Below are positions 1 to 54,597 of a stretch of 54,597 nucleotides of DNA, in pieces. Positions within the stretch are counted from its first letter, which is position 1. Each line of letters opens with the position of its first letter. Source of the stretch: an uncultured Bacilli bacterium. Its GTDB lineage: Bacteria > Bacillota_I > Bacilli_A > RF39 > UBA660. The notes beneath the pieces were generated by a model, which made no database searches, was not told the origin of the DNA, and saw nothing but the letters and a program-made list of their open reading frames with translations. The stretch spans positions 1 to 54,597 of the forward strand of contig CANRKD010000002.1 in the NCBI GenBank assembly GCA_947631105.1, in the 5' to 3' direction. Position numbers and translations under genes: made by a program.

Positions 1-774
1 ATAGAGGATGGAACTTCAGATAATAATTTAAGGTACATAGGAAAGGATCCAGATAACTATGTAGAGTTTAATGGAGAAAAATGGCGAATCATAGGAGTCA
101 TGAACAATGTAAAAGATGAAAATGGCAATACTGCATCAAGAATTAAATTAATAAAAAGTGATGACATAGGACGTTATGCTTGGGATGATAAAAAGACAAA
201 TAATTGGACGACTGCAAGTTTGCAAATATATTTAAATGATGGATATTATAATGCTTTGTCAGAAGATTTAAGGAATATGATAGATCAAGTGGAATGGCCA
301 TTGGGCGGGATAGAAGCTGAAATTAAGACTTCAACAGGTGTTACCGCGTATAATATTTTAGCTACAACTGAAGAAGCTTATCAAAAAGAAAGAGGAGAAG
401 AAGTATATGGAAGTAATCCCACAAAATGGATAGGAAATGTTGGATTAATGTACCCAAGTGATTATGGTTATGCAACTAGTGGAGGCAGGGAGTGTTTTAC
501 GAAAAAGTTAAATTGGTCAAGTTCGGATAATTGTGCTAGTAATGATTGGCTATTCAAAACAAAACCTCAATGGTCTTTAACATCAGTATCTAATTGTTTA
601 GAAACTGATATCAATGTCTTTATGATTTCGAAATTTGGGAATGTAGCTCGCCGTTGGATAGGGGCTGTTACTGAGGAAGTAGCATCTCCCGTTGTATTTT
701 TAAATCCCAATGTAAAATATGTAAGTGGAACTGGAACTGATGTAGATCCATATCAAATAACATTAGAAAAATAA
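1..774 (+). CDS. 5'-truncated secreted/surface-type hypothetical protein (C-terminal part)
   Basis: Frame 1 is open from base 1 (IEDGTSDNNLRYIGKDPDNYVEFNGEKWRIIGV...) into the listed ORF 100..774, so the gene begins upstream of the window. The product is W/Y/G-rich and a terminator follows. No family recognised with confidence. Confidence 0.6.
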   Translation: MEDGTSDNNLRYIGKDPDNYVEFNGEKWRIIGVMNNVKDENGNTASRIKLIKSDDIGRYAWDDKKTNNWTTASLQIYLNDGYYNALSEDLRNMIDQVEWPLGGIEAEIKTSTGVTAYNILATTEEAYQKERGEEVYGSNPTKWIGNVGLMYPSDYGYATSGGRECFTKKLNWSSSDNCASNDWLFKTKPQWSLTSVSNCLETDINVFMISKFGNVARRWIGAVTEEVASPVVFLNPNVKYVSGTGTDVDPYQITLEK

Positions 775-778
775 TTTT

Positions 779-809
779 AGAGGTATGATGTATTATCTCT
801 TTTTTTTTT
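779..809 (+). terminator. Rho-independent terminator
   Basis: AGAGGTA (779-785) pairs with TATCTCT (794-800; one G-U), 8-nt loop, then T9 (801-809). Confidence 0.6.
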
Positions 810-910
810 AATCCATAGATTTTTATGAATGAAGTAGTAATAATAATAGAACTTGAGTTTTTTTTACAATTTTTATATAATTAAATATAGAAATAAAATA
901 GGAGTGTACT

Positions 911-2155
911 ATGAGAAAGATAATTGCAAGTTTGGATATTGGAACATATTCGGTTAAATTAGTTGTAGCAGAAATTTTAAAAGGTAAAATGAATGTTTTA
1001 GCAGTTTCTGAATCTAAATCAGATGGTATAAAAAATGGTGTGATTATTAATAAAGAAGAAGTTATTCCTGTTTTAAAAGAAACGTTTCAAAAATGTGAAG
1101 ATATTTTAGATTTAAGTGTTCGTAAAGTGATTGTGACCGTACCTAGCTATGAGGCTGATTTTATGATGAGTGAAGGCTCAACTACAATTACGAATGAAGA
1201 AAAAATAGTACGAGGAAATGATATTGTAAGAGCTATGCAAGCATCAATTTATAATAAAGTGCCGAGTGGTTTAGAAATTGTGGGTATTGTTCCAACTAAT
1301 TTTTGTATTAATGATGAAGAAATCGTTAAAAATCCAATAAATTGTCATGCAAATAAATTAACTGTTAAATCCGTTATAACGATGATTCCTAAAAAAAATG
1401 TAGCTCCAATTTTTCAATGTTTAGAAAAATTGAATATTGAAGTTATTGATATTTCTTTTTCATCTCTGGGAGATTATTATTGTTTACAAGAGGATCGATT
1501 TAATAATCTTGTTGGAGCAATTATAAATATTGGAGCAGGAACCACTACGCTTTCAATATTTAATAAAGGAGTACTTACAAATACAAAAGTTTTGGAAATA
1601 GGTGGACAAAATATTGATAATGATATATCATTTATATATAAAGTAACGAAGAGTGATGCTAAACAATTAAAAGAAAATTTAGGGCTTGCTCATACAAGAC
1701 TTGCGTCTGCTAGTTCTTTAAAAAAAGTTACAAATAAGTTAGGAGAAGAAATTACAATCAATCAATATGAACTTAGTGAAGTCATTATGAGTCGTTTAGA
1801 AGAAATTTTAAATGTTGCGAAAAAACAAATAAATCTCTTAACAAAAAAAGAAATTCATTATATAATAGTTACGGGTGGCGTAAGCGAAATGCCTGATTTT
1901 GAATTAACTTTGGGAAATGTATTTGGAAATAATGCTTCTTTGGCGAATGTAAATGAAATAGGGGCAAGACATAATAAATTTTCTGCTTGTTTAGGGTTAA
2001 TTAAATATTATGATAGTAAATTAAAATTGCGTAATAAAAGTTTTTCCATTTTTGATCTTGAAGAACAAGAGATATTAAGTGGTAAAAAAAGAAAAATGAA
2101 TATTTCAGATAATTCGATTTTAGGAAAATTGTTTGGGTATTTTTTTGATAATTAA
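911..2155 (+). CDS. ftsA: Cell division protein FtsA
   Basis: Actin-like N-terminus [21 protein letters not shown], 414 aa, lies immediately upstream of ftsZ. SD AGGAG precedes the ATG. Confidence 0.93.
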
Positions 2156-2168
2156 GGAGAGTGTTGAT

Positions 2169-3248
2169 ATGGATGGTTTAAAGATAGATCCTATTGCTAA
2201 AATTAAAGTGTTTGGTGCCGGAGGCGGTGGATGTAATGCTGTAAATCGTATGATTGAAGAGGGAGTTCAAGGTGTAGAATTTTACGCTGTGAATACAGAT
2301 TTACAAGTTTTAAATGCTTCTAAAGCCGCTAATAAGATTCAAATTGGAAAGAATATTACTGGTGGACGTGGAGCTGGTTCTAATCCAGAAATTGGACGTG
2401 AAGCAGCATTAGAGAATAAACAAGAAATCGAAGAAGCCATTAAAGGTGCTGATATGGTATTTATTGCATGTGGTTTGGGCGGTGGAACTGGAACAGGTGC
2501 TGCTCCGATTATTGCTGAAATTGCTCAAGAGTTAGGAGCTTTGACTGTTGGGATCGTTACAAAACCTTTCCGTTTTGAGGGAAAAAGAAGAATGGAGCAT
2601 GCTTTAGTTGGACTTGAAGAATTGAAAAAACATGTAGATACCTTAATTATTATTCCTAATGATCGTTTAAGAGATATCATTGATAAAACGACTAGTTTTC
2701 AGGATGCTTTTAAAGAAGTTGACAATGTACTACATAGAGGTGTTCAATCTATATCTGATTTAATAGCTGTTACTGGTATTATTAATCTAGATTTTGCCGA
2801 TGTAAAAACAGTTATGGAAAAAAGTGGAACAGCTCTTATTGGAATTGGTATGGGTGTAGGAGATAATCGTGCGGTTGAGGCAGCAGAGCAAGCAGTTTCT
2901 AGTGCTCTTTTAGAAACAACGATTGAAGGTGCAACAGATGCCATTATTAATATTACTGGTGGAGAAAGTTTGACTTTGTTTGAAATTGAAGATGCCGTTG
3001 AAACAGTTCGTGAAGCAGCAAATAGTGATATTAATATTATTTTTGGAGCTATTCCTAATTCTAATTTAACAGATGAAGTTATTGTTACAGTTATTGCAAC
3101 AGGCTTTGATGGTAAAGAGGATGTTGATGAAGATTCAGCCCCACAATATACTAATAATAACAAAATGCCTAAAAGAAGATCAAATGATGATTTGATAGAT
3201 AATGAGTATGATATTCCTCCATTTTTGAGAAATCATAATGATTTTTAA
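2169..3248 (+). CDS. ftsZ: Cell division GTPase FtsZ
   Basis: Tubulin signature [10 protein letters not shown] and N-terminus [19 protein letters not shown] prefer ATG 2169 (SD AAGGAGA at 2153-2159) over the TTG at 2133 in the ORF track. Confidence 0.96.
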
Positions 3249-3264
3249 ATTTAAGACTTTAATT

Positions 3265-3288
3265 GACATTTTATAATGTCTTTTTTTT
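3265..3288 (+). terminator. Rho-independent terminator after ftsZ
   Basis: GACATT (3265-3270), loop TTAT, AATGTC (3275-3280), then T8 (3281-3288). Confidence 0.7.
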
Positions 3289-3311
3289 ATATACTTTTTT
3301 TGGTGATATAA

Positions 3312-4097
3312 ATGAAAGTATATATAGATTTAATTTTATTGCTGAATTATTATTTAGACTTTTTAATTTTATTAACAACTTCTATTGTTTTAAAGAGAAA
3401 TACTTCTTTAAAAAGAATTGCTTTAGGAGCTTTACTTGGTAGTTTTACAATGATTTTTTTATTTGTTCCTGTAAGCCAAATCATTTTGTTTTTGTATAAA
3501 GTAATAATGGCTATTTTTATGGTTGTAGTTGCTTTTCATTACGAAAATATGAAATATACTTTTTATAATTTTATTTATTTTTATATGGTAAGTATTATTT
3601 TAGGAGGTTTTTTATATTATTTAAATATAGAATTTAGATATACTTCACTTGGATTATTTTTGATGGCACATCATATTAATATTAATGTGTTGCTATTGAT
3701 TTTTGCTTCCCCAATAATTTTTTGGATTTATATTCACCAGGAAAGAAGAATGAAAAAAAATTATTCTCTTTCTTATACCATTAAAATTGTTTTGAAAAAT
3801 AAAAAGGAATATATATTAAATGCTTTTTTAGATACTGGGAACTGTTTATTTGATCCTATTACGAATAAGCCAATTATTTTACTAGAAAAAGGAGTAGTAG
3901 AGGAAGGAAGTTATTCCTTTTATTATGTACCATTTCATAGTTTAAATAACCAAAATTTACTGAAATGTTTTCGTCCACAATACATTGAAATTGAAAATAA
4001 AAAATATAATAACTATTTAATTGGTATAAGCGACAAAAAATTTAATTTTGATGGTATAAAATGCATTTTGAATAATAAATTAATGGAGGATTTATAA
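3312..4097 (+). CDS. spoIIGA: Sigma-E processing aspartic peptidase SpoIIGA
   Basis: Polytopic N-terminal half (MKVYIDLILLLNYYLDFLILL...), DTGN aspartic protease motif (FLDTGNCLFDPITNKPIILLE), translationally coupled to sigE (ATAATG). Confidence 0.9.
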   Translation: MKVYIDLILLLNYYLDFLILLTTSIVLKRNTSLKRIALGALLGSFTMIFLFVPVSQIILFLYKVIMAIFMVVVAFHYENMKYTFYNFIYFYMVSIILGGFLYYLNIEFRYTSLGLFLMAHHININVLLLIFASPIIFWIYIHQERRMKKNYSLSYTIKIVLKNKKEYILNAFLDTGNCLFDPITNKPIILLEKGVVEEGSYSFYYVPFHSLNNQNLLKCFRPQYIEIENKKYNNYLIGISDKKFNFDGIKCILNNKLMEDL

Positions 4098-4780
4098 TGT
4101 TTAAAAAAATAATTTTGTGGTTAAAAACAAAATATTCTGCTTGTTTTTTTGTGGGAAGTACTGATAAATTGCCACCACCGCTTTCAAAAGAAGAAGAATT
4201 ATCTTTATTAGTCCGTTTACAAAATGGTGATAGTTCTGCTCGTGATAAATTGATAGAACATAATCTTCGGTTGGTTGTATTTTTAGCAAAAAAATATGAA
4301 AGTTCTGGATATGATATAGAAGATTTAGTTAGTATTGGTTCTATTGGTTTAATAAAAGGAATTAATACATACAAGATTGATAAAAATATTAAATTAGCTA
4401 CTTATGCTTCTCGTTGTATTGCTAATGAAATTTTAATGTTTTTAAGAAAAAATAAAAAGCGTAAAACAGAAATTTCTTTTGAAGATGCATTGAATTATGA
4501 TGCAGAAGGAAATGAATTACATCTTGAAGATATATTGGGTACAGAAGAAGATATAGTGATTAAAGAATTTGAAAATACGATGGATAAAAAAATGTTATCT
4601 CAAGAGATTAATAAATTAAACGAACGAGATAAGCAAATTATGGTTTTACGTTATGGTCTTAATAATACAAAAGAATATACTCAAAAAGAGGTTGCAGAGA
4701 TATTAGGAATTAGTCAGTCTTATATTTCAAGAATTGAAAAAAAAGTAATTAAAAATTTAAAAAGTTTATTAAAAACTTAA
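4097..4780 (+). CDS. sigE: Sporulation pro-sigma-E
   Basis: Pro-sequence then LPPPLSKEEE..., HNLRLVVFLAKKY, KLATYASRCIANEILMFLR, GISQSYISRIEK. Near-collinear with B. subtilis SigE as I remember it. Confidence 0.92.
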   Translation: MFKKIILWLKTKYSACFFVGSTDKLPPPLSKEEELSLLVRLQNGDSSARDKLIEHNLRLVVFLAKKYESSGYDIEDLVSIGSIGLIKGINTYKIDKNIKLATYASRCIANEILMFLRKNKKRKTEISFEDALNYDAEGNELHLEDILGTEEDIVIKEFENTMDKKMLSQEINKLNERDKQIMVLRYGLNNTKEYTQKEVAEILGISQSYISRIEKKVIKNLKSLLKT

Positions 4781-4836
4781 GCAATGGTTGAATGCTTTTC
4801 TAATTTCATAATATAATAGTAGGGGAGTTAGTGAGT

Positions 4837-5301
4837 ATGATTAAAGTATTATTTGTATGTTACGGGAATATTTGTCGATCACCAATGGGAGAATTCATAT
4901 TAAAGGAATTGGTAAAAAAAGATCATTTAGAGGATCAATTTGAAATCGCTTCTTCTGGAACAAGTGATGAAGAAGTTGGCCATCCTGTTTATTATTTGGC
5001 AAAAGAAAAATTAGAGGAACATGGGCTATCATGTGAAGGAAAGTTTGCTAGACAAGTTGAGTTTTTAGATTACGATAAATATGATTATATTTTAGCAATG
5101 GATGATTATGATGTGGGAAGATTAAAAATTATTTTTAATCGAGATGATATTTCAGATAAGGTTTATAAACTTTTGGATTTTACTTCCTCACCAAAAAATA
5201 TAGAAGATCCATGGCAAAATAGGAATTTTGACAGAGCATATGAAGAAATTTATGCTGGATGTGTTGCTTTTTTAAATTTTGTTAAGAAAAAATTGGCTTG
5301 A
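4837..5301 (+). CDS. Low-molecular-weight protein tyrosine/arginine phosphatase
   Basis: P-loop VLFVCYGNICRSPMGE (CX5R-S) near the N-terminus and a DP motif near the C-terminus. ATG 4837 is preferred (SD AGGGGAG at 4822-4828) over GTG 4831. Confidence 0.85.
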   Translation: MIKVLFVCYGNICRSPMGEFILKELVKKDHLEDQFEIASSGTSDEEVGHPVYYLAKEKLEEHGLSCEGKFARQVEFLDYDKYDYILAMDDYDVGRLKIIFNRDDISDKVYKLLDFTSSPKNIEDPWQNRNFDRAYEEIYAGCVAFLNFVKKKLA

Positions 5302-5355
5302 ATTTGAATAAAACAGCTCTTTTCATATCAAAACTAGTATGAAAGGAGCTTTTTC

Positions 5356-6132
5356 ATGAGCAAATATAAAGTAGATATTACAAATTTAGATACAAGTTCA
5401 ATTAAAGTATTAAAAAGTGCAGAAATGATAGAGTTATTTAAGCGTTATCAATCTGGTGATTTAAGTGCAAAAGAAGAACTGATTAATGGTAATTTAAAAT
5501 TAGTATTAAGTATTTTAAAAAGATTTAATAAAGATAAATATAATATGGATGATTTATTTCAGGTGGGAGTTATTGGTCTTATTAAAGCCATAGATAATTT
5601 TGATTTGTCCTATAATTTAAAGTTATCCACTTATGCATGTCCTTTAATTGTTGGGGAAATTAAAAGATATATTCGTGATAATAATTCTTTGCGTGTAAGT
5701 AGAAGTATTAAAGATATGGCTTATCAAATTTTAAAATTTAAAGATGATTATATTAAAAGCAATGGAGTAGAACCAACAAACCAAACTATTGCAGAGGCGT
5801 TAAATATTGAGGAGTATCAAATACCTTTTGCTTTAGATAGTTTAAAAGAACCTATGAGTATTTTTGAACCAATCTATAATGATGGAGGAGATACAATTTA
5901 TTTGTTAGATCAAATTGCTGATAAAAAAGAATCTAGTCATGATAAAGATATGTTAATCTCTTTACGAAAAGCGTTGAATAAGATAAAAGAGCGTGAGCGT
6001 GACATTTTAATGGAAAGGTTTATTATTGGTAAAACACAAATGGAGATTGCTACTAGTTTGGGAATTAGTCAAGCACAAGTATCACGAATTGAAAAGAATG
6101 CTATTAATAATATTAAACGTTTAATAAAGTAA
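5356..6132 (+). CDS. sigG: Sporulation sigma factor SigG
   Basis: DLFQVGVIGLIKAIDNFD, FEPIYNDGGD, GKTQMEIATSLGISQAQVSRIEK. Position downstream of sigE matches the spoIIG-sigG arrangement in Bacillus. Confidence 0.88.
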   Translation: MSKYKVDITNLDTSSIKVLKSAEMIELFKRYQSGDLSAKEELINGNLKLVLSILKRFNKDKYNMDDLFQVGVIGLIKAIDNFDLSYNLKLSTYACPLIVGEIKRYIRDNNSLRVSRSIKDMAYQILKFKDDYIKSNGVEPTNQTIAEALNIEEYQIPFALDSLKEPMSIFEPIYNDGGDTIYLLDQIADKKESSHDKDMLISLRKALNKIKERERDILMERFIIGKTQMEIATSLGISQAQVSRIEKNAINNIKRLIK

Positions 6133-6750
6133 AGTGATTTTTTTATGTTCTGATTTGATAAAACCTTCTTCTTTTAAGTTTTTTATTTCTCTAGACATAG
6201 CACATCGATCCACTGCCAAATAATTTGCCAGTTCACTATAATTCATAGTTAAATAAATAATACGAGAACCATTTTTTTCAGAAACAATTCGAAAATATTC
6301 TAATAATTTGTCGCGAATTGTTTTTTTTGTTAAAATTTCAATTCTTTCATTTTTTTCACTAATTTTTTCGCTGGTAATATCTAGTAGATTTTTAAAAAAT
6401 TGATGAAAATAAGGGAGTTTATTATTTTCTTCTTCGATAATACGATTATAATCTATAATAGTAATTTTACTTTCTTCTTTTGTTATTATTTCGTATTCTG
6501 CATTATTTAAAGAAGAAATATTTGTGCCAAATACATTATTTTTTTCTAATTCTTCAATAATAGTAGTATTTCCATTATAATCTGTTCTAATTATTTGCAA
6601 ATAACCTTCTACTACAAAGCCAATGATATTGTCATTTTGGAACATAGATAGTAAGGAACTATTTTTAGGGAATGTAAAGGTGTGTGCTTCAAAAGTGTAA
6701 AGTAATTTTTCTTGATTTTTACTATTGATATTGATAAATAAAGGGTTCAT
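6121..6750 (-). CDS. Crp/Fnr-family transcriptional regulator
   Basis: N-terminal cNMP-binding-like beta-roll and C-terminal HTH (LANYLAVDRCAMSREIKNLKEEGFI). No N-terminal Cys cluster. Divergent from nrdD. Confidence 0.8.
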   Translation of the reverse strand: MNPLFININSKNQEKLLYTFEAHTFTFPKNSSLLSMFQNDNIIGFVVEGYLQIIRTDYNGNTTIIEELEKNNVFGTNISSLNNAEYEIITKEESKITIIDYNRIIEEENNKLPYFHQFFKNLLDITSEKISEKNERIEILTKKTIRDKLLEYFRIVSEKNGSRIIYLTMNYSELANYLAVDRCAMSREIKNLKEEGFIKSEHKKITLLY

Positions 6751-6789
6751 GTTTCACCTCTTAAAAATATTTTAGCAAAAATATCTAAT

Positions 6790-6805
6790 TGTTGCAATTG
6801 CAACA
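6790..6805. promoter_or_regulatory. Perfect 16-bp palindrome TGTTG-N6-CAACA, candidate Crp/Fnr-type operator
   Basis: TGTTGCAATTGCAACA read directly. It has the 5-N6-5 geometry of CRP-type sites and lies in the crp/fnr-nrdD divergent intergenic region. Confidence 0.5.
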
Positions 6806-6861
6806 TTACTATATTTTTGAGACGTGTTAAGATTATTTTAAGATTAGGAAGGTAGAGAAGT

Positions 6862-9024
6862 ATGAAAGTTATAAAAAGAGATGGCCATATGGTAGATTAT
6901 TGCCCTGAAAAAATCGAATTGGCAATACAAAAAGCAAATAAAGAAGTAGAAGAGGAAGATCAAGCATCTCCTACACAAATAAGAAATATTATTAAATATA
7001 TTGAAGGATTAGGAAAAAAAAGAATTTTAGTTGAAGATATGCAAGATATCATCGAAATGAAATTAATGAGTATTGGTAAATATGCTTTAGCTAAAAAATA
7101 TATTACTTATCGTTATACAAGAGAATTAGTACGAAAAAGTAATACAACAGATTTAGCGATTAAAGAATTAATCGATGGAGAAAGTGAGTATTGGAATACT
7201 GAAAATTCTAATAAAAATGCTAAAATTATCACTGTTCAAAGAGATTATTTAGCAGGTATTACCAGTACTGATATTACGAGACGTTTTTTACTTCCTGAAG
7301 ATATTGTTCAAGCTCATGATGATGGTATTATTCATTTTCATGATGCTGATTATTTTGCTCAAAATGCGATGCATAATTGTTGTTTAATGAATTTAGAAGA
7401 TATGCTTCAAAATGGTACTAATATTAATGGTGTCATGATTGAAAAACCTCATCGTTTTTTGACAGCAATGACGATTGCTACTCAATTAATTACAGCAGTT
7501 AATTCTAGTCAATATGGTGGTGTTACAATTACATTAACTCATTTAGCACCATTTGTAAGAGCAAGTTATGAACGTTTTTTAGAAAAATATAAAAATCGTA
7601 AATTCAAAAAAGAGGATTGTGAAAAATTTGCAAAAGAAGATTTAAAAAAAGAGATTAAAGATGGTGTACAAACTTTCCAATATCAAATTAATTCAATGAC
7701 GACAACTAATGGTCAAGCACCTTTTTTAAGTGTTTGTATGTATTTGGGAGAAACGGATGAATATAAAGAAGAATTAGCTTTACTCATTGAGGAAGTATTA
7801 AAGCAACGTATTGAAGGAATGAAAAATGAGGCTGGTGTGTATGTTACTCCTGCTTTTCCTAAACTTTTATATGTTTTAGAGGAAGATAATGTTCATGAAA
7901 ATAGCAAGTATTGGTATTTAACAAAATTAGCTGCTGAATGTACAGCGAAACGTTTGGTTCCAGATTATATTTCTGAAAAAATTATGAAACAATTAAAAAT
8001 AGATCAAAATGGAGAAGGACAATGTTATCCTTGTATGGGATGTAGAAGTTTCTTAACTCCGTATGTTGATGAAAAGGGTAAACCGAAATATTATGGTCGT
8101 TTTAATCAAGGGGTAGTTAGTATTAATTTAGTAGACGTTGCTCTTTCTAGTGATAAAGATATGGATTTATTTTGGAATATTTTAGATGAGAGATTAGAGT
8201 TATGTCATCGTGCTTTACAAATTAGACATAAAAGACTTTCTAAAGCTACAAGTGATGTAGCACCAATTTTATGGCAATATGGGGCACTTGCTCGTTTAAA
8301 AAAGGGTGAATCTTTACATGAATTATTGCATCATGGTTATTCTACAATTTCTTTAGGATATGCTGGATTATATGAATGTGTTAAATTTATGACAGGTCAT
8401 TCTCATACAGATAATGGGTCAGGAAAAGAATTTGGGCTTGCAGTAATGAAAAGATTAAATGAAAAATGTCAAGAGTGGAAAGAAGCAGAAGATATTGATT
8501 ATAGCGTTTATGGCACACCAATTGAATCAACAACATATAAATTTGCTAAAGCTTTAAGAGAAAGATTTGGTGTTGTAAAAGGAATTACAGATCGTGATTA
8601 TATTACAAATTCTTATCATGTTCCGGTTTTTGAAGAAATTGATGCTTTTACTAAATTAAAATTAGAAAGCGAATTTCAAAAGTTAAGTCCAGGTGGTGCA
8701 ATTTCATATATTGAAACACCAAATTTAACACATAATTTAGAAGCAGTTATACAAGTTATTCAATTTATTTACGATAATATTATGTATGCCGAATTAAATA
8801 CAAAATCAGATTTTTGCTTAGAATGTGGATATTCTGGTGAAATTTTAGTTGATGATAATTTAGAATGGTATTGTCCTAATTGTGGAAATCGAGATCATAA
8901 TAAATTGGATGTTACGCGTCGTACGTGTGGCTATATTGGAAAGAATTTTTGGAATAAAGGTAGAACACAAGAAATAAAAGAAAGAGTTATTCATATTGAT
9001 AATAAAGATGATGAGGAAGCATAA
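6862..9024 (+). CDS. nrdD: Anaerobic (class III) ribonucleoside-triphosphate reductase
   Basis: N-terminal ATP-cone, C-terminal Zn ribbon CLECG...CPNCG, glycyl-radical motif RRTCGYIG, 720 aa. Confidence 0.95.
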   Translation: MKVIKRDGHMVDYCPEKIELAIQKANKEVEEEDQASPTQIRNIIKYIEGLGKKRILVEDMQDIIEMKLMSIGKYALAKKYITYRYTRELVRKSNTTDLAIKELIDGESEYWNTENSNKNAKIITVQRDYLAGITSTDITRRFLLPEDIVQAHDDGIIHFHDADYFAQNAMHNCCLMNLEDMLQNGTNINGVMIEKPHRFLTAMTIATQLITAVNSSQYGGVTITLTHLAPFVRASYERFLEKYKNRKFKKEDCEKFAKEDLKKEIKDGVQTFQYQINSMTTTNGQAPFLSVCMYLGETDEYKEELALLIEEVLKQRIEGMKNEAGVYVTPAFPKLLYVLEEDNVHENSKYWYLTKLAAECTAKRLVPDYISEKIMKQLKIDQNGEGQCYPCMGCRSFLTPYVDEKGKPKYYGRFNQGVVSINLVDVALSSDKDMDLFWNILDERLELCHRALQIRHKRLSKATSDVAPILWQYGALARLKKGESLHELLHHGYSTISLGYAGLYECVKFMTGHSHTDNGSGKEFGLAVMKRLNEKCQEWKEAEDIDYSVYGTPIESTTYKFAKALRERFGVVKGITDRDYITNSYHVPVFEEIDAFTKLKLESEFQKLSPGGAISYIETPNLTHNLEAVIQVIQFIYDNIMYAELNTKSDFCLECGYSGEILVDDNLEWYCPNCGNRDHNKLDVTRRTCGYIGKNFWNKGRTQEIKERVIHIDNKDDEEA

Positions 9025-9557
9025 TGAGATATAATAAAATTAGAAAAATGGATATTTCTAATGGACCTGGAGTACGAGTTTCTATCTTTATGCAAGGCTG
9101 TGCGTTTAATTGTAAAAATTGTTTTAATCCTGAAACTCATGATTTTTCTTCCGGGAAAGAATTTACTGATGAAACTATACAACACATTTTATCTCTTGCA
9201 AGTTTAGATTATATAGAAGGGTTATCAATTTTGGGTGGAGAGCCTTTGCATCCCAAAAATATTGAAGGGACTACTCGTCTTGCCCGATCTTTTAAAAAAC
9301 GTTTTCCTAATAAATCCATTTGGGTTTGGAGTGGTTATTTATTTGATCAGTATGTAATTGATAAAGAAATTAGAAATTATATTGATGTATTAGTGGATGG
9401 AACATATGTAGATGAATTGCGCAATCCGAATTTAGTATTTCGAGGTAGCTCTAATCAACGAATTATTGATATTCCATCTAGTTTAAAAGAAAATAAAATA
9501 GTAGAATTACATTTAGATTCTGAAGATATGAAAAAGAAAGAAGTGGTAGTATGTTAG
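9024..9557 (+). CDS. nrdG: NrdD-activating radical-SAM enzyme
   Basis: DISNGPGVRVSIFMQGCAFNCKNCFN (CX3CX2C). ATG overlaps the nrdD stop (TAATG). Confidence 0.9.
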   Translation: MRYNKIRKMDISNGPGVRVSIFMQGCAFNCKNCFNPETHDFSSGKEFTDETIQHILSLASLDYIEGLSILGGEPLHPKNIEGTTRLARSFKKRFPNKSIWVWSGYLFDQYVIDKEIRNYIDVLVDGTYVDELRNPNLVFRGSSNQRIIDIPSSLKENKIVELHLDSEDMKKKEVVVC

Positions 9558-10018
9558 ATAAAAAAATGAGAGGTTTTGAAATAGCAAAAGGATGGGAAGA
9601 TAAAGAAATTCATTTACCGGTTCGTAAAACAAAGTATAGTGCTGGATATGATGTTGAAGCAGCAGAAGATATCATCATCCCTGCCTTTTATCCAGGGATA
9701 AAACCGACACTTGTTCCCACTGGTTTAAAAGCATATTGTCAAAATGATGAATTTTATATGCTAGTTAATCGTAGTTCAGGACCTAAAAAAGGGTTAATTA
9801 TGGCCAATAGTTTAGGAATTGTAGATGCAGATTATTATGGCAATGAAACAACAGATGGACATTTCTTTTTTCAATTTTTTAATTGTTTAGATCATGATAT
9901 AGAAATCAAAAAAGGTGATTGTATTGGTCAAGTTATCTTTCAGAAATATTTGACGGTAGATAATGATCAAGCAGAAGGTATTCGGATTGGTGGTATTGGT
10001 TCAACTGATAAAAAATAG
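9551..10018 (+). CDS. dut: dUTP diphosphatase (trimeric dUTPase family)
   Basis: AGYDV, NSLGIVDADYYG and IGGIGSTDKK motifs. Overlaps the end of nrdG by 7 nt. Confidence 0.8.
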   Translation: MLDKKMRGFEIAKGWEDKEIHLPVRKTKYSAGYDVEAAEDIIIPAFYPGIKPTLVPTGLKAYCQNDEFYMLVNRSSGPKKGLIMANSLGIVDADYYGNETTDGHFFFQFFNCLDHDIEIKKGDCIGQVIFQKYLTVDNDQAEGIRIGGIGSTDKK

Positions 10019-10037
10019 AACGAAATGTTCTTTTTTT
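10017..10037 (+). terminator. Rho-independent terminator after dut
   Basis: AGAAC, loop GAAAT, GTTCT, then a T-run. The stem is only 5 bp. Confidence 0.5.
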
Positions 10038-10071
10038 ATTTTTTAAACATATTTTTTATAAGGTGAAGTAT

Positions 10072-10293
10072 ATGCGCATTTCAGACTTACAAACCAAAGA
10101 TGTAGTGAGTATGACAGATGGAAAAAGATTAGGTAGGATTGTTGATATAGAAGTAACTATAAATGGTACAATTAATTATTTTGTAGTAGAAGAACGTCGT
10201 TTTTTTCGTTTTTTTGGAAGCCGTGAAGAAAGAAATATTTATATGAATCAAATAAAAAAAATCGGAGAAGATGTCATACTTGTTGAATTTTAG
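10072..10293 (+). CDS. YlmC/YmxH-family sporulation protein (PRC-barrel)
   Basis: MRISDLQTKDVVSMTDGKRLGRIVDIEV...KIGEDVILVEF resembles B. subtilis YlmC. ATG 10072 preferred over GTG 10063. Confidence 0.75.
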   Translation: MRISDLQTKDVVSMTDGKRLGRIVDIEVTINGTINYFVVEERRFFRFFGSREERNIYMNQIKKIGEDVILVEF

Positions 10294-10331
10294 CTTCTTT
10301 GCTATAATAAACAAGAAAGAAGCGATCAATA

Positions 10332-10805
10332 ATGAATAGAAAGATTTTTTATATTGCTTTAGTTACTTTAATCATAGATCAAGTTACTAAAATTATTGTT
10401 TCATTTTTTTTACGTGCCAATGAACAAATTAGTATTATAAAAAATTTTTTTTCTATTCACTATATTGAAAATAATGGGGCTGCTTGGAGTCTTCTTACCG
10501 GCAGAGTAGAATTTTTAATTTTAATTAGTTTAATCGTTCTTTTTGTTATTTATCGATATATGTATAATTTTAAAAAAAATAATCGTAATAATTTGGCTTT
10601 TGGGTTCATTTTAGGGGGTATTTTAGGAAATTTATTAGATCGTATTTTCTTAGGGTATGTAAAAGATTTTTTATCTTTTAATATTTTTCAATATCATTAT
10701 CCTATTTTTAATTTTGCTGATGTATTTATTGTAATAGGAACAGTTTTACTAATTTTTGCAGTTTTTAAAGGAGAAGATAAAAATGAAACAAATCAAAGTA
10801 AATGA
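10332..10805 (+). CDS. lspA: Lipoprotein signal peptidase II
   Basis: Four TM segments, NNGAAWS and FNFADVFI motifs. Confidence 0.9.
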   Translation: MNRKIFYIALVTLIIDQVTKIIVSFFLRANEQISIIKNFFSIHYIENNGAAWSLLTGRVEFLILISLIVLFVIYRYMYNFKKNNRNNLAFGFILGGILGNLLDRIFLGYVKDFLSFNIFQYHYPIFNFADVFIVIGTVLLIFAVFKGEDKNETNQSK

Positions 10806-11682
10806 AAGTGGTGAACGTATTGATAAATTTTTATCAGAAAACTTAGAGTATTCTCGTAGTCAAATTGAAAAAATGATAGAAAATGGTTCCATTGTAGTTA
10901 ATGACAAAATTATTAAATCCAATTATAAAATTAAGATTGGGGATATTATTACTATTTTAAAAGAGTATCAAGAAAGTAGTGATGTGGTACCTGAAAAAAT
11001 GTCTTTGGATATTTTATATGAAGATCAAGATATTTTACTTATTAATAAACCGGCTGGGTTGGTGGTTCATCCTGGAAGTGGAAACAAAAATAATACGTTA
11101 GTAAATGGTCTTATGTATTATTCAAAACAATTAAGTGATATGAATGGCCAAGAAAGACCTGGTATTGTTCATCGTTTAGATAAAGACACTTCAGGAATTA
11201 TGTTAGTGGCTAAGACGAACGAAGCTCATAAAGTATTGTCAGAAGATTTTAAGAATCATGATGTTAAAAGAGAGTATATTGCTCTTCTAAATGGTATTTT
11301 TCCTCATAATAGGGCTAAAATAGATGCACCTATTGGAAGAGATATTAAATTCCGTAAAAAAATGTGTGTAATATCAACGAATTCTAAGAATGCAATTACC
11401 CATTTACAAGTTATTAAAAGATATAAAACCAATACTTTAGTTTCTTTACGTTTAGAGACAGGGCGTACTCATCAAATCCGTGTTCATATGAAATATATTG
11501 GTTATCCTGTATTTAATGATCCTGTTTATGGAGTTCAAAAATTAAAAGAGTATGGTCAATTTTTACATTCTAAAACGATTGATTTTATTCATCCCATTAC
11601 AAAAGAAAAAATGCATTTTGAATGTCCTCTTCCAGATTATTTTCAAGATTATTTAAATACTTTAGAAGAGATAGCAGATTAG
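10783..11682 (+). CDS. rluD: 23S rRNA pseudouridine synthase, RluD family
   Basis: S4 domain, HRLDKDTSG catalytic motif, GRTHQIRVH. ATG 10783 with SD AAAGGAGAAG is preferred over 10756. Confidence 0.9.
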   Translation: MKQIKVNESGERIDKFLSENLEYSRSQIEKMIENGSIVVNDKIIKSNYKIKIGDIITILKEYQESSDVVPEKMSLDILYEDQDILLINKPAGLVVHPGSGNKNNTLVNGLMYYSKQLSDMNGQERPGIVHRLDKDTSGIMLVAKTNEAHKVLSEDFKNHDVKREYIALLNGIFPHNRAKIDAPIGRDIKFRKKMCVISTNSKNAITHLQVIKRYKTNTLVSLRLETGRTHQIRVHMKYIGYPVFNDPVYGVQKLKEYGQFLHSKTIDFIHPITKEKMHFECPLPDYFQDYLNTLEEIAD

Positions 11683-11994
11683 TATCTTTGAGAAAATGTA
11701 GACCCATAATATAAAAAATGGTAAGCTATATAAATTGTATTTTCCCAAAATATTTTTTATGTGATATATCAGTAAATAAGAAAATATCATATGGAAAAAA
11801 GCAATATAAAAAGCAAAGGTAAAATTAGATAAAACACTAAAAAAAAGTAAAAAGGCGAAGGTTAAAATAATATTACTTAAATAAAAAAATATGAAGTCAT
11901 CCGTTATTTTATTTTCTATGATAATTTTTTTGATAGGAATAAGTAAAATGGTGTTTGTTAATAGTAAAGTAATAATTAATAAAAAAGTACTCAT
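11662..11994 (-). CDS. Small polytopic membrane protein, unknown function
   Basis: 110 aa with 3-4 hydrophobic segments and a good SD (AGAGGTGA) 8 nt upstream of the ATG. Its 3' end overlaps rluD by 21 nt (convergent). Confidence 0.55.
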   Translation of the reverse strand: MSTFLLIITLLLTNTILLIPIKKIIIENKITDDFIFFYLSNIILTFAFLLFFSVLSNFTFAFYIAFFHMIFSYLLIYHIKNILGKYNLYSLPFFILWVYIFSKILICYLF

Positions 11995-12059
11995 TTGATA
12001 TTCACCTCTTTACTAAAAATATGATTTATACTAAAATAATATTACTAAGGAGAAGTGTT

Positions 12060-13202
12060 ATGAATACAATAACGATTACAGAAAAAGATGAAATAATTAT
12101 GCGATTAGTGCATTATTTTATTACTAAGGAAAATTATACACCTATTGTTGTACGCGGAGTAAAAGATGAAGTTTGGTTAGAGAATAATGATGCTTATTAT
12201 AAAATTGTTCGTATAAATTCTAATTATATTCATAATAAAGAGCAGTTAATGACGGATATTTTTAAAGTAAAAAATGTCATGAGACAAATTAAAAGAAAAA
12301 CAGTATCTTTTTCCATGAAAACTTTAAATTTATTTTTAGATTTAAATGAAAATGTTAAGTTAATTAATGATAAAAATATAGTTTCTTTAGATTTAGATAC
12401 TGGAACAAGTGATTCTGACATTGCTCAAATTGCTCAGTATTTTCCAGGAATTCAAAAAAATCTGATAAAAGATGTGGAAGGGTTGGATTTAATTATTAAT
12501 GTTACAGAAGATATTAATAAAAAAACCGAAAAAAATAATCGTGTGTATGAATCTACTTTTAGACCGAAAAAAATTATTGTAACTTATGTAATAATGGCGC
12601 TTTGTACTTGTTTGTTTTTATTGACTTATATTCTTGGGCAAGGTAGCTTAGATAGTTTAACTTTATATAATTTTGGAGCGGTTTATGCTCCGGCGGTGAA
12701 ATCTGGTCAATATTGGCGTTTATTTTCTGGAGTCTTTTTACATGCGGGTATTATCCACTTACTTACCAATATGTATTCTTTATATATTATTGGAACTCAA
12801 TTAGAAAATTTTATTGGTAAGAAAAAATTTTTACTTGTTTATCTTTTAAGTGCACTTAGTGGGAGTTTGATGTCGTGCGTTTTTTCGGATCATTTATCAG
12901 TAGGAGCAAGTGGTGCGATATTTGGATTGCTTGGTAGTATGTTGTATTTTGGTTATCATTATCGTCTTTATTTAGGTAGTGTTTTAAAAACCCAAATTAT
13001 TCCGATTATTCTTTTAAATTTATTCTTAGGATTTAGTTTAAGTGGAATTGATAATGCTGCGCACATTGGAGGATTAATTGGAGGATATTTAGCTACCATG
13101 ATGGTGGGTATCAATGGCAAAACATCAAAAACAGATCAGATGAATGGAACATTTGTGTTTTTACTTTATATTTTATTTCTGGTCTATTTATTATTTCGAT
13201 AA
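12060..13202 (+). CDS. Rhomboid-family intramembrane serine protease with a cytoplasmic N-terminal domain
   Basis: WRLFSGVFLHAGIIHLLTNM, GASGAIFGLLG (catalytic Ser), AHIGGLIGG (catalytic His). ATG 12060 follows SD AAGGAGAA. Confidence 0.85.
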   Translation: MNTITITEKDEIIMRLVHYFITKENYTPIVVRGVKDEVWLENNDAYYKIVRINSNYIHNKEQLMTDIFKVKNVMRQIKRKTVSFSMKTLNLFLDLNENVKLINDKNIVSLDLDTGTSDSDIAQIAQYFPGIQKNLIKDVEGLDLIINVTEDINKKTEKNNRVYESTFRPKKIIVTYVIMALCTCLFLLTYILGQGSLDSLTLYNFGAVYAPAVKSGQYWRLFSGVFLHAGIIHLLTNMYSLYIIGTQLENFIGKKKFLLVYLLSALSGSLMSCVFSDHLSVGASGAIFGLLGSMLYFGYHYRLYLGSVLKTQIIPIILLNLFLGFSLSGIDNAAHIGGLIGGYLATMMVGINGKTSKTDQMNGTFVFLLYILFLVYLLFR

Positions 13203-13273
13203 TCGTTTAGAAACTTTTCTGGTTTCTTTTTTTATTTTAATTTCCTAAAATTTTATCTTATGGTAAAATATTC

Positions 13274-14041
13274 ATGGTGATTACTATGTTAAAGATTAAA
13301 AATTTAACTGTTACGGTTTTAGATAAAACAATTTTAGAACATTTTAATATGGAAATACATGCTGGAGAAATTCATGCCTTAATGGGAAAAAATGGCGCCG
13401 GAAAATCAACCATTGCTAAAGTAATTATGCGAGATCCTTCTTATAAAATAAAATCAGGAACTATTTTTTATCAAGAACAGAATTTATTAGAAATGACTAC
13501 TTCGGAGGCTGCTCAATCAGGCATTTTTTTAGTTAATCAAAATCCTATAGAAATTGAGGGGGTTACCAATGCTGAAATGCTTCGTACTTCTTTAAATGAT
13601 GCTGGAAAGAATGATATGAATATTTTAGAATTTAATCGTAAATTGGTAAATTTATGTAATCAGCTTCATTTACCTACTTCCTTTATTCATAGAGATATCA
13701 ACTTTAATATGAGTGGAGGAGAAAAGAAAAAAAATGAATTGTTGCATATGTGGATGTTAGAACCACAATGTATTATTTTAGATGAAATTGATTCAGGCTT
13801 AGATGTTGATTCTTTAAAGTTAGTAGCTAATTCTATTTTAGAGTATTATAATCAATATAAGCCAGCTATTTTAATTATTACGCATCAAAAAAATTTACTG
13901 GATATTTTAAAACCTGATTTTGTACATGTTTTAGATAATAAAAAAATTGTCCAAACGGGAGATTATCAATTAGCTCTTGATATATTTAAAAATGGTTTTT
14001 CTAGGACGAGCATTATAAGTGAAAGTGATCAAAATGAATAA
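13274..14041 (+). CDS. sufC: Fe-S cluster assembly ATPase SufC
   Basis: Walker A GKNGAGKST, ABC signature MSGGEKKKNE, Walker B IILDEIDSGLD. The start could instead be 13286. Confidence 0.9.
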   Translation: MVITMLKIKNLTVTVLDKTILEHFNMEIHAGEIHALMGKNGAGKSTIAKVIMRDPSYKIKSGTIFYQEQNLLEMTTSEAAQSGIFLVNQNPIEIEGVTNAEMLRTSLNDAGKNDMNILEFNRKLVNLCNQLHLPTSFIHRDINFNMSGGEKKKNELLHMWMLEPQCIILDEIDSGLDVDSLKLVANSILEYYNQYKPAILIITHQKNLLDILKPDFVHVLDNKKIVQTGDYQLALDIFKNGFSRTSIISESDQNE

Positions 14042-14705
14042 AATAGTAGTAGAACAAAAAGAATTTTCCGTAGAAAATAAAAATATTATTATAAAAGAAT
14101 TTAAGAATACCATTCAAGATCTTCATATTATTGGAAAAGTTAATTTAGGAATTTTAACTATTCCACAAAATTTTGTTTTAAATATATATCTTCATGAACA
14201 AGCTATATTGAACATAGATCTTTTTGTTCATTTAAATAATATTAAAAATCAGTTTAATATCTATAGTAAATATCAGTCCAAATTAAATTTTCATTATTCT
14301 TGTATTTTTGATGGAAATAATTTCTTAAACATTTATAATTTTATCCAAAGTGATGAAACAGAAGCTAATGTTTATGTGCGTGCTGTAGAAAATAATGGGA
14401 CTTTTGAAATTAAAGCGGAGGGTTCTGTTTTAGAAAAAACAAAAGAAAATATCTATTTAGAGGATATAAAAGCTTTAACGAATCATAACCATTGTATAAA
14501 AATACAGCCGAATTTATTAGTGAAAAGCAATCAAGTAATAGCCAATCATAATATGACGATTAGTAATATAAATCATCAGGAATTATGGTATTTAGAAAGT
14601 AAAGGATTAAATCGATCTGTTGCTATAGATTTATTGAAGACTGGTTTTTTAAAAGGAATTTTAAATTTAGAAGAAATAAAGCAGGAGGTGAAATCGTTTG
14701 AATAG
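14034..14705 (+). CDS. Short SufB/SufD-family protein
   Basis: Only about 223 aa. The C-terminal ELWYLESKGLNRSVAIDLLKTGFLKGIL matches the conserved SufB/D C-terminal helix. Lies between sufC and sufS. Confidence 0.7.
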   Translation: MNKIVVEQKEFSVENKNIIIKEFKNTIQDLHIIGKVNLGILTIPQNFVLNIYLHEQAILNIDLFVHLNNIKNQFNIYSKYQSKLNFHYSCIFDGNNFLNIYNFIQSDETEANVYVRAVENNGTFEIKAEGSVLEKTKENIYLEDIKALTNHNHCIKIQPNLLVKSNQVIANHNMTISNINHQELWYLESKGLNRSVAIDLLKTGFLKGILNLEEIKQEVKSFE

Positions 14706-15894
14706 AGAAGATTTTCCAATGTTAGAACAAGATATTATTTATCTTGATAATGGTGCAACTACTTTAAAACCGAAAAGTGTAATTGATAAAACTGTTGAAT
14801 ATTATGAAAAATATAGTGCAAATGCACATCGTGGAGATTATGATATTTCTTATAAAGTAGATCAAGAATATGAAAATACACGTTCTTTAGTCAAAGATTA
14901 TATTCATGCCAAATATTTAGAAGAAATCATTTTTACATCAGGTGCTACTGAAAGTTTAAATTTAATTGTACGTGGTTTTTTTACCAATTTATTAGAGGCA
15001 GGAGATGAAGTGTTAATTACACAATCCGAACATGCTGCGAATGTTATTCCTTGGTTTCATTTAGCTAATACGAATGGAATTTGTGTAAATTATATTCCTT
15101 TAGATGATAATCATTATGTCACTTTAGAAAATTTAAAAAAAGTAATCACGCCTAAAACAAAAGTAATCAGTCTGGCCCATATTACAAATGTTATTGGAGA
15201 TATTCGTCCTGTGAAAGAAATCGCTGAGTTTGCTCATCAAAATAATATATTTGTTGTGATTGATGCGGCACAAAGTATTGGTCATATTCCAACAGATGTT
15301 CAAGATTTGGATGTGGATTTTTTAACATTTTCAGCGCATAAAATGTGTGGTCCTACTGGAGTAGGAGTTTTATACGGAAAAAAAGAATTATTAGAACATG
15401 TCGAACCTTTAATTTTAGGAGGAGGGATGAATGAATCTTTTGATAATGAACATGAAGTTTATTTTAAAGATTTACCCACCCGTTTAGAAGCAGGGACTCC
15501 AAATATTGCTGGGGTGATTGCTTTTAGTGAAGCTATTAAATATATTAATTCTATTGGTTTAGATAAAATTAGTGAGTATGAAAAAAAGTTAAGAAAATAT
15601 TTAGTGGATAAATTAATTGATATTCCTTATATTGACTTAATTAATATAGAAAGTGATAGTGGAATAGTGGCGTTTAATGTGGCAGGGATATTTAGTCAAG
15701 ATATAGCTTATTATTTAAATAAATATAATATTTGTGTTCGAGCAGGGAATCATTGTGCTAAGATTTTAAAGAATGAAGTAGGAGTTAATAATACATTACG
15801 TGTAAGTGTATATTTTTATAATACTTATGAAGAGATGGATATGTTAGTAGAGTTATTAAGTGATAGAGATAAGATTTTAAAGGAGATGTTGTAA
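14698..15894 (+). CDS. sufS: Cysteine desulfurase SufS (class II)
   Basis: YLDNGATTLKP, PLP-Lys context FSAHKMCGPTG, RAGNHCA active-site Cys. TTG start is 8 nt after GGAGGTG. Confidence 0.9.
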   Translation: MNREDFPMLEQDIIYLDNGATTLKPKSVIDKTVEYYEKYSANAHRGDYDISYKVDQEYENTRSLVKDYIHAKYLEEIIFTSGATESLNLIVRGFFTNLLEAGDEVLITQSEHAANVIPWFHLANTNGICVNYIPLDDNHYVTLENLKKVITPKTKVISLAHITNVIGDIRPVKEIAEFAHQNNIFVVIDAAQSIGHIPTDVQDLDVDFLTFSAHKMCGPTGVGVLYGKKELLEHVEPLILGGGMNESFDNEHEVYFKDLPTRLEAGTPNIAGVIAFSEAIKYINSIGLDKISEYEKKLRKYLVDKLIDIPYIDLINIESDSGIVAFNVAGIFSQDIAYYLNKYNICVRAGNHCAKILKNEVGVNNTLRVSVYFYNTYEEMDMLVELLSDRDKILKEML

Positions 15895-16331
15895 TGGACG
15901 AAAATTTAAGGAGAGAAATTATTTTGGATCATTATCAAAACCCTAAAAATAGAGAAACTGTTACAGATGAAAAATATATTAAGGTAAATTCAAATAATGA
16001 ATCGTGTATCGATAATATAAATATATATATATTAGTTGAAGATGGTATTCTTAAAGATATAAAATTTGATGGAGAAGCCTGTGCTATTTCTACTTCATCA
16101 ACATCTATTATGATAAAAAACTTAATTGGCAAAACGATAGATGATGCAATAAAATATATAAATAATTTTGAAGCAATGGTGGATGAAAAAGAATATGATG
16201 AAGCTCTCTTAAAAGAAGGTATTGTTTATAATGAAATTTATAAGCAAAATAACCGTAAAAATTGTGCTTTACTTCCCTATAAAGGTATAAAAAATGTTTT
16301 AAATGGTCTTAAAAATCAAAAAAACGCATAA
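15894..16331 (+). CDS. sufU: SufU/IscU-like sulfur-transfer scaffold
   Basis: IILDHYQNPKN, GEACAISTSSTSIM. ATG overlaps the sufS stop. Confidence 0.85.
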   Translation: MDENLRREIILDHYQNPKNRETVTDEKYIKVNSNNESCIDNINIYILVEDGILKDIKFDGEACAISTSSTSIMIKNLIGKTIDDAIKYINNFEAMVDEKEYDEALLKEGIVYNEIYKQNNRKNCALLPYKGIKNVLNGLKNQKNA

Positions 16332-16346
16332 TTAGCGTTTTTTTTG
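16321..16346 (+). terminator. Rho-independent terminator after the suf operon
   Basis: AAAACGC...GCGTTTT stem spanning the TAA stop, followed by a T-run. Confidence 0.7.
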
Positions 16347-16442
16347 ATGAATGAAACATATAAATATGTTATGGGGATTTTTATTTGACTTTTTTTAAAT
16401 GATTATGATAGAATATCAACGTTTGTTCAAGGAGGGGAAAGT

Positions 16443-16736
16443 ATGGAAATAAGTGATAATTTAGTTGTTAGTTATGACTCTATTGAGGTTGTTTGGGATA
16501 TAAAACAAAATAAGTATAAAATATTAATTAAATATTTAACTAGTGATAATAATTTGGAATTATATGACATAGAGAATCAATTTAGAGAATTTTATCCTAA
16601 TAATTATTTGATTTTTTGTAATAAAATAGAATTTTTTCAAGTTCCTGAAAAAAAATATTCTATTGCTTATTTAAAAAATTATCTTTTTGTAAAAAATAAT
16701 GTAGAGGAAGAGAATTTATCTTCTTTAGCTATGTAA
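16443..16736 (+). CDS. Hypothetical protein (97 aa)
   Basis: SD GGAGGGG upstream. Own promoter-like TTGACT (16385-16390), 18 nt, TGaTAGAAT (16406-16414). No recognisable motif. Confidence 0.5.
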   Translation: MEISDNLVVSYDSIEVVWDIKQNKYKILIKYLTSDNNLELYDIENQFREFYPNNYLIFCNKIEFFQVPEKKYSIAYLKNYLFVKNNVEEENLSSLAM

Positions 16737-16762
16737 GAATTATAGGAATTTTAAATAAATTA

Positions 16763-16791
16763 TTGACATTTGACATAGAATTCTATATAAT
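16763..16791 (+). promoter_or_regulatory. SigA-type promoter of the infC-rpmI-rplT operon
   Basis: TTGACA (16763-16768), 17-nt spacer, TATAAT (16786-16791). Confidence 0.65.
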
Positions 16792-16797
16792 CTAGTT

Positions 16798-16920
16798 GTT
16801 ATTAGAAAAAGGAAAGAGATTGTATCCACAATCCACCTGATTGCGAAAAAGCGATAGGTTAAGAGCCAAAAATTTTTATTTTTAAGCTTTTGTAGGTGGA
16901 TACTTTATATCTACCTTTTA
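16798..16920 (+). promoter_or_regulatory. L20-leader-type attenuator upstream of infC
   Basis: Position matches the Firmicute L20 leader. Terminator: GGTGGATA (16895-16902), loop CTTTA, TATCTACC (16908-15), TTTT. The same 3' segment can instead pair with GTATCCAC (16822-29) or ATCCACCT (16831-38). Confidence 0.6.
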
Positions 16921-16942
16921 TAATGTATGGAGGTGCATTTAT

Positions 16943-17473
16943 ATAGCAAATAATAAAAACGAATTGCCAATTAATGAACAAATTAAAGTGCCTGAATTAA
17001 TGGTAATTGGCCCAAATGGAGAGCAAATGGGTTTAAAAAAGTTAGAAGATGCTCTAACGCTTTCAAATTATGCAGGATTAGACTTAGTTTTGATGAATGC
17101 AGGAGGAAATCCAGCAGTTGCTAAAATCATGGATTATAATAAATATAAATATGAAAGACAAAAAAAGCAAAAAGAAGCTCAAAAAAGACAACGTGAAACC
17201 AATAAAGAAATGAAAGAATATCGTTTGTCTACAGTTATTGATATTCATGACTTTGAAACGCGCAGGAAAAATGCTGCATCTTATTTAGATAAAGGGCATA
17301 AAATTAAAGGCTTTATTCGTTTTAAAGGAAGACAAATGGCTCATCCAGAGATTGGAAGGGATGTCTTATTGAAATTTGCCGATGCGTTAGCTGATTATGC
17401 AGATATTGAAACTGAACCTAAAATGGAAGGTAGAAATATGTATATAATCCTAGCACCTAAAAAGGATAAGTAG
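16943..17473 (+). CDS. infC: Translation initiation factor IF-3, probable non-AUG (ATA) start
   Basis: INEQIKVPELMVIGPNGEQ... is IF-3. The frame is open upstream of the TTG at 16964. GGAGGTG (16929-16935) is followed 7 nt later by ATA 16943. infC is known for AUU/AUA-type autoregulated starts. Confidence 0.85.
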   Translation: MANNKNELPINEQIKVPELMVIGPNGEQMGLKKLEDALTLSNYAGLDLVLMNAGGNPAVAKIMDYNKYKYERQKKQKEAQKRQRETNKEMKEYRLSTVIDIHDFETRRKNAASYLDKGHKIKGFIRFKGRQMAHPEIGRDVLLKFADALADYADIETEPKMEGRNMYIILAPKKDK

Positions 17474-17488
17474 AAAGAAGGATGTAAG

Positions 17489-17686
17489 ATGGCTAAGGGA
17501 CCAAAACAAAAAACACATAAAGCTAGTAGTAAAGTTTTTAAAAAACGTGCAAATGGAACACTTTCTTATAAAAAAAGTGGTGGAAACCATAAAACAAGTA
17601 AAGATACTGCTAAACAAGTTAGACAAAGAAGAAATAAAGGAACATTAAGTAAAGGAGATACTGGCAGAATTAAGTCAGTAATCTAG
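17489..17686 (+). CDS. rpmI: 50S ribosomal protein L35
   Basis: 65 aa, basic, KTHKASSKVFKK... Confidence 0.93.
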   Translation: MAKGPKQKTHKASSKVFKKRANGTLSYKKSGGNHKTSKDTAKQVRQRRNKGTLSKGDTGRIKSVI

Positions 17687-17701
17687 TAAGGAGGTTTAAT
17701 A

Positions 17702-18244
17702 GTGACAAGAGTTAAAGGTGGAAATGTTGCCAAAAATAGAAGAAGAAAAGTTTTAAAACAAGCTAAAGGATATTTTGGAAGTAAACATAGATTATTTAAA
17801 ACAGCTCAAGAACAAGTATTTCATAGTGGAGCTTATGCATACCGCGACAGAAGACAAAACAAAAGAAACTTCCGTAAATTATGGATTACACGTATTAATG
17901 CTGGATGCCGTGAAAATGATATTAGTTATTCAAAATTTATTAACGGTTTGAATATTGCAGGTATTGAAGTAAATCGTAAAATGCTATCAGAACTTGCTAT
18001 TGATGATGCAGCTTCATTTAAAAATTTAGTAGAAATAGCTAAAGATGCATTAAAAAATGGTAGTACAAAAGCATCTACAAAAGTAAATACCAAAAAAGAA
18101 GAAGTAAAAGTAGAAAAAAAGGAAGAAGTTAAGAAAGATTATAGTAAAATGACACTTGCTGACTTAAAAGCTGTGGCTAAAGAACAAGGAATCAAAGGTT
18201 ATTCTACAATGAAAAAAGAGGAACTTCTTAAGAATTTAAAATAA
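17702..18244 (+). CDS. rplT: 50S ribosomal protein L20 with a ~60-aa C-terminal extension
   Basis: [26 protein letters not shown]...[10 protein letters not shown] is L20 (about 118 aa). A K/E-rich linker and [31 protein letters not shown] follow. GTG start after AGGAGG. Confidence 0.93.
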
Positions 18245-18268
18245 ATACTCCTATAAAGAGTATTTTTT
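18244..18268 (+). terminator. Rho-independent terminator after rplT
   Basis: AATACTC (18244-50), loop CTATAAA, GAGTATT (18258-64), TTTT. Confidence 0.7.
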
Positions 18269-18280
18269 CTTGGAGATTTT

Positions 18281-18864
18281 ATGGATATTATTATTAGTAA
18301 TGAAAAAGAACGAAAGCGTTTTTTTAAACTATTACCAATTTATAAGTCTTTTCTTTTTAGATTTGTTTATTTTGATGTTGTAACGGAAGATGAACATATT
18401 AGTGCTATTATAAAAGCGTTAAATATTAAAAAAAGACGACAAAGAATTTTATTTATTTATGAAACTGCTTGTCAATATATAGATAAATATATGCAAGAAA
18501 AAAAGTTTGTGATTTTAAAAAAGATCAATGTATAGCTCAAAGAATAAGTAATTCGAATTTTATCAATGGTTGTTGTGGTCCTGTTTATTGTCAGCATATC
18601 CAAAATAAAATGTGTCAAACAGAAAATCTATCATGCAAACTATTTTATTGTCCATTTATAAAAAGTAAGTATAAAATTTTAAAAATAAAAGAAATACCTA
18701 TATTAAAAATGTTATCTTTAAGACAAAAAATGATTATTAAATTTGATGTAGCATCTACAAAGGAAGAAGCGTTGAATGATTTATGTTCATATAGTTTTTT
18801 ATATGCTTATTTGAAAATAGTAATCCGTCATAAATGGATTTGGAAAATGAAAAAATCAAGCTAG
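18281..18864 (+). CDS. Cys-rich hypothetical protein encoded in two overlapping frames (0 frame 18281-18535; -1 frame open 18487-18864), junction at A_AAA_AAG 18499-18505
   Basis: ORF1 has an SD (GGAG) and an ATG. ORF2 has no SD and its frame stays open 123 nt upstream of its first ATG, back across an A7 run lying in X_XXY_YYZ register. The fused product would be about 194 aa. Confidence 0.5.
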
Positions 18865-18867
18865 TAT

Positions 18868-19833
18868 TTAAGCTTGATTTTCTATATAGTAAGCATAATA
18901 TTCATCATAAGTAATATCTTCATCATGTATAATTTTGGCTACTTCTTTTCCAACATAACGCCAATGCCATGATTCAAAACTATAGCCAGTTATATCTTCT
19001 TTATTTTCTGGATATCTTTCTATATATCCATAAAGGTAAGCATTATCTTGTAACCATTGATAAGCTGGGGAATCTTTAAAGGTGCCCGTTAATTGATTGT
19101 TTATTTCAAAAACATCGATAGCAAGGCCAGATTGATGTTCAGAATGTCCAGGACGAGCGGCCACTTTATCTGCTTGTGAACTTCCTTTTGATTGTTTAAT
19201 ACTATCATAGACATCTTCTTGATCTTGATAATTACGATAACTTGAGTTTACTATTAATTTATAGCCATCTTCATTAGCAGCATTCCACATGGAAATATAA
19301 GCATCATTTGCTTCCTCCGTGATTTGATTGTTGTCGTAAGCATATTTATTACTTATTGTAACTAAATTTTTTGGTTCAAAATCATCACTTAGTTTATAAT
19401 ATTTATTTACAATTAATAAATTTTCTTTATTAACATCAGCAGGAATTTCGTGCTCATAATATTCATAATCACGATTTACGTTGACCATTGTTATAACATC
19501 TTTTAAATCCATCGTTTTGTTTTTATCCATGTAAGCTAAATATCTTTCTAAATTATTATGAATATAATATTTTTGTTCAATTAAACTTAGAATGCTATCA
19601 TTACGGGGAATAGAAAGTAATTTTTCTATTTCTTCATCTTTTTTATAGTATTTTAATAAACGCTTAGCATTTTCTAAAGAATATCCATGTTCGATTAGTT
19701 TATATTCATAGGATTGTTTGTATTTATACTCTTGATATGTTTTTATTCCAAATAAACTGCCAAGGCAAAGCAATGTTAGAATAGTAACAAAAATATATAT
19801 TACTTTCTTTTTTAATTTTTTCTTTTTTGCCAT
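18868..19833 (-). CDS. Membrane-anchored M15B (VanY-type) D-alanyl-D-alanine carboxypeptidase
   Basis: N-terminal TM segment. SSYRNYQDQ, PGHSEHQSGLAIDV and ESWHWRYVG zinc-peptidase motifs. Confidence 0.85.
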   Translation of the reverse strand: MAKKKKLKKKVIYIFVTILTLLCLGSLFGIKTYQEYKYKQSYEYKLIEHGYSLENAKRLLKYYKKDEEIEKLLSIPRNDSILSLIEQKYYIHNNLERYLAYMDKNKTMDLKDVITMVNVNRDYEYYEHEIPADVNKENLLIVNKYYKLSDDFEPKNLVTISNKYAYDNNQITEEANDAYISMWNAANEDGYKLIVNSSYRNYQDQEDVYDSIKQSKGSSQADKVAARPGHSEHQSGLAIDVFEINNQLTGTFKDSPAYQWLQDNAYLYGYIERYPENKEDITGYSFESWHWRYVGKEVAKIIHDEDITYDEYYAYYIENQA

Positions 19834-19939
19834 ATAAAACCTCTTTCTACTATTAATATAATTATAACACTTATAAGTTATTTACAAAATAGGCAATTTA
19901 TAGTATTATGTATGTAAGGTAGTTGGAAGGTAGTGGAGT

Positions 19940-20296
19940 ATGAAAAATAAAAGAATTATAGAGCATTGTCCTAATTTTTATCGTATTGTAAATTTTGATT
20001 ATTTTGAAGACGATTCTATTACTGACAAACTCATTAAAATCTATGAAAGTTATATATTTAATATTGATCTTCATGATGAAGAGGAAGTAAAAATTGTAAA
20101 GCAAATAGATTATGTTTTAGGAAAATATATTGATGACTATTTGTTTCGACGCAAGATGCAAAGTGAGATATTACACATTAAAATCCAAAAAACATGTACG
20201 AATCTTATTCGGGCAGTAGTTGAATCCCTTATCAAAATATTTGATCGTTATGAAGAAGAAACTACAAGAAATATTTATATTTCAAGATGGATATAG
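19940..20296 (+). CDS. Hypothetical protein (118 aa)
   Basis: ORF followed by a strong terminator. No motif recognised. Confidence 0.45.
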   Translation: MKNKRIIEHCPNFYRIVNFDYFEDDSITDKLIKIYESYIFNIDLHDEEEVKIVKQIDYVLGKYIDDYLFRRKMQSEILHIKIQKTCTNLIRAVVESLIKIFDRYEEETTRNIYISRWI

Positions 20297-20332
20297 GAAA
20301 TGATTTTCTTTTGAAGTTATATATGTTAGAGC

Positions 20333-20357
20333 AGAGCATAGTTATATGCTCTTTTTC
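20333..20357 (+). terminator. Rho-independent terminator
   Basis: AGAGCATA (20333-40), loop GTTA, TATGCTCT (20345-52), TTTT. Confidence 0.65.
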
Positions 20358-20431
20358 TTTTATTTTACTAGTTGCTATAAATTATTTAATATTAAAACTC
20401 GAACCATAAAGTCCGAGTTTAAAATCAATTT

Positions 20432-20508
20432 TGGTAGCGCCGGGGAGATTCGAACTCTCGACCTACCGGGTATGAACCGGTTGCTCTAGCCAACTGAGCT
20501 ACAGCGCC
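20432..20508 (-). tRNA. tRNA-Met (anticodon CAT), elongator type, CCA encoded
   Basis: Reverse complement is GGCGCTG TA GCTC AGTTGGCTA GAGC A ACCGG TTCATAC CCGGT AGGTC GAGAG TTCGAAT CTCCC CGGCGCT A CCA. Cloverleaf folds with three non-WC pairs (G1-U72, U6-G67, A50-C64). The anticodon stem lacks the initiator GGG/CCC. A lysidine-modified Ile2 identity is not excluded. Confidence 0.85.
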
Positions 20509-20575
20509 ATCAACAATTTGATTGTATCATAGTTCTAATTAACTTACAATAAAAAAGTTCATATTTAATGAACTT

Positions 20576-21334
20576 TTATTCAGGTTTATTCTCATAAAAA
20601 CTTGCTATGGAACCTAAAATACGATTTATACTTTTATCATTAAACGGTTTATTTAAAACATCTAAAATTGGATAATCAAAAGCTTTTTTTATGGTTTCTT
20701 CTGAATCATCTCCGGTAATAATTACAACGGGATGTTTTTCTATTAAATCATTATCTCGTAAATAGTTTAATACTTCAAAACCATTAAGACCAGGCATATT
20801 TAAATCGAGTAGAATAGCATATAAATTGTTTTGTTCAATTGCTGCAATTGCTTCTTTTCCATTGGTAGCTTTAATTATTTTAAATTCATTCGTTAAATTT
20901 TTTTCTAAGAAATTTAAAATAATACTTGAATCATCTGCAATTAAAATGTTTTTAGGGGTTAGGGGAACTTCTTCACCAAAATATTCACTTAGTATATTTA
21001 TAATTTTATTACAAGTTGAACGAACCGTTTCAAAATTGCTATTAATGTATTCAGCATTATTAGCTTTACCTTGTAATTCATGTTGTAAGAATACTTCTGA
21101 TTCATTCATAAATCCTAGATATTTGCATTCACTTTTTATGCTATGGGCAAGAATTTGGTAATTGTTCCAATCATTGGAATTTTTGTATTTTTCCAAACTA
21201 GCTAGTTTGGAGTTCAAAGTATCTTTGAACTCTTTTAAACTATCATTATAAGAATTCATATCTCCCCATAATTCCAAGCTTGCATTTACATCTATATTAT
21301 TATTTTTTAATATATCTACATTAAACATTGTCAT
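20576..21334 (-). CDS. Hpt-REC phosphorelay protein (N-terminal histidine phosphotransfer domain, C-terminal receiver, no output domain)
   Basis: Hpt motif AHSIKSECKYLG. Receiver motifs ILIADDSSII...LLDLNMPGLNGFEVL...KP. Overlaps the upstream kinase by 14 nt. Confidence 0.85.
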   Translation of the reverse strand: MTMFNVDILKNNNIDVNASLELWGDMNSYNDSLKEFKDTLNSKLASLEKYKNSNDWNNYQILAHSIKSECKYLGFMNESEVFLQHELQGKANNAEYINSNFETVRSTCNKIINILSEYFGEEVPLTPKNILIADDSSIILNFLEKNLTNEFKIIKATNGKEAIAAIEQNNLYAILLDLNMPGLNGFEVLNYLRDNDLIEKHPVVIITGDDSEETIKKAFDYPILDVLNKPFNDKSINRILGSIASFYENKPE

Positions 21335-22532
21335 TACCTCCTAAAAATTTATTTAAAACTCGATCTAATTGATTTTTATCAATAGGTTTTGATAAGTAAT
21401 CATCAAAACCTGCTTGTAAATATTGTTCTTCTTTGCCTTCAATTGCATCAGCAGTTAAAGCAACTACAGGTATATCAAAACCATCAATATTTTTTAAACG
21501 TCTTAATGTTTCAACACCATTCATTTTAGGCATCATAATGTCCATTAATATTAAATCAAAAGTTTGCGATTCCATTATTTCTAATGCTTCAAAACCACTT
21601 TCAACTAGTTTAACATTAAAGTTATATGGCTTAAGAATTTGATTAGCTACTTTTAGATTTATTTTAGAATCATCAACAATTAAAATTCGTTTTCCAGGAT
21701 GTCTATTATAATCTATTTCTATTTCTTCTGTATTACCCTCAGGGATTTCCATACTGATAATTTCTTGTTCTAATGTTACTCGAAAGACAGATCCTTCTTC
21801 AAATTTACTTTGAACGGTTATTTTTCCACCCATCATTTCGGTTAAACTTTTTGTAATCGCCAGACCAAGACCAGTACCTTCAATTGTGGTATTTTTATCT
21901 TCATCGATTCTTTCAAATTTAGAAAATAATTTGTTAATATCTTTTTCTTTAATTCCACGTCCTGTATCTTTTATTGCAATATTTAATATACACGTATTTG
22001 TATTTGAACGATTAATACAATTGACAATAAATTCAATTGAACCTTTATCTGTATATTTTGCCGCATTTGTAAGTAAATTTAAAATAATTTGTTTTACTTT
22101 GCTCATATCACCTTTTAATATACCAGGTAGGTCAGGGGAAATATTAACTTTTAACTCAATTGGTTTTTCACTAATTCTAGGTTGTACTAATTTTACTAAA
22201 GAGTTAAATACTTCTCTTGGATTATATTCTTTAGGAATAATTTCCATTTTATTTGCTTCAATTTTTGAAATATCTAAAATTCCATTTACAATTTCTAATA
22301 GATTTTGTGATGCATCAACAACATCTTTTGCAAATTCTTTTGTTTCATTTAGATCTTTACTTGATAACATACATTCACTAAAACCAACGATAGCATTTAA
22401 TGGAGTTCTTATCTCATGAGACATATTTGATAAGAATTCAGTTTTGGCTTTATTGGCTTTATCAGCAGCATCTTTAGCAATGTTTAATTGTTCTATCATT
22501 TTAACATCAGGGTTTTCAATGGTGAAATACAT
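21321..22532 (-). CDS. Hybrid sensor histidine kinase, cytoplasmic part (HisKA-HATPase_c-REC)
   Basis: H-box SHEIRTPLNAI, N-box LLTNAAKYT, DTGRGI, GTGLGLAI, then receiver ILIVDDSKIN...LILMDIMMPKMNG. No SD before this ATG. Confidence 0.85.
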   Translation of the reverse strand: MYFTIENPDVKMIEQLNIAKDAADKANKAKTEFLSNMSHEIRTPLNAIVGFSECMLSSKDLNETKEFAKDVVDASQNLLEIVNGILDISKIEANKMEIIPKEYNPREVFNSLVKLVQPRISEKPIELKVNISPDLPGILKGDMSKVKQIILNLLTNAAKYTDKGSIEFIVNCINRSNTNTCILNIAIKDTGRGIKEKDINKLFSKFERIDEDKNTTIEGTGLGLAITKSLTEMMGGKITVQSKFEEGSVFRVTLEQEIISMEIPEGNTEEIEIDYNRHPGKRILIVDDSKINLKVANQILKPYNFNVKLVESGFEALEIMESQTFDLILMDIMMPKMNGVETLRRLKNIDGFDIPVVALTADAIEGKEEQYLQAGFDDYLSKPIDKNQLDRVLNKFLGGNDNV

Positions 22533-22589
22533 AAGAATTGTAACTATAGAATTACATAGAAGTAATAAATTTATATTAGGATTAATTTT

Positions 22590-23135
22590 TTATATTATAA
22601 AAATAATAAATATTAAAATAATAAATATAAGTATAGGAATATATTTTTTAGAAATAATTTTTTTATAACTAATTACTAAAATTAAAATCATTATTGATAT
22701 TAATGAAAATACACATACATATCCTAAATTTACACTTGGTCCGAAAGAATATGCAACATTTTCTTTCATATTAACTTGTATAGGTAATAAAAACATTATA
22801 AAAGCACTTATAGTAATTATGTAACCTAAATAATAAATTATTTTACCTATTTTATTAAAAGAAAGATTATATACATAAATAGTTAAAGTAAAGATATAGA
22901 CAATAAAATACATAAGGTATATTTTAGAAATAAAAATATTTAATAAGGAATCAACTGAAAATTTTTTGAATAGAAAAAAACCACCTATATCTAAACATAT
23001 TCCAATTAAATTAATTATTATTAAAAAAGAAAAAATTTTATTATCAATATTTTTAATTCTTTCTTTAGAAAAATATACACATGAAATTATAAGTAAAAAT
23101 ATTAAACAACAAAAAGAAATAGATACATTTATCAC
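22590..23135 (-). CDS. Polytopic membrane (sensor-like) segment, in frame with the kinase below and separated from it by one TAA
   Basis: 181 aa with about 6 TM segments, GTG start after AGGTGG. The stop at 22590-22592 is followed by 19 sense codons (KINPNINLLLLCNSIVTIL) running into the kinase ATG. Confidence 0.6.
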   Translation of the reverse strand: MINVSISFCCLIFLLIISCVYFSKERIKNIDNKIFSFLIIINLIGICLDIGGFFLFKKFSVDSLLNIFISKIYLMYFIVYIFTLTIYVYNLSFNKIGKIIYYLGYIITISAFIMFLLPIQVNMKENVAYSFGPSVNLGYVCVFSLISIMILILVISYKKIISKKYIPILIFIILIFIIFII

Positions 23136-23198
23136 ATAACCACCTTACCTTAAAAAAATAATATCATATTCTTGTTTTTTTGTAAAATTGGTAAAAAT

Positions 23199-24905
23199 TT
23201 ATTTTAAAATTAATTTTTTAGTGATAACATTTTTTTCATTATAATAATTAATATTTGCTTTTTCTTTTAATAAATTTATATCTATTTTTCCACCTAAATT
23301 AATAGGAATAGAATCTACAATTATAAAATCCATAGGTATAGAAGTTTCTTCTAAATTTTGATAACATTCTTTCTTTATATTGTTTATAATTTCATCTAAT
23401 GGTTCATTTATATTAGAGTTTAATTCTATAAAAGCAACAGGAACATTTTGCTCTATTGGATGTGGGAAACCAATTACCGCAGCATTTTTAACATACGATA
23501 AACTATTTATAAATTGTGCTATACTATTAGGATGAACATTAAATCCAAATCTCATAAATATATTTTTTATTCTATCTACATGAAATAGAAAACCGTTTTC
23601 ATCCATATAACCAATATCTTTAGTATGTAGCCATTTTTTTCCATCTGCGTGTATTTTAAATGCTTTTCTTGTTTCTTCAGGGTTATTAAAATATTCTTTA
23701 ACAATGCTTGGACCAGTTATACATATTTCTCCAATTTCATTTCGATTTAATTTTTCTTCTGAATTAGGTTTGAATATTGCAATTTCAGTATATAGCATAG
23801 GTACTCCGATGCTTCCAAATTTATATGATCCTCTTTTTGCTATTGTTCCTAAACCTGATGTTTCTGTTAAAGCATATCCTTGTCTTACAATTATATCTTC
23901 ATTTATAAGATTATTTTCACAATAATCAGTATTTACTTTATTTAAACCACTTTCAATAGATCGGTCTAAAGATGCTCCACCTGAAAGGTATATTTTTCGA
24001 GGAGGCATCTTTCCATTTTTAAATTCTTCACTTTCTTTTATATTAATGTAGTGCACTGGACCTCCAGTGAAAACGTCGGGTTTTATAGCACATAATGCTC
24101 TAGCAGTATTATGAGTTAATAGTTCAGGTATAAGATAAACTTTTTTTCCATCTATGGATTGTAAGTGAAGCATTACCATACCATAAGCAATCGATGGTAC
24201 TAAAGCATCCATGAAAGAACCTGGAAAAATATTTCCATCCTTATAAGAGAAAGCAGATGCATTTAAGTTTTCATTAGTGATGCAAGTTCCTTTTGAAACT
24301 CCTGTGGTTCCACTCGTTCCAATAATGATAGCAGTATGATTTTCTTCAAAAAAAGGTGTTAAATTTTTTGGAATGTTGATTTGTAGTGCTTGATATTCTT
24401 CCCAAGGTATAATCTTCCTATTTATAGGAAGTTTTGAAGCGCTACCAATACAAACAATATTTTCTAAAGAAGTCTGATTTAAAGCATTTTTATATTTTTC
24501 ATAAAATTCATTAAAAATAAATATATTTTTGATATTATTTTCAGCGATAAATTTACCAATTTGGTTTTCAGGAGCCATAGGTGAAACTGGATATGTAATC
24601 GCCCCAATAATATTATGCCCATATATTAAAGTTCTTGCTTCCACTAAATTTGGTAATATTATTGGTATAATGTCATTTGTTTTAATATTAAGCATACTTG
24701 AGGATTTAGCATTATTATTTATTAGTTCTAGGTATTTATTATAATTTATCGTTTGAGTTTGTTGATAATTGTTAGAACTTGTCCGTATATCAAAAGCAAT
24801 ATTATTTAAATTATTTTTATTTGCATCATAAATCGCTTGATACAAAGACTTTTTAATTTTTTTTAAAATTTCTTTGGTTTCTAATAATTCTTCTTTTTTT
24901 TCCAT
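23199..24905 (-). CDS. Adenylate-forming enzyme (acyl/aryl-CoA synthetase or fatty-acyl-AMP ligase family)
   Basis: AMP-binding motifs TSGTTGVSKG, GYALTETSG, TKDIGYMDENGFLFHVDRIKN. ATG 24905 (MEKKEELL) follows GGAGGAA and is preferred over 24953. Confidence 0.85.
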   Translation of the reverse strand: MEKKEELLETKEILKKIKKSLYQAIYDANKNNLNNIAFDIRTSSNNYQQTQTINYNKYLELINNNAKSSSMLNIKTNDIIPIILPNLVEARTLIYGHNIIGAITYPVSPMAPENQIGKFIAENNIKNIFIFNEFYEKYKNALNQTSLENIVCIGSASKLPINRKIIPWEEYQALQINIPKNLTPFFEENHTAIIIGTSGTTGVSKGTCITNENLNASAFSYKDGNIFPGSFMDALVPSIAYGMVMLHLQSIDGKKVYLIPELLTHNTARALCAIKPDVFTGGPVHYINIKESEEFKNGKMPPRKIYLSGGASLDRSIESGLNKVNTDYCENNLINEDIIVRQGYALTETSGLGTIAKRGSYKFGSIGVPMLYTEIAIFKPNSEEKLNRNEIGEICITGPSIVKEYFNNPEETRKAFKIHADGKKWLHTKDIGYMDENGFLFHVDRIKNIFMRFGFNVHPNSIAQFINSLSYVKNAAVIGFPHPIEQNVPVAFIELNSNINEPLDEIINNIKKECYQNLEETSIPMDFIIVDSIPINLGGKIDINLLKEKANINYYNEKNVITKKLILK

Positions 24906-25013
24906 ATTCTTTCCTCCGATTCTAAATTCATCATAATATGAAAAAATAAGCACTGCAAGTTTACTTTACATTTTCTGTATCAAATATGATACAATTTATA
25001 CAGGTGATGGTAA

Positions 25014-25271
25014 ATGGACTATGATATTAATTATATAGAGGATTCTTATGATGCAGAAAAATTAAATGAAGTTTTTGTAAAAGAATTTATTCGTTTTCGT
25101 AAAGAAAATAATTTAACACAAGAATTATTATCAAAATTTTCGAATGTTCCAAGAACTAAGATTGCTCGTATCGAAAATGGAAGTAGTTCTCCTAGTGTTA
25201 AAAGTTTACTTTCTATATTAGGTCCTATTGGGTATACAATTAAGATAGAGAAGGTTAGGAAGAGAAAATAG
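25014..25271 (+). CDS. XRE-family HTH transcriptional regulator (85 aa)
   Basis: LTQELLSKFSNVPRTKIARIENGSSSPSVKSLLSIL is a Cro/C1-type HTH. Confidence 0.8.
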   Translation: MDYDINYIEDSYDAEKLNEVFVKEFIRFRKENNLTQELLSKFSNVPRTKIARIENGSSSPSVKSLLSILGPIGYTIKIEKVRKRK

Positions 25272-25384
25272 TGTTTTAATTATGTTTTTCATCTATTTAA
25301 ATTTAGTTAGAAAGATTAATTTTATGGTTGGTAGGTAATATTGTGTGGTACGATAAAAAAATTTATATAACCTTTAAAAAAGTA

Positions 25385-25413
25385 TTGCATTCCAAAAAAA
25401 GTCGAGGTATAAT
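25385..25413 (+). promoter_or_regulatory. SigA-type promoter upstream of the rel leader
   Basis: TTGCAT (25385-90), 17-nt spacer, TATAAT (25408-13). Confidence 0.5.
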
Positions 25414-25441
25414 CATTTAAGTTATTTTGGAGGGGATAAAT

Positions 25442-25525
25442 ATGAGTTATATGAATATAGAATTTTTAAAATCTTATTTTGATTTATGTTTGCCTCTTCA
25501 AGTATTTTGTTTGAAACACGCTTAA
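25442..25525 (+). CDS. Candidate 27-aa leader peptide (MSYMNIEFLKSYFDLCLPLQVFCLKHA)
   Basis: GGAGGGG lies 7 nt upstream of the ATG. The last codons and the stop lie inside the 5' arm of the downstream terminator. Not in the ORF track (too short). Confidence 0.35.
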   Translation: MSYMNIEFLKSYFDLCLPLQVFCLKHA

Positions 25526-25553
25526 TCTTAAATGATTTTGCGTGTTTTTTTTT
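25514..25553 (+). terminator. Rho-independent terminator/attenuator 26 nt before the rel start
   Basis: AAACACGC (25514-21) pairs with GCGTGTTT (25540-47), inner AATC/GATT pairs, 6-nt loop, and a T-run of 9 T in total. Confidence 0.7.
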
Positions 25554-25578
25554 ATTAGAAAAAGGAGTGTGATTACAT

Positions 25579-27015
25579 ATGGAAGAAATAACATTAGAAA
25601 AGTTGCTTGCAAAAGTACAAGAGTACAACCAACTAGAAATTGAAACAATAAAAAAGGCATATTATTATGCTGAAAATTTGCATTTTGGACAATTCAGGCA
25701 GAGTGGAGAGCCATATATAAGTCATCCTTTGAATGTTGCCTATATTTTAGCAGATATGCATGCGGATACTGATACAATATGTGCAGGTCTTTTACATGAT
25801 ACTTTAGAAGATACAGATGCAACAAAAGAAGAGATTACATCTGAATTTAATAATGAAGTTGCTAATTTGGTAGATGGTGTAACAAAATTAGCCAAGATGA
25901 ATTTTTCATCAAAACAAGCCCAAAATATGGCAAATACTAGAAAAATTATTACGGGTCTTACTCAGGATGTAAGAATTATCATTATTAAATTGGCTGATCG
26001 TCTTCATAATATGAGAACTTTACAATTTAAATCGAATTTTAAACAAAAAGAAAATTCTATGGAAACAATGGATATCTTTGTTCCACTTGCTTATTATATT
26101 GGGGCATATCGTATAAAAAATGAATTGGAAGATCTTTCTTTTCAATATTTATATCCTGATAAATATAAAAGAATAGAAAATGAAAAAATTAATATTGAAC
26201 AAGCAAGTAATCATTGTATGCAAGAAATGTTGCATACTATAAAAGAAATTTTAAATGATCATACTATACCTAACGAAATTAAAGTTAGAACCAAAAATAT
26301 TTATGGAATTTATAAACGTTTAGAACAAGGATATAAAATTGATGATATACATGATTTATTAACTTTAAAAATTATGGTGGATAAAATTGCTAACTGTTAT
26401 CAAACTCTAGGTTTAATTCATTCTAAATATCATCCAATAAATGATAAATTTAAAGACTATATATGCAATCCTAAAACTAATATGTATCAATCTTTACATA
26501 CTACGGTTTTTGGAGAAGATAGTCGATTAGTTCAAATGCAAATCAGAACTTTTAATATGGATAAAGTAGCTTCTTTTGGACTTATGACTTATTGGGATAT
26601 TGAAAAAGGAAATGCTAGGGATGTTATGCAAAGAGAATTAAAAAATAAGTTTCAATTCTTTAAATCTTTAGTAGAAATTGATAATATGTTTAGTGATAAT
26701 CAAGAATTTGTAAGACAAGTAAAGTCAGAATTATTTACAGATAAAATTTATGTATATACTACAAAGGGTGAAGTCATTGAATTACCGAAAGGTGCTACTG
26801 TATTAGATTTTGCTTATCGAATTCATACAGACATTGGAGATTTAGCTACTTCCGCAATTGTAAATAATCGACATGTAAGTTTAGACTATACTTTACATAA
26901 TAAAGATAGAGTACAAATTATTATGGATTATTTATCTAAAGGCCCTAAAAATGAATGGTTAAATTTTGCAGTTACTTCAAAGGCACGTAGAAGAATTAAA
27001 GAGTTGAGTGCTTAA
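25579..27015 (+). CDS. rel: Long-RSH (p)ppGpp synthetase/hydrolase lacking the C-terminal regulatory domains
   Basis: HD hydrolase (SHPLNVAYIL...LLHDTLEDT), synthetase (KDYICNPKTNMYQSLHTTV...QIRT) and TGS (IYVYTTKGEVIELPKGATVLDFAY). The protein stops at 478 aa, right after WLNFAVTSKARRRIK. Confidence 0.9.
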   Translation: MEEITLEKLLAKVQEYNQLEIETIKKAYYYAENLHFGQFRQSGEPYISHPLNVAYILADMHADTDTICAGLLHDTLEDTDATKEEITSEFNNEVANLVDGVTKLAKMNFSSKQAQNMANTRKIITGLTQDVRIIIIKLADRLHNMRTLQFKSNFKQKENSMETMDIFVPLAYYIGAYRIKNELEDLSFQYLYPDKYKRIENEKINIEQASNHCMQEMLHTIKEILNDHTIPNEIKVRTKNIYGIYKRLEQGYKIDDIHDLLTLKIMVDKIANCYQTLGLIHSKYHPINDKFKDYICNPKTNMYQSLHTTVFGEDSRLVQMQIRTFNMDKVASFGLMTYWDIEKGNARDVMQRELKNKFQFFKSLVEIDNMFSDNQEFVRQVKSELFTDKIYVYTTKGEVIELPKGATVLDFAYRIHTDIGDLATSAIVNNRHVSLDYTLHNKDRVQIIMDYLSKGPKNEWLNFAVTSKARRRIKELSA

Positions 27016-27077
27016 GTATAAATTTAATTTGCAAACTTTGATGATTTAAGATAAAATTTTGTTAGCGGAGGATTAAA

Positions 27078-27800
27078 ATGAATAAAGATAAAAAGATATT
27101 TTTAGGTATTTTATTACTTTTATTGATTTTTATGATTTTTGGTGGCATTTTAATTTTTAAAGGAAAAAAAGTAGAAATCGATAATCTAGATGCTATTAAT
27201 TTTAAAAAAGAATATGAAGATTTAAATAATGTGGTTAATGAACAAACAGGTAAAACGAATAAAGAAATTTCTATTGCTACAGATAATCCTGTAGATATAG
27301 TTTCAGAAGAAGAAGCAGTTACGTTGCTTGAAAAGGGAACTGGTATTTTGTATATGGGTTTTCCAGAATGTCCATGGTGTAGAAGTTTGTTGCCAGTTTT
27401 ATTAAAAACTTTGGATAATGTTGGTATTCAAAAGCTTTCGTATTTAAATATTTCTAATATTCGTGATACTTTGGCTATAGATGATAAAAATAATGTAGAA
27501 GTATTAGAGGAAGGTACTGTTGGGTATTATAAAATTTTGGATTTATTGGATGAAGTTTTAGAACCCTTTTATTTAACCAATAATGAAGATCAACAAATTG
27601 ATACCAAAGAAAAAAGAGTATATGCTCCCACTGTTGTTGGGGTTAAAGAAGGTAAAATTGTTGGGATACATGTATCGACAGTAGAAAGTCAAACTGATCC
27701 TTACGCAGATTTGACGCAAGAACAAGAAGAAGAACTTTCCAATGCTTTTCTGGAAATAATTAATAAGGTTTATGATATTAATTGTGATGAAGCTTGTTAG
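27078..27800 (+). CDS. Membrane-anchored thioredoxin-fold protein (CPWC)
   Basis: N-terminal TM segment and FPECPWCRSLLP redox motif. Confidence 0.7.
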   Translation: MNKDKKIFLGILLLLLIFMIFGGILIFKGKKVEIDNLDAINFKKEYEDLNNVVNEQTGKTNKEISIATDNPVDIVSEEEAVTLLEKGTGILYMGFPECPWCRSLLPVLLKTLDNVGIQKLSYLNISNIRDTLAIDDKNNVEVLEEGTVGYYKILDLLDEVLEPFYLTNNEDQQIDTKEKRVYAPTVVGVKEGKIVGIHVSTVESQTDPYADLTQEQEEELSNAFLEIINKVYDINCDEAC

Positions 27801-27821
27801 TCGTTTTAGGCGACTTTTTTC
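27799..27821 (+). terminator. Rho-independent terminator
   Basis: AGTCG, loop TTTTAGG, CGACT, then T6. Confidence 0.6.
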
Positions 27822-27850
27822 TTGTACTAAAAATTATTCTATTTTATAAT
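27822..27850 (+). promoter_or_regulatory. SigA-type promoter of dnaB-dnaI
   Basis: TTGTAC (27822-27), 17 nt, TATAAT (27845-50). Confidence 0.5.
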
Positions 27851-27868
27851 AAAAAAGAGGTGTAAACT

Positions 27869-29140
27869 ATGAAATTAATTACGTTACTTCCTGCTGATCA
27901 ATATATAGTAATTAATAAAACAATGCTAACGGATAAAGAACGTAAGAATTTAATTAGTTTATATGAACCAATCATTGGTTATGCTGCTATAAGTTTATAT
28001 TTAACTTTATGGCGTGATTTAGATCGTTTAGAACTTGTTAGTATGGATTATAATCATCATCATTTAATGACTTTATTAAAATGTGATTTAGAAACGATAA
28101 AAAAGGCGCGTGAATCATTAGAAAGTGTAGGGCTTATTAAAACATATCTAAAAGTGGGAGATATTAACAGTTATGTTTATGAACTTTATTCTCCAATGAG
28201 TCCTAAAGAATTTTTTTCTCATCCGATATTAAGTGTTGTTTTGTATAATAATGTTGGAAAAACAGAATATGAATTGTTAAAAAGTGAATTTCAAAATTAT
28301 AAAATTGATTTAAAAGATTATGAAGAAATTACTTCGACATTAGATAAAACTTATAAATCGAGTGGAAATACTTTATTTGAAGCTTTAGGAACTCATGAAA
28401 ATTCAATTACTACACAAGATCAAGTTGATTTTGATTTAATTTTATCTTCTATGCCTAAAGGAGTTATAAATGAACGTAGTTTTAATAAAAAAATGAAAGA
28501 ATTAATTAATAATTTAGCTTTTATTTATAATTTAGATACTCTTAAAATGATAGAATTAATTCGTCTTGTGGTGAATGAAAAAGGATATATCGATAAAGAA
28601 AATTTACGTAAAAATGCCAGAAAATACTATCAGTATAATAATAATGGCAAATTGCCCACTCTTGTTTACCGTACTCAACCAGAGTATTTAAAACATCCTT
28701 TAGGAGATAATTCAAAAAGGGGAAAAATTATTGGAGTGTTTGAGAATACAACCCCTTATGATTTTTTGAAGAGTAAATACAATGGAAGTAATCCAACCAG
28801 TCGGGATTTGAAATTATTAGAGATGTTGTTGATTGATTTAAATTTAAAACCAGCGGTAGTCAATGTGTTAATTGATTATGTGTTAAAGAAAAATAATAAT
28901 AAATTGAATACTTCTTTTGTGGAAACGATTGCAGGACAATGGAAAAGAATGAAAATTGAAACGGCCAATGACGCGATGTTAGTAGCAGAAAAAGAACATA
29001 AAAAATATAATAAAAAAATTCAAAATCCTAAAATTGAAAAATCTCCTGAACCTGTTTGGTTTAATGAAAATTTAGAGAAAGAAATAATGAGTGAAGAAGA
29101 ACAACATGAATTAGAAAGTATTTTAAATAAGTATAAATAA
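27869..29140 (+). CDS. dnaB: Replication initiation and membrane attachment protein (B. subtilis DnaB type, DnaD-like domains)
   Basis: N-terminus LLPADQYIVINKTMLTDKERKNLISLYEPIIGYAAISLYLTLW. C-terminal DnaB_2-like VVNVLIDYVLKKNNNKLNTSFVETIAGQWKR. Precedes dnaI. Confidence 0.8.
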   Translation: MKLITLLPADQYIVINKTMLTDKERKNLISLYEPIIGYAAISLYLTLWRDLDRLELVSMDYNHHHLMTLLKCDLETIKKARESLESVGLIKTYLKVGDINSYVYELYSPMSPKEFFSHPILSVVLYNNVGKTEYELLKSEFQNYKIDLKDYEEITSTLDKTYKSSGNTLFEALGTHENSITTQDQVDFDLILSSMPKGVINERSFNKKMKELINNLAFIYNLDTLKMIELIRLVVNEKGYIDKENLRKNARKYYQYNNNGKLPTLVYRTQPEYLKHPLGDNSKRGKIIGVFENTTPYDFLKSKYNGSNPTSRDLKLLEMLLIDLNLKPAVVNVLIDYVLKKNNNKLNTSFVETIAGQWKRMKIETANDAMLVAEKEHKKYNKKIQNPKIEKSPEPVWFNENLEKEIMSEEEQHELESILNKYK

Positions 29141-29151
29141 GAGGTGTAGAT

Positions 29152-30027
29152 ATGCAAGAACTAAAAGAAATTACGAAAGAAGAAGTACGTATTAAAGAAT
29201 TGAAAATAAATTTTGAAAATGCTATGAAAGATCCTAATTTTAAACAATTTATTGATCAATTACATTATCCAAAAAATATGCTTATTAAATATACTTCTAA
29301 ATTTGAAGAATGTTGTCAAGAAGTTCAAAATTGTAAACATTGTAAAGGAATATTTGAGTGTAAAAATCAGTTAGAAGGACATAGATTTTTTCCTAAAATA
29401 ATTCAAGAAAAACTTTATTTTACTTATTTGCCTTGTAAATATCAAAAAAAAGTTTTAGAAAAGGAAGAAAAGTCTTTACAAAAAATTATGATGAAAGATA
29501 TTGATCCGTCTGATAAAAAACAACTAAAAATTATTAAATGGTTGGATGATTTTTATGAAAATTTTGATTTAGTAAAATCTTTTAAAGGATTATATTTACA
29601 TGGTAGTTTTGGTTCAGGGAAGACCTATTTAATTACGGCATTATTAAATGAACTTGAAAAAACAAAACATGTTCAAATAACAATGGTGTATTTTCCTGAT
29701 GCTTTAAGAGATTTAAAAGAGGACTGGGAAAATTTTTCTTATAAAATGAAAAATTATATGGAAGTTGATATATTATTTATTGATGATATTGGAGCAGAGA
29801 AAGTAACGGAATGGGGAAGGGATGAAATCTTAGGAACTATTTTGCAAGCAAGAATGAATCATCATAAAACTACTTTTTTTACTTCTAATTTAACCATTTT
29901 AGAATTGGAAGAACATCTTTCGATAGCTAATAATAGTGTGGATAAAGTAAAATCGCGTAGAATTATTGAAAGAATTAAACAATTGACAGAGGATATGGAA
30001 TTAATAAGTGAAAATAGAAGAAAGTAA
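29152..30027 (+). CDS. dnaI: Helicase loader DnaI
   Basis: N-terminal Cys cluster (CCQEVQNCKHCKG...C), Walker A HGSFGSGKTYL, Walker B ILFIDDIG. Confidence 0.85.
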   Translation: MQELKEITKEEVRIKELKINFENAMKDPNFKQFIDQLHYPKNMLIKYTSKFEECCQEVQNCKHCKGIFECKNQLEGHRFFPKIIQEKLYFTYLPCKYQKKVLEKEEKSLQKIMMKDIDPSDKKQLKIIKWLDDFYENFDLVKSFKGLYLHGSFGSGKTYLITALLNELEKTKHVQITMVYFPDALRDLKEDWENFSYKMKNYMEVDILFIDDIGAEKVTEWGRDEILGTILQARMNHHKTTFFTSNLTILELEEHLSIANNSVDKVKSRRIIERIKQLTEDMELISENRRK

Positions 30028-30072
30028 AAAAATAATTAGCAAATAAAGTCTAATTCTTTTTTTTAAAATTAA

Positions 30073-30099
30073 TTAGCACTTGATGTTGACAAGTGCTAA
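30073..30099. promoter_or_regulatory. CIRCE element (HrcA operator)
   Basis: TTAGCACTT-N9-AAGTGCTAA is a perfect inverted repeat and differs at one position per arm from the consensus TTAGCACTC-N9-GAGTGCTAA. Confidence 0.8.
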
Positions 30100-30114
30100 T
30101 TGTGGAGTTACAAT
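30086..30114 (+). promoter_or_regulatory. SigA-type clpB promoter embedded in CIRCE
   Basis: TTGACA (30086-91, inside the CIRCE spacer and right arm), 17 nt, TACAAT (30109-14). Confidence 0.6.
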
Positions 30115-30137
30115 ACAGATACGAAAGAAGGGATATT

Positions 30138-32243
30138 ATGTATAACAATAATGAAGAAAATGTCAATGTTTTAGAAAAATATGGACGAGATATTGTGACA
30201 AGTGTTATTGATAATAAAGTTGATCCTGTAATTGGTCGCGATGATGAGATTCGTGATATTATTCGTATTTTATCAAGAAAAACTAAAAATAATCCTGTGT
30301 TAATAGGAGAACCCGGTGTTGGTAAAACGGCAATTGTGGAAGGCCTTGCCCAAAGAATTGTTGCGGGAGATGTGCCGAATAGTTTAAAAAATAAGCGTAT
30401 TTGGGAACTTGATATGGGAGCGCTTGTTGCTGGAGCTAAATATCGTGGGGAATTTGAAGAACGTTTAAAAGCTGTATTAAAAGAAATCAAAGATAGTGAT
30501 GGAGAAATCATTATGTTTATTGATGAAATTCACATGATTGTTGGTAGTGGAGGTGAAGGTGCGATGGACACTGGAAACCTTTTAAAACCAATGCTAGCTC
30601 GTGGTGAGGTTAAGTTAATTGGAGCGACTACTTTAAATGAATATCGAAAATTTATTGAAAAAGATGGAGCTTTGGAACGCCGTCTTCAAAAGGTAATGGT
30701 GCGCGAACCAAATGTGATGGATACAATCACTATTTTACGTGGTTTAAAAGAACGTTTTGAAGTGTTTCATAAAGTGAGTATTAAGGATAATGCTTTGGTA
30801 GCAGCAGCAACTCTTAGTGATCGATATATTACTGATCGTTTTTTACCAGATAAAGCTATAGATTTAGTGGATGAGGCATGTGCAACCATAAAAATGCAAA
30901 TGGATTCTGTTCCTGTTGAATTAGATACATTGACGCGTGATATTATGCGTCTTGAAATTGAAAAAGAGGCTTTAAAAAAGGAAAAAGATGAGTTAAGTAA
31001 AAACCGATTAGCAACTATTAATAATGAATTAAATGAGTTAAAAGAGAAAGAAAAATCTTTACGTACTACTTGGGAAGAGGAAAAATCAGTTAATGATCGC
31101 ATAAATGCCAAAAAGGAAGAGTTAGAAACTGCGCGACATCAATTAAATATTGCCGAAAGTAATTACGATTTGGAAACAAGTGCCAAATTGCGTCATGGTA
31201 CTATACCTACTTTAGAAAAAGAGTTAGAAGAATTAAAACAAAATGCAAATTCAAGTATGTTATCGGATACAGTCAGTGATGAAGATATTGCTGCTATTAT
31301 TTCTAAATGGACAAATATACCCGTAAAGAAGTTAGTTAGTGGAGAAAAAGAAAAATTATTGCAATTAGAAAGTAACTTAAAACGAAGAGTAAAAGGCCAA
31401 GATGATGCCTTAAATCTTGTTAGTGAAGCAATTATTCGAGCAAGAAGTGGTATAAAAGATCCAAATCGCCCAATTGGTTCCTTCATTTTTTTAGGTCCTA
31501 CAGGAGTTGGAAAAACAGAAGTTGCTAAATCTTTAGCTAATGAATTATTTGATGATGAGCGTCATATGGTTCGAATTGATTGTTCTGAATATATGGAAGC
31601 TTTTAATGTTAGTCGTTTACTTGGAGCTCCTCCTGGATATGTTGGATATGATGAAGGAGGAGAACTTACTGAAGCGGTACGAAGAAATCCATTCTCTATT
31701 GTATTGTTTGATGAAATTGAAAAAGCTCATAAAGATGTATTCAATATCTTACTACAAATTCTAGATGATGGACGTATTACAGATAGCCAAGGTAGAACAG
31801 TAGATTTTAAAAATACAATCATTATTATGACAAGTAATTTAGGTAGTGAATATATTTTGGAAGATCAAGAAAATAGTAAAGAACTAGTAATGAATGAACT
31901 TAAAAATACATTCCGTCCAGAATTTATTAATCGTATTGATGAAATTATTGTATTTAAATCATTAACAAAAGAAGTAGTGAATGATATCTTAGATAAGATT
32001 TTAAAAGAAATTGAAGAACGTTTAGTACCAAGTAATATTAAATTAGAATTAACGCCAGAGGCACGAACTAAAATTATTGAAGAATCTTATGATAAAAATT
32101 ATGGGGCACGTCCTATAAAAAGATACGTTACCAAACATATTGAAAATGTTTTAGCTCATTTATTACTAGAAGATCAAGTAGAATTTAATGACACTTTGTT
32201 AATTGATGTTAAAAATAATGAGTATGTAATTACAGTAAAATAG
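30138..32243 (+). CDS. clpB: ClpB disaggregase lacking the N-terminal Clp_N domain
   Basis: Starts about 20 aa before [46 protein letters not shown]. Has a long coiled-coil M-domain and a second AAA+ module ([11 protein letters not shown]). ATG 30138 is used because the GTG at 30093 lies inside CIRCE. Confidence 0.92.
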
Positions 32244-32294
32244 GTAATTGTAAATATTATCTATTTTTTCTTTTTTAGAAATTTTTAATTTTAT

Positions 32295-32323
32295 TTGACT
32301 TCTTTTTGTTTGGGTGCTACTAT
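32295..32323 (+). promoter_or_regulatory. Promoter of the Thr T-box leader
   Basis: TTGACT (32295-300), 17 nt, TGcTACTAT (32315-23). Confidence 0.5.
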
Positions 32324-32329
32324 AAATTC

Positions 32330-32527
32330 ATAAATCGTTTTAAGAAAGACACGATAATATTATTAGCTTTTTATAGAGAGTTTGTGGTGGGTGAAAACAA
32401 ATAAAAGAATAATATTATTACTACTTTCTAGAGGGATTAATACTCCCCGGTAAAAGCCGTTATCAAAAATTAAGATTAAATAGGATGGTACCGCGTCTAT
32501 GACGTTCCTTGGTATTGTCCTTTTTTT
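32330..32527 (+). promoter_or_regulatory. T-box riboswitch, Thr specifier (ACU at 32420-32422)
   Basis: AGAGAG bulge, distal loop GGTGGGTGAAA, ACT followed by A, F-box CCGTTA, T-box AATAGGATGGTACCGCG. Terminator GGATGGTACC/GGTATTGTCC plus T7. Confidence 0.85.
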
Positions 32528-32545
32528 AATGAAAGTGAGGTTACT

Positions 32546-33175
32546 ATGACGATTGAAGTATTTACTCAATCAGCTATCAAATTAAGTGGACAAGAAAACA
32601 TTTATTTTGACCCTTTTAAAATTATTAAAGAGTATCATGATGCCGATTTTATTTTTATAACTCATGATCATTATGATCACTATGAGGAAATTTCACTTAA
32701 AAAAGTTATGAATGAAGAAAGTGTTTTAATTGTTCCTAAAATACTTAAAGATAAGGCCAAAACTATAACTCAAAATGTTTTTGTAGTGGAACCTAATAAC
32801 CATTATGAATTAGGAAATATCGCTTTTGATACTTTACCGGCTTATAATAAAACGAAGGAATTTCATCCTAAAAGTAAGGAATATGTCGGTTATAATGTGA
32901 TGATTGAAGGAGTAAAATATTATGTTATGGGGGATACAGATGTTGTTGATGAAATAAAACAAGTTAAAACAGATTTTTGTTTTGTACCTATCGGGGGATA
33001 TTATACGATGGATGTTAATGATGCGGCGGAGTATATTAATGAAATAAAACCGAAAAAAGTCATGCCTATTCATTATGGTAGTATTATTGGTGACATTTCT
33101 TTACAAGAAGATTTTAAAAAATTAGTAAATGATAATATTGAGGTTGAAATATTAATTAAGGAGGAAGAAAAATGA
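32546..33175 (+). CDS. MBL-fold metallo-hydrolase
   Basis: THDHYDH metal motif and later H/D ligands. First gene after the Thr T-box. Stop overlaps the thrS ATG (ATGA). Confidence 0.8.
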   Translation: MTIEVFTQSAIKLSGQENIYFDPFKIIKEYHDADFIFITHDHYDHYEEISLKKVMNEESVLIVPKILKDKAKTITQNVFVVEPNNHYELGNIAFDTLPAYNKTKEFHPKSKEYVGYNVMIEGVKYYVMGDTDVVDEIKQVKTDFCFVPIGGYYTMDVNDAAEYINEIKPKKVMPIHYGSIIGDISLQEDFKKLVNDNIEVEILIKEEEK

Positions 33176-34926
33176 TAAATTTTAAAGAAGATGAATATTT
33201 AAATAAATTAAACCACAGTTGTGCACATATGATGGCTCAAGCCGTTAAGCATTTATGGCCTGATGCTAAATTTTGGGTAGGACCTGTTATTGATACCGGA
33301 TTTTACTATGATATTGATTTAGGGGATAAAGTAATTAATGATGAAGATATTTCAGCTATCGAACGAGAAATGAAAAAAATAAGTAAAGATGGCAAAAGAA
33401 TTGTTCGTCATGAAATTAGTAAGAGTGAGGCTTTAGAGCAATTTAAAGATGATCCCTATAAAATTGATTTGATTAGTCGTATGGATGAAGATAATACTGT
33501 TATTTCAACTTATTCTCAAGGTGATTTTACTGATCTTTGTCGTGGACCGCATGTAGATACTGTAAAAGAATGTAAATATTTTAAATTAATTAAATTTAGT
33601 GGAGCTTACTGGAAAGGGGATAAAAACAACAAAGTTTTACAACGTATTTATGGGGTTTGTTTTCCAACTGAAGAGGAATTAAATGCTTATTTAGAAGAGT
33701 TAGAAGAAGCCAAAATGCGTGACCATCGTAAGCTTGGAAAAGATTTAGGAATTTTTATGACAAATGACTTAGTGGGAAAAGGACTTCCTATGTATTTACC
33801 TAATGGTTATATTGTTTGGGAAGAATTAGAAAATTATATTAAAGGCAAAGAAAAAAAGATTGGTTATAAACATGTTTTAACGCCACCTCTTGGTAATGTT
33901 GAACTTTATAAAACGAGTGGTCATTGGGACCATTATAAAGATGACATGTTTCCTAAAATGGAAGTAGAAGGAGAAGAATTTGTTCTTCGTCCAATGAATT
34001 GTCCTCATCATATGATGATTTATGCTAATTCTATTCATTCGTATCGAGATTTACCAATTCGGATTGGAGAAATTGCTCGTGATTGTCGATTTGAATCAAG
34101 TGGTTCTTTAAAAGGGATTGAAAGAGTAAGAAGTTTTTGTCAAAATGACGCTCATTTATTTTTAACTCCTGAACAAATTGAGGCAGAATTTAAATCGGTT
34201 GTAGATTTAATACTAGAAGTTTATAAAGAGTTAAATATTACCAATTATCATTTTGAACTTTCTTTAAGAGATCCTAAAGACACCAAAAAATACCATCAAG
34301 ATGATGAAATGTGGAATATGGCTGAAAATACGCTACGTAAAGTATTAGATGATATTGGTATTCCTTATATTGAACGTATTGGTGAAGCAGCATTTTATGG
34401 ACCTAAATTAGATGTTCAAGTAAAACCAGCAGTTGGTAATGAATATACTTTGTCTACTTGTCAACTTGATTTTTGTCTTCCAAGTAAATTTAATTTAACA
34501 TATGTAGATAAAGATGGTATTAAGAAAACGCCAGTCGTTATTCATCGAGCTGTATTTGGGTCACTCGATCGCTTTATTGCTTATTACTTAGAAGAAACTA
34601 AAGGAGCTTTACCATTGTGGTTATCTCCAATTCAAGTAAATATCTTACCCGTAAATAATGAGTATCATTTAAATTATGCTGAAGAAATTTATAATTTATT
34701 AAAAAATGAAAATATTCGGGTTGAGTTAGATGAACGGGAAGAAAAGGTTGGATATAGAATGCGCGAGTCTGTCATGAAAAAGGTACCATTTACTTTGATA
34801 TTAGGTCAAAAAGAAGTAGAAAATGAAACGATTTCTTACCGTAAATATGGAAGTGAAGATACTCATACGTTAGCTAAAGATGAATTTGTAAATTTAATTA
34901 AACAAAGTATTGAAGAGAAAAAATAA
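33172..34926 (+). CDS. thrS: Threonine-tRNA ligase without the N-terminal TGS domain
   Basis: Begins in the editing (SAD) domain (HSCAHMMAQAV...GFYYD). Class II core (RPMNCPHH, FCQNDAHLF) and anticodon-binding domain present. 584 aa. Confidence 0.95.
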   Translation: MINFKEDEYLNKLNHSCAHMMAQAVKHLWPDAKFWVGPVIDTGFYYDIDLGDKVINDEDISAIEREMKKISKDGKRIVRHEISKSEALEQFKDDPYKIDLISRMDEDNTVISTYSQGDFTDLCRGPHVDTVKECKYFKLIKFSGAYWKGDKNNKVLQRIYGVCFPTEEELNAYLEELEEAKMRDHRKLGKDLGIFMTNDLVGKGLPMYLPNGYIVWEELENYIKGKEKKIGYKHVLTPPLGNVELYKTSGHWDHYKDDMFPKMEVEGEEFVLRPMNCPHHMMIYANSIHSYRDLPIRIGEIARDCRFESSGSLKGIERVRSFCQNDAHLFLTPEQIEAEFKSVVDLILEVYKELNITNYHFELSLRDPKDTKKYHQDDEMWNMAENTLRKVLDDIGIPYIERIGEAAFYGPKLDVQVKPAVGNEYTLSTCQLDFCLPSKFNLTYVDKDGIKKTPVVIHRAVFGSLDRFIAYYLEETKGALPLWLSPIQVNILPVNNEYHLNYAEEIYNLLKNENIRVELDEREEKVGYRMRESVMKKVPFTLILGQKEVENETISYRKYGSEDTHTLAKDEFVNLIKQSIEEKK

Positions 34927-35279
34927 TGGAGATTGATTCTATTTTAGAAAGATTATCTCATTCTAAATTTCGTAGTTCCTTTTATTTAAAAGAAAAAGAT
35001 ATTCACTATATTAAAGAAAAAGGTTTAGAAACTATTAAAAAGCATGCTCAAGATTTTATAAAAAAACGTCTTGCACCCGCCATTATTATAAATGACGGCA
35101 AGCAAACTCCCATGAGGGGTCATCCTGTATTCATTGCTCAGCATGCAACTGCTACTTGTTGTCGTAGCTGCTTACAAAAGTGGTATCATATTCCTAAAAA
35201 TAGGGAATTAACCAGTGAAGAACAAGAAAGAATTGTGGAGATACTACTATATTGGATCAATAAAGAATTAAAGCAATGA
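34926..35279 (+). CDS. Small conserved Cys-containing protein (recalls DUF4186-type proteins)
   Basis: HPVFIAQHATATCCRSCLQKWYHIPK. ATG overlaps the thrS TAA by 1 nt. The family name is from memory only. Confidence 0.5.
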   Translation: MEIDSILERLSHSKFRSSFYLKEKDIHYIKEKGLETIKKHAQDFIKKRLAPAIIINDGKQTPMRGHPVFIAQHATATCCRSCLQKWYHIPKNRELTSEEQERIVEILLYWINKELKQ

Positions 35280-35333
35280 TTTGCTTTTTTTTAATTATTG
35301 TGGTAGTCTAAATGGAACGAAAAGGGGGGTATT

Positions 35334-36047
35334 ATGAAAGTACATACAACTAAGCAGGAGATTTTAAAAGATAGTGTAGAACTTTCTAAATATTTAGGGG
35401 TAGAACTTCAAAACTGTGAAAGTGAAATTGTTTTAAAAGATCATATTCTTTATAAAGTTATTGATGAAAATTTTCGAAACCAGAAAAAACCAATAATGGA
35501 GTTTTTGCATGATATAAATCATCAATTGCCTATTGATATCTATGATCTTTTTTATGAAAATGGCCATTTTTTTGCTTATTCTATGGAATTTTATGAACAG
35601 TATAACACTTTATATCACCTTTTAAATTCTTCGATTTCTTTACAAGAAAGAAAACAAATTGCCAAAGAATTGATTCAGCTCTATAAACAACTATTAGATT
35701 TAAAAATCATTTATTTTGATTGGCATTCTAAAAATGTTTTATATCATGATATTTTAAAATTATTGGATATTGATTCAGGAAAAATGACTTGTAGTTCTCG
35801 TTATGATGCCATAGCTAGAAGAAATCTTTTTTGTTTATGCCTTTCCTTATTAATTGGAATTGATTTAGATTTTGATTTACGTCTCGGAGAATATTCCCAA
35901 AAATCATTATTGTATGAATTATTTTCTAATGAAGAAGTTGCACTGTGTGAAACTATGCCATTAGATTTGGCATATATGGAACAAACGATTGATACATTTA
36001 CTTCTACTATGGTTGATTGTCAAAAAGAACTGATTTTAAAATATTGA
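35334..36047 (+). CDS. Protein-kinase-like-fold protein, unknown substrate
   Basis: IIYFDWHSKNVLY (D-x-H-x-x-N catalytic-loop-like) followed by LLDIDSG (DFG-like). 237 aa with no Gly-rich loop. Confidence 0.45.
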   Translation: MKVHTTKQEILKDSVELSKYLGVELQNCESEIVLKDHILYKVIDENFRNQKKPIMEFLHDINHQLPIDIYDLFYENGHFFAYSMEFYEQYNTLYHLLNSSISLQERKQIAKELIQLYKQLLDLKIIYFDWHSKNVLYHDILKLLDIDSGKMTCSSRYDAIARRNLFCLCLSLLIGIDLDFDLRLGEYSQKSLLYELFSNEEVALCETMPLDLAYMEQTIDTFTSTMVDCQKELILKY

Positions 36048-36073
36048 TTCTTTTTGTTATTTTGTGATATACT
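36044..36073 (+). promoter_or_regulatory. Promoter of the Ser T-box leader
   Basis: TTGATT (36044-49), 18 nt, TGaTATACT (36065-73). Confidence 0.5.
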
Positions 36074-36079
36074 TTATTA

Positions 36080-36276
36080 AATCAAAGAAAAGATTAGTAA
36101 TAATTTTTACTTTTTTAAGAGAGTTTGTGGTGGGTGAAAACAAATAAAAGAAAAGTTATGAATCTACTTTTTAGAGGGATTAATACTCCTCGGGTAAAAC
36201 CGTTATCTAAAATTAAGTGAAATAAAGGATGGTACCGCAGAATTGCTCCTTAAAGGATGGAATTCTGCGTTTTTTT
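36080..36276 (+). promoter_or_regulatory. T-box riboswitch, Ser specifier (UCU at 36163-36165)
   Basis: Same core as the Thr leader. TCT followed by A, F-box CCGTTA, T-box AAAGGATGGTACCGCAG. Terminator CGCAGAATT (36236-44)/AATTCTGCG (36261-69) plus T7. Confidence 0.85.
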
Positions 36277-36298
36277 ATAAAAGAAAGGAAATGAGTTT

Positions 36299-37585
36299 AT
36301 GTTAGATATTAAATTTATTCGAGAAAATAAAGAATTAGTAAAGGAGAATATTAAGAAAAAGTTTCAAGAGGAAAAACTTGGCTTAGTGGATGAGGTCATT
36401 TTATTAGATCAACAGTTAAGAGATTATAAAACAAAAGGAGATACTTTAAGAAAAGATCGTAATCAATTAAGTGATGAAATTGGGCAGTTATTTCGCGATA
36501 AAAAAACAGAAGAAGCAAATTTAAAAAAAGAAGAAGTTATTGAAATTAATAATCAATTAATAGAGATAGAAAAACAAGAAAGTACATTGGCTGAACAATT
36601 AAAAGAAAAAATGTTAATTATTCCTCAAATGATTGATGCATCTGTTCCTATTGGAAAGGATGATAGCGAGAATGTGGAAATTGAGCGTTTTGGAGAAGCT
36701 TTTGTTCCAGATTATGAAATACCTTATCATGCTGATATTTGTGCTTCATTAAATGGTTTGGATAAAGATAGTGCGGGTAGAACGAGTGGAAATGGCTTTT
36801 ATTATTTAGTAGGAGATGTAGCTCGATTACATGAAGCTATTATTGCTTATGCACGTGATTTTATGATTGGTAAAGGTTTTACTTATTGTATTCCACCATT
36901 TATGATTAGAAGTGATGTTGTTACAGGTGTTATGTCTTTTACAGAAATGGAAGATATGATGTATAAAATCGAAAATGAAGATTTATATTTAATTGGGACC
37001 TCAGAGCATAGTATGATTGGAAAATTTAAAGGCCAAATTATTGATGAAAAAGATTTACCCATTACTATGACTTCGTATTCTCCATGTTTTCGAAAAGAAG
37101 TTGGGGCTCATGGCATTGAAGAAAGAGGTCTTTACAGAGTTCATCAATTTGAAAAGCAAGAAATGGTGGTATTGTGTAAACCAGAGGAAGCAATGGATTG
37201 GTACAATAAAATGTGGAATTATACCGTTGAATTTTTTAGAAGTTTAGGTATTTGTGTACGTACTTTAGAATGTTGTAGTGGAGATTTGGCTGATTTAAAA
37301 GTAAAATCTTGTGATATTGAAGCTTGGAGTCCAAGACAACAAAAATATTTCGAGGTAGGATCTTGTTCTACTTTAGGGGATGCACAAGCAAGAAGATTAG
37401 GTATACGAATGAAAACGGAAAATGGTAATAAATTTGTTGCTACTTTAAATAACACTTTAATCGCTAGTCCTCGTGCATTGATTGCTATTTTAGAGCAATG
37501 CTATCAACAAGATGGTAGTGTTCAAATTCCTAAAGTATTACAACCATATATGGGAGGATTGGAAATTTTACAACCAAAACAATGA
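36299..37585 (+). CDS. serS: Serine-tRNA ligase
   Basis: N-terminal coiled-coil arm (MLDIKFIRENKELV...) and a class II core (RVHQFEKQE, GSCSTLGDAQARRL). Confidence 0.95.
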   Translation: MLDIKFIRENKELVKENIKKKFQEEKLGLVDEVILLDQQLRDYKTKGDTLRKDRNQLSDEIGQLFRDKKTEEANLKKEEVIEINNQLIEIEKQESTLAEQLKEKMLIIPQMIDASVPIGKDDSENVEIERFGEAFVPDYEIPYHADICASLNGLDKDSAGRTSGNGFYYLVGDVARLHEAIIAYARDFMIGKGFTYCIPPFMIRSDVVTGVMSFTEMEDMMYKIENEDLYLIGTSEHSMIGKFKGQIIDEKDLPITMTSYSPCFRKEVGAHGIEERGLYRVHQFEKQEMVVLCKPEEAMDWYNKMWNYTVEFFRSLGICVRTLECCSGDLADLKVKSCDIEAWSPRQQKYFEVGSCSTLGDAQARRLGIRMKTENGNKFVATLNNTLIASPRALIAILEQCYQQDGSVQIPKVLQPYMGGLEILQPKQ

Positions 37586-37609
37586 ATATGAAAAACATAT
37601 TCTTTTTTT
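37584..37609 (+). terminator. Rho-independent terminator after serS
   Basis: GAATATG, loop AAAAA, CATATTC, then T7. Confidence 0.7.
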
Positions 37610-37613
37610 ATTT

Positions 37614-37642
37614 TTGACATTTTCTTTAAAATAAGTTAGAAT
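37614..37642 (+). promoter_or_regulatory. SigA-type promoter of the MPE-NTase gene
   Basis: TTGACA (37614-19), 17 nt, TAGAAT (37637-42). Confidence 0.6.
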
Positions 37643-37669
37643 ACAATCATTTAAAAAGGGGGAATAATT

Positions 37670-39211
37670 ATGGAAATATCTTATTTTAAAGACATTTATG
37701 AAATGTTAAGTCGTAAACATCCGAATTCTAAAATTTATATTATTAGTGATCATCATTTTTTTCATAAGAATATTCTGGCTTATCAAAGACAAGAATTTAA
37801 CACTCTAGAAAGTATGCATGAATTCATAATTCATCAACATAATCAAGTGATTGAAGAAAAGGATATTGTATTATTTCTTGGGGATTTTTCCTTTAAGAAA
37901 TCAGAAATATTTTCTATTGTGAAACAAATGAAAGGCATTAAATATTTATTAATGGGTAATCACGATCAAGATATATCTCATAATTTTGGAAATTATGGTT
38001 TTGAAGGAATTTTTACTATTCCGGTAAAATTGCAAAATATTTATTTATCTCATCAACCCTTATTAGAAGAAGAAAATATGAATTTAAATTTGCAGTTATT
38101 AATTAAGGAATTTCAAAATAGTGATGGAATGAATTATCATGGTCATCTTCATAAAGATTTTATAAATAATCCTCGTTATCATAATGTGTGCTGTGAAGTT
38201 ATTAATTATCAACCTATATATATTGGCACGACAAAATTTATAAATAATGATAAAGAGTTATTTATCAATACGGAATTTTTTTCTCAATTATTAAAAGTAG
38301 TTCATAAAGAAAAAAATATAAATCCTCGTTTTCTTATTTCTGATTATATATATTCCAGTTTTCTAAATGCATTAGAACCTTATGAAGAGACGAGTTTTAT
38401 TTATGGCTCATATCCTCTTTATAAAAAATATGGATTGATTTCTAATTTTTCTGATTTAGATGTTGTGCAAATTTATAATCCGGAAATTAGTAAAGGAAAA
38501 AATGTACAAATTTTAAAACTTTTATTTCAAGAAGTTTTTGATTCTGTAAAAACGATTGATGATATAAATTTTTCTTTATATAAAAAATTTAATAATATGG
38601 CTATTTTTGAATTTTTATATGCTAATAAAGATGGCCATTGGTATAAAGGATATTTTGACAGTAATCTTGTTCCTTTAAATTGTTATAAAAAAAGTGATTT
38701 TGTAAAATTTACTGGTGGTAGCTATTTTGAATTTATATTAGAAAAAATGGGAATAAAACCGGATTGTCTTTTTCCTAAATATGATGCTCAGTTTTTAACG
38801 ATTAATGGAGATATTGCCAATTTAATTTTACAAATTCTTTTTCAATCCAATTTTAAAGAGAAAAAGAAAATGGCATTTTCTAAATTAAAAAATATATACA
38901 ATACATATGGAATAAAGGATATTGAAAATGTTTTGTCATTAGATGATATGATCACTCGTTTTTTTCTGCGTAATCTTTCTTTTTTTCATATGACCAAAAG
39001 AAAAAATGAGTTCGATTATATTAAAGAAGTAGATCCAGCTACTTTTCGAGCTATTTTTACTGGTTTGCCTGATTCTTTAAAAAATCAGTTGGAGGAAATA
39101 TTTTTAAATTCTAGTTCTGTTTTTTCAAAAACTTTTCAAGAAATAAAGCAAACAAAATTTGAAGAAATTACTAAAAAAAATGATGAATTGATTCGCTCTT
39201 TAAAAAAATAA
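37670..39211 (+). CDS. Fusion protein: N-terminal calcineurin-like metallophosphoesterase plus C-terminal Pol-beta-type nucleotidyltransferase-like region
   Basis: MPE motifs IISDHHFFHKNI, LGDFSF, GNHD, GHLH, NVCCEVINYQP (residues 1-190). The C-terminal part has YGSYPLYKKYGLISNFSDLDVV, fitting G[SG]-x(9-13)-[DE]h[DE]h (Gly246; Asp262 and Asp264 at 38453-38461). Confidence 0.7.
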   Translation: MEISYFKDIYEMLSRKHPNSKIYIISDHHFFHKNILAYQRQEFNTLESMHEFIIHQHNQVIEEKDIVLFLGDFSFKKSEIFSIVKQMKGIKYLLMGNHDQDISHNFGNYGFEGIFTIPVKLQNIYLSHQPLLEEENMNLNLQLLIKEFQNSDGMNYHGHLHKDFINNPRYHNVCCEVINYQPIYIGTTKFINNDKELFINTEFFSQLLKVVHKEKNINPRFLISDYIYSSFLNALEPYEETSFIYGSYPLYKKYGLISNFSDLDVVQIYNPEISKGKNVQILKLLFQEVFDSVKTIDDINFSLYKKFNNMAIFEFLYANKDGHWYKGYFDSNLVPLNCYKKSDFVKFTGGSYFEFILEKMGIKPDCLFPKYDAQFLTINGDIANLILQILFQSNFKEKKKMAFSKLKNIYNTYGIKDIENVLSLDDMITRFFLRNLSFFHMTKRKNEFDYIKEVDPATFRAIFTGLPDSLKNQLEEIFLNSSSVFSKTFQEIKQTKFEEITKKNDELIRSLKK

Positions 39212-39233
39212 ATGTAAAGTTGTTTCTTATTTT

Positions 39234-39263
39234 TAGACATTTTAATGTAAAGTATGATATGAT
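39234..39263 (+). promoter_or_regulatory. Possible extended -10 promoter of the SPFH/zinc-ribbon block
   Basis: TAGACA (39234-39), 18 nt, TGaTATGAT (39255-63). Confidence 0.4.
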
Positions 39264-39295
39264 GAAATAAATAAAAATAGGAAAGAAGTGAAGTT

Positions 39296-40513
39296 ATGGG
39301 ATTTATTAAAGCATTTAGTGGAGCAATTAGTGGAACGTTTGCAGATCAATGGTTAGAATTTTATGAACCACAACGTGGTGTATCAGCAACTGCAGCAATT
39401 ATTCCAGCAGTGGCTCACAATACAAATGCAGGGCGTGGATCCAACACAAGTGGATCAGAAAATATTATTTCCAACGGAAGTAAAATTATAGTACCTGAAA
39501 AAATGGCCTTAATTACTATGGAAAATGGGGAAATTACAGGTTTGATAGCGGAAGCAGGAGGATTTGAATTTAAATCAGATGATCCGAATTCTCAATCAGT
39601 TTTTAATCATGATGGAATTATTCAATCTATTGGTGGAGAAATAGTAGACAGAATAAAGTTTGGTGGACAACCTGGAACTCAACAATTAGCTTTTTATGTT
39701 AATTTAAAGGAGATACCTGGTAATAAATTTGGAACTCAATCTAAAATTTATTGGAATGATGCCTTTTTTGGAACCCAAGTTGGTGCTATTGTAAGAGGTA
39801 CTTATACATTACAAATTGTAGATCCATTATTATTTGTTAAAAATTATGTACCAGTAACATATTTACAACCTGGTTCTGAACCTTTTGATTTTGCCGATAT
39901 GAATAATACGGCTGCTGAACAATTATTTGATGAAGTAGTAGGTGCATTATCTGCAGCATTCTCCAATTATACGAATGATCCAAGTAGAGAAAATAGTATG
40001 ACAAAAATTCAAGGAGATCAAATTGGATTTGCTAAAAGCCTATCACAAGCTGTAGAAGAAGCATATCAATGGAAAAGTAATCGTGGACTTGAAATTATTA
40101 AAACAGCTATACTAGCTATAGAGTATGATGAAGATACGGAAAAATTAAGAACAGAGGTCAATGCCGCAGATGCTTTTGCAGGAGCAAGAGGGAATTCTTT
40201 TATGCAACAATCTATTGCACGTGGACTACAAGCTGCTGGTGAAAATGGTGGTGGAGCCAATATGGCATTTATGGGTATGGGTGTAAATGCTGCCGGAAGC
40301 GTTATGAACTCTGTGCAACAACAACCAACTCCATCAAGTTATCAACCTAATTTTGCTGCTGGACAACAAACAACTGGAGAAAATAATAATAGTACTAGTA
40401 ATAATAGCAGTGTTGATACAGAAAAATTGTTAGAAATGAAAAAACTTTTGGATGCCGGTGCTATTACTCAAGAAGATTATGATAAAGTAAAAAATCAAAT
40501 TTTGGGGATTTAG
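39296..40513 (+). CDS. SPFH/Band-7-like protein (COG4260-type) with Q/N-rich linker and C-terminal SHOCT domain
   Basis: MGFIKAFSGAISGTFADQWLEFYEP...IISNGSKIIVPE is typical of the YdjI-like 'virion core protein-like' SPFH group. C-terminal LEMKKLLDAGAITQEDYDKVKNQIL is a SHOCT domain. Confidence 0.75.
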   Translation: MGFIKAFSGAISGTFADQWLEFYEPQRGVSATAAIIPAVAHNTNAGRGSNTSGSENIISNGSKIIVPEKMALITMENGEITGLIAEAGGFEFKSDDPNSQSVFNHDGIIQSIGGEIVDRIKFGGQPGTQQLAFYVNLKEIPGNKFGTQSKIYWNDAFFGTQVGAIVRGTYTLQIVDPLLFVKNYVPVTYLQPGSEPFDFADMNNTAAEQLFDEVVGALSAAFSNYTNDPSRENSMTKIQGDQIGFAKSLSQAVEEAYQWKSNRGLEIIKTAILAIEYDEDTEKLRTEVNAADAFAGARGNSFMQQSIARGLQAAGENGGGANMAFMGMGVNAAGSVMNSVQQQPTPSSYQPNFAAGQQTTGENNNSTSNNSSVDTEKLLEMKKLLDAGAITQEDYDKVKNQILGI

Positions 40514-40515
40514 TT

Positions 40516-42027
40516 ATGGAAAATGGATATAATCAAAATATTCCATCACCAAATAATGAAACGAATGAAGAAGTAAAAGTTGTAAAAACAGATATAGGAG
40601 CAAAGGACGGTCAAAATAAATGTCCTAAATGTGGAGCAACAGATATATCTTTAAATATAAATAATGGTAATTTAAGATGTAATTTTTGTCGCCATGAATT
40701 TGTTCCAGAAAAATTAGAAGGCATGCAAGACGATTTAAGTCATTTGCAAGGTCAGGTGATCGCTTCAGGAGCAACAGATATTGCTGCAGATACAAGCGAT
40801 TTAGTAACACTTAAATGTAGTAGTTGTGGAGCAGAAGTAGTTATTGACACATCTTCTACTGCTCAAGCTCGTTGTCATTGGTGTCGAAATACATTATCCT
40901 TGAATCAACAAATACCAAATGGTAGTATTCCTGATGTTTTACTTCCATTTAAAATTACAAAAGAGGAAGCAAGAAAAGAAATTGAATCTTTTGTTAAAAA
41001 AAGAAAGTTTTATGCTCATCCAAAATTTACTAAAGAATTTACAACAGAAAATATTATGGGTGTTTATTTTTCCTATATGATTGTGGATGTAAATTCTCAT
41101 GTTTTGCTTTCGGGAAATGGAGAACATTTAGTTCGAGAATATACAGAAGGATCAGATGAAAATAGAGAAACTTATTATGATGCCGATTTGTATGCAGTAG
41201 AAAGAGAATTTGATTTAGTAATAGATGGACTTACTATTGAATCAAATAGTGATAAATTAAATAAAAATTCAAAAGATAAGACCAATAATATCATTAATTC
41301 AATTATGCCGTTTGATATCGAAAATTGTATAAAATTTAATGCTAATTACTTAAAAGGTTATACATCTGAAAAAAGAGATACCAATATTGAACAATTGAAG
41401 CCTCTGATAGAAAGACAATCAAAAGATATTGCTCGTTTTTCTATCAATAATACTTTAGATCGATATGATCGTGGAGTTGCCTGGAAACAAGAAGAAATGA
41501 ATTTTATAGGTCAACAATGGAAATCAGCTTATTTACCTGTTTGGCTTTATAGTTATTTACAAGTCAAGGGCAATAAAAAAGTTTTGCATTACGTTGCTGT
41601 AAATGCTAGGACAAAAGAAACTATGGGAAGTGTACCAATTCATATTCCTAAATTGTTTGGTGTCTCCTTTTTTATAGAATGTTTAGGAATTGTTGCAATG
41701 ATGAATATAGATTTTGATAATAATTGGCTGTTCTTACTTGTTGGTTTCATATATTTTTTCATGATTTATATAAAATATCGTAATAATGATGTTCGTCATA
41801 AATATGAATTAGAAACGAAGACGAATGTTCAAAATCTTCATCGAGTCGATCATTTTATTCAAACAGAGAGAAGATTAAAAAATTTTCGAATGAAAGGCGC
41901 TAATAATACCAACGTAAGTGATACAAATATTAGTAGTTCTATTATCAATTCTTTGGTAGATAATAATGAATTGGCTAGTTTTATAAAAAATAATAATGAT
42001 AAAAATCAGAAAGGAGGCAATTTATGA
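40516..42027 (+). CDS. Double zinc-ribbon protein with a C-terminal membrane hairpin
   Basis: CPKCG-x15-CNFC and CSSCG-x15-CHWC ribbons, about 250 aa of unknown domain, then two TM segments (LFGVSFFIECLGIVAMM, WLFLLVGFIYFFMIYI). Confidence 0.7.
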   Translation: MENGYNQNIPSPNNETNEEVKVVKTDIGAKDGQNKCPKCGATDISLNINNGNLRCNFCRHEFVPEKLEGMQDDLSHLQGQVIASGATDIAADTSDLVTLKCSSCGAEVVIDTSSTAQARCHWCRNTLSLNQQIPNGSIPDVLLPFKITKEEARKEIESFVKKRKFYAHPKFTKEFTTENIMGVYFSYMIVDVNSHVLLSGNGEHLVREYTEGSDENRETYYDADLYAVEREFDLVIDGLTIESNSDKLNKNSKDKTNNIINSIMPFDIENCIKFNANYLKGYTSEKRDTNIEQLKPLIERQSKDIARFSINNTLDRYDRGVAWKQEEMNFIGQQWKSAYLPVWLYSYLQVKGNKKVLHYVAVNARTKETMGSVPIHIPKLFGVSFFIECLGIVAMMNIDFDNNWLFLLVGFIYFFMIYIKYRNNDVRHKYELETKTNVQNLHRVDHFIQTERRLKNFRMKGANNTNVSDTNISSSIINSLVDNNELASFIKNNNDKNQKGGNL

Positions 42028-42902
42028 ATTGCTCAAATTGTGGGGCTCAAAATAGTCCTGATTCCAAATTTTGTATAGAATGCGGGAGCGCATTAAATAA
42101 TACTACTCAAAATAATATGATAAATAATCAACAACCTTCAATGGAAAATATTCCTCCAGTCATGTCTAATGAACAAACAATACCAACTCAACAAACATCC
42201 GTAAATATGGCTGCTAATACAGCTACAGAAGTAGCTAATAATGCACCATTAAACTATATTCAATATTTAATATCTATTCTTATTAAACCATTTCAAGGAT
42301 TTAATAATGAAAAAAGTAAATTAAATAATTCTAAGAATTCTCTTATTTTAACTTTAATTGTTACTATCGTGATGACATTATCTACTTTAATAAGAACTAT
42401 TATAAATACAGTACATGTCAAAAACTTTAGTTTTCTTTCAGATAGTACCTATTCATGGGAGTTTAGCAGATTAAAAGATATTAATTATCTTGAAGTTGTT
42501 GGTAAAAACTTTTTGATATATGCAGGAATTATTTTAGCCATTGCTATAGTCTTTTATTTAGGAAGTTTAATTATAAAGAAACAAATGGATTTCTTTAAAT
42601 CATTATCTATTTCGGCAAGTGCTGCCATTCCAGCCGTTATAGCATCTATGATTCTTTCTCCCATTTTAACTTTAATATGGGCGCAGTTAGGTATTTTTGT
42701 ATCGATATTTGGCTTTGTATATTCTGTATTGATTTTATATGAACTAATCAATAGTGAATTAAAATTAGAAAATGATTTAAAAATATACTTTAATGTAATT
42801 TGTTTTGGATTATTACTTAGTATTGCTTATTATGTAGGAATGAAATTAATTATGAGTTCTGTTACTTCAAGTATAGGAAACGTTTTAGATTACTTTGATT
42901 AA
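42024..42902 (+). CDS. N-terminal zinc ribbon, Q/N-rich linker and Yip1-like polytopic membrane domain
   Basis: MNCSNCGAQNSPDSKFCIECG, then about 5 TM segments. Overlaps the upstream gene by 4 nt. Confidence 0.7.
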   Translation: MNCSNCGAQNSPDSKFCIECGSALNNTTQNNMINNQQPSMENIPPVMSNEQTIPTQQTSVNMAANTATEVANNAPLNYIQYLISILIKPFQGFNNEKSKLNNSKNSLILTLIVTIVMTLSTLIRTIINTVHVKNFSFLSDSTYSWEFSRLKDINYLEVVGKNFLIYAGIILAIAIVFYLGSLIIKKQMDFFKSLSISASAAIPAVIASMILSPILTLIWAQLGIFVSIFGFVYSVLILYELINSELKLENDLKIYFNVICFGLLLSIAYYVGMKLIMSSVTSSIGNVLDYFD

Positions 42903-42904
42903 TT

Positions 42905-44491
42905 ATGAATAATGATTTTAATTTAAATGAAGAAAATTCTTCTAATTTGGATAACGTTCAAAATGGAATGAATTCTTCTGAAGCAAATAATAGCAATGTT
43001 CAAAATGAAATGAATTCTTTTGGAACAAATAATAGTAGTGTTCAAAATGATATAAATTCTTTCAATTCAAACGCTGAAACTGAAATAAAGAAAAAAAATT
43101 ATTTTTCTGATATAAAGGAAAAAATAATAAAAAATAAAAAAAGTTTAGTTCTAGTGATAATGATACTCTTCGTAATTATTGGTTCTATCTTTGTGATTAA
43201 AAAGTTTTTCTTTAAATCTTCAGATTTTGCTAACTTTTTTAATCCAAATCAATTAATAAGTGTTGAAAAAGATGGTAAGTATGGTTACATAAATTCAAAG
43301 GGAAAAATGGTTTTAGATCCAATCTATGAAGAGGCTAGTAATTTTGTAGGAAATTATGCTGAGGTTGAGGTAAAAGATCAAGAAGGAAATTCAATTTATC
43401 AGTTAATAGATAGTAAGGGAAAGGTAAAGGCTGAAACAGATTCAGTATATGATATAGAGTATATTTCTGATTATAATGTTTGGGTGATTAATAATCAGTT
43501 ATATAATAGTTCATTAAAAAGATTATCTAAAGATAATGTCCAAGTGAGTTATCAAGATGATGGTTATTTATCATGGACTAACCAAAAAAATAAAACTGCT
43601 GGATATATGAATACAGAAGGAAAAGTTATTTATACTTATAAATTCCAAAATGATGAATATTTTTTTGATGTTAGTCCTTCAGACAGTTATTATGATAATT
43701 TAGAACAATATTGTATTATTAATGTGGAGAATAAAAAATATGGTATTGTAAATTGTGAAACAGGTAAGATTGTATATGATTTAAGTAATCATGATATTTT
43801 AGATGAAAATAATAATGTTTTTAGTATTTATAAAGATTCTGATATGGAAGAATTAGATTCAAAAATATTTGTTTATAATGATAAAATTGCTTATCAAACT
43901 AAAAATGAAAATGCTGATTTAGATTATTATTCTTATGGCTATTTGGTCATAAGAGAGGAAGAACAAAATTCTTATTATCTTCCTAAACAGGATAAAATAG
44001 TAAAAGAAGTGCCACAAATTTCGGATATGACTGTAGACGAAATTCCAGATGAATGGGAACAACTTACAAACATAAAAAAAGAAAAGTGTGATTCGAATTA
44101 TAAATTAGTGAAAAATAATAAAGATATTCTATCTTGTGAATGGGATAGCATTAAATATTTAGGTGTAGATCTTTATCAATATTTAAAGACAAAAGGAAAA
44201 GATTATGTTTATGCTTCTAAAGATAATAAAATGTATATTGTGGATTTAAAAAATGGTAAGATTGTAACAGAATTTAGTACTGTTAATATAAAAGTTGATG
44301 ATTATAGTACATTTATTTATTATCAAGATGCGGAGAATAAAAAAACAATTGTTTATAATCTTTTAAGTGGTAAATCATTAACAATTGATGCTAATTATGT
44401 GGATGTTTATGCAAATTATATTACTGTTGATGAGGATGATCATACCAATTATTATAATACTGATTTAAAATTGATCTATTCAGAAGAGTAA
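42905..44491 (+). CDS. Single-pass membrane protein with N-rich tandem repeats and a WG-repeat ectodomain
   Basis: TM segment LVLVIMILFVIIGSIFVI and KDGKYGYINSKGKMVLDPIYEEA-type WG repeats. Confidence 0.7.
   Translation: MNNDFNLNEENSSNLDNVQNGMNSSEANNSNVQNEMNSFGTNNSSVQNDINSFNSNAETEIKKKNYFSDIKEKIIKNKKSLVLVIMILFVIIGSIFVIKKFFFKSSDFANFFNPNQLISVEKDGKYGYINSKGKMVLDPIYEEASNFVGNYAEVEVKDQEGNSIYQLIDSKGKVKAETDSVYDIEYISDYNVWVINNQLYNSSLKRLSKDNVQVSYQDDGYLSWTNQKNKTAGYMNTEGKVIYTYKFQNDEYFFDVSPSDSYYDNLEQYCIINVENKKYGIVNCETGKIVYDLSNHDILDENNNVFSIYKDSDMEELDSKIFVYNDKIAYQTKNENADLDYYSYGYLVIREEEQNSYYLPKQDKIVKEVPQISDMTVDEIPDEWEQLTNIKKEKCDSNYKLVKNNKDILSCEWDSIKYLGVDLYQYLKTKGKDYVYASKDNKMYIVDLKNGKIVTEFSTVNIKVDDYSTFIYYQDAENKKTIVYNLLSGKSLTIDANYVDVYANYITVDEDDHTNYYNTDLKLIYSEE
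42956..43072 (+). repeat. 42-nt in-frame tandem repeat, about 2.8 copies
   Basis: Units 42956-42997, 42998-43039 and 43040-about 43072 encode VQNGMNSSEANNSN / VQNEMNSFGTNNSS / VQNDINSFNSN. Confidence 0.8.
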
Positions 44492-44593
44492 TAATCACAC
44501 TCATTTAAGAATGATTCTAGTATGATTAGAAAAAATGAATTTTTAAATGAAAATAATTAGAAATGCCGAAGTAGTTGAAATTAATTAAAAATG

Positions 44594-44625
44594 AGGATAA
44601 CTATTTGCTTTAGTTATCCTTTTTT
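44594..44625 (+). terminator. Hairpin plus T-run immediately before the SD of the vWA gene
   Basis: AGGATAACT (44594-602), 9-nt loop, AGTTATCCT (44612-20), T5, then GGAAAGGAG and ATG 44642. Confidence 0.7.
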
Positions 44626-44641
44626 GGAAAGGAGTATATTT

Positions 44642-47479
44642 ATGTTTTGTCCGAATTGTGGAAATAAACTGAATGGAAATGAAGAGTTTTGTCCTTCTTG
44701 TGGAAAAAATATAAAAGAGTTATCTGTTTATAATCAAGAAGTACAAAAGCAAAAGGATATTCAATCAATTCAACAAATAAGTTCAAATAAGAATGTTACC
44801 ATGACCGAAAAATTTTCAAAAAATAGTTCAAATTTTATAAAATCAAAAATTAATAAAATGAAAACCTTCTTTACTAATCATAAAAAACATTGTGCAATTG
44901 CATGTTGTTGTGTTTTAGTAATAGGTATTGGAGTACTTTTATATAGTCGTTTTATTGGATTTGAAAAGTTAAGTTGGAATGATAATTATTCTAATTCTAA
45001 ATTAACTTATGTAACCCAGTCGAATATAAAATTAGGTGTAAATTTTTCTGATAATTCAAAAATTGATGAAATAAAGTATTCTTCTACTTGTGGAGAAGTT
45101 GAAGGTAATGGATTAGAAGTAAAATGGGATTTAACTGAAGCTAGTGGAAAATGTAAAATAACGGCTGCTTATAAGTTGAAGAAAATAAGTAAAGAGTATC
45201 AAATTATACCATTTGATATGACAGAAAAAGAACTTACTTTAGATAATAAAATAGATTTAGATTCTGATGAAGATTTGGATTTAGATCATTTAACAAATAA
45301 ACAAGAAAAAGAATATAAAACGAATCCATTATTATCTGATAGTGATATGGATGGTTTGGATGATGACTATGAAATTAATACAAGTAAAACTAATCCTAAC
45401 AAAAAGGATACAGATGGGGATGGCTTGAGTGATTATGATGAAATAGAATTAGATTTAGATCCTTTAAAGTCAGATTCTAAAGGTGATGGAACAGAAGATG
45501 GAGAAAGAAAACTAACTTATGATTATTCAACAGATGGTGTAAAACTTTCTATTTCTGGTAAAGGAAATATTGCAAGTACGATAGCAAAGATAAATTCAAA
45601 TACTAAAATTAGCAATAAAAAAGGTATGATTGATAATTTATATACATTTTATACTGATGGAAGTATTGATGAAGTAATAGTTACCATTTCATATACAGAT
45701 GAGGATTTATCAAAATATGGATTAAATGAAGACAATTTATCTATCTATTATTATAATGAAAATGAATCAAAATATGAAAAGATTGAAACAACTATTGATA
45801 AAGAAAATAATACTTTAACAGCAAAGTTAAAACATTTTTCTCATTATGTAGTAGGTGATAAGTCATTAGTAAAAGAAAAAGAAACCACTCAAATATTGTT
45901 TATTCTTGATAATTCTTGGAGCATGTATAGTAATGCTCAATATAAAGAAATAACTGGAAAAGAGTACACAGGAGGTTTTTTTGGAGACTCTAAGTTAGAT
46001 GGTTTTGATGAAGCAGGAGTAAGATTTACATTAACCAGTGACTTAGTATCAAGATTATCTCAAAAAAAGTATCAAATAGGATTATCCGAGTTTAGAAGAG
46101 ACTATGCTAATGCCTCTGCCATAGGAACGAATGCAGACTCAATTAAATCTACGTTAAGTGGAATGAATGGTAAGTTTATAACTGAATCGGAGGGTACTAA
46201 TATAGGAAACGCATTAATAAGTGGTATTGAAGAATTTTCTAAAGATAGTGATAATAAGTTTATTGTGTTATTAACTGATGGCCAAGATACTTCGTTAAAT
46301 AGTAAAATCCAAAAAATAATTGATGAAGCCAATTCTAGTGATGTAAAAATATGTTCAATCGGTTTTGGTGGAGGTTCATATAATACTGAATTATCAAATA
46401 TTTCAAATGGTACAGGATGTAAGTTCTTTTCTTCAAGTAATGTGAATGGTTTAACTGAATTGTTTGAAAATGTTGGAGCTGAATTAGATGATGATTTAGT
46501 AGATCTTGATAATGATGATAAGGCAGATGGTATACTATTAGCTGATAGTGGCTTTGTAGTAAACCGTGATGGATTCTCATTTGGAAACTATGGAACAAAT
46601 TTATCTACCGGAGGACATTGTTTTGGAATGGCTACTTTTGCAGAATTATACTATAAAAAAGTATTGCCATTAAAAGTTGGTTCTCTTACATCAGATGATA
46701 ATCAATCTTATGAATATAATTTATCTAATACCTATTTTAAAAATTATAGTAATTTGTATGATTATAAATTAAAAACTAATGCTTTGAAATATACTTTTGG
46801 CTATGATATATTTGGCGAAGAAGCACCGGCAGATTTTAGACGTTTGAAAGATGATGTATTAATTATTAATGACAAATATAAAGAAAAAATAAAAAAATCT
46901 GGAATTTACGATATAAAAGAAGAAAAGTCTGGATTGTCTAAGGAAGAACAAATAAAAAAATGGGGAGTAAATTATAAAACATCAGAGAATTTATTGTTAA
47001 ATGAAGATAAGATGCAAAAAAGTAGTTCTTTTAATAATGATGATAAGCAAATGTTTAATGCTATATATGCAAATTTTATAAAACAAAATTCAACAACTTT
47101 CTATTCATCATCAACTAATTTTACTTTATGGTTGAGAAATGTTGTCGGTACAGAAACGACAGGATATACTGGAGCATCAGGTTTTATAAATATAATAAAG
47201 GCAAGATTAAATGATCATGATCCTTTAGTCATTTCATCAAGTTATAGTGGCGGATTACATGCTATTAATGCAATTAGTTTAATACAGGATATAAAAAATC
47301 CAAATTATTATTATATAGGTGTATACGATAATAATTATCCTGGTAAAAAAAGATATGTCGATGTTAAATGTACAAAAGATGAATGTGTTATAAAAGCAAA
47401 TTCATACTATACAGAATCCGATCAACCTATCAGAATAACACCATCATTAGAATATGATTTGGAATATTTTAATAAATAA
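44642..47479 (+). CDS. Zinc ribbon - TM - TSP3 calcium-binding repeats - vWA - C-terminal Cys/His (papain-like?) domain protein
   Basis: MFCPNCGNKLNGNEEFCPSCG. TM segment AIACCCVLVIGIGVLLY. DSDMDGLDDDYE and DTDGDGLSDYDE repeats. MIDAS DNSWS...GTN...LLTDGQD. GGHCFGMA (Cys codon 46619-21) and GGLHAINA (His codon 47258-60) followed by VYDNN. ATG 44642 preferred over 44591. Confidence 0.8.
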   Translation: MFCPNCGNKLNGNEEFCPSCGKNIKELSVYNQEVQKQKDIQSIQQISSNKNVTMTEKFSKNSSNFIKSKINKMKTFFTNHKKHCAIACCCVLVIGIGVLLYSRFIGFEKLSWNDNYSNSKLTYVTQSNIKLGVNFSDNSKIDEIKYSSTCGEVEGNGLEVKWDLTEASGKCKITAAYKLKKISKEYQIIPFDMTEKELTLDNKIDLDSDEDLDLDHLTNKQEKEYKTNPLLSDSDMDGLDDDYEINTSKTNPNKKDTDGDGLSDYDEIELDLDPLKSDSKGDGTEDGERKLTYDYSTDGVKLSISGKGNIASTIAKINSNTKISNKKGMIDNLYTFYTDGSIDEVIVTISYTDEDLSKYGLNEDNLSIYYYNENESKYEKIETTIDKENNTLTAKLKHFSHYVVGDKSLVKEKETTQILFILDNSWSMYSNAQYKEITGKEYTGGFFGDSKLDGFDEAGVRFTLTSDLVSRLSQKKYQIGLSEFRRDYANASAIGTNADSIKSTLSGMNGKFITESEGTNIGNALISGIEEFSKDSDNKFIVLLTDGQDTSLNSKIQKIIDEANSSDVKICSIGFGGGSYNTELSNISNGTGCKFFSSSNVNGLTELFENVGAELDDDLVDLDNDDKADGILLADSGFVVNRDGFSFGNYGTNLSTGGHCFGMATFAELYYKKVLPLKVGSLTSDDNQSYEYNLSNTYFKNYSNLYDYKLKTNALKYTFGYDIFGEEAPADFRRLKDDVLIINDKYKEKIKKSGIYDIKEEKSGLSKEEQIKKWGVNYKTSENLLLNEDKMQKSSSFNNDDKQMFNAIYANFIKQNSTTFYSSSTNFTLWLRNVVGTETTGYTGASGFINIIKARLNDHDPLVISSSYSGGLHAINAISLIQDIKNPNYYYIGVYDNNYPGKKRYVDVKCTKDECVIKANSYYTESDQPIRITPSLEYDLEYFNK

Positions 47480-47493
47480 GAGGAGAGTGAAAA

Positions 47494-48075
47494 ATGAAAG
47501 AAAATATTTTTATAAAATTTGTAGCTAGTATACCGATTATATTGGTAGCGTTTTATTTCATTCCTTTTTTGGGAGTGTGTTTCTTAATATTAAGATATTT
47601 TGTATATCCTTTCAAAAGAAAATCAACACCTTTTGTTTTAATATTGGTAGGATTAGGAACTTTTATTCCTTTCTTAATCAATTTTATAGCACAACACTAT
47701 AATTTTTCTAATGATGTAATTTTAGCGTTGCAAACTTTTGTAAATTCAAATTTATATCAAGAAAAGTTTATGCATAATAGTAAATTTCTAATTATAATAG
47801 GCTCTTTATTTTTAATTTTTTCTTATTTATTTTCTGTTTTAGAAACAAAACTACAAGTGAATTTTATGAAATATGTGCATAGTGAATTCAAAAAAGATGA
47901 AGAAATATCTAAACAAAATGATATGGAGTTAAAAATAAAACGAGAGAAGGCATTATCTACTGCTTATGTAAAATGTCCTTATTGTGGAGCAGATAATCTT
48001 ATTTCTCAAAAAGTTGGTGTCTGTAGTTATTGTCGAAGAAAATTAGAAAATAAAGCTTTTAAAGAATCACATTGA
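47494..48075 (+). CDS. Four-TM protein with a C-terminal zinc ribbon
   Basis: Hydrophobic N-terminal 120 aa, a charged helix, then CPYCGADNLISQKVGVCSYC. Confidence 0.6.
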   Translation: MKENIFIKFVASIPIILVAFYFIPFLGVCFLILRYFVYPFKRKSTPFVLILVGLGTFIPFLINFIAQHYNFSNDVILALQTFVNSNLYQEKFMHNSKFLIIIGSLFLIFSYLFSVLETKLQVNFMKYVHSEFKKDEEISKQNDMELKIKREKALSTAYVKCPYCGADNLISQKVGVCSYCRRKLENKAFKESH

Positions 48076-48085
48076 TTCTTTTTTC
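48063..48085 (+). terminator. Rho-independent terminator closing the block
   Basis: AGAATCA, loop CAT, TGATTCT, then a T-run. Spans the TGA stop. Confidence 0.7.
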
Positions 48086-48136
48086 TTTTTATTTATCAGT
48101 TTATGATATAATACTTGGGAAAGAAGTTGGTGTAAA

Positions 48137-49537
48137 ATGCATTTACCAAATTTAGAAGAAGCTAAAATAAGAACGGATAAAAAAAGTGAAATAAAAAATA
48201 ATTCTTATGATTTTAAAAAACAATTTCAAAATCAAAAATTTTATTTAAAAACTTATGGTTGTCAAATGAATGTTCATGATTCGGAAGAAATTCGTAAATA
48301 TTTAGAGATGCTTGGTTATCAAGAAACAAAAACTTTAGAAGAAGCGGATATTGTTGTGTTAAATACTTGTGCGATTCGCGAAAATGCCCATGATAAGGTA
48401 TTTGGGTATTTAGGTAGATGTAAACATTTAAAACACGAGAAACCTAATCTTTTAATTTGTTTAGGTGGATGTATGTCTCAAGAAGAAAGTGTCGTTAACG
48501 AAATAAAAAATAAACATCCATATGTCGATATTGTTTTTGGAACGCATAATATTAATGATTTACCGAAGATGATAATAGATGCGAAAGAAAAACAAAATAT
48601 TGAAGTGTATAGTATTGAAGGAAATGTTTATGAAAATGTTTTGTATAGTCGAGATTCAAAAATAACAGCTTGGGTAAATATTATGTATGGTTGCGATAAA
48701 TTTTGTACTTATTGTATAGTACCTTATACTAGAGGAAAACAAAGAAGTCGTCGTTTAGAATCTATTGTTAAAGAAGTAGAAGAATTGAAAGAAGCAGGTT
48801 ATAAAGAAGTCACCTTGTTAGGGCAAAATGTAAATGCTTATGGTAAAGATTTAGAAGAACCTGTAACTTTTAGTGAATTGTTAGAAAAAGTAGCAGAAAC
48901 AAAAATTCCGCGTATTCGTTTTGTAACGAGTCATCCTTGGGATTTTACAAGTGAATTGATTGAATGTATTGCTAAATATGAAAATATTATGCCATATATT
49001 CATTTGCCATTACAAAGTGGGAGTAGTCGTATTTTAAAATTAATGGGAAGGCGTTACACCAAAGAGGAATATTTAAAATTATTTCAAGAAATAAAAGAGA
49101 AAATCAAAGATGTAAGTATTACGACGGATATTATTGTTGGTTTTCCTAATGAAACAGAAGAAGATTTTTTAGAAACTTTAGATGTTGTCAATAAATGTCA
49201 ATTTGATGGCGCATTTACTTTTATATATTCACCAAGAGAAGGAACTCCTGCTCGTTTAATTAAAGATTCTGTTTCTCAAAAAGAAAAAGAGGAGCGCTTA
49301 GCTAGATTAAATAAAATCGTTAATCAGTATTCTTTAAATAACAATAAAAAATTAGAAGGCAAAATCGAGGAAGTTTTATTTTTAGGGGTTAGTGAAAAAG
49401 ATGATAAAAAATTATATGGTTATACCAAGACAATGAAACTTGTAAATGTAAAAGCAGATTCTACATTGATTGGTCAAATTGTTCCGGTAAAAATTACAGA
49501 AGCAAAAAGTTTTAGCTTAGATGGAGAAATCGCATAA
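48137..49537 (+). CDS. miaB: tRNA-i6A37 methylthiotransferase MiaB
   Basis: UPF0004 N-domain (FYLKTYGCQMNVHDSE), radical-SAM CDKFCTYC and a C-terminal TRAM domain. Confidence 0.9.
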   Translation: MHLPNLEEAKIRTDKKSEIKNNSYDFKKQFQNQKFYLKTYGCQMNVHDSEEIRKYLEMLGYQETKTLEEADIVVLNTCAIRENAHDKVFGYLGRCKHLKHEKPNLLICLGGCMSQEESVVNEIKNKHPYVDIVFGTHNINDLPKMIIDAKEKQNIEVYSIEGNVYENVLYSRDSKITAWVNIMYGCDKFCTYCIVPYTRGKQRSRRLESIVKEVEELKEAGYKEVTLLGQNVNAYGKDLEEPVTFSELLEKVAETKIPRIRFVTSHPWDFTSELIECIAKYENIMPYIHLPLQSGSSRILKLMGRRYTKEEYLKLFQEIKEKIKDVSITTDIIVGFPNETEEDFLETLDVVNKCQFDGAFTFIYSPREGTPARLIKDSVSQKEKEERLARLNKIVNQYSLNNNKKLEGKIEEVLFLGVSEKDDKKLYGYTKTMKLVNVKADSTLIGQIVPVKITEAKSFSLDGEIA

Positions 49538-49578
49538 ATTTTTGAAATTTATGCTATAATGAGTTAAAGGGTGATTGT

Positions 49579-50721
49579 ATGGAACGTAAACGAAAAGAAG
49601 AATTAAATATTACGGGAATTAATGAAATCGTATCTTTGTCTAAAAGAATTCTAAATTTGCTTTATATTGTCATGATTATAGCAATTGTTTTTATTAGTAC
49701 GATTTTAATTAAAGAATTAGGCATTTTAACCTTTTTAATGGGGCTTTTAAAAGTTTTGTCTCCTTTATTTATTGGATTTGTGATTGCATGGTTGTTTAAT
49801 CCAATTGTTAAAAAGTTAGAAGAAAAAGGATTGTCTAGAGTTTGGGGAGCACTTTTAATTTATGCTATATTTATATTTATTCTTATTTTATTTTTAAGAT
49901 TTTTAGTCCCAACTATTTATAATCAAATCAATGAATTATTTAGCAATTTACCAACAATATTAAATGATATAAAAAATTCAATTAATCATTTTTTTGATCG
50001 TTTTGCATCACGTGGAGATTTAGATATGAATGCTGTAAAAAATAATGTTATGGCTACATTAGAAAATCATGTTACGCATTTTACAACAACATTCCCAGCA
50101 GCATTTTTGAATTTTATGGTAAAATTTTTCTCTAGTATGGCAGTAATTGTAATGGGACTTTTTGTAGGACTTTATATGTTGTTTGATTTTGATTCGATTA
50201 ATAAACATTTTATGAATTTAATACCCACTCGAAATAAATTTGAAGTTCAAGTGTTATTAAATAATATTGGGGGAGAAGTGCGAAAAACTGTAAATGGAAC
50301 ATTACTAGTAGCGCTGATGGTGTTTGTTTGTGATTCTATTGGTTTTGCTATTGTTGGATTACAAGCGCCATTGTTATTTGGATTGTTTTGTGGAATGACT
50401 GATTTAATCCCTTATATTGGTCCATATATAGGTGGAGCTTTAGCTGTGATTATTGGCTTTAGTCAAAATACATTTATTGGAATCATGACTTTGATGATTT
50501 GTGTCATTGTTCAATGTATAGAGAACTTTATTTTACAACCAATTGTAATGAGTAAAACAATGAAATTACATCCTGTAACCATTATTATTGGCTTATTGAT
50601 TTTTGGTAATTTTTTTGGAATTATTGGAATGATTTTTGCTACTCCATGTATTGCGTTAATAAAAGTTATCTTTGCTTTTGTTGAAAATAAATATAATATT
50701 ACAGAAAAAATTAGTCAGTAA
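49579..50721 (+). CDS. AI-2E (PerM/YhhT) family transporter
   Basis: 380 aa, about 8 TM segments, conserved DLIPYIGPYIGG segment. Confidence 0.85.
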   Translation: MERKRKEELNITGINEIVSLSKRILNLLYIVMIIAIVFISTILIKELGILTFLMGLLKVLSPLFIGFVIAWLFNPIVKKLEEKGLSRVWGALLIYAIFIFILILFLRFLVPTIYNQINELFSNLPTILNDIKNSINHFFDRFASRGDLDMNAVKNNVMATLENHVTHFTTTFPAAFLNFMVKFFSSMAVIVMGLFVGLYMLFDFDSINKHFMNLIPTRNKFEVQVLLNNIGGEVRKTVNGTLLVALMVFVCDSIGFAIVGLQAPLLFGLFCGMTDLIPYIGPYIGGALAVIIGFSQNTFIGIMTLMICVIVQCIENFILQPIVMSKTMKLHPVTIIIGLLIFGNFFGIIGMIFATPCIALIKVIFAFVENKYNITEKISQ

Positions 50722-50732
50722 TAAAAATAAAA

Positions 50733-50754
50733 AGTAACAAAAGTTGCTTTTTTA
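50733..50754 (+). terminator. Rho-independent terminator
   Basis: AGTAAC, loop AAAA, GTTGCT (one G-U pair), then T6. Confidence 0.5.
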
Positions 50755-50775
50755 TTTGAAATAAAGGAGAATAGT

Positions 50776-51306
50776 ATGAAAATTATATTAATAGCAGGGC
50801 TTGCTGGTAGTGGTAAAACTTTATTAGGAGAATTGATTGTTCAACAAGCACAAAATAGTCATTTAAAAGCTATACAAACCGAATATAGTAAATATTTAAA
50901 GTTATATGCTAAAGAAATATTAGGGTATGATGGAAATAGAGAAAAAAAGCCTAGAACTTTTTTGCAAGAAGAAGGCTCGTATATTCGTGAAAATTTAAAA
51001 GATCCCCATTTTTTTACAAGGAGAATGTTAGAAGATTTTCGTATTTATGAGAAATATGCAGATATTGTGGTAATTAGTGATGTACGATTAATTCCTGAAA
51101 TTGAAGATATAAAAGCTAAATATCAAGATGTTATGGCAATTCAAGTTAAAGGAGAACAAAATAGTTATTTAACTAAAAAGCAACAGAGTCATATTACAGA
51201 ACGAGAACTTGTAAATTATCCATATTTTGATAAAATAATAGAAAATACAAATCAAACACAGCTTAATCAATCAGCTAAAGAAATAGTAAAGGAGTTATTT
51301 AAATGA
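50776..51306 (+). CDS. P-loop kinase-like protein (dNMP-kinase-like)
   Basis: Walker A LIAGLAGSGKT and VVISDVRLIPEIEDIK, which resembles the I-x-D-V-R-F-x-N-E segment of phage-type dNMP kinases (from memory). Confidence 0.55.
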   Translation: MKIILIAGLAGSGKTLLGELIVQQAQNSHLKAIQTEYSKYLKLYAKEILGYDGNREKKPRTFLQEEGSYIRENLKDPHFFTRRMLEDFRIYEKYADIVVISDVRLIPEIEDIKAKYQDVMAIQVKGEQNSYLTKKQQSHITERELVNYPYFDKIIENTNQTQLNQSAKEIVKELFK

Positions 51307-53051
51307 ATTTAAAAGATTTATATATTGATTTTTTTGTGAGTAAAGGACATAAACAAATTCCCAGTGCTCCTGTTGTGCCAGAAAATGATCCTTCTGTTTT
51401 ATTTAATACTGCTGGTATGCAACCTTTGGTGCCTTATTTAATGGGACAAAAGCATCCTTATGGAACTCGTCTTTGTGATTATCAAAAATGTATTCGAACC
51501 AATGATTTAGAAAGTGTTGGGGATACTACGCATCATACGTTTTTTGAAATGCTTGGGAATTGGAGTTTAGGAGATTATTTTAAAGAAGAATCAATTGAAT
51601 GGAGTTTTGAATTTTTAACAAAAATTTTAAATATTCCTATTAATCGTTTAGGAGTTACTGTTTTTGCTGGAAATGATTTAATTCCTTTTGATGAAGTCAG
51701 TTATAATAAATGGTTAAGTTTGGGCATACCTGCATCGCGTATTGCAAAGACAGTAGATGATAATTTTTGGATTGCTGGGGATGTTGGACCTTGTGGGAGT
51801 GATACAGAAATTTTTTACTTTCGAAGTGACGAAGAACTTCCTGAAATTTTTGATGTTCAAGATGAACGTTTTGTAGAAATCTGGAATAATGTATTTATGG
51901 AATATTATAAAGATGAAAAGGGAAATATTACAGAACTACCAAAGAAAAACGTTGATACTGGAATGGGCGTTGAGAGAACAACGGCTATCTTAGAAGGAGT
52001 CAATGATAATTATTTATCCAGTATTTGGCAAGATGTGATTCATTTAATTGAAGAAATTTCTGGGGTTTCTTATAAAGGACATGAAAAAAGCATGCGAGTA
52101 ATTGCTGATCATATGCGTACTGCTGTTTTTATTGCAGCAGATCCATCTGGTATTAAACCTTCTAATACTGATCAAGGTTATATTTTAAGAAGATTAATAC
52201 GTCGTGCTATTCGTCATGCTAAACAGTTAAATATTGATATAAATAGCGATTGGGATCAACGTATTGCTAAAATCATTTTAAAAAAATATCAATCTTATTA
52301 TGCGGAGTTAAAAGAAAATGCTCAAGTTGTTTTAAATGTATTAGCAGAAGAAAAACAAAAATTTAACCGTACGTTAGAAAAAGGTTTACGTGAGTTTGAC
52401 AAAATTATAAAAAATCATAATGATATTGATGCAACACATGCATTTCATCTATATGATACGTATGGATTTCCGATTGAATTAACTAAAGAATTAGCAAGTG
52501 AAAAAGGTTTACAAGTAGATGAACAAGGATTTAAAGAAAAATTCCGTGCCCATCAAGAATTATCTAGAACAGCTTCACAAGGCAAATTTAAAGGAGGCCT
52601 TGCAGGAAATGGAGAAGTAGAAACAAAATATCATACTGCAACGCATCTTTTAAATGCCGCCTTAAAAGTGGTAGTAGATAAAAATGTTCATCAAAAAGGT
52701 AGTAATATTACCAGTGAACGCATGCGTTTTGATTTTTCATGTGATCATAAATTAACTGAAGAAGAAAAGCAAAAAGTAGAGGAATTAGTTAACAAATGGA
52801 TACAAGAAGGTTTAGAAGTAACGGTTGAAGAAATGCCTAAAGATCGTGCTATTGCTTCGGGAGCTGAATGCATGTTTATTGAAAAATATCCGGATATTGT
52901 CACCGTTTATTCTATTGGTGATGTTTCACATGAATTATGTGGTGGACCTCATGTAAAAAATACCAGAGAACTAGGAACATTTAAAATTAAAAAAGAAGAA
53001 GCCAGTAGTGCAGGAGTAAGAAGAATTAAAGCAGTATTAATAGAGAAGTGA
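51303..53051 (+). CDS. alaS: Short alanine-tRNA ligase (catalytic plus editing core, no C-Ala domain)
   Basis: FFEMLGNWSLGDYFK, WNNVFMEYY...DTGMGVERT, QGYILRRLIRRAIRH. Editing Zn motifs HTATHLL and CGGPHV. Only 582 aa. ATG overlaps the kinase stop (ATGA). Confidence 0.85.
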   Translation: MNLKDLYIDFFVSKGHKQIPSAPVVPENDPSVLFNTAGMQPLVPYLMGQKHPYGTRLCDYQKCIRTNDLESVGDTTHHTFFEMLGNWSLGDYFKEESIEWSFEFLTKILNIPINRLGVTVFAGNDLIPFDEVSYNKWLSLGIPASRIAKTVDDNFWIAGDVGPCGSDTEIFYFRSDEELPEIFDVQDERFVEIWNNVFMEYYKDEKGNITELPKKNVDTGMGVERTTAILEGVNDNYLSSIWQDVIHLIEEISGVSYKGHEKSMRVIADHMRTAVFIAADPSGIKPSNTDQGYILRRLIRRAIRHAKQLNIDINSDWDQRIAKIILKKYQSYYAELKENAQVVLNVLAEEKQKFNRTLEKGLREFDKIIKNHNDIDATHAFHLYDTYGFPIELTKELASEKGLQVDEQGFKEKFRAHQELSRTASQGKFKGGLAGNGEVETKYHTATHLLNAALKVVVDKNVHQKGSNITSERMRFDFSCDHKLTEEEKQKVEELVNKWIQEGLEVTVEEMPKDRAIASGAECMFIEKYPDIVTVYSIGDVSHELCGGPHVKNTRELGTFKIKKEEASSAGVRRIKAVLIEK

Positions 53052-53138
53052 GAGCTTCTTTTTTTTAATTATATATTAAAATGCGAATTTTGTAGAATAT
53101 TTGTAAATTCCTTTAATATACTTTGGTAGGAGGAATAT

Positions 53139-53855
53139 ATGAGAAAAAAATTTATTTTGGTATTTGCAACAATGATTTTATCAATATTTTTATTTACCCC
53201 GACAACTTTTGCAGTGGATAAATATGGAAAAGTTGAAGGTGTTACAGGTAAAGACTCATTCCAAAGTGGAAGTGATGCTAAAATTACCAGTTATCAAGAA
53301 GGAGATCAAAAAGTTTTTGTTGTAACTTATGGTGCTATGGACTTAAAATATGTTAAAGAAAATACAGAAATAGGTAGAACAATTGAAGCTGCTTGGGTAG
53401 GAGCCAGAGCTTATGCTCCAGATGGAACAGATGAAAATATTAATGATATTACTTTTCGTGTTTTAAATTCTTCTGGAGAATGGACTGAAAAAAAATTTAA
53501 AGATTTCAAAGATTCAAAAGCAGCACCACATTATATTGATTTATATGGAGCAGTTACCAAAGAAAAATTAGAAGCAGTAGCAAAGGAAGGTAAAGATAAT
53601 TTAGTAGTAGGAACTTGGGAATTTGATTGGAATAATAATAAAAAATATGAACAAAAAATTATTATTCAAATTGACCCTCAAGTAGTAAAATTATCAGATC
53701 AAAAAGGCGAAAGTCTATTTACACCAGAAAAATATAATGAAATTGCTTCCCAAGAGACAATGCCTAAAACAGGTGATAATAAAACTTTACTTTATGTTAG
53801 TTTAATAGCAATTGCATCTGTTGCTGGAATTTGTACACTGAATAAAATTAGATAG
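53139..53855 (+). CDS. Sortase-anchored cell-wall protein
   Basis: Signal peptide MRKKFILVFATMILSIFLFTPTTFA. C-terminal MPKTG, a hydrophobic segment and a basic tail (NKIR). Confidence 0.75.
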   Translation: MRKKFILVFATMILSIFLFTPTTFAVDKYGKVEGVTGKDSFQSGSDAKITSYQEGDQKVFVVTYGAMDLKYVKENTEIGRTIEAAWVGARAYAPDGTDENINDITFRVLNSSGEWTEKKFKDFKDSKAAPHYIDLYGAVTKEKLEAVAKEGKDNLVVGTWEFDWNNNKKYEQKIIIQIDPQVVKLSDQKGESLFTPEKYNEIASQETMPKTGDNKTLLYVSLIAIASVAGICTLNKIR

Positions 53856-53876
53856 GATAATAATCCTATTTTTTTT
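53852..53876 (+). terminator. Rho-independent terminator
   Basis: ATAGGAT (53852-58), loop AATA, ATCCTAT (53863-69), T7. Confidence 0.75.
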
Positions 53877-53893
53877 ATGAAATAGCATACGTA

Positions 53894-54597
53894 ATGGTAC
53901 TATGCGCGAGCGTACTGTTTGTAGGAAGTGTCTCAGCAAAAGAAGCTATTCCAGCTGTTCCAGAATTAGATACAGTGGCGTGGAAAGGAATCACGACAGA
54001 TACTGCTGCAACAAGTGTAAACCCAGATCAAAATATGATGTACGGAACAAATAAAAGAACAACTGTTATAACATATAATAATGTAGGATTAACATTAAAT
54101 GGAAAAGGAAAAGCAATAGTAACGACATCAATAACTGGTCCAGAAATTACATTAAAAGATACTACAGGTTTAAATGGTACTAATGTTAAAGTGAGATATA
54201 GTTTAGATGGAGAAGATCAAGGAGAAGATTCTAGTGCCACTTACAGTAAGAATAAGATTACAAAAATAACTCAAAGAGATTTAAAAACAGAAGTAACAGA
54301 AGAGGAAGCAAAAGCAGCGATAGCAAATGGAAGTGGATATATAGCAAAAACATATACAGTAGAATATTCAATATATAATAATACTGCTGAAGGATATAAA
54401 ACAGGAAAAGGAAAAAATACAGCAAGTCCAATAGCAACAGTAACAGAAGAAGTAACAGTAAAAATAAATGTAAATAATTTAAAATTAACTCAAGGTAAAA
54501 CAGAAGTATGGAATGCAGAGAAAGCAAAAGAATATGCAGCACAACTAGCAGCAGAGAAAGAAGCACAAGGAACAGTAGAAGGTACAGTAAATAGTAC
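53894..54597 (+). CDS. 3'-truncated surface/secreted protein (runs off the window)
   Basis: My own translation is open from 53864 to the window end: MVLCASVLFVGSVSAKEAIPAVPE...TVEGTVNS. The signal-peptide-like start lacks a charged n-region and an SD. Not in the ORF track because it has no stop. Confidence 0.6.
   Translation, partial: MVLCASVLFVGSVSAKEAIPAVPELDTVAWKGITTDTAATSVNPDQNMMYGTNKRTTVITYNNVGLTLNGKGKAIVTTSITGPEITLKDTTGLNGTNVKVRYSLDGEDQGEDSSATYSKNKITKITQRDLKTEVTEEEAKAAIANGSGYIAKTYTVEYSIYNNTAEGYKTGKGKNTASPIATVTEEVTVKINVNNLKLTQGKTEVWNAEKAKEYAAQLAAEKEAQGTVEGTVNS

Follow-up and report, generated by a model that had tools for sequence, protein, structure and literature searches.

The window, that is, the whole 54.6-kb stretch (54,597 nucleotides) analysed from an uncultured Bacilli bacterium, contains a block of six consecutive genes, all called as open reading frames on the forward strand. 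These are G1 (39296–40513), a soluble SPFH protein with a SHOCT domain; G2 (40516–42027), a double-ribbon homologue of YdjG; G3 (42024–42902), with a ribbon and a Yip1 domain; G4 (42905–44491), a WG-repeat ectodomain protein; G5 (44642–47479), which combines a ribbon, TSP3 repeats, a vWA domain and a Cys/His/Asp domain; and G6 (47494–48075), a protein with three transmembrane (TM) segments and a C-terminal ribbon. Gaps along the block are, in order, +2, −4, +2, +150, +14 and +61 nt. A sequence-only reading made earlier had listed the six genes, their five ribbons and TM segments, the SPFH and SHOCT, Yip1, WG, TSP3 and vWA domains, the DNSWS motif and a Cys/His domain, and all of these are real, as are the reading frames and the tight spacing of the first four genes. 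That reading also placed the block between serS and miaB. Both flanking genes score above their NCBIfam cut-offs, but a phosphoesterase gene of 513 aa (37670–39211) intervenes between serS and G1; of the 81 loci compared, only the one in this genome has it.

Genes and signals of the block

Five canonical CxxC-x(n)-CxxC ribbons are present, at residues 36–58 and 101–123 of G2, 3–20 of G3, 3–20 of G5 and 161–180 of G6, and their cysteines are invariant or nearly so across orthologues. All five are in proteins with predicted TM segments, as had been proposed; membrane association of the products is supported, and the positive-inside rule predicts a cytoplasmic position for the ribbons. Pfam backs the partner domains (Yip1, 2.9e-9; WG_beta_rep, 4e-12; VWA, 3.7e-14; TSP3_bac, 6e-7). 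G4, the WG-repeat protein, lacks a ribbon here; in some of its orthologues there is one at the N-terminus. Neither Pfam nor NCBIfam gave an enzyme-pathway, transporter or regulator match for the six products, which agrees with the earlier view that the block encodes no such protein.

G3 consists of an N-terminal zinc ribbon (nt 42030–42083; Zn_Ribbon_1, 8e-8), a Q/N-rich linker and a Yip1 domain with five TM segments. G4 has an N/S-rich cytoplasmic tail and one TM segment, followed by the WG-repeat ectodomain. G6 combines its three TM segments with a basic coiled segment and the C-terminal zinc ribbon (nt 47974–48033), where the motif CPxCGxDN...CxxCR is invariant in a 22-sequence alignment.

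The G5 start at 44642 is preceded by the ribosome-binding site GGAAAGGAG (44628–44636), and the resulting N-terminus agrees with the MFCPNCG of orthologues; an alternative ATG at 44591 falls inside the hairpin described below. The protein runs from the N-terminal ribbon (nt 44648–44701) through one TM segment, a beta-sandwich region, TSP3 repeats and the vWA domain to a C-terminal domain. In an alignment of 32 sequences, the DNSWS MIDAS (residues 423–427, nt 45908–45922) is invariant, as are C660 (46619–46621), H873 (47258–47260) and D896 (47327–47329) of the C-terminal domain; the Cys...His...Asp order there, with a GHCxG motif, does not vary among the 32 homologues. An AlphaFold2 model (pLDDT 76) puts C660 at the start of a helix (659–671), and H873 and D896 on strands of a C-terminal sheet. 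The best PDB folds for this domain, modelled separately with pTM 0.73, are the streptococcal papain-like cysteine proteases IdeS/Mac-1 (C66) and SpeB (C10), and interpain. These matches are weak, with Foldseek E values of 0.1–0.6 and, for IdeS/Mac-1 and SpeB, a TM score of 0.2 over about 100 aligned columns, and there was no match to the domain in Pfam or among PDB sequences. Papain-like peptidases of clan CA have the catalytic Cys on an N-terminal helix and His with Asp or Asn on the beta-barrel lobe. The G5 domain may belong with them, but the assignment is weak.

The vWA domain of G5, with its intact MIDAS, resembles those of adhesins and Bat proteins: the fold matches include the minor pilin PilB (7ba2), BatB (3ibs) and vWF A1, with top Foldseek E values of 3e-9 to 1e-8, and the Bacteroides aerotolerance protein 4jdu is also similar. 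The NCBIfam BatA model gives 29.8 bits on this domain, below its cut-off of 380. Unlike Bat operons and pilus adhesins, the block has no pilin, MoxR ATPase or other Bat genes (Pfam finds no AAA/MoxR and no TPR proteins in it), and in G5 the vWA domain is joined by a ribbon, TSP3 repeats and the Cys/His/Asp domain. TcaA of S. aureus is a zinc-ribbon–TM–ectodomain protein of Firmicutes with an N-terminal PF13240-type ribbon. In TcaA-type proteins one TM segment follows the ribbon and the extracellular part varies, a layout comparable to that of G5, the c19 family and some G4 orthologues; G5 has the ribbon and the one TM segment, and Pfam scans gave no match to TcaA-specific domains.

A candidate sigma-70-like promoter, TAGACA-18-TATGAT with an extended TG, lies upstream of G1 on the forward strand (39234–39263), on a consensus match of 10/12 only. 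The sigma-W-type motif TGAAAC-N15–18-CGTA does not occur anywhere in the 54.6-kb window. Before G5, on the same strand, there is a terminator-like hairpin (44593–44627; −14 kcal/mol, z −3.2), absent from the earlier reading, which has an 11-bp stem (44593–44621) and a U6 run and directly precedes the G5 ribosome-binding site. It is kept in 10 genomes whatever the gene upstream, with compensatory changes in 5 of 11 pairs. An AU-rich hairpin with a U-run overlaps the G6 stop codon (48061–48092, forward strand). The 'strong terminator' reported for the end of the block thus does exist as a hairpin and U-run, but its 9-bp stem (48061–48081) gives only −6.9 kcal/mol (z −3.4) and a consensus terminator scan missed it; a weak intrinsic terminator is plausible. 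A single six-gene operon becomes doubtful because the conserved hairpin before G5 is the stronger of the two. Judged from the sequence, there are probably two transcription units, or attenuation, with G1–G4 tightly coupled and G5–G6 behind the terminator-like hairpin.

The G1–G2 pair and its Bacillus relatives

G1 has no cysteine and no predicted TM segment, and a Gly/Met-rich linker precedes its C-terminal SHOCT domain (residues 377–403, nt 40424–40504). Band_7_1 (PF13421) and SHOCT are both below cut-off in the window copy (21.4 bits against 24 for Band_7_1), but both are matched by 27/27 orthologues, Band_7_1 at E ≤ 1e-3 and at best 9e-9. Band_7_1 with SHOCT is the commonest SHOCT architecture (PMC3581485), and it is exactly that of G1; the SHOCT study deals with the domain combination only, describes neither partner genes nor a function, and saw no oligomerisation when it tested for it (PMC3581485). 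In G2 the two ribbons (nt 40621–40689 and 40816–40884) are followed by a central domain, a hydrophobic hairpin at about residues 380–418 and a tail of about 85 aa.

Sequence comparison leads to the Ydj proteins of Bacillus. G1 matches YdjI by BLASTP (9e-7) and by hhalign (probability 96%, E 2e-9), and G2 matches YdjG at 1e-25, residues 35–380 being colinear with YdjG 6–315; YdjG as a phmmer query finds 81/81 G2 copies. Of the 81 loci, 80 have G1 directly 5′ of G2 and one is cut by a contig end; 80 related species thus keep the pair without exception. A Band_7_1::G2-like fusion protein was also found (P0294). The dyad is not universal, since more distant low-GC homologues of G2 (47–52% identity) have no adjacent G1. 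These alignments make G1 a homologue of B. subtilis YdjI and G2 a homologue of YdjG, here without PspA or YdjH: phmmer searches with Bacillus PspA and with YdjH found neither, whether in the window or among the 3,213 ORFs from all related loci, and Pfam has no TPM_phosphatase match among G1–G6. The earlier statement that no such system had been described therefore fails for the core, whose Bacillus homologues and Band_7_1 plus SHOCT architecture were already known (PMC8581546, PMC11237479, PMC3581485).

[quoted passage not shown] YdjI is soluble and forms membrane foci that depend on YdjG and YdjH, the Ydj proteins interact among themselves in two-hybrid assays, and the membrane foci of PspA require YdjI (PMC8581546). 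G1 resembles YdjI in its Band_7_1 domain, in lacking a TM segment, and in having a Gly/Met-rich linker and, at the C-terminus, a small module, but this module is SHOCT in G1 and Zn_ribbon_3/Zn_Ribbon_1 (301–322) in YdjI. G2 shares with YdjG two N-terminal ribbons, the central domain and TM anchoring near the C-terminus, but has a second hydrophobic segment and the long tail. The SPFH and double-ribbon genes lie side by side in one orientation, as in Bacillus, in the order I-G rather than G-H-I. Differences from the Bacillus operon are the lack of pspA, of the TPM-domain gene ydjH and of a sigma-W promoter motif, and the presence of a cassette of ribbon-tagged membrane-protein genes 3′ of the pair. 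The Bacillus mechanism may not transfer, since PspA and YdjH are central there and absent from the loci here.

A variable gene set downstream of G1–G2

The co-localisation check suggested in the earlier reading came out positive in related genomes: genes that combine a ribbon with TM segments show a strong and specific enrichment just 3′ of the SPFH/double-ribbon pair, and this holds when loci are anchored on G6 or G5. Terminal-ribbon plus TM ORFs make up 34 of the 77 at position +1 after G2 and 75 of the 381 across positions +1 to +6, compared with 3 of 677 elsewhere in these loci (Fisher p 8e-32, for loci that are not independent); upstream they number 1/467. The G3, G4, G5, G6, c5 and c19 families occur only downstream of G2 in G2-anchored loci, the G3 (19/81 loci) and G4 (8/81) families only at +1 to +3. 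Among the 80 related species, G3 follows G2 in 19, G4 in 8, G5 in 8 and G6 in 22; G6, the commonest partner, is directly after G2 in 14 loci. Other cassette members in relatives are a ribbon-anchored thermolysin-type (M4) protease, a protein resembling thioredoxin, and small TM proteins that carry a ribbon. About half of the related species have G1–G2 without the cassette, with unrelated genes downstream. With G6 as the anchor, 48 of the 61 loci that could be assessed have G2 on the upstream side. The 22 loci anchored on G5 have G2 in 12 cases and any of G3, G4 or G6 in 17, and G5 is solitary in 5; about 10 loci have a solitary G6. The cassette, or G6 or G5 alone, is also found away from G1–G2 (L096, L107 and L125), and Saccharibacteria have G5 without any partner.

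The presence and absence of the cassette on the G2 tree need at least 19 changes, and there are many gene orders, e.g. convergent in L007, G6–G1–G2 in L128 and cassette–G1–G2 in L211. The linkage thus survives rearrangement. In a divergent lineage of 40% GC (L199), the order G1–G2–3TM–Trx-like–G5 is kept, yet the 3TM protein and G5 lack ribbons and G1 lacks SHOCT. The proposed docking of ribbons on an SPFH scaffold is weakened by this locus, where linkage persists though the cassette has no ribbons.

G3–G6 are best described as a variable, swappable set that usually lies just downstream of G1–G2 in uncultured gut bacteria. All loci belong to one order-level lineage in which serS...G1–G2...miaB is the ancestral arrangement, and so much of the enrichment could stem from shared ancestry and a variable hotspot. 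It is gene linkage only that suggests a functional link of the cassette to G1–G2.

Two proposed modules and their possible roles

The six genes do not make up an undescribed system of six parts. We consider it somewhat more likely than not that the block is a composite of two modules. The first, G1–G2, would be a PspA-less version of the B. subtilis YdjI/YdjG scaffold. G2 would act as a cytoplasm-facing, membrane-anchored double-ribbon adaptor that tethers soluble G1 oligomers to the inner face of the membrane, a step demonstrated experimentally for the Bacillus homologues (PMC8581546) and transferred here by homology. The second module, G3–G6 here and other members in relatives, would be a lineage-specific, interchangeable cassette of membrane proteins. 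Each would have a short tail in the cytoplasm, in most cases a zinc ribbon, and a domain that is either extracytoplasmic or polytopic. G5 may be a surface protein with a metal-dependent vWA adhesion domain and a probable papain-like cysteine peptidase domain; in relatives, G5 is replaced or supplemented by the thermolysin-type protease, the thioredoxin-like protein or the small ribbon TM proteins.

A possible, though less probable, explanation is that G1–G2 is a self-contained SPFH scaffold and that G3–G6 are unrelated surface and membrane proteins in a variable slot before miaB, brought together by ancestry and a recombination or insertion hotspot. The recurrence of serS upstream and miaB downstream, which makes the interval an ancestral variable slot, fits this, as do the many species without the cassette, its highly variable composition, the foreign phosphoesterase gene inserted beside the block in this genome, the occurrence elsewhere of the cassette, G6 and G5 without G1–G2, and the conserved hairpin before G5. 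But the enrichment is one-sided and family-specific, and a hotspot would gather diverse cargo, not almost exclusively ribbon plus TM proteins. In addition, the G2 and G3 genes of the window share 4 nt, and linkage persists in the inverted or reordered loci (L007, L128, L211 and L142) and in L199.

Homology to YdjI/YdjG, and the need of B. subtilis PspA foci for YdjI (PMC8581546), might also indicate that G1–G2 is the adaptor of a Psp-type envelope stress response, with PspA/IM30 encoded elsewhere and the cassette as co-regulated stress effectors. This appears unlikely, as neither PspA nor a TPM/YdjH homologue is encoded in the window or the 3,213 ORFs, and no sigma-W-type promoter is found in the window.

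Taken literally, the sequence-only reading would make the six products one obligate membrane machine from one operon, every ribbon docking on the SPFH scaffold. The tight coupling of G1–G4, the predicted cytoplasmic location of the ribbons on the same side as G1, and the PF13240/PF13248-type ribbon at the YdjI C-terminus, which puts this ribbon type within the system's repertoire, are consistent with it. The comparative data largely contradict it: the full set is present only in a few genomes, G5 seldom follows G2, the cassette is detachable, and Saccharibacteria have G5 without the others. With L199, the ribbonless G4 and the hairpin inside the block also against it, we regard it as very improbable. 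Anti-phage defence or phage sensing, also suggested earlier, is the least credible proposal, for PADLOC gave no convincing match for any of the six proteins and nothing at all for G1–G5. The TM and ribbon part of G6 resembles a candidate 'HEase' model weakly (7e-7), and the neighbouring phosphoesterase gene has a similarly weak AbiEii-like match, while the flanks are housekeeping genes, PHROGs matches are confined to small ribbon and SHOCT modules, and Pfam finds no nuclease, NTPase or other effector-type domain.

To return to the composite of scaffold and cassette, the arrangement recalls the SPFH scaffold–client pairs HflK/C-FtsH, stomatin-NfeD and FloT-YuaF. In these the SPFH gene adjoins membrane proteins, often proteases, that are enclosed or regulated by the SPFH protein (PMC10936438 for the cage model), and here the linked cassette has the Cys/His/Asp domain of G5 and, in relatives, the M4 protease. 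The likeness is one of analogy, not of partner homology. The block has no FtsH, G1 itself lacks a TM segment (Pfam, TM prediction), and Pfam matches no NfeD-family protein among the six products. The catalytic domains of the candidate clients would be extracellular, which leaves just the short tails in the cytoplasm for contact with the scaffold. With gene linkage alone as a guide, cassette proteins may be accessory partners or clients that are placed or stabilised by a G1–G2 membrane patch, and the role would be in envelope and surface-protein organisation, not immunity. The cassette 3′ of G1–G2 thus hints at what the SPFH scaffold organises.

A YdjI/YdjG pair and the cassette linked to it

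The six consecutive plus-strand genes at 39296–48075, here termed G1 to G6, are open reading frames with the motifs described by the sequence-only reading and with gaps of +2, −4, +2, +150, +14 and +61 nt. Five canonical CxxC-x(n)-CxxC zinc ribbons are present, two in G2 (40516–42027) and one each in G3 (42024–42902), G5 (44642–47479) and G6 (47494–48075), and every ribbon protein has predicted TM segments. The ribbons and tails are predicted from sequence to face the cytoplasm: basic residues lie ahead of the TM segments in G4 and G5, and a basic segment and the ribbon come after TM3 in G6. The partner domains of G1, G3, G4 and G5 are backed by Pfam. G3 matches Yip1 and Zn_Ribbon_1, G4 (42905–44491) matches WG_beta_rep, and G5 matches Zn_Ribbon_1, TSP3_bac and VWA. 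G1 (39296–40513) has SHOCT and Band_7_1 below cut-off in the window copy, and both domains are matched in 27/27 G1 orthologues.

The composition of the block had been taken as that of no described system, but its core is a known module, as G1 and G2 are homologous to YdjI and YdjG. G2 is colinear with YdjG of the Bacillus subtilis group, whose ydjG locus was retrieved with a published ydjG primer sequence (BLASTP 1e-25, G2 residues 35–380 against YdjG residues 6–315). G1 aligns with YdjI across the SPFH domain and a Gly/Met-rich linker (9e-7), and a profile of 27 G1 orthologues matches YdjI with an hhalign probability of 96% (E 2e-9). With phmmer, a YdjG query matches all 81 G2 copies and a YdjI query matches 64 G1 copies. 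The G2/YdjG family comprises 3,396 representative clusters.

The B. subtilis operon pspA-ydjGHI is under sigma-W control. Its product YdjI is a soluble protein whose membrane foci require YdjG and YdjH; PspA foci require YdjI, and two-hybrid assays reveal a network among the PspA/Ydj proteins (PMC8581546). Comparative work assigns two zinc ribbons, an NTF2-like domain and a TM segment to YdjG, and a band-7 domain with a C-terminal ribbon to YdjI (PMC11237479). The commonest SHOCT architecture is Band_7_1+SHOCT (PMC3581485). G1 differs from YdjI in having SHOCT at the place where YdjI has its ribbon. Neither the window nor any of the related loci yielded PspA or a TPM-domain YdjH, and the window has no sigma-W promoter motif. 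With no PspA, no YdjH, no sigma-W motif and an SPFH protein that carries no ribbon, the block falls outside the full PspA-YdjGHI system. The most fitting description is a YdjI/YdjG dyad (G1–G2) that lacks PspA and is accompanied by a lineage-specific cassette, consisting of G3–G6 and other ribbon/TM families in relatives. The idea that G6 takes over the function of YdjH was rejected as speculation, as the two share no homology.

A natural fusion backs a physical link between the Band_7_1 and G2/YdjG families. P0294, a protein of 682 aa from the representative library, has a complete Band_7_1 domain (residues 42–263) fused to a G2/YdjG-like region (267–669), without the G1 linker and without SHOCT. 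G2-like proteins of ~600 aa with PF13421 matches are possible gene-call fusions and were given no weight; P0294 is cleaner because the Band_7_1 domain is full and the G1 tail is missing.

Linkage of the cassette to the dyad

Gene neighbourhoods were compared in 80 species-level loci anchored on G2, all from MAGs of uncultured low-GC gut Bacilli/'Tenericutes', with G2 60–70% identical to the window copy. Wherever the locus reaches far enough, G1 is the gene immediately upstream of G2. Co-localisation, which the sequence-only reading had proposed as a check, is borne out: ribbon/TM genes cluster after G2, in a one-sided and family-specific manner. Open reading frames with a terminal ribbon and TM segments account for 34/77 genes at position +1 and 75/381 at +1 to +6, and for 3/677 elsewhere in the same loci, with just 1 at upstream positions.

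By clustering, six families are confined to the downstream side of G2 in the G2-anchored loci. These are the G6 family (3 TM and a C-terminal ribbon, 22/81 loci), the G3 family (ribbon and Yip1, 19/81), the c5 family (4 TM with or without a C-terminal ribbon, 14/81), the G4 family (WG repeats, 8/81), the G5 family (ribbon and vWA, 8/81) and the c19 family (5/81), a ribbon-anchored thermolysin M4 protease. In the c19-type protein of ~815 aa (L010:13102–15540; also L013, L014, L037 and L062), the zinc ribbon is N-terminal and is combined with a single TM segment, propeptide motifs of the FTP/PepSY type and the catalytic domain of a thermolysin M4 protease. This domain set is that of a ribbon-anchored extracellular metalloprotease. 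Further cassette members in relatives are a thioredoxin-like protein and a Tim44-like protein with a ribbon.

When loci are anchored on G6, G2 lies at most seven genes upstream in 48/61 assessable loci. Anchoring on G5 gives 22 assessable low-GC loci, of which 12 have G2, 17 have any of G3, G4 and G6, and 5 have none. Cassette presence requires at least 19 changes on the G2 neighbour-joining tree, and gene orders are many, including convergent ones, G6-G1-G2 and cassette-G1-G2. On contig L199 (1848–9236), which has 40% GC and was binned as Saccharibacteria, the order G1-G2-3TM-Trx-like-G5 is kept; its Trx-like protein is thioredoxin/DsbA-like, its G5 and 3TM proteins have no ribbon, and its G1 has no SHOCT. 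The anchored counts, the varied orders and the L199 contig together show that cassette linkage is real, one-sided and family-specific, and that it outlasts rearrangement.

It may also be pointed out that SHOCT and the cassette ribbons are missing together in L199. This is one case, and perhaps a lead on SHOCT-ribbon pairing.

The reading of the six genes as one obligate unit does not hold, as the cassette is facultative and detachable and G5 and G6 also occur alone. In about half of the species, the genes that follow G2 are unrelated. As a cassette, G3-(G4)-G5-G6 is also found apart from G1–G2 (L096, L107 and L125), and in at least one MAG G1–G2 is on one contig (L040) and serS-G3-G5-G6 on another (L125). 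It should be added that part of the linkage signal may be inherited, since the loci represent one lineage with an ancestral serS...G1-G2...miaB order.

Distant G2 homologues (47–52% identity) were sampled through their encoding contigs. A 58% GC lineage has the G1–G2 pair and no cassette. Several low-GC Firmicutes lineages (L159/L160, L163, L164 and L165) have G2-like genes with no adjacent G1; thus a YdjG-type protein can exist without a neighbouring SPFH gene. Some distant G2-like genes are located between pyruvate kinase and pheS, beside the sporulation genes yabP and yqfD.

A probable flanking insertion and candidate RNA elements

The housekeeping genes serS and miaB, which had been named as the flanks of the block, are both above NCBIfam cut-offs, but a metallophosphoesterase gene of 513 aa (37670–39211, plus strand) intervenes between serS and G1. 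The N-terminal domain of its product matches phage family phrog_547 (8e-39), and the C-terminal half gives a weak AbiEii-like PADLOC match (4.6e-5). The gene has its own strong promoter-like site at 37614–37642. Among 81 loci it occurs in this genome alone, so it was probably inserted recently from a mobile element or phage. The six genes themselves are not a defence system and are not of phage origin: their PADLOC and PHROGs matches are limited to small ribbon and SHOCT modules. G6 residues 81–186 weakly match the candidate 'HEase' model of PADLOC (7e-7), a match that probably reflects the TM, coiled-coil and ribbon region and was not read as pointing to a nuclease.

G1–G4 are tightly coupled. 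The 'strong terminator' assigned to the end of the block proves to be a 9-bp stem, rich in A and U, at −6.9 kcal/mol. In the 150-nt G4–G5 spacer, at window positions 44593–44627, a hairpin that had been missed is stronger (−14 kcal/mol) and carries a U6 run; this terminator-like structure is directly before the G5 ribosome-binding site. The pre-G5 hairpin is found in 10 genomes (the window and L166, L167, L168, L169, L181, L183, L185, L201 and L202). It recurs whatever the upstream gene, and 5/11 pairs show compensatory changes. Its conservation indicates that G5–G6 are either a separate unit or expressed via read-through or attenuation; the hairpin could be an attenuator controlling G5–G6, and constitutive transcription of all six genes as one operon is unlikely.

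A search of the whole window with Rfam gave one tRNA and nothing else. In relatives, a CTATTC-like box is found within 60 nt of the G1 start codon in 29/76 leaders (shuffles, 4.3 ± 2.1), e.g. in L008, L016, L019, L025, L031, L058 and L063. A complementary GAATAG-like box is at a variable distance upstream in 22/29 of these, followed by an A-run and the ribosome-binding site. The boxes are a candidate conserved 5′-leader hairpin of the G1–G2 operon, one that has no Rfam family. They are absent from window positions 39212–39295, and were perhaps lost from this copy through the phosphoesterase insertion.

The G5 surface protein and the proposed scaffold

The G5 family is narrow (829 homologues) with full-length conservation. 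An AF2 model (pLDDT 76) has the ribbon at its N-terminus and an alpha/beta domain at its C-terminus, together with a long helix/TM region, beta-sandwich domains, TSP3 repeats and vWA. Among 32 homologues the DNSWS MIDAS motif is invariant, as are GHC660xG, H873 and D896 of the C-terminal domain. Searched as a whole, the model matches vWA folds (PilB minor pilin, BatB and vWF A1), and because these dominate the search, the C-terminal domain was modelled separately (pTM 0.73). Its best PDB matches, papain-like cysteine proteases in each case, are IdeS/Mac-1, SpeB and interpain, all weak (E 0.1–0.6); it has no Pfam match at E<=5 and no PDB sequence match. G5 is best read as a surface adhesin that also carries a domain resembling a cysteine peptidase, the peptidase part being no more than suggestive.

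Homologues of G5 with 41–45% identity over residues ~86–943, lacking the N-terminal ribbon, are found in rumen and gut MAGs of Candidatus Saccharibacteria (L193–L198, L203, L205, L210, L212 and L213; GC 0.41–0.47, contigs up to 463 kb). Serpin and Mur-ligase genes are directly upstream in several of these loci. This distribution suggests that G5 moved horizontally between gut Bacilli and CPR epibionts. Among uncultured gut Bacilli, G5 is conserved and abundant as a surface protein; it is shared with Saccharibacteria and may have a part in attachment to a host or partner.

As an interpretation of the block, the sequence-only reading was right about the linkage; it took as new a core that was already known, and the six genes do not form an obligatory set. 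In the proposed mechanism, a YdjG-type membrane protein would bring a soluble SPFH protein to the membrane, as is established for Bacillus YdjG (with YdjH) and YdjI, and the cassette proteins would be accessory partners or clients of the G1–G2 scaffold. The SPFH-client pairs HflK/C-FtsH and stomatin-NfeD serve as the analogy. The ribbons may be contact points between cassette proteins and scaffold. The same ribbon type at the C-terminus of B. subtilis YdjI fits the idea of ribbon contacts, and the linkage that persists without ribbons in L199 counts against it.

A more specific and rather doubtful possibility is that the cytoplasmic tails, mostly PF13240-type ribbons, act as address tags that recruit changeable membrane proteins into a YdjI/YdjG SPFH microdomain. 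The recruits would then be, again improbably, the vWA adhesin/cysteine protease, the M4 protease, thioredoxin-like and WG-repeat exoproteins, and small polytopic proteins. If this is true, reduced-genome gut Bacilli would organise or gate their surface proteins in a manner not recognised before, and SPFH scaffolds of the Band_7_1 class would have their first set of candidate clients.

YdjI-type (Band_7_1) SPFH proteins are widespread, and to our knowledge the sole role studied is PspA recruitment in B. subtilis. The 'zinc ribbon + TM + ectodomain' architecture of Firmicutes is very common and, as far as we know, so far unexplained. Here the dyad is invariant in a lineage without linked PspA, and is linked repeatedly to modular ribbon-tagged membrane and surface proteins. 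If this linkage reflects function, it would provide concrete, testable candidates for what Band_7_1 scaffolds organise, and a role for this common architecture.
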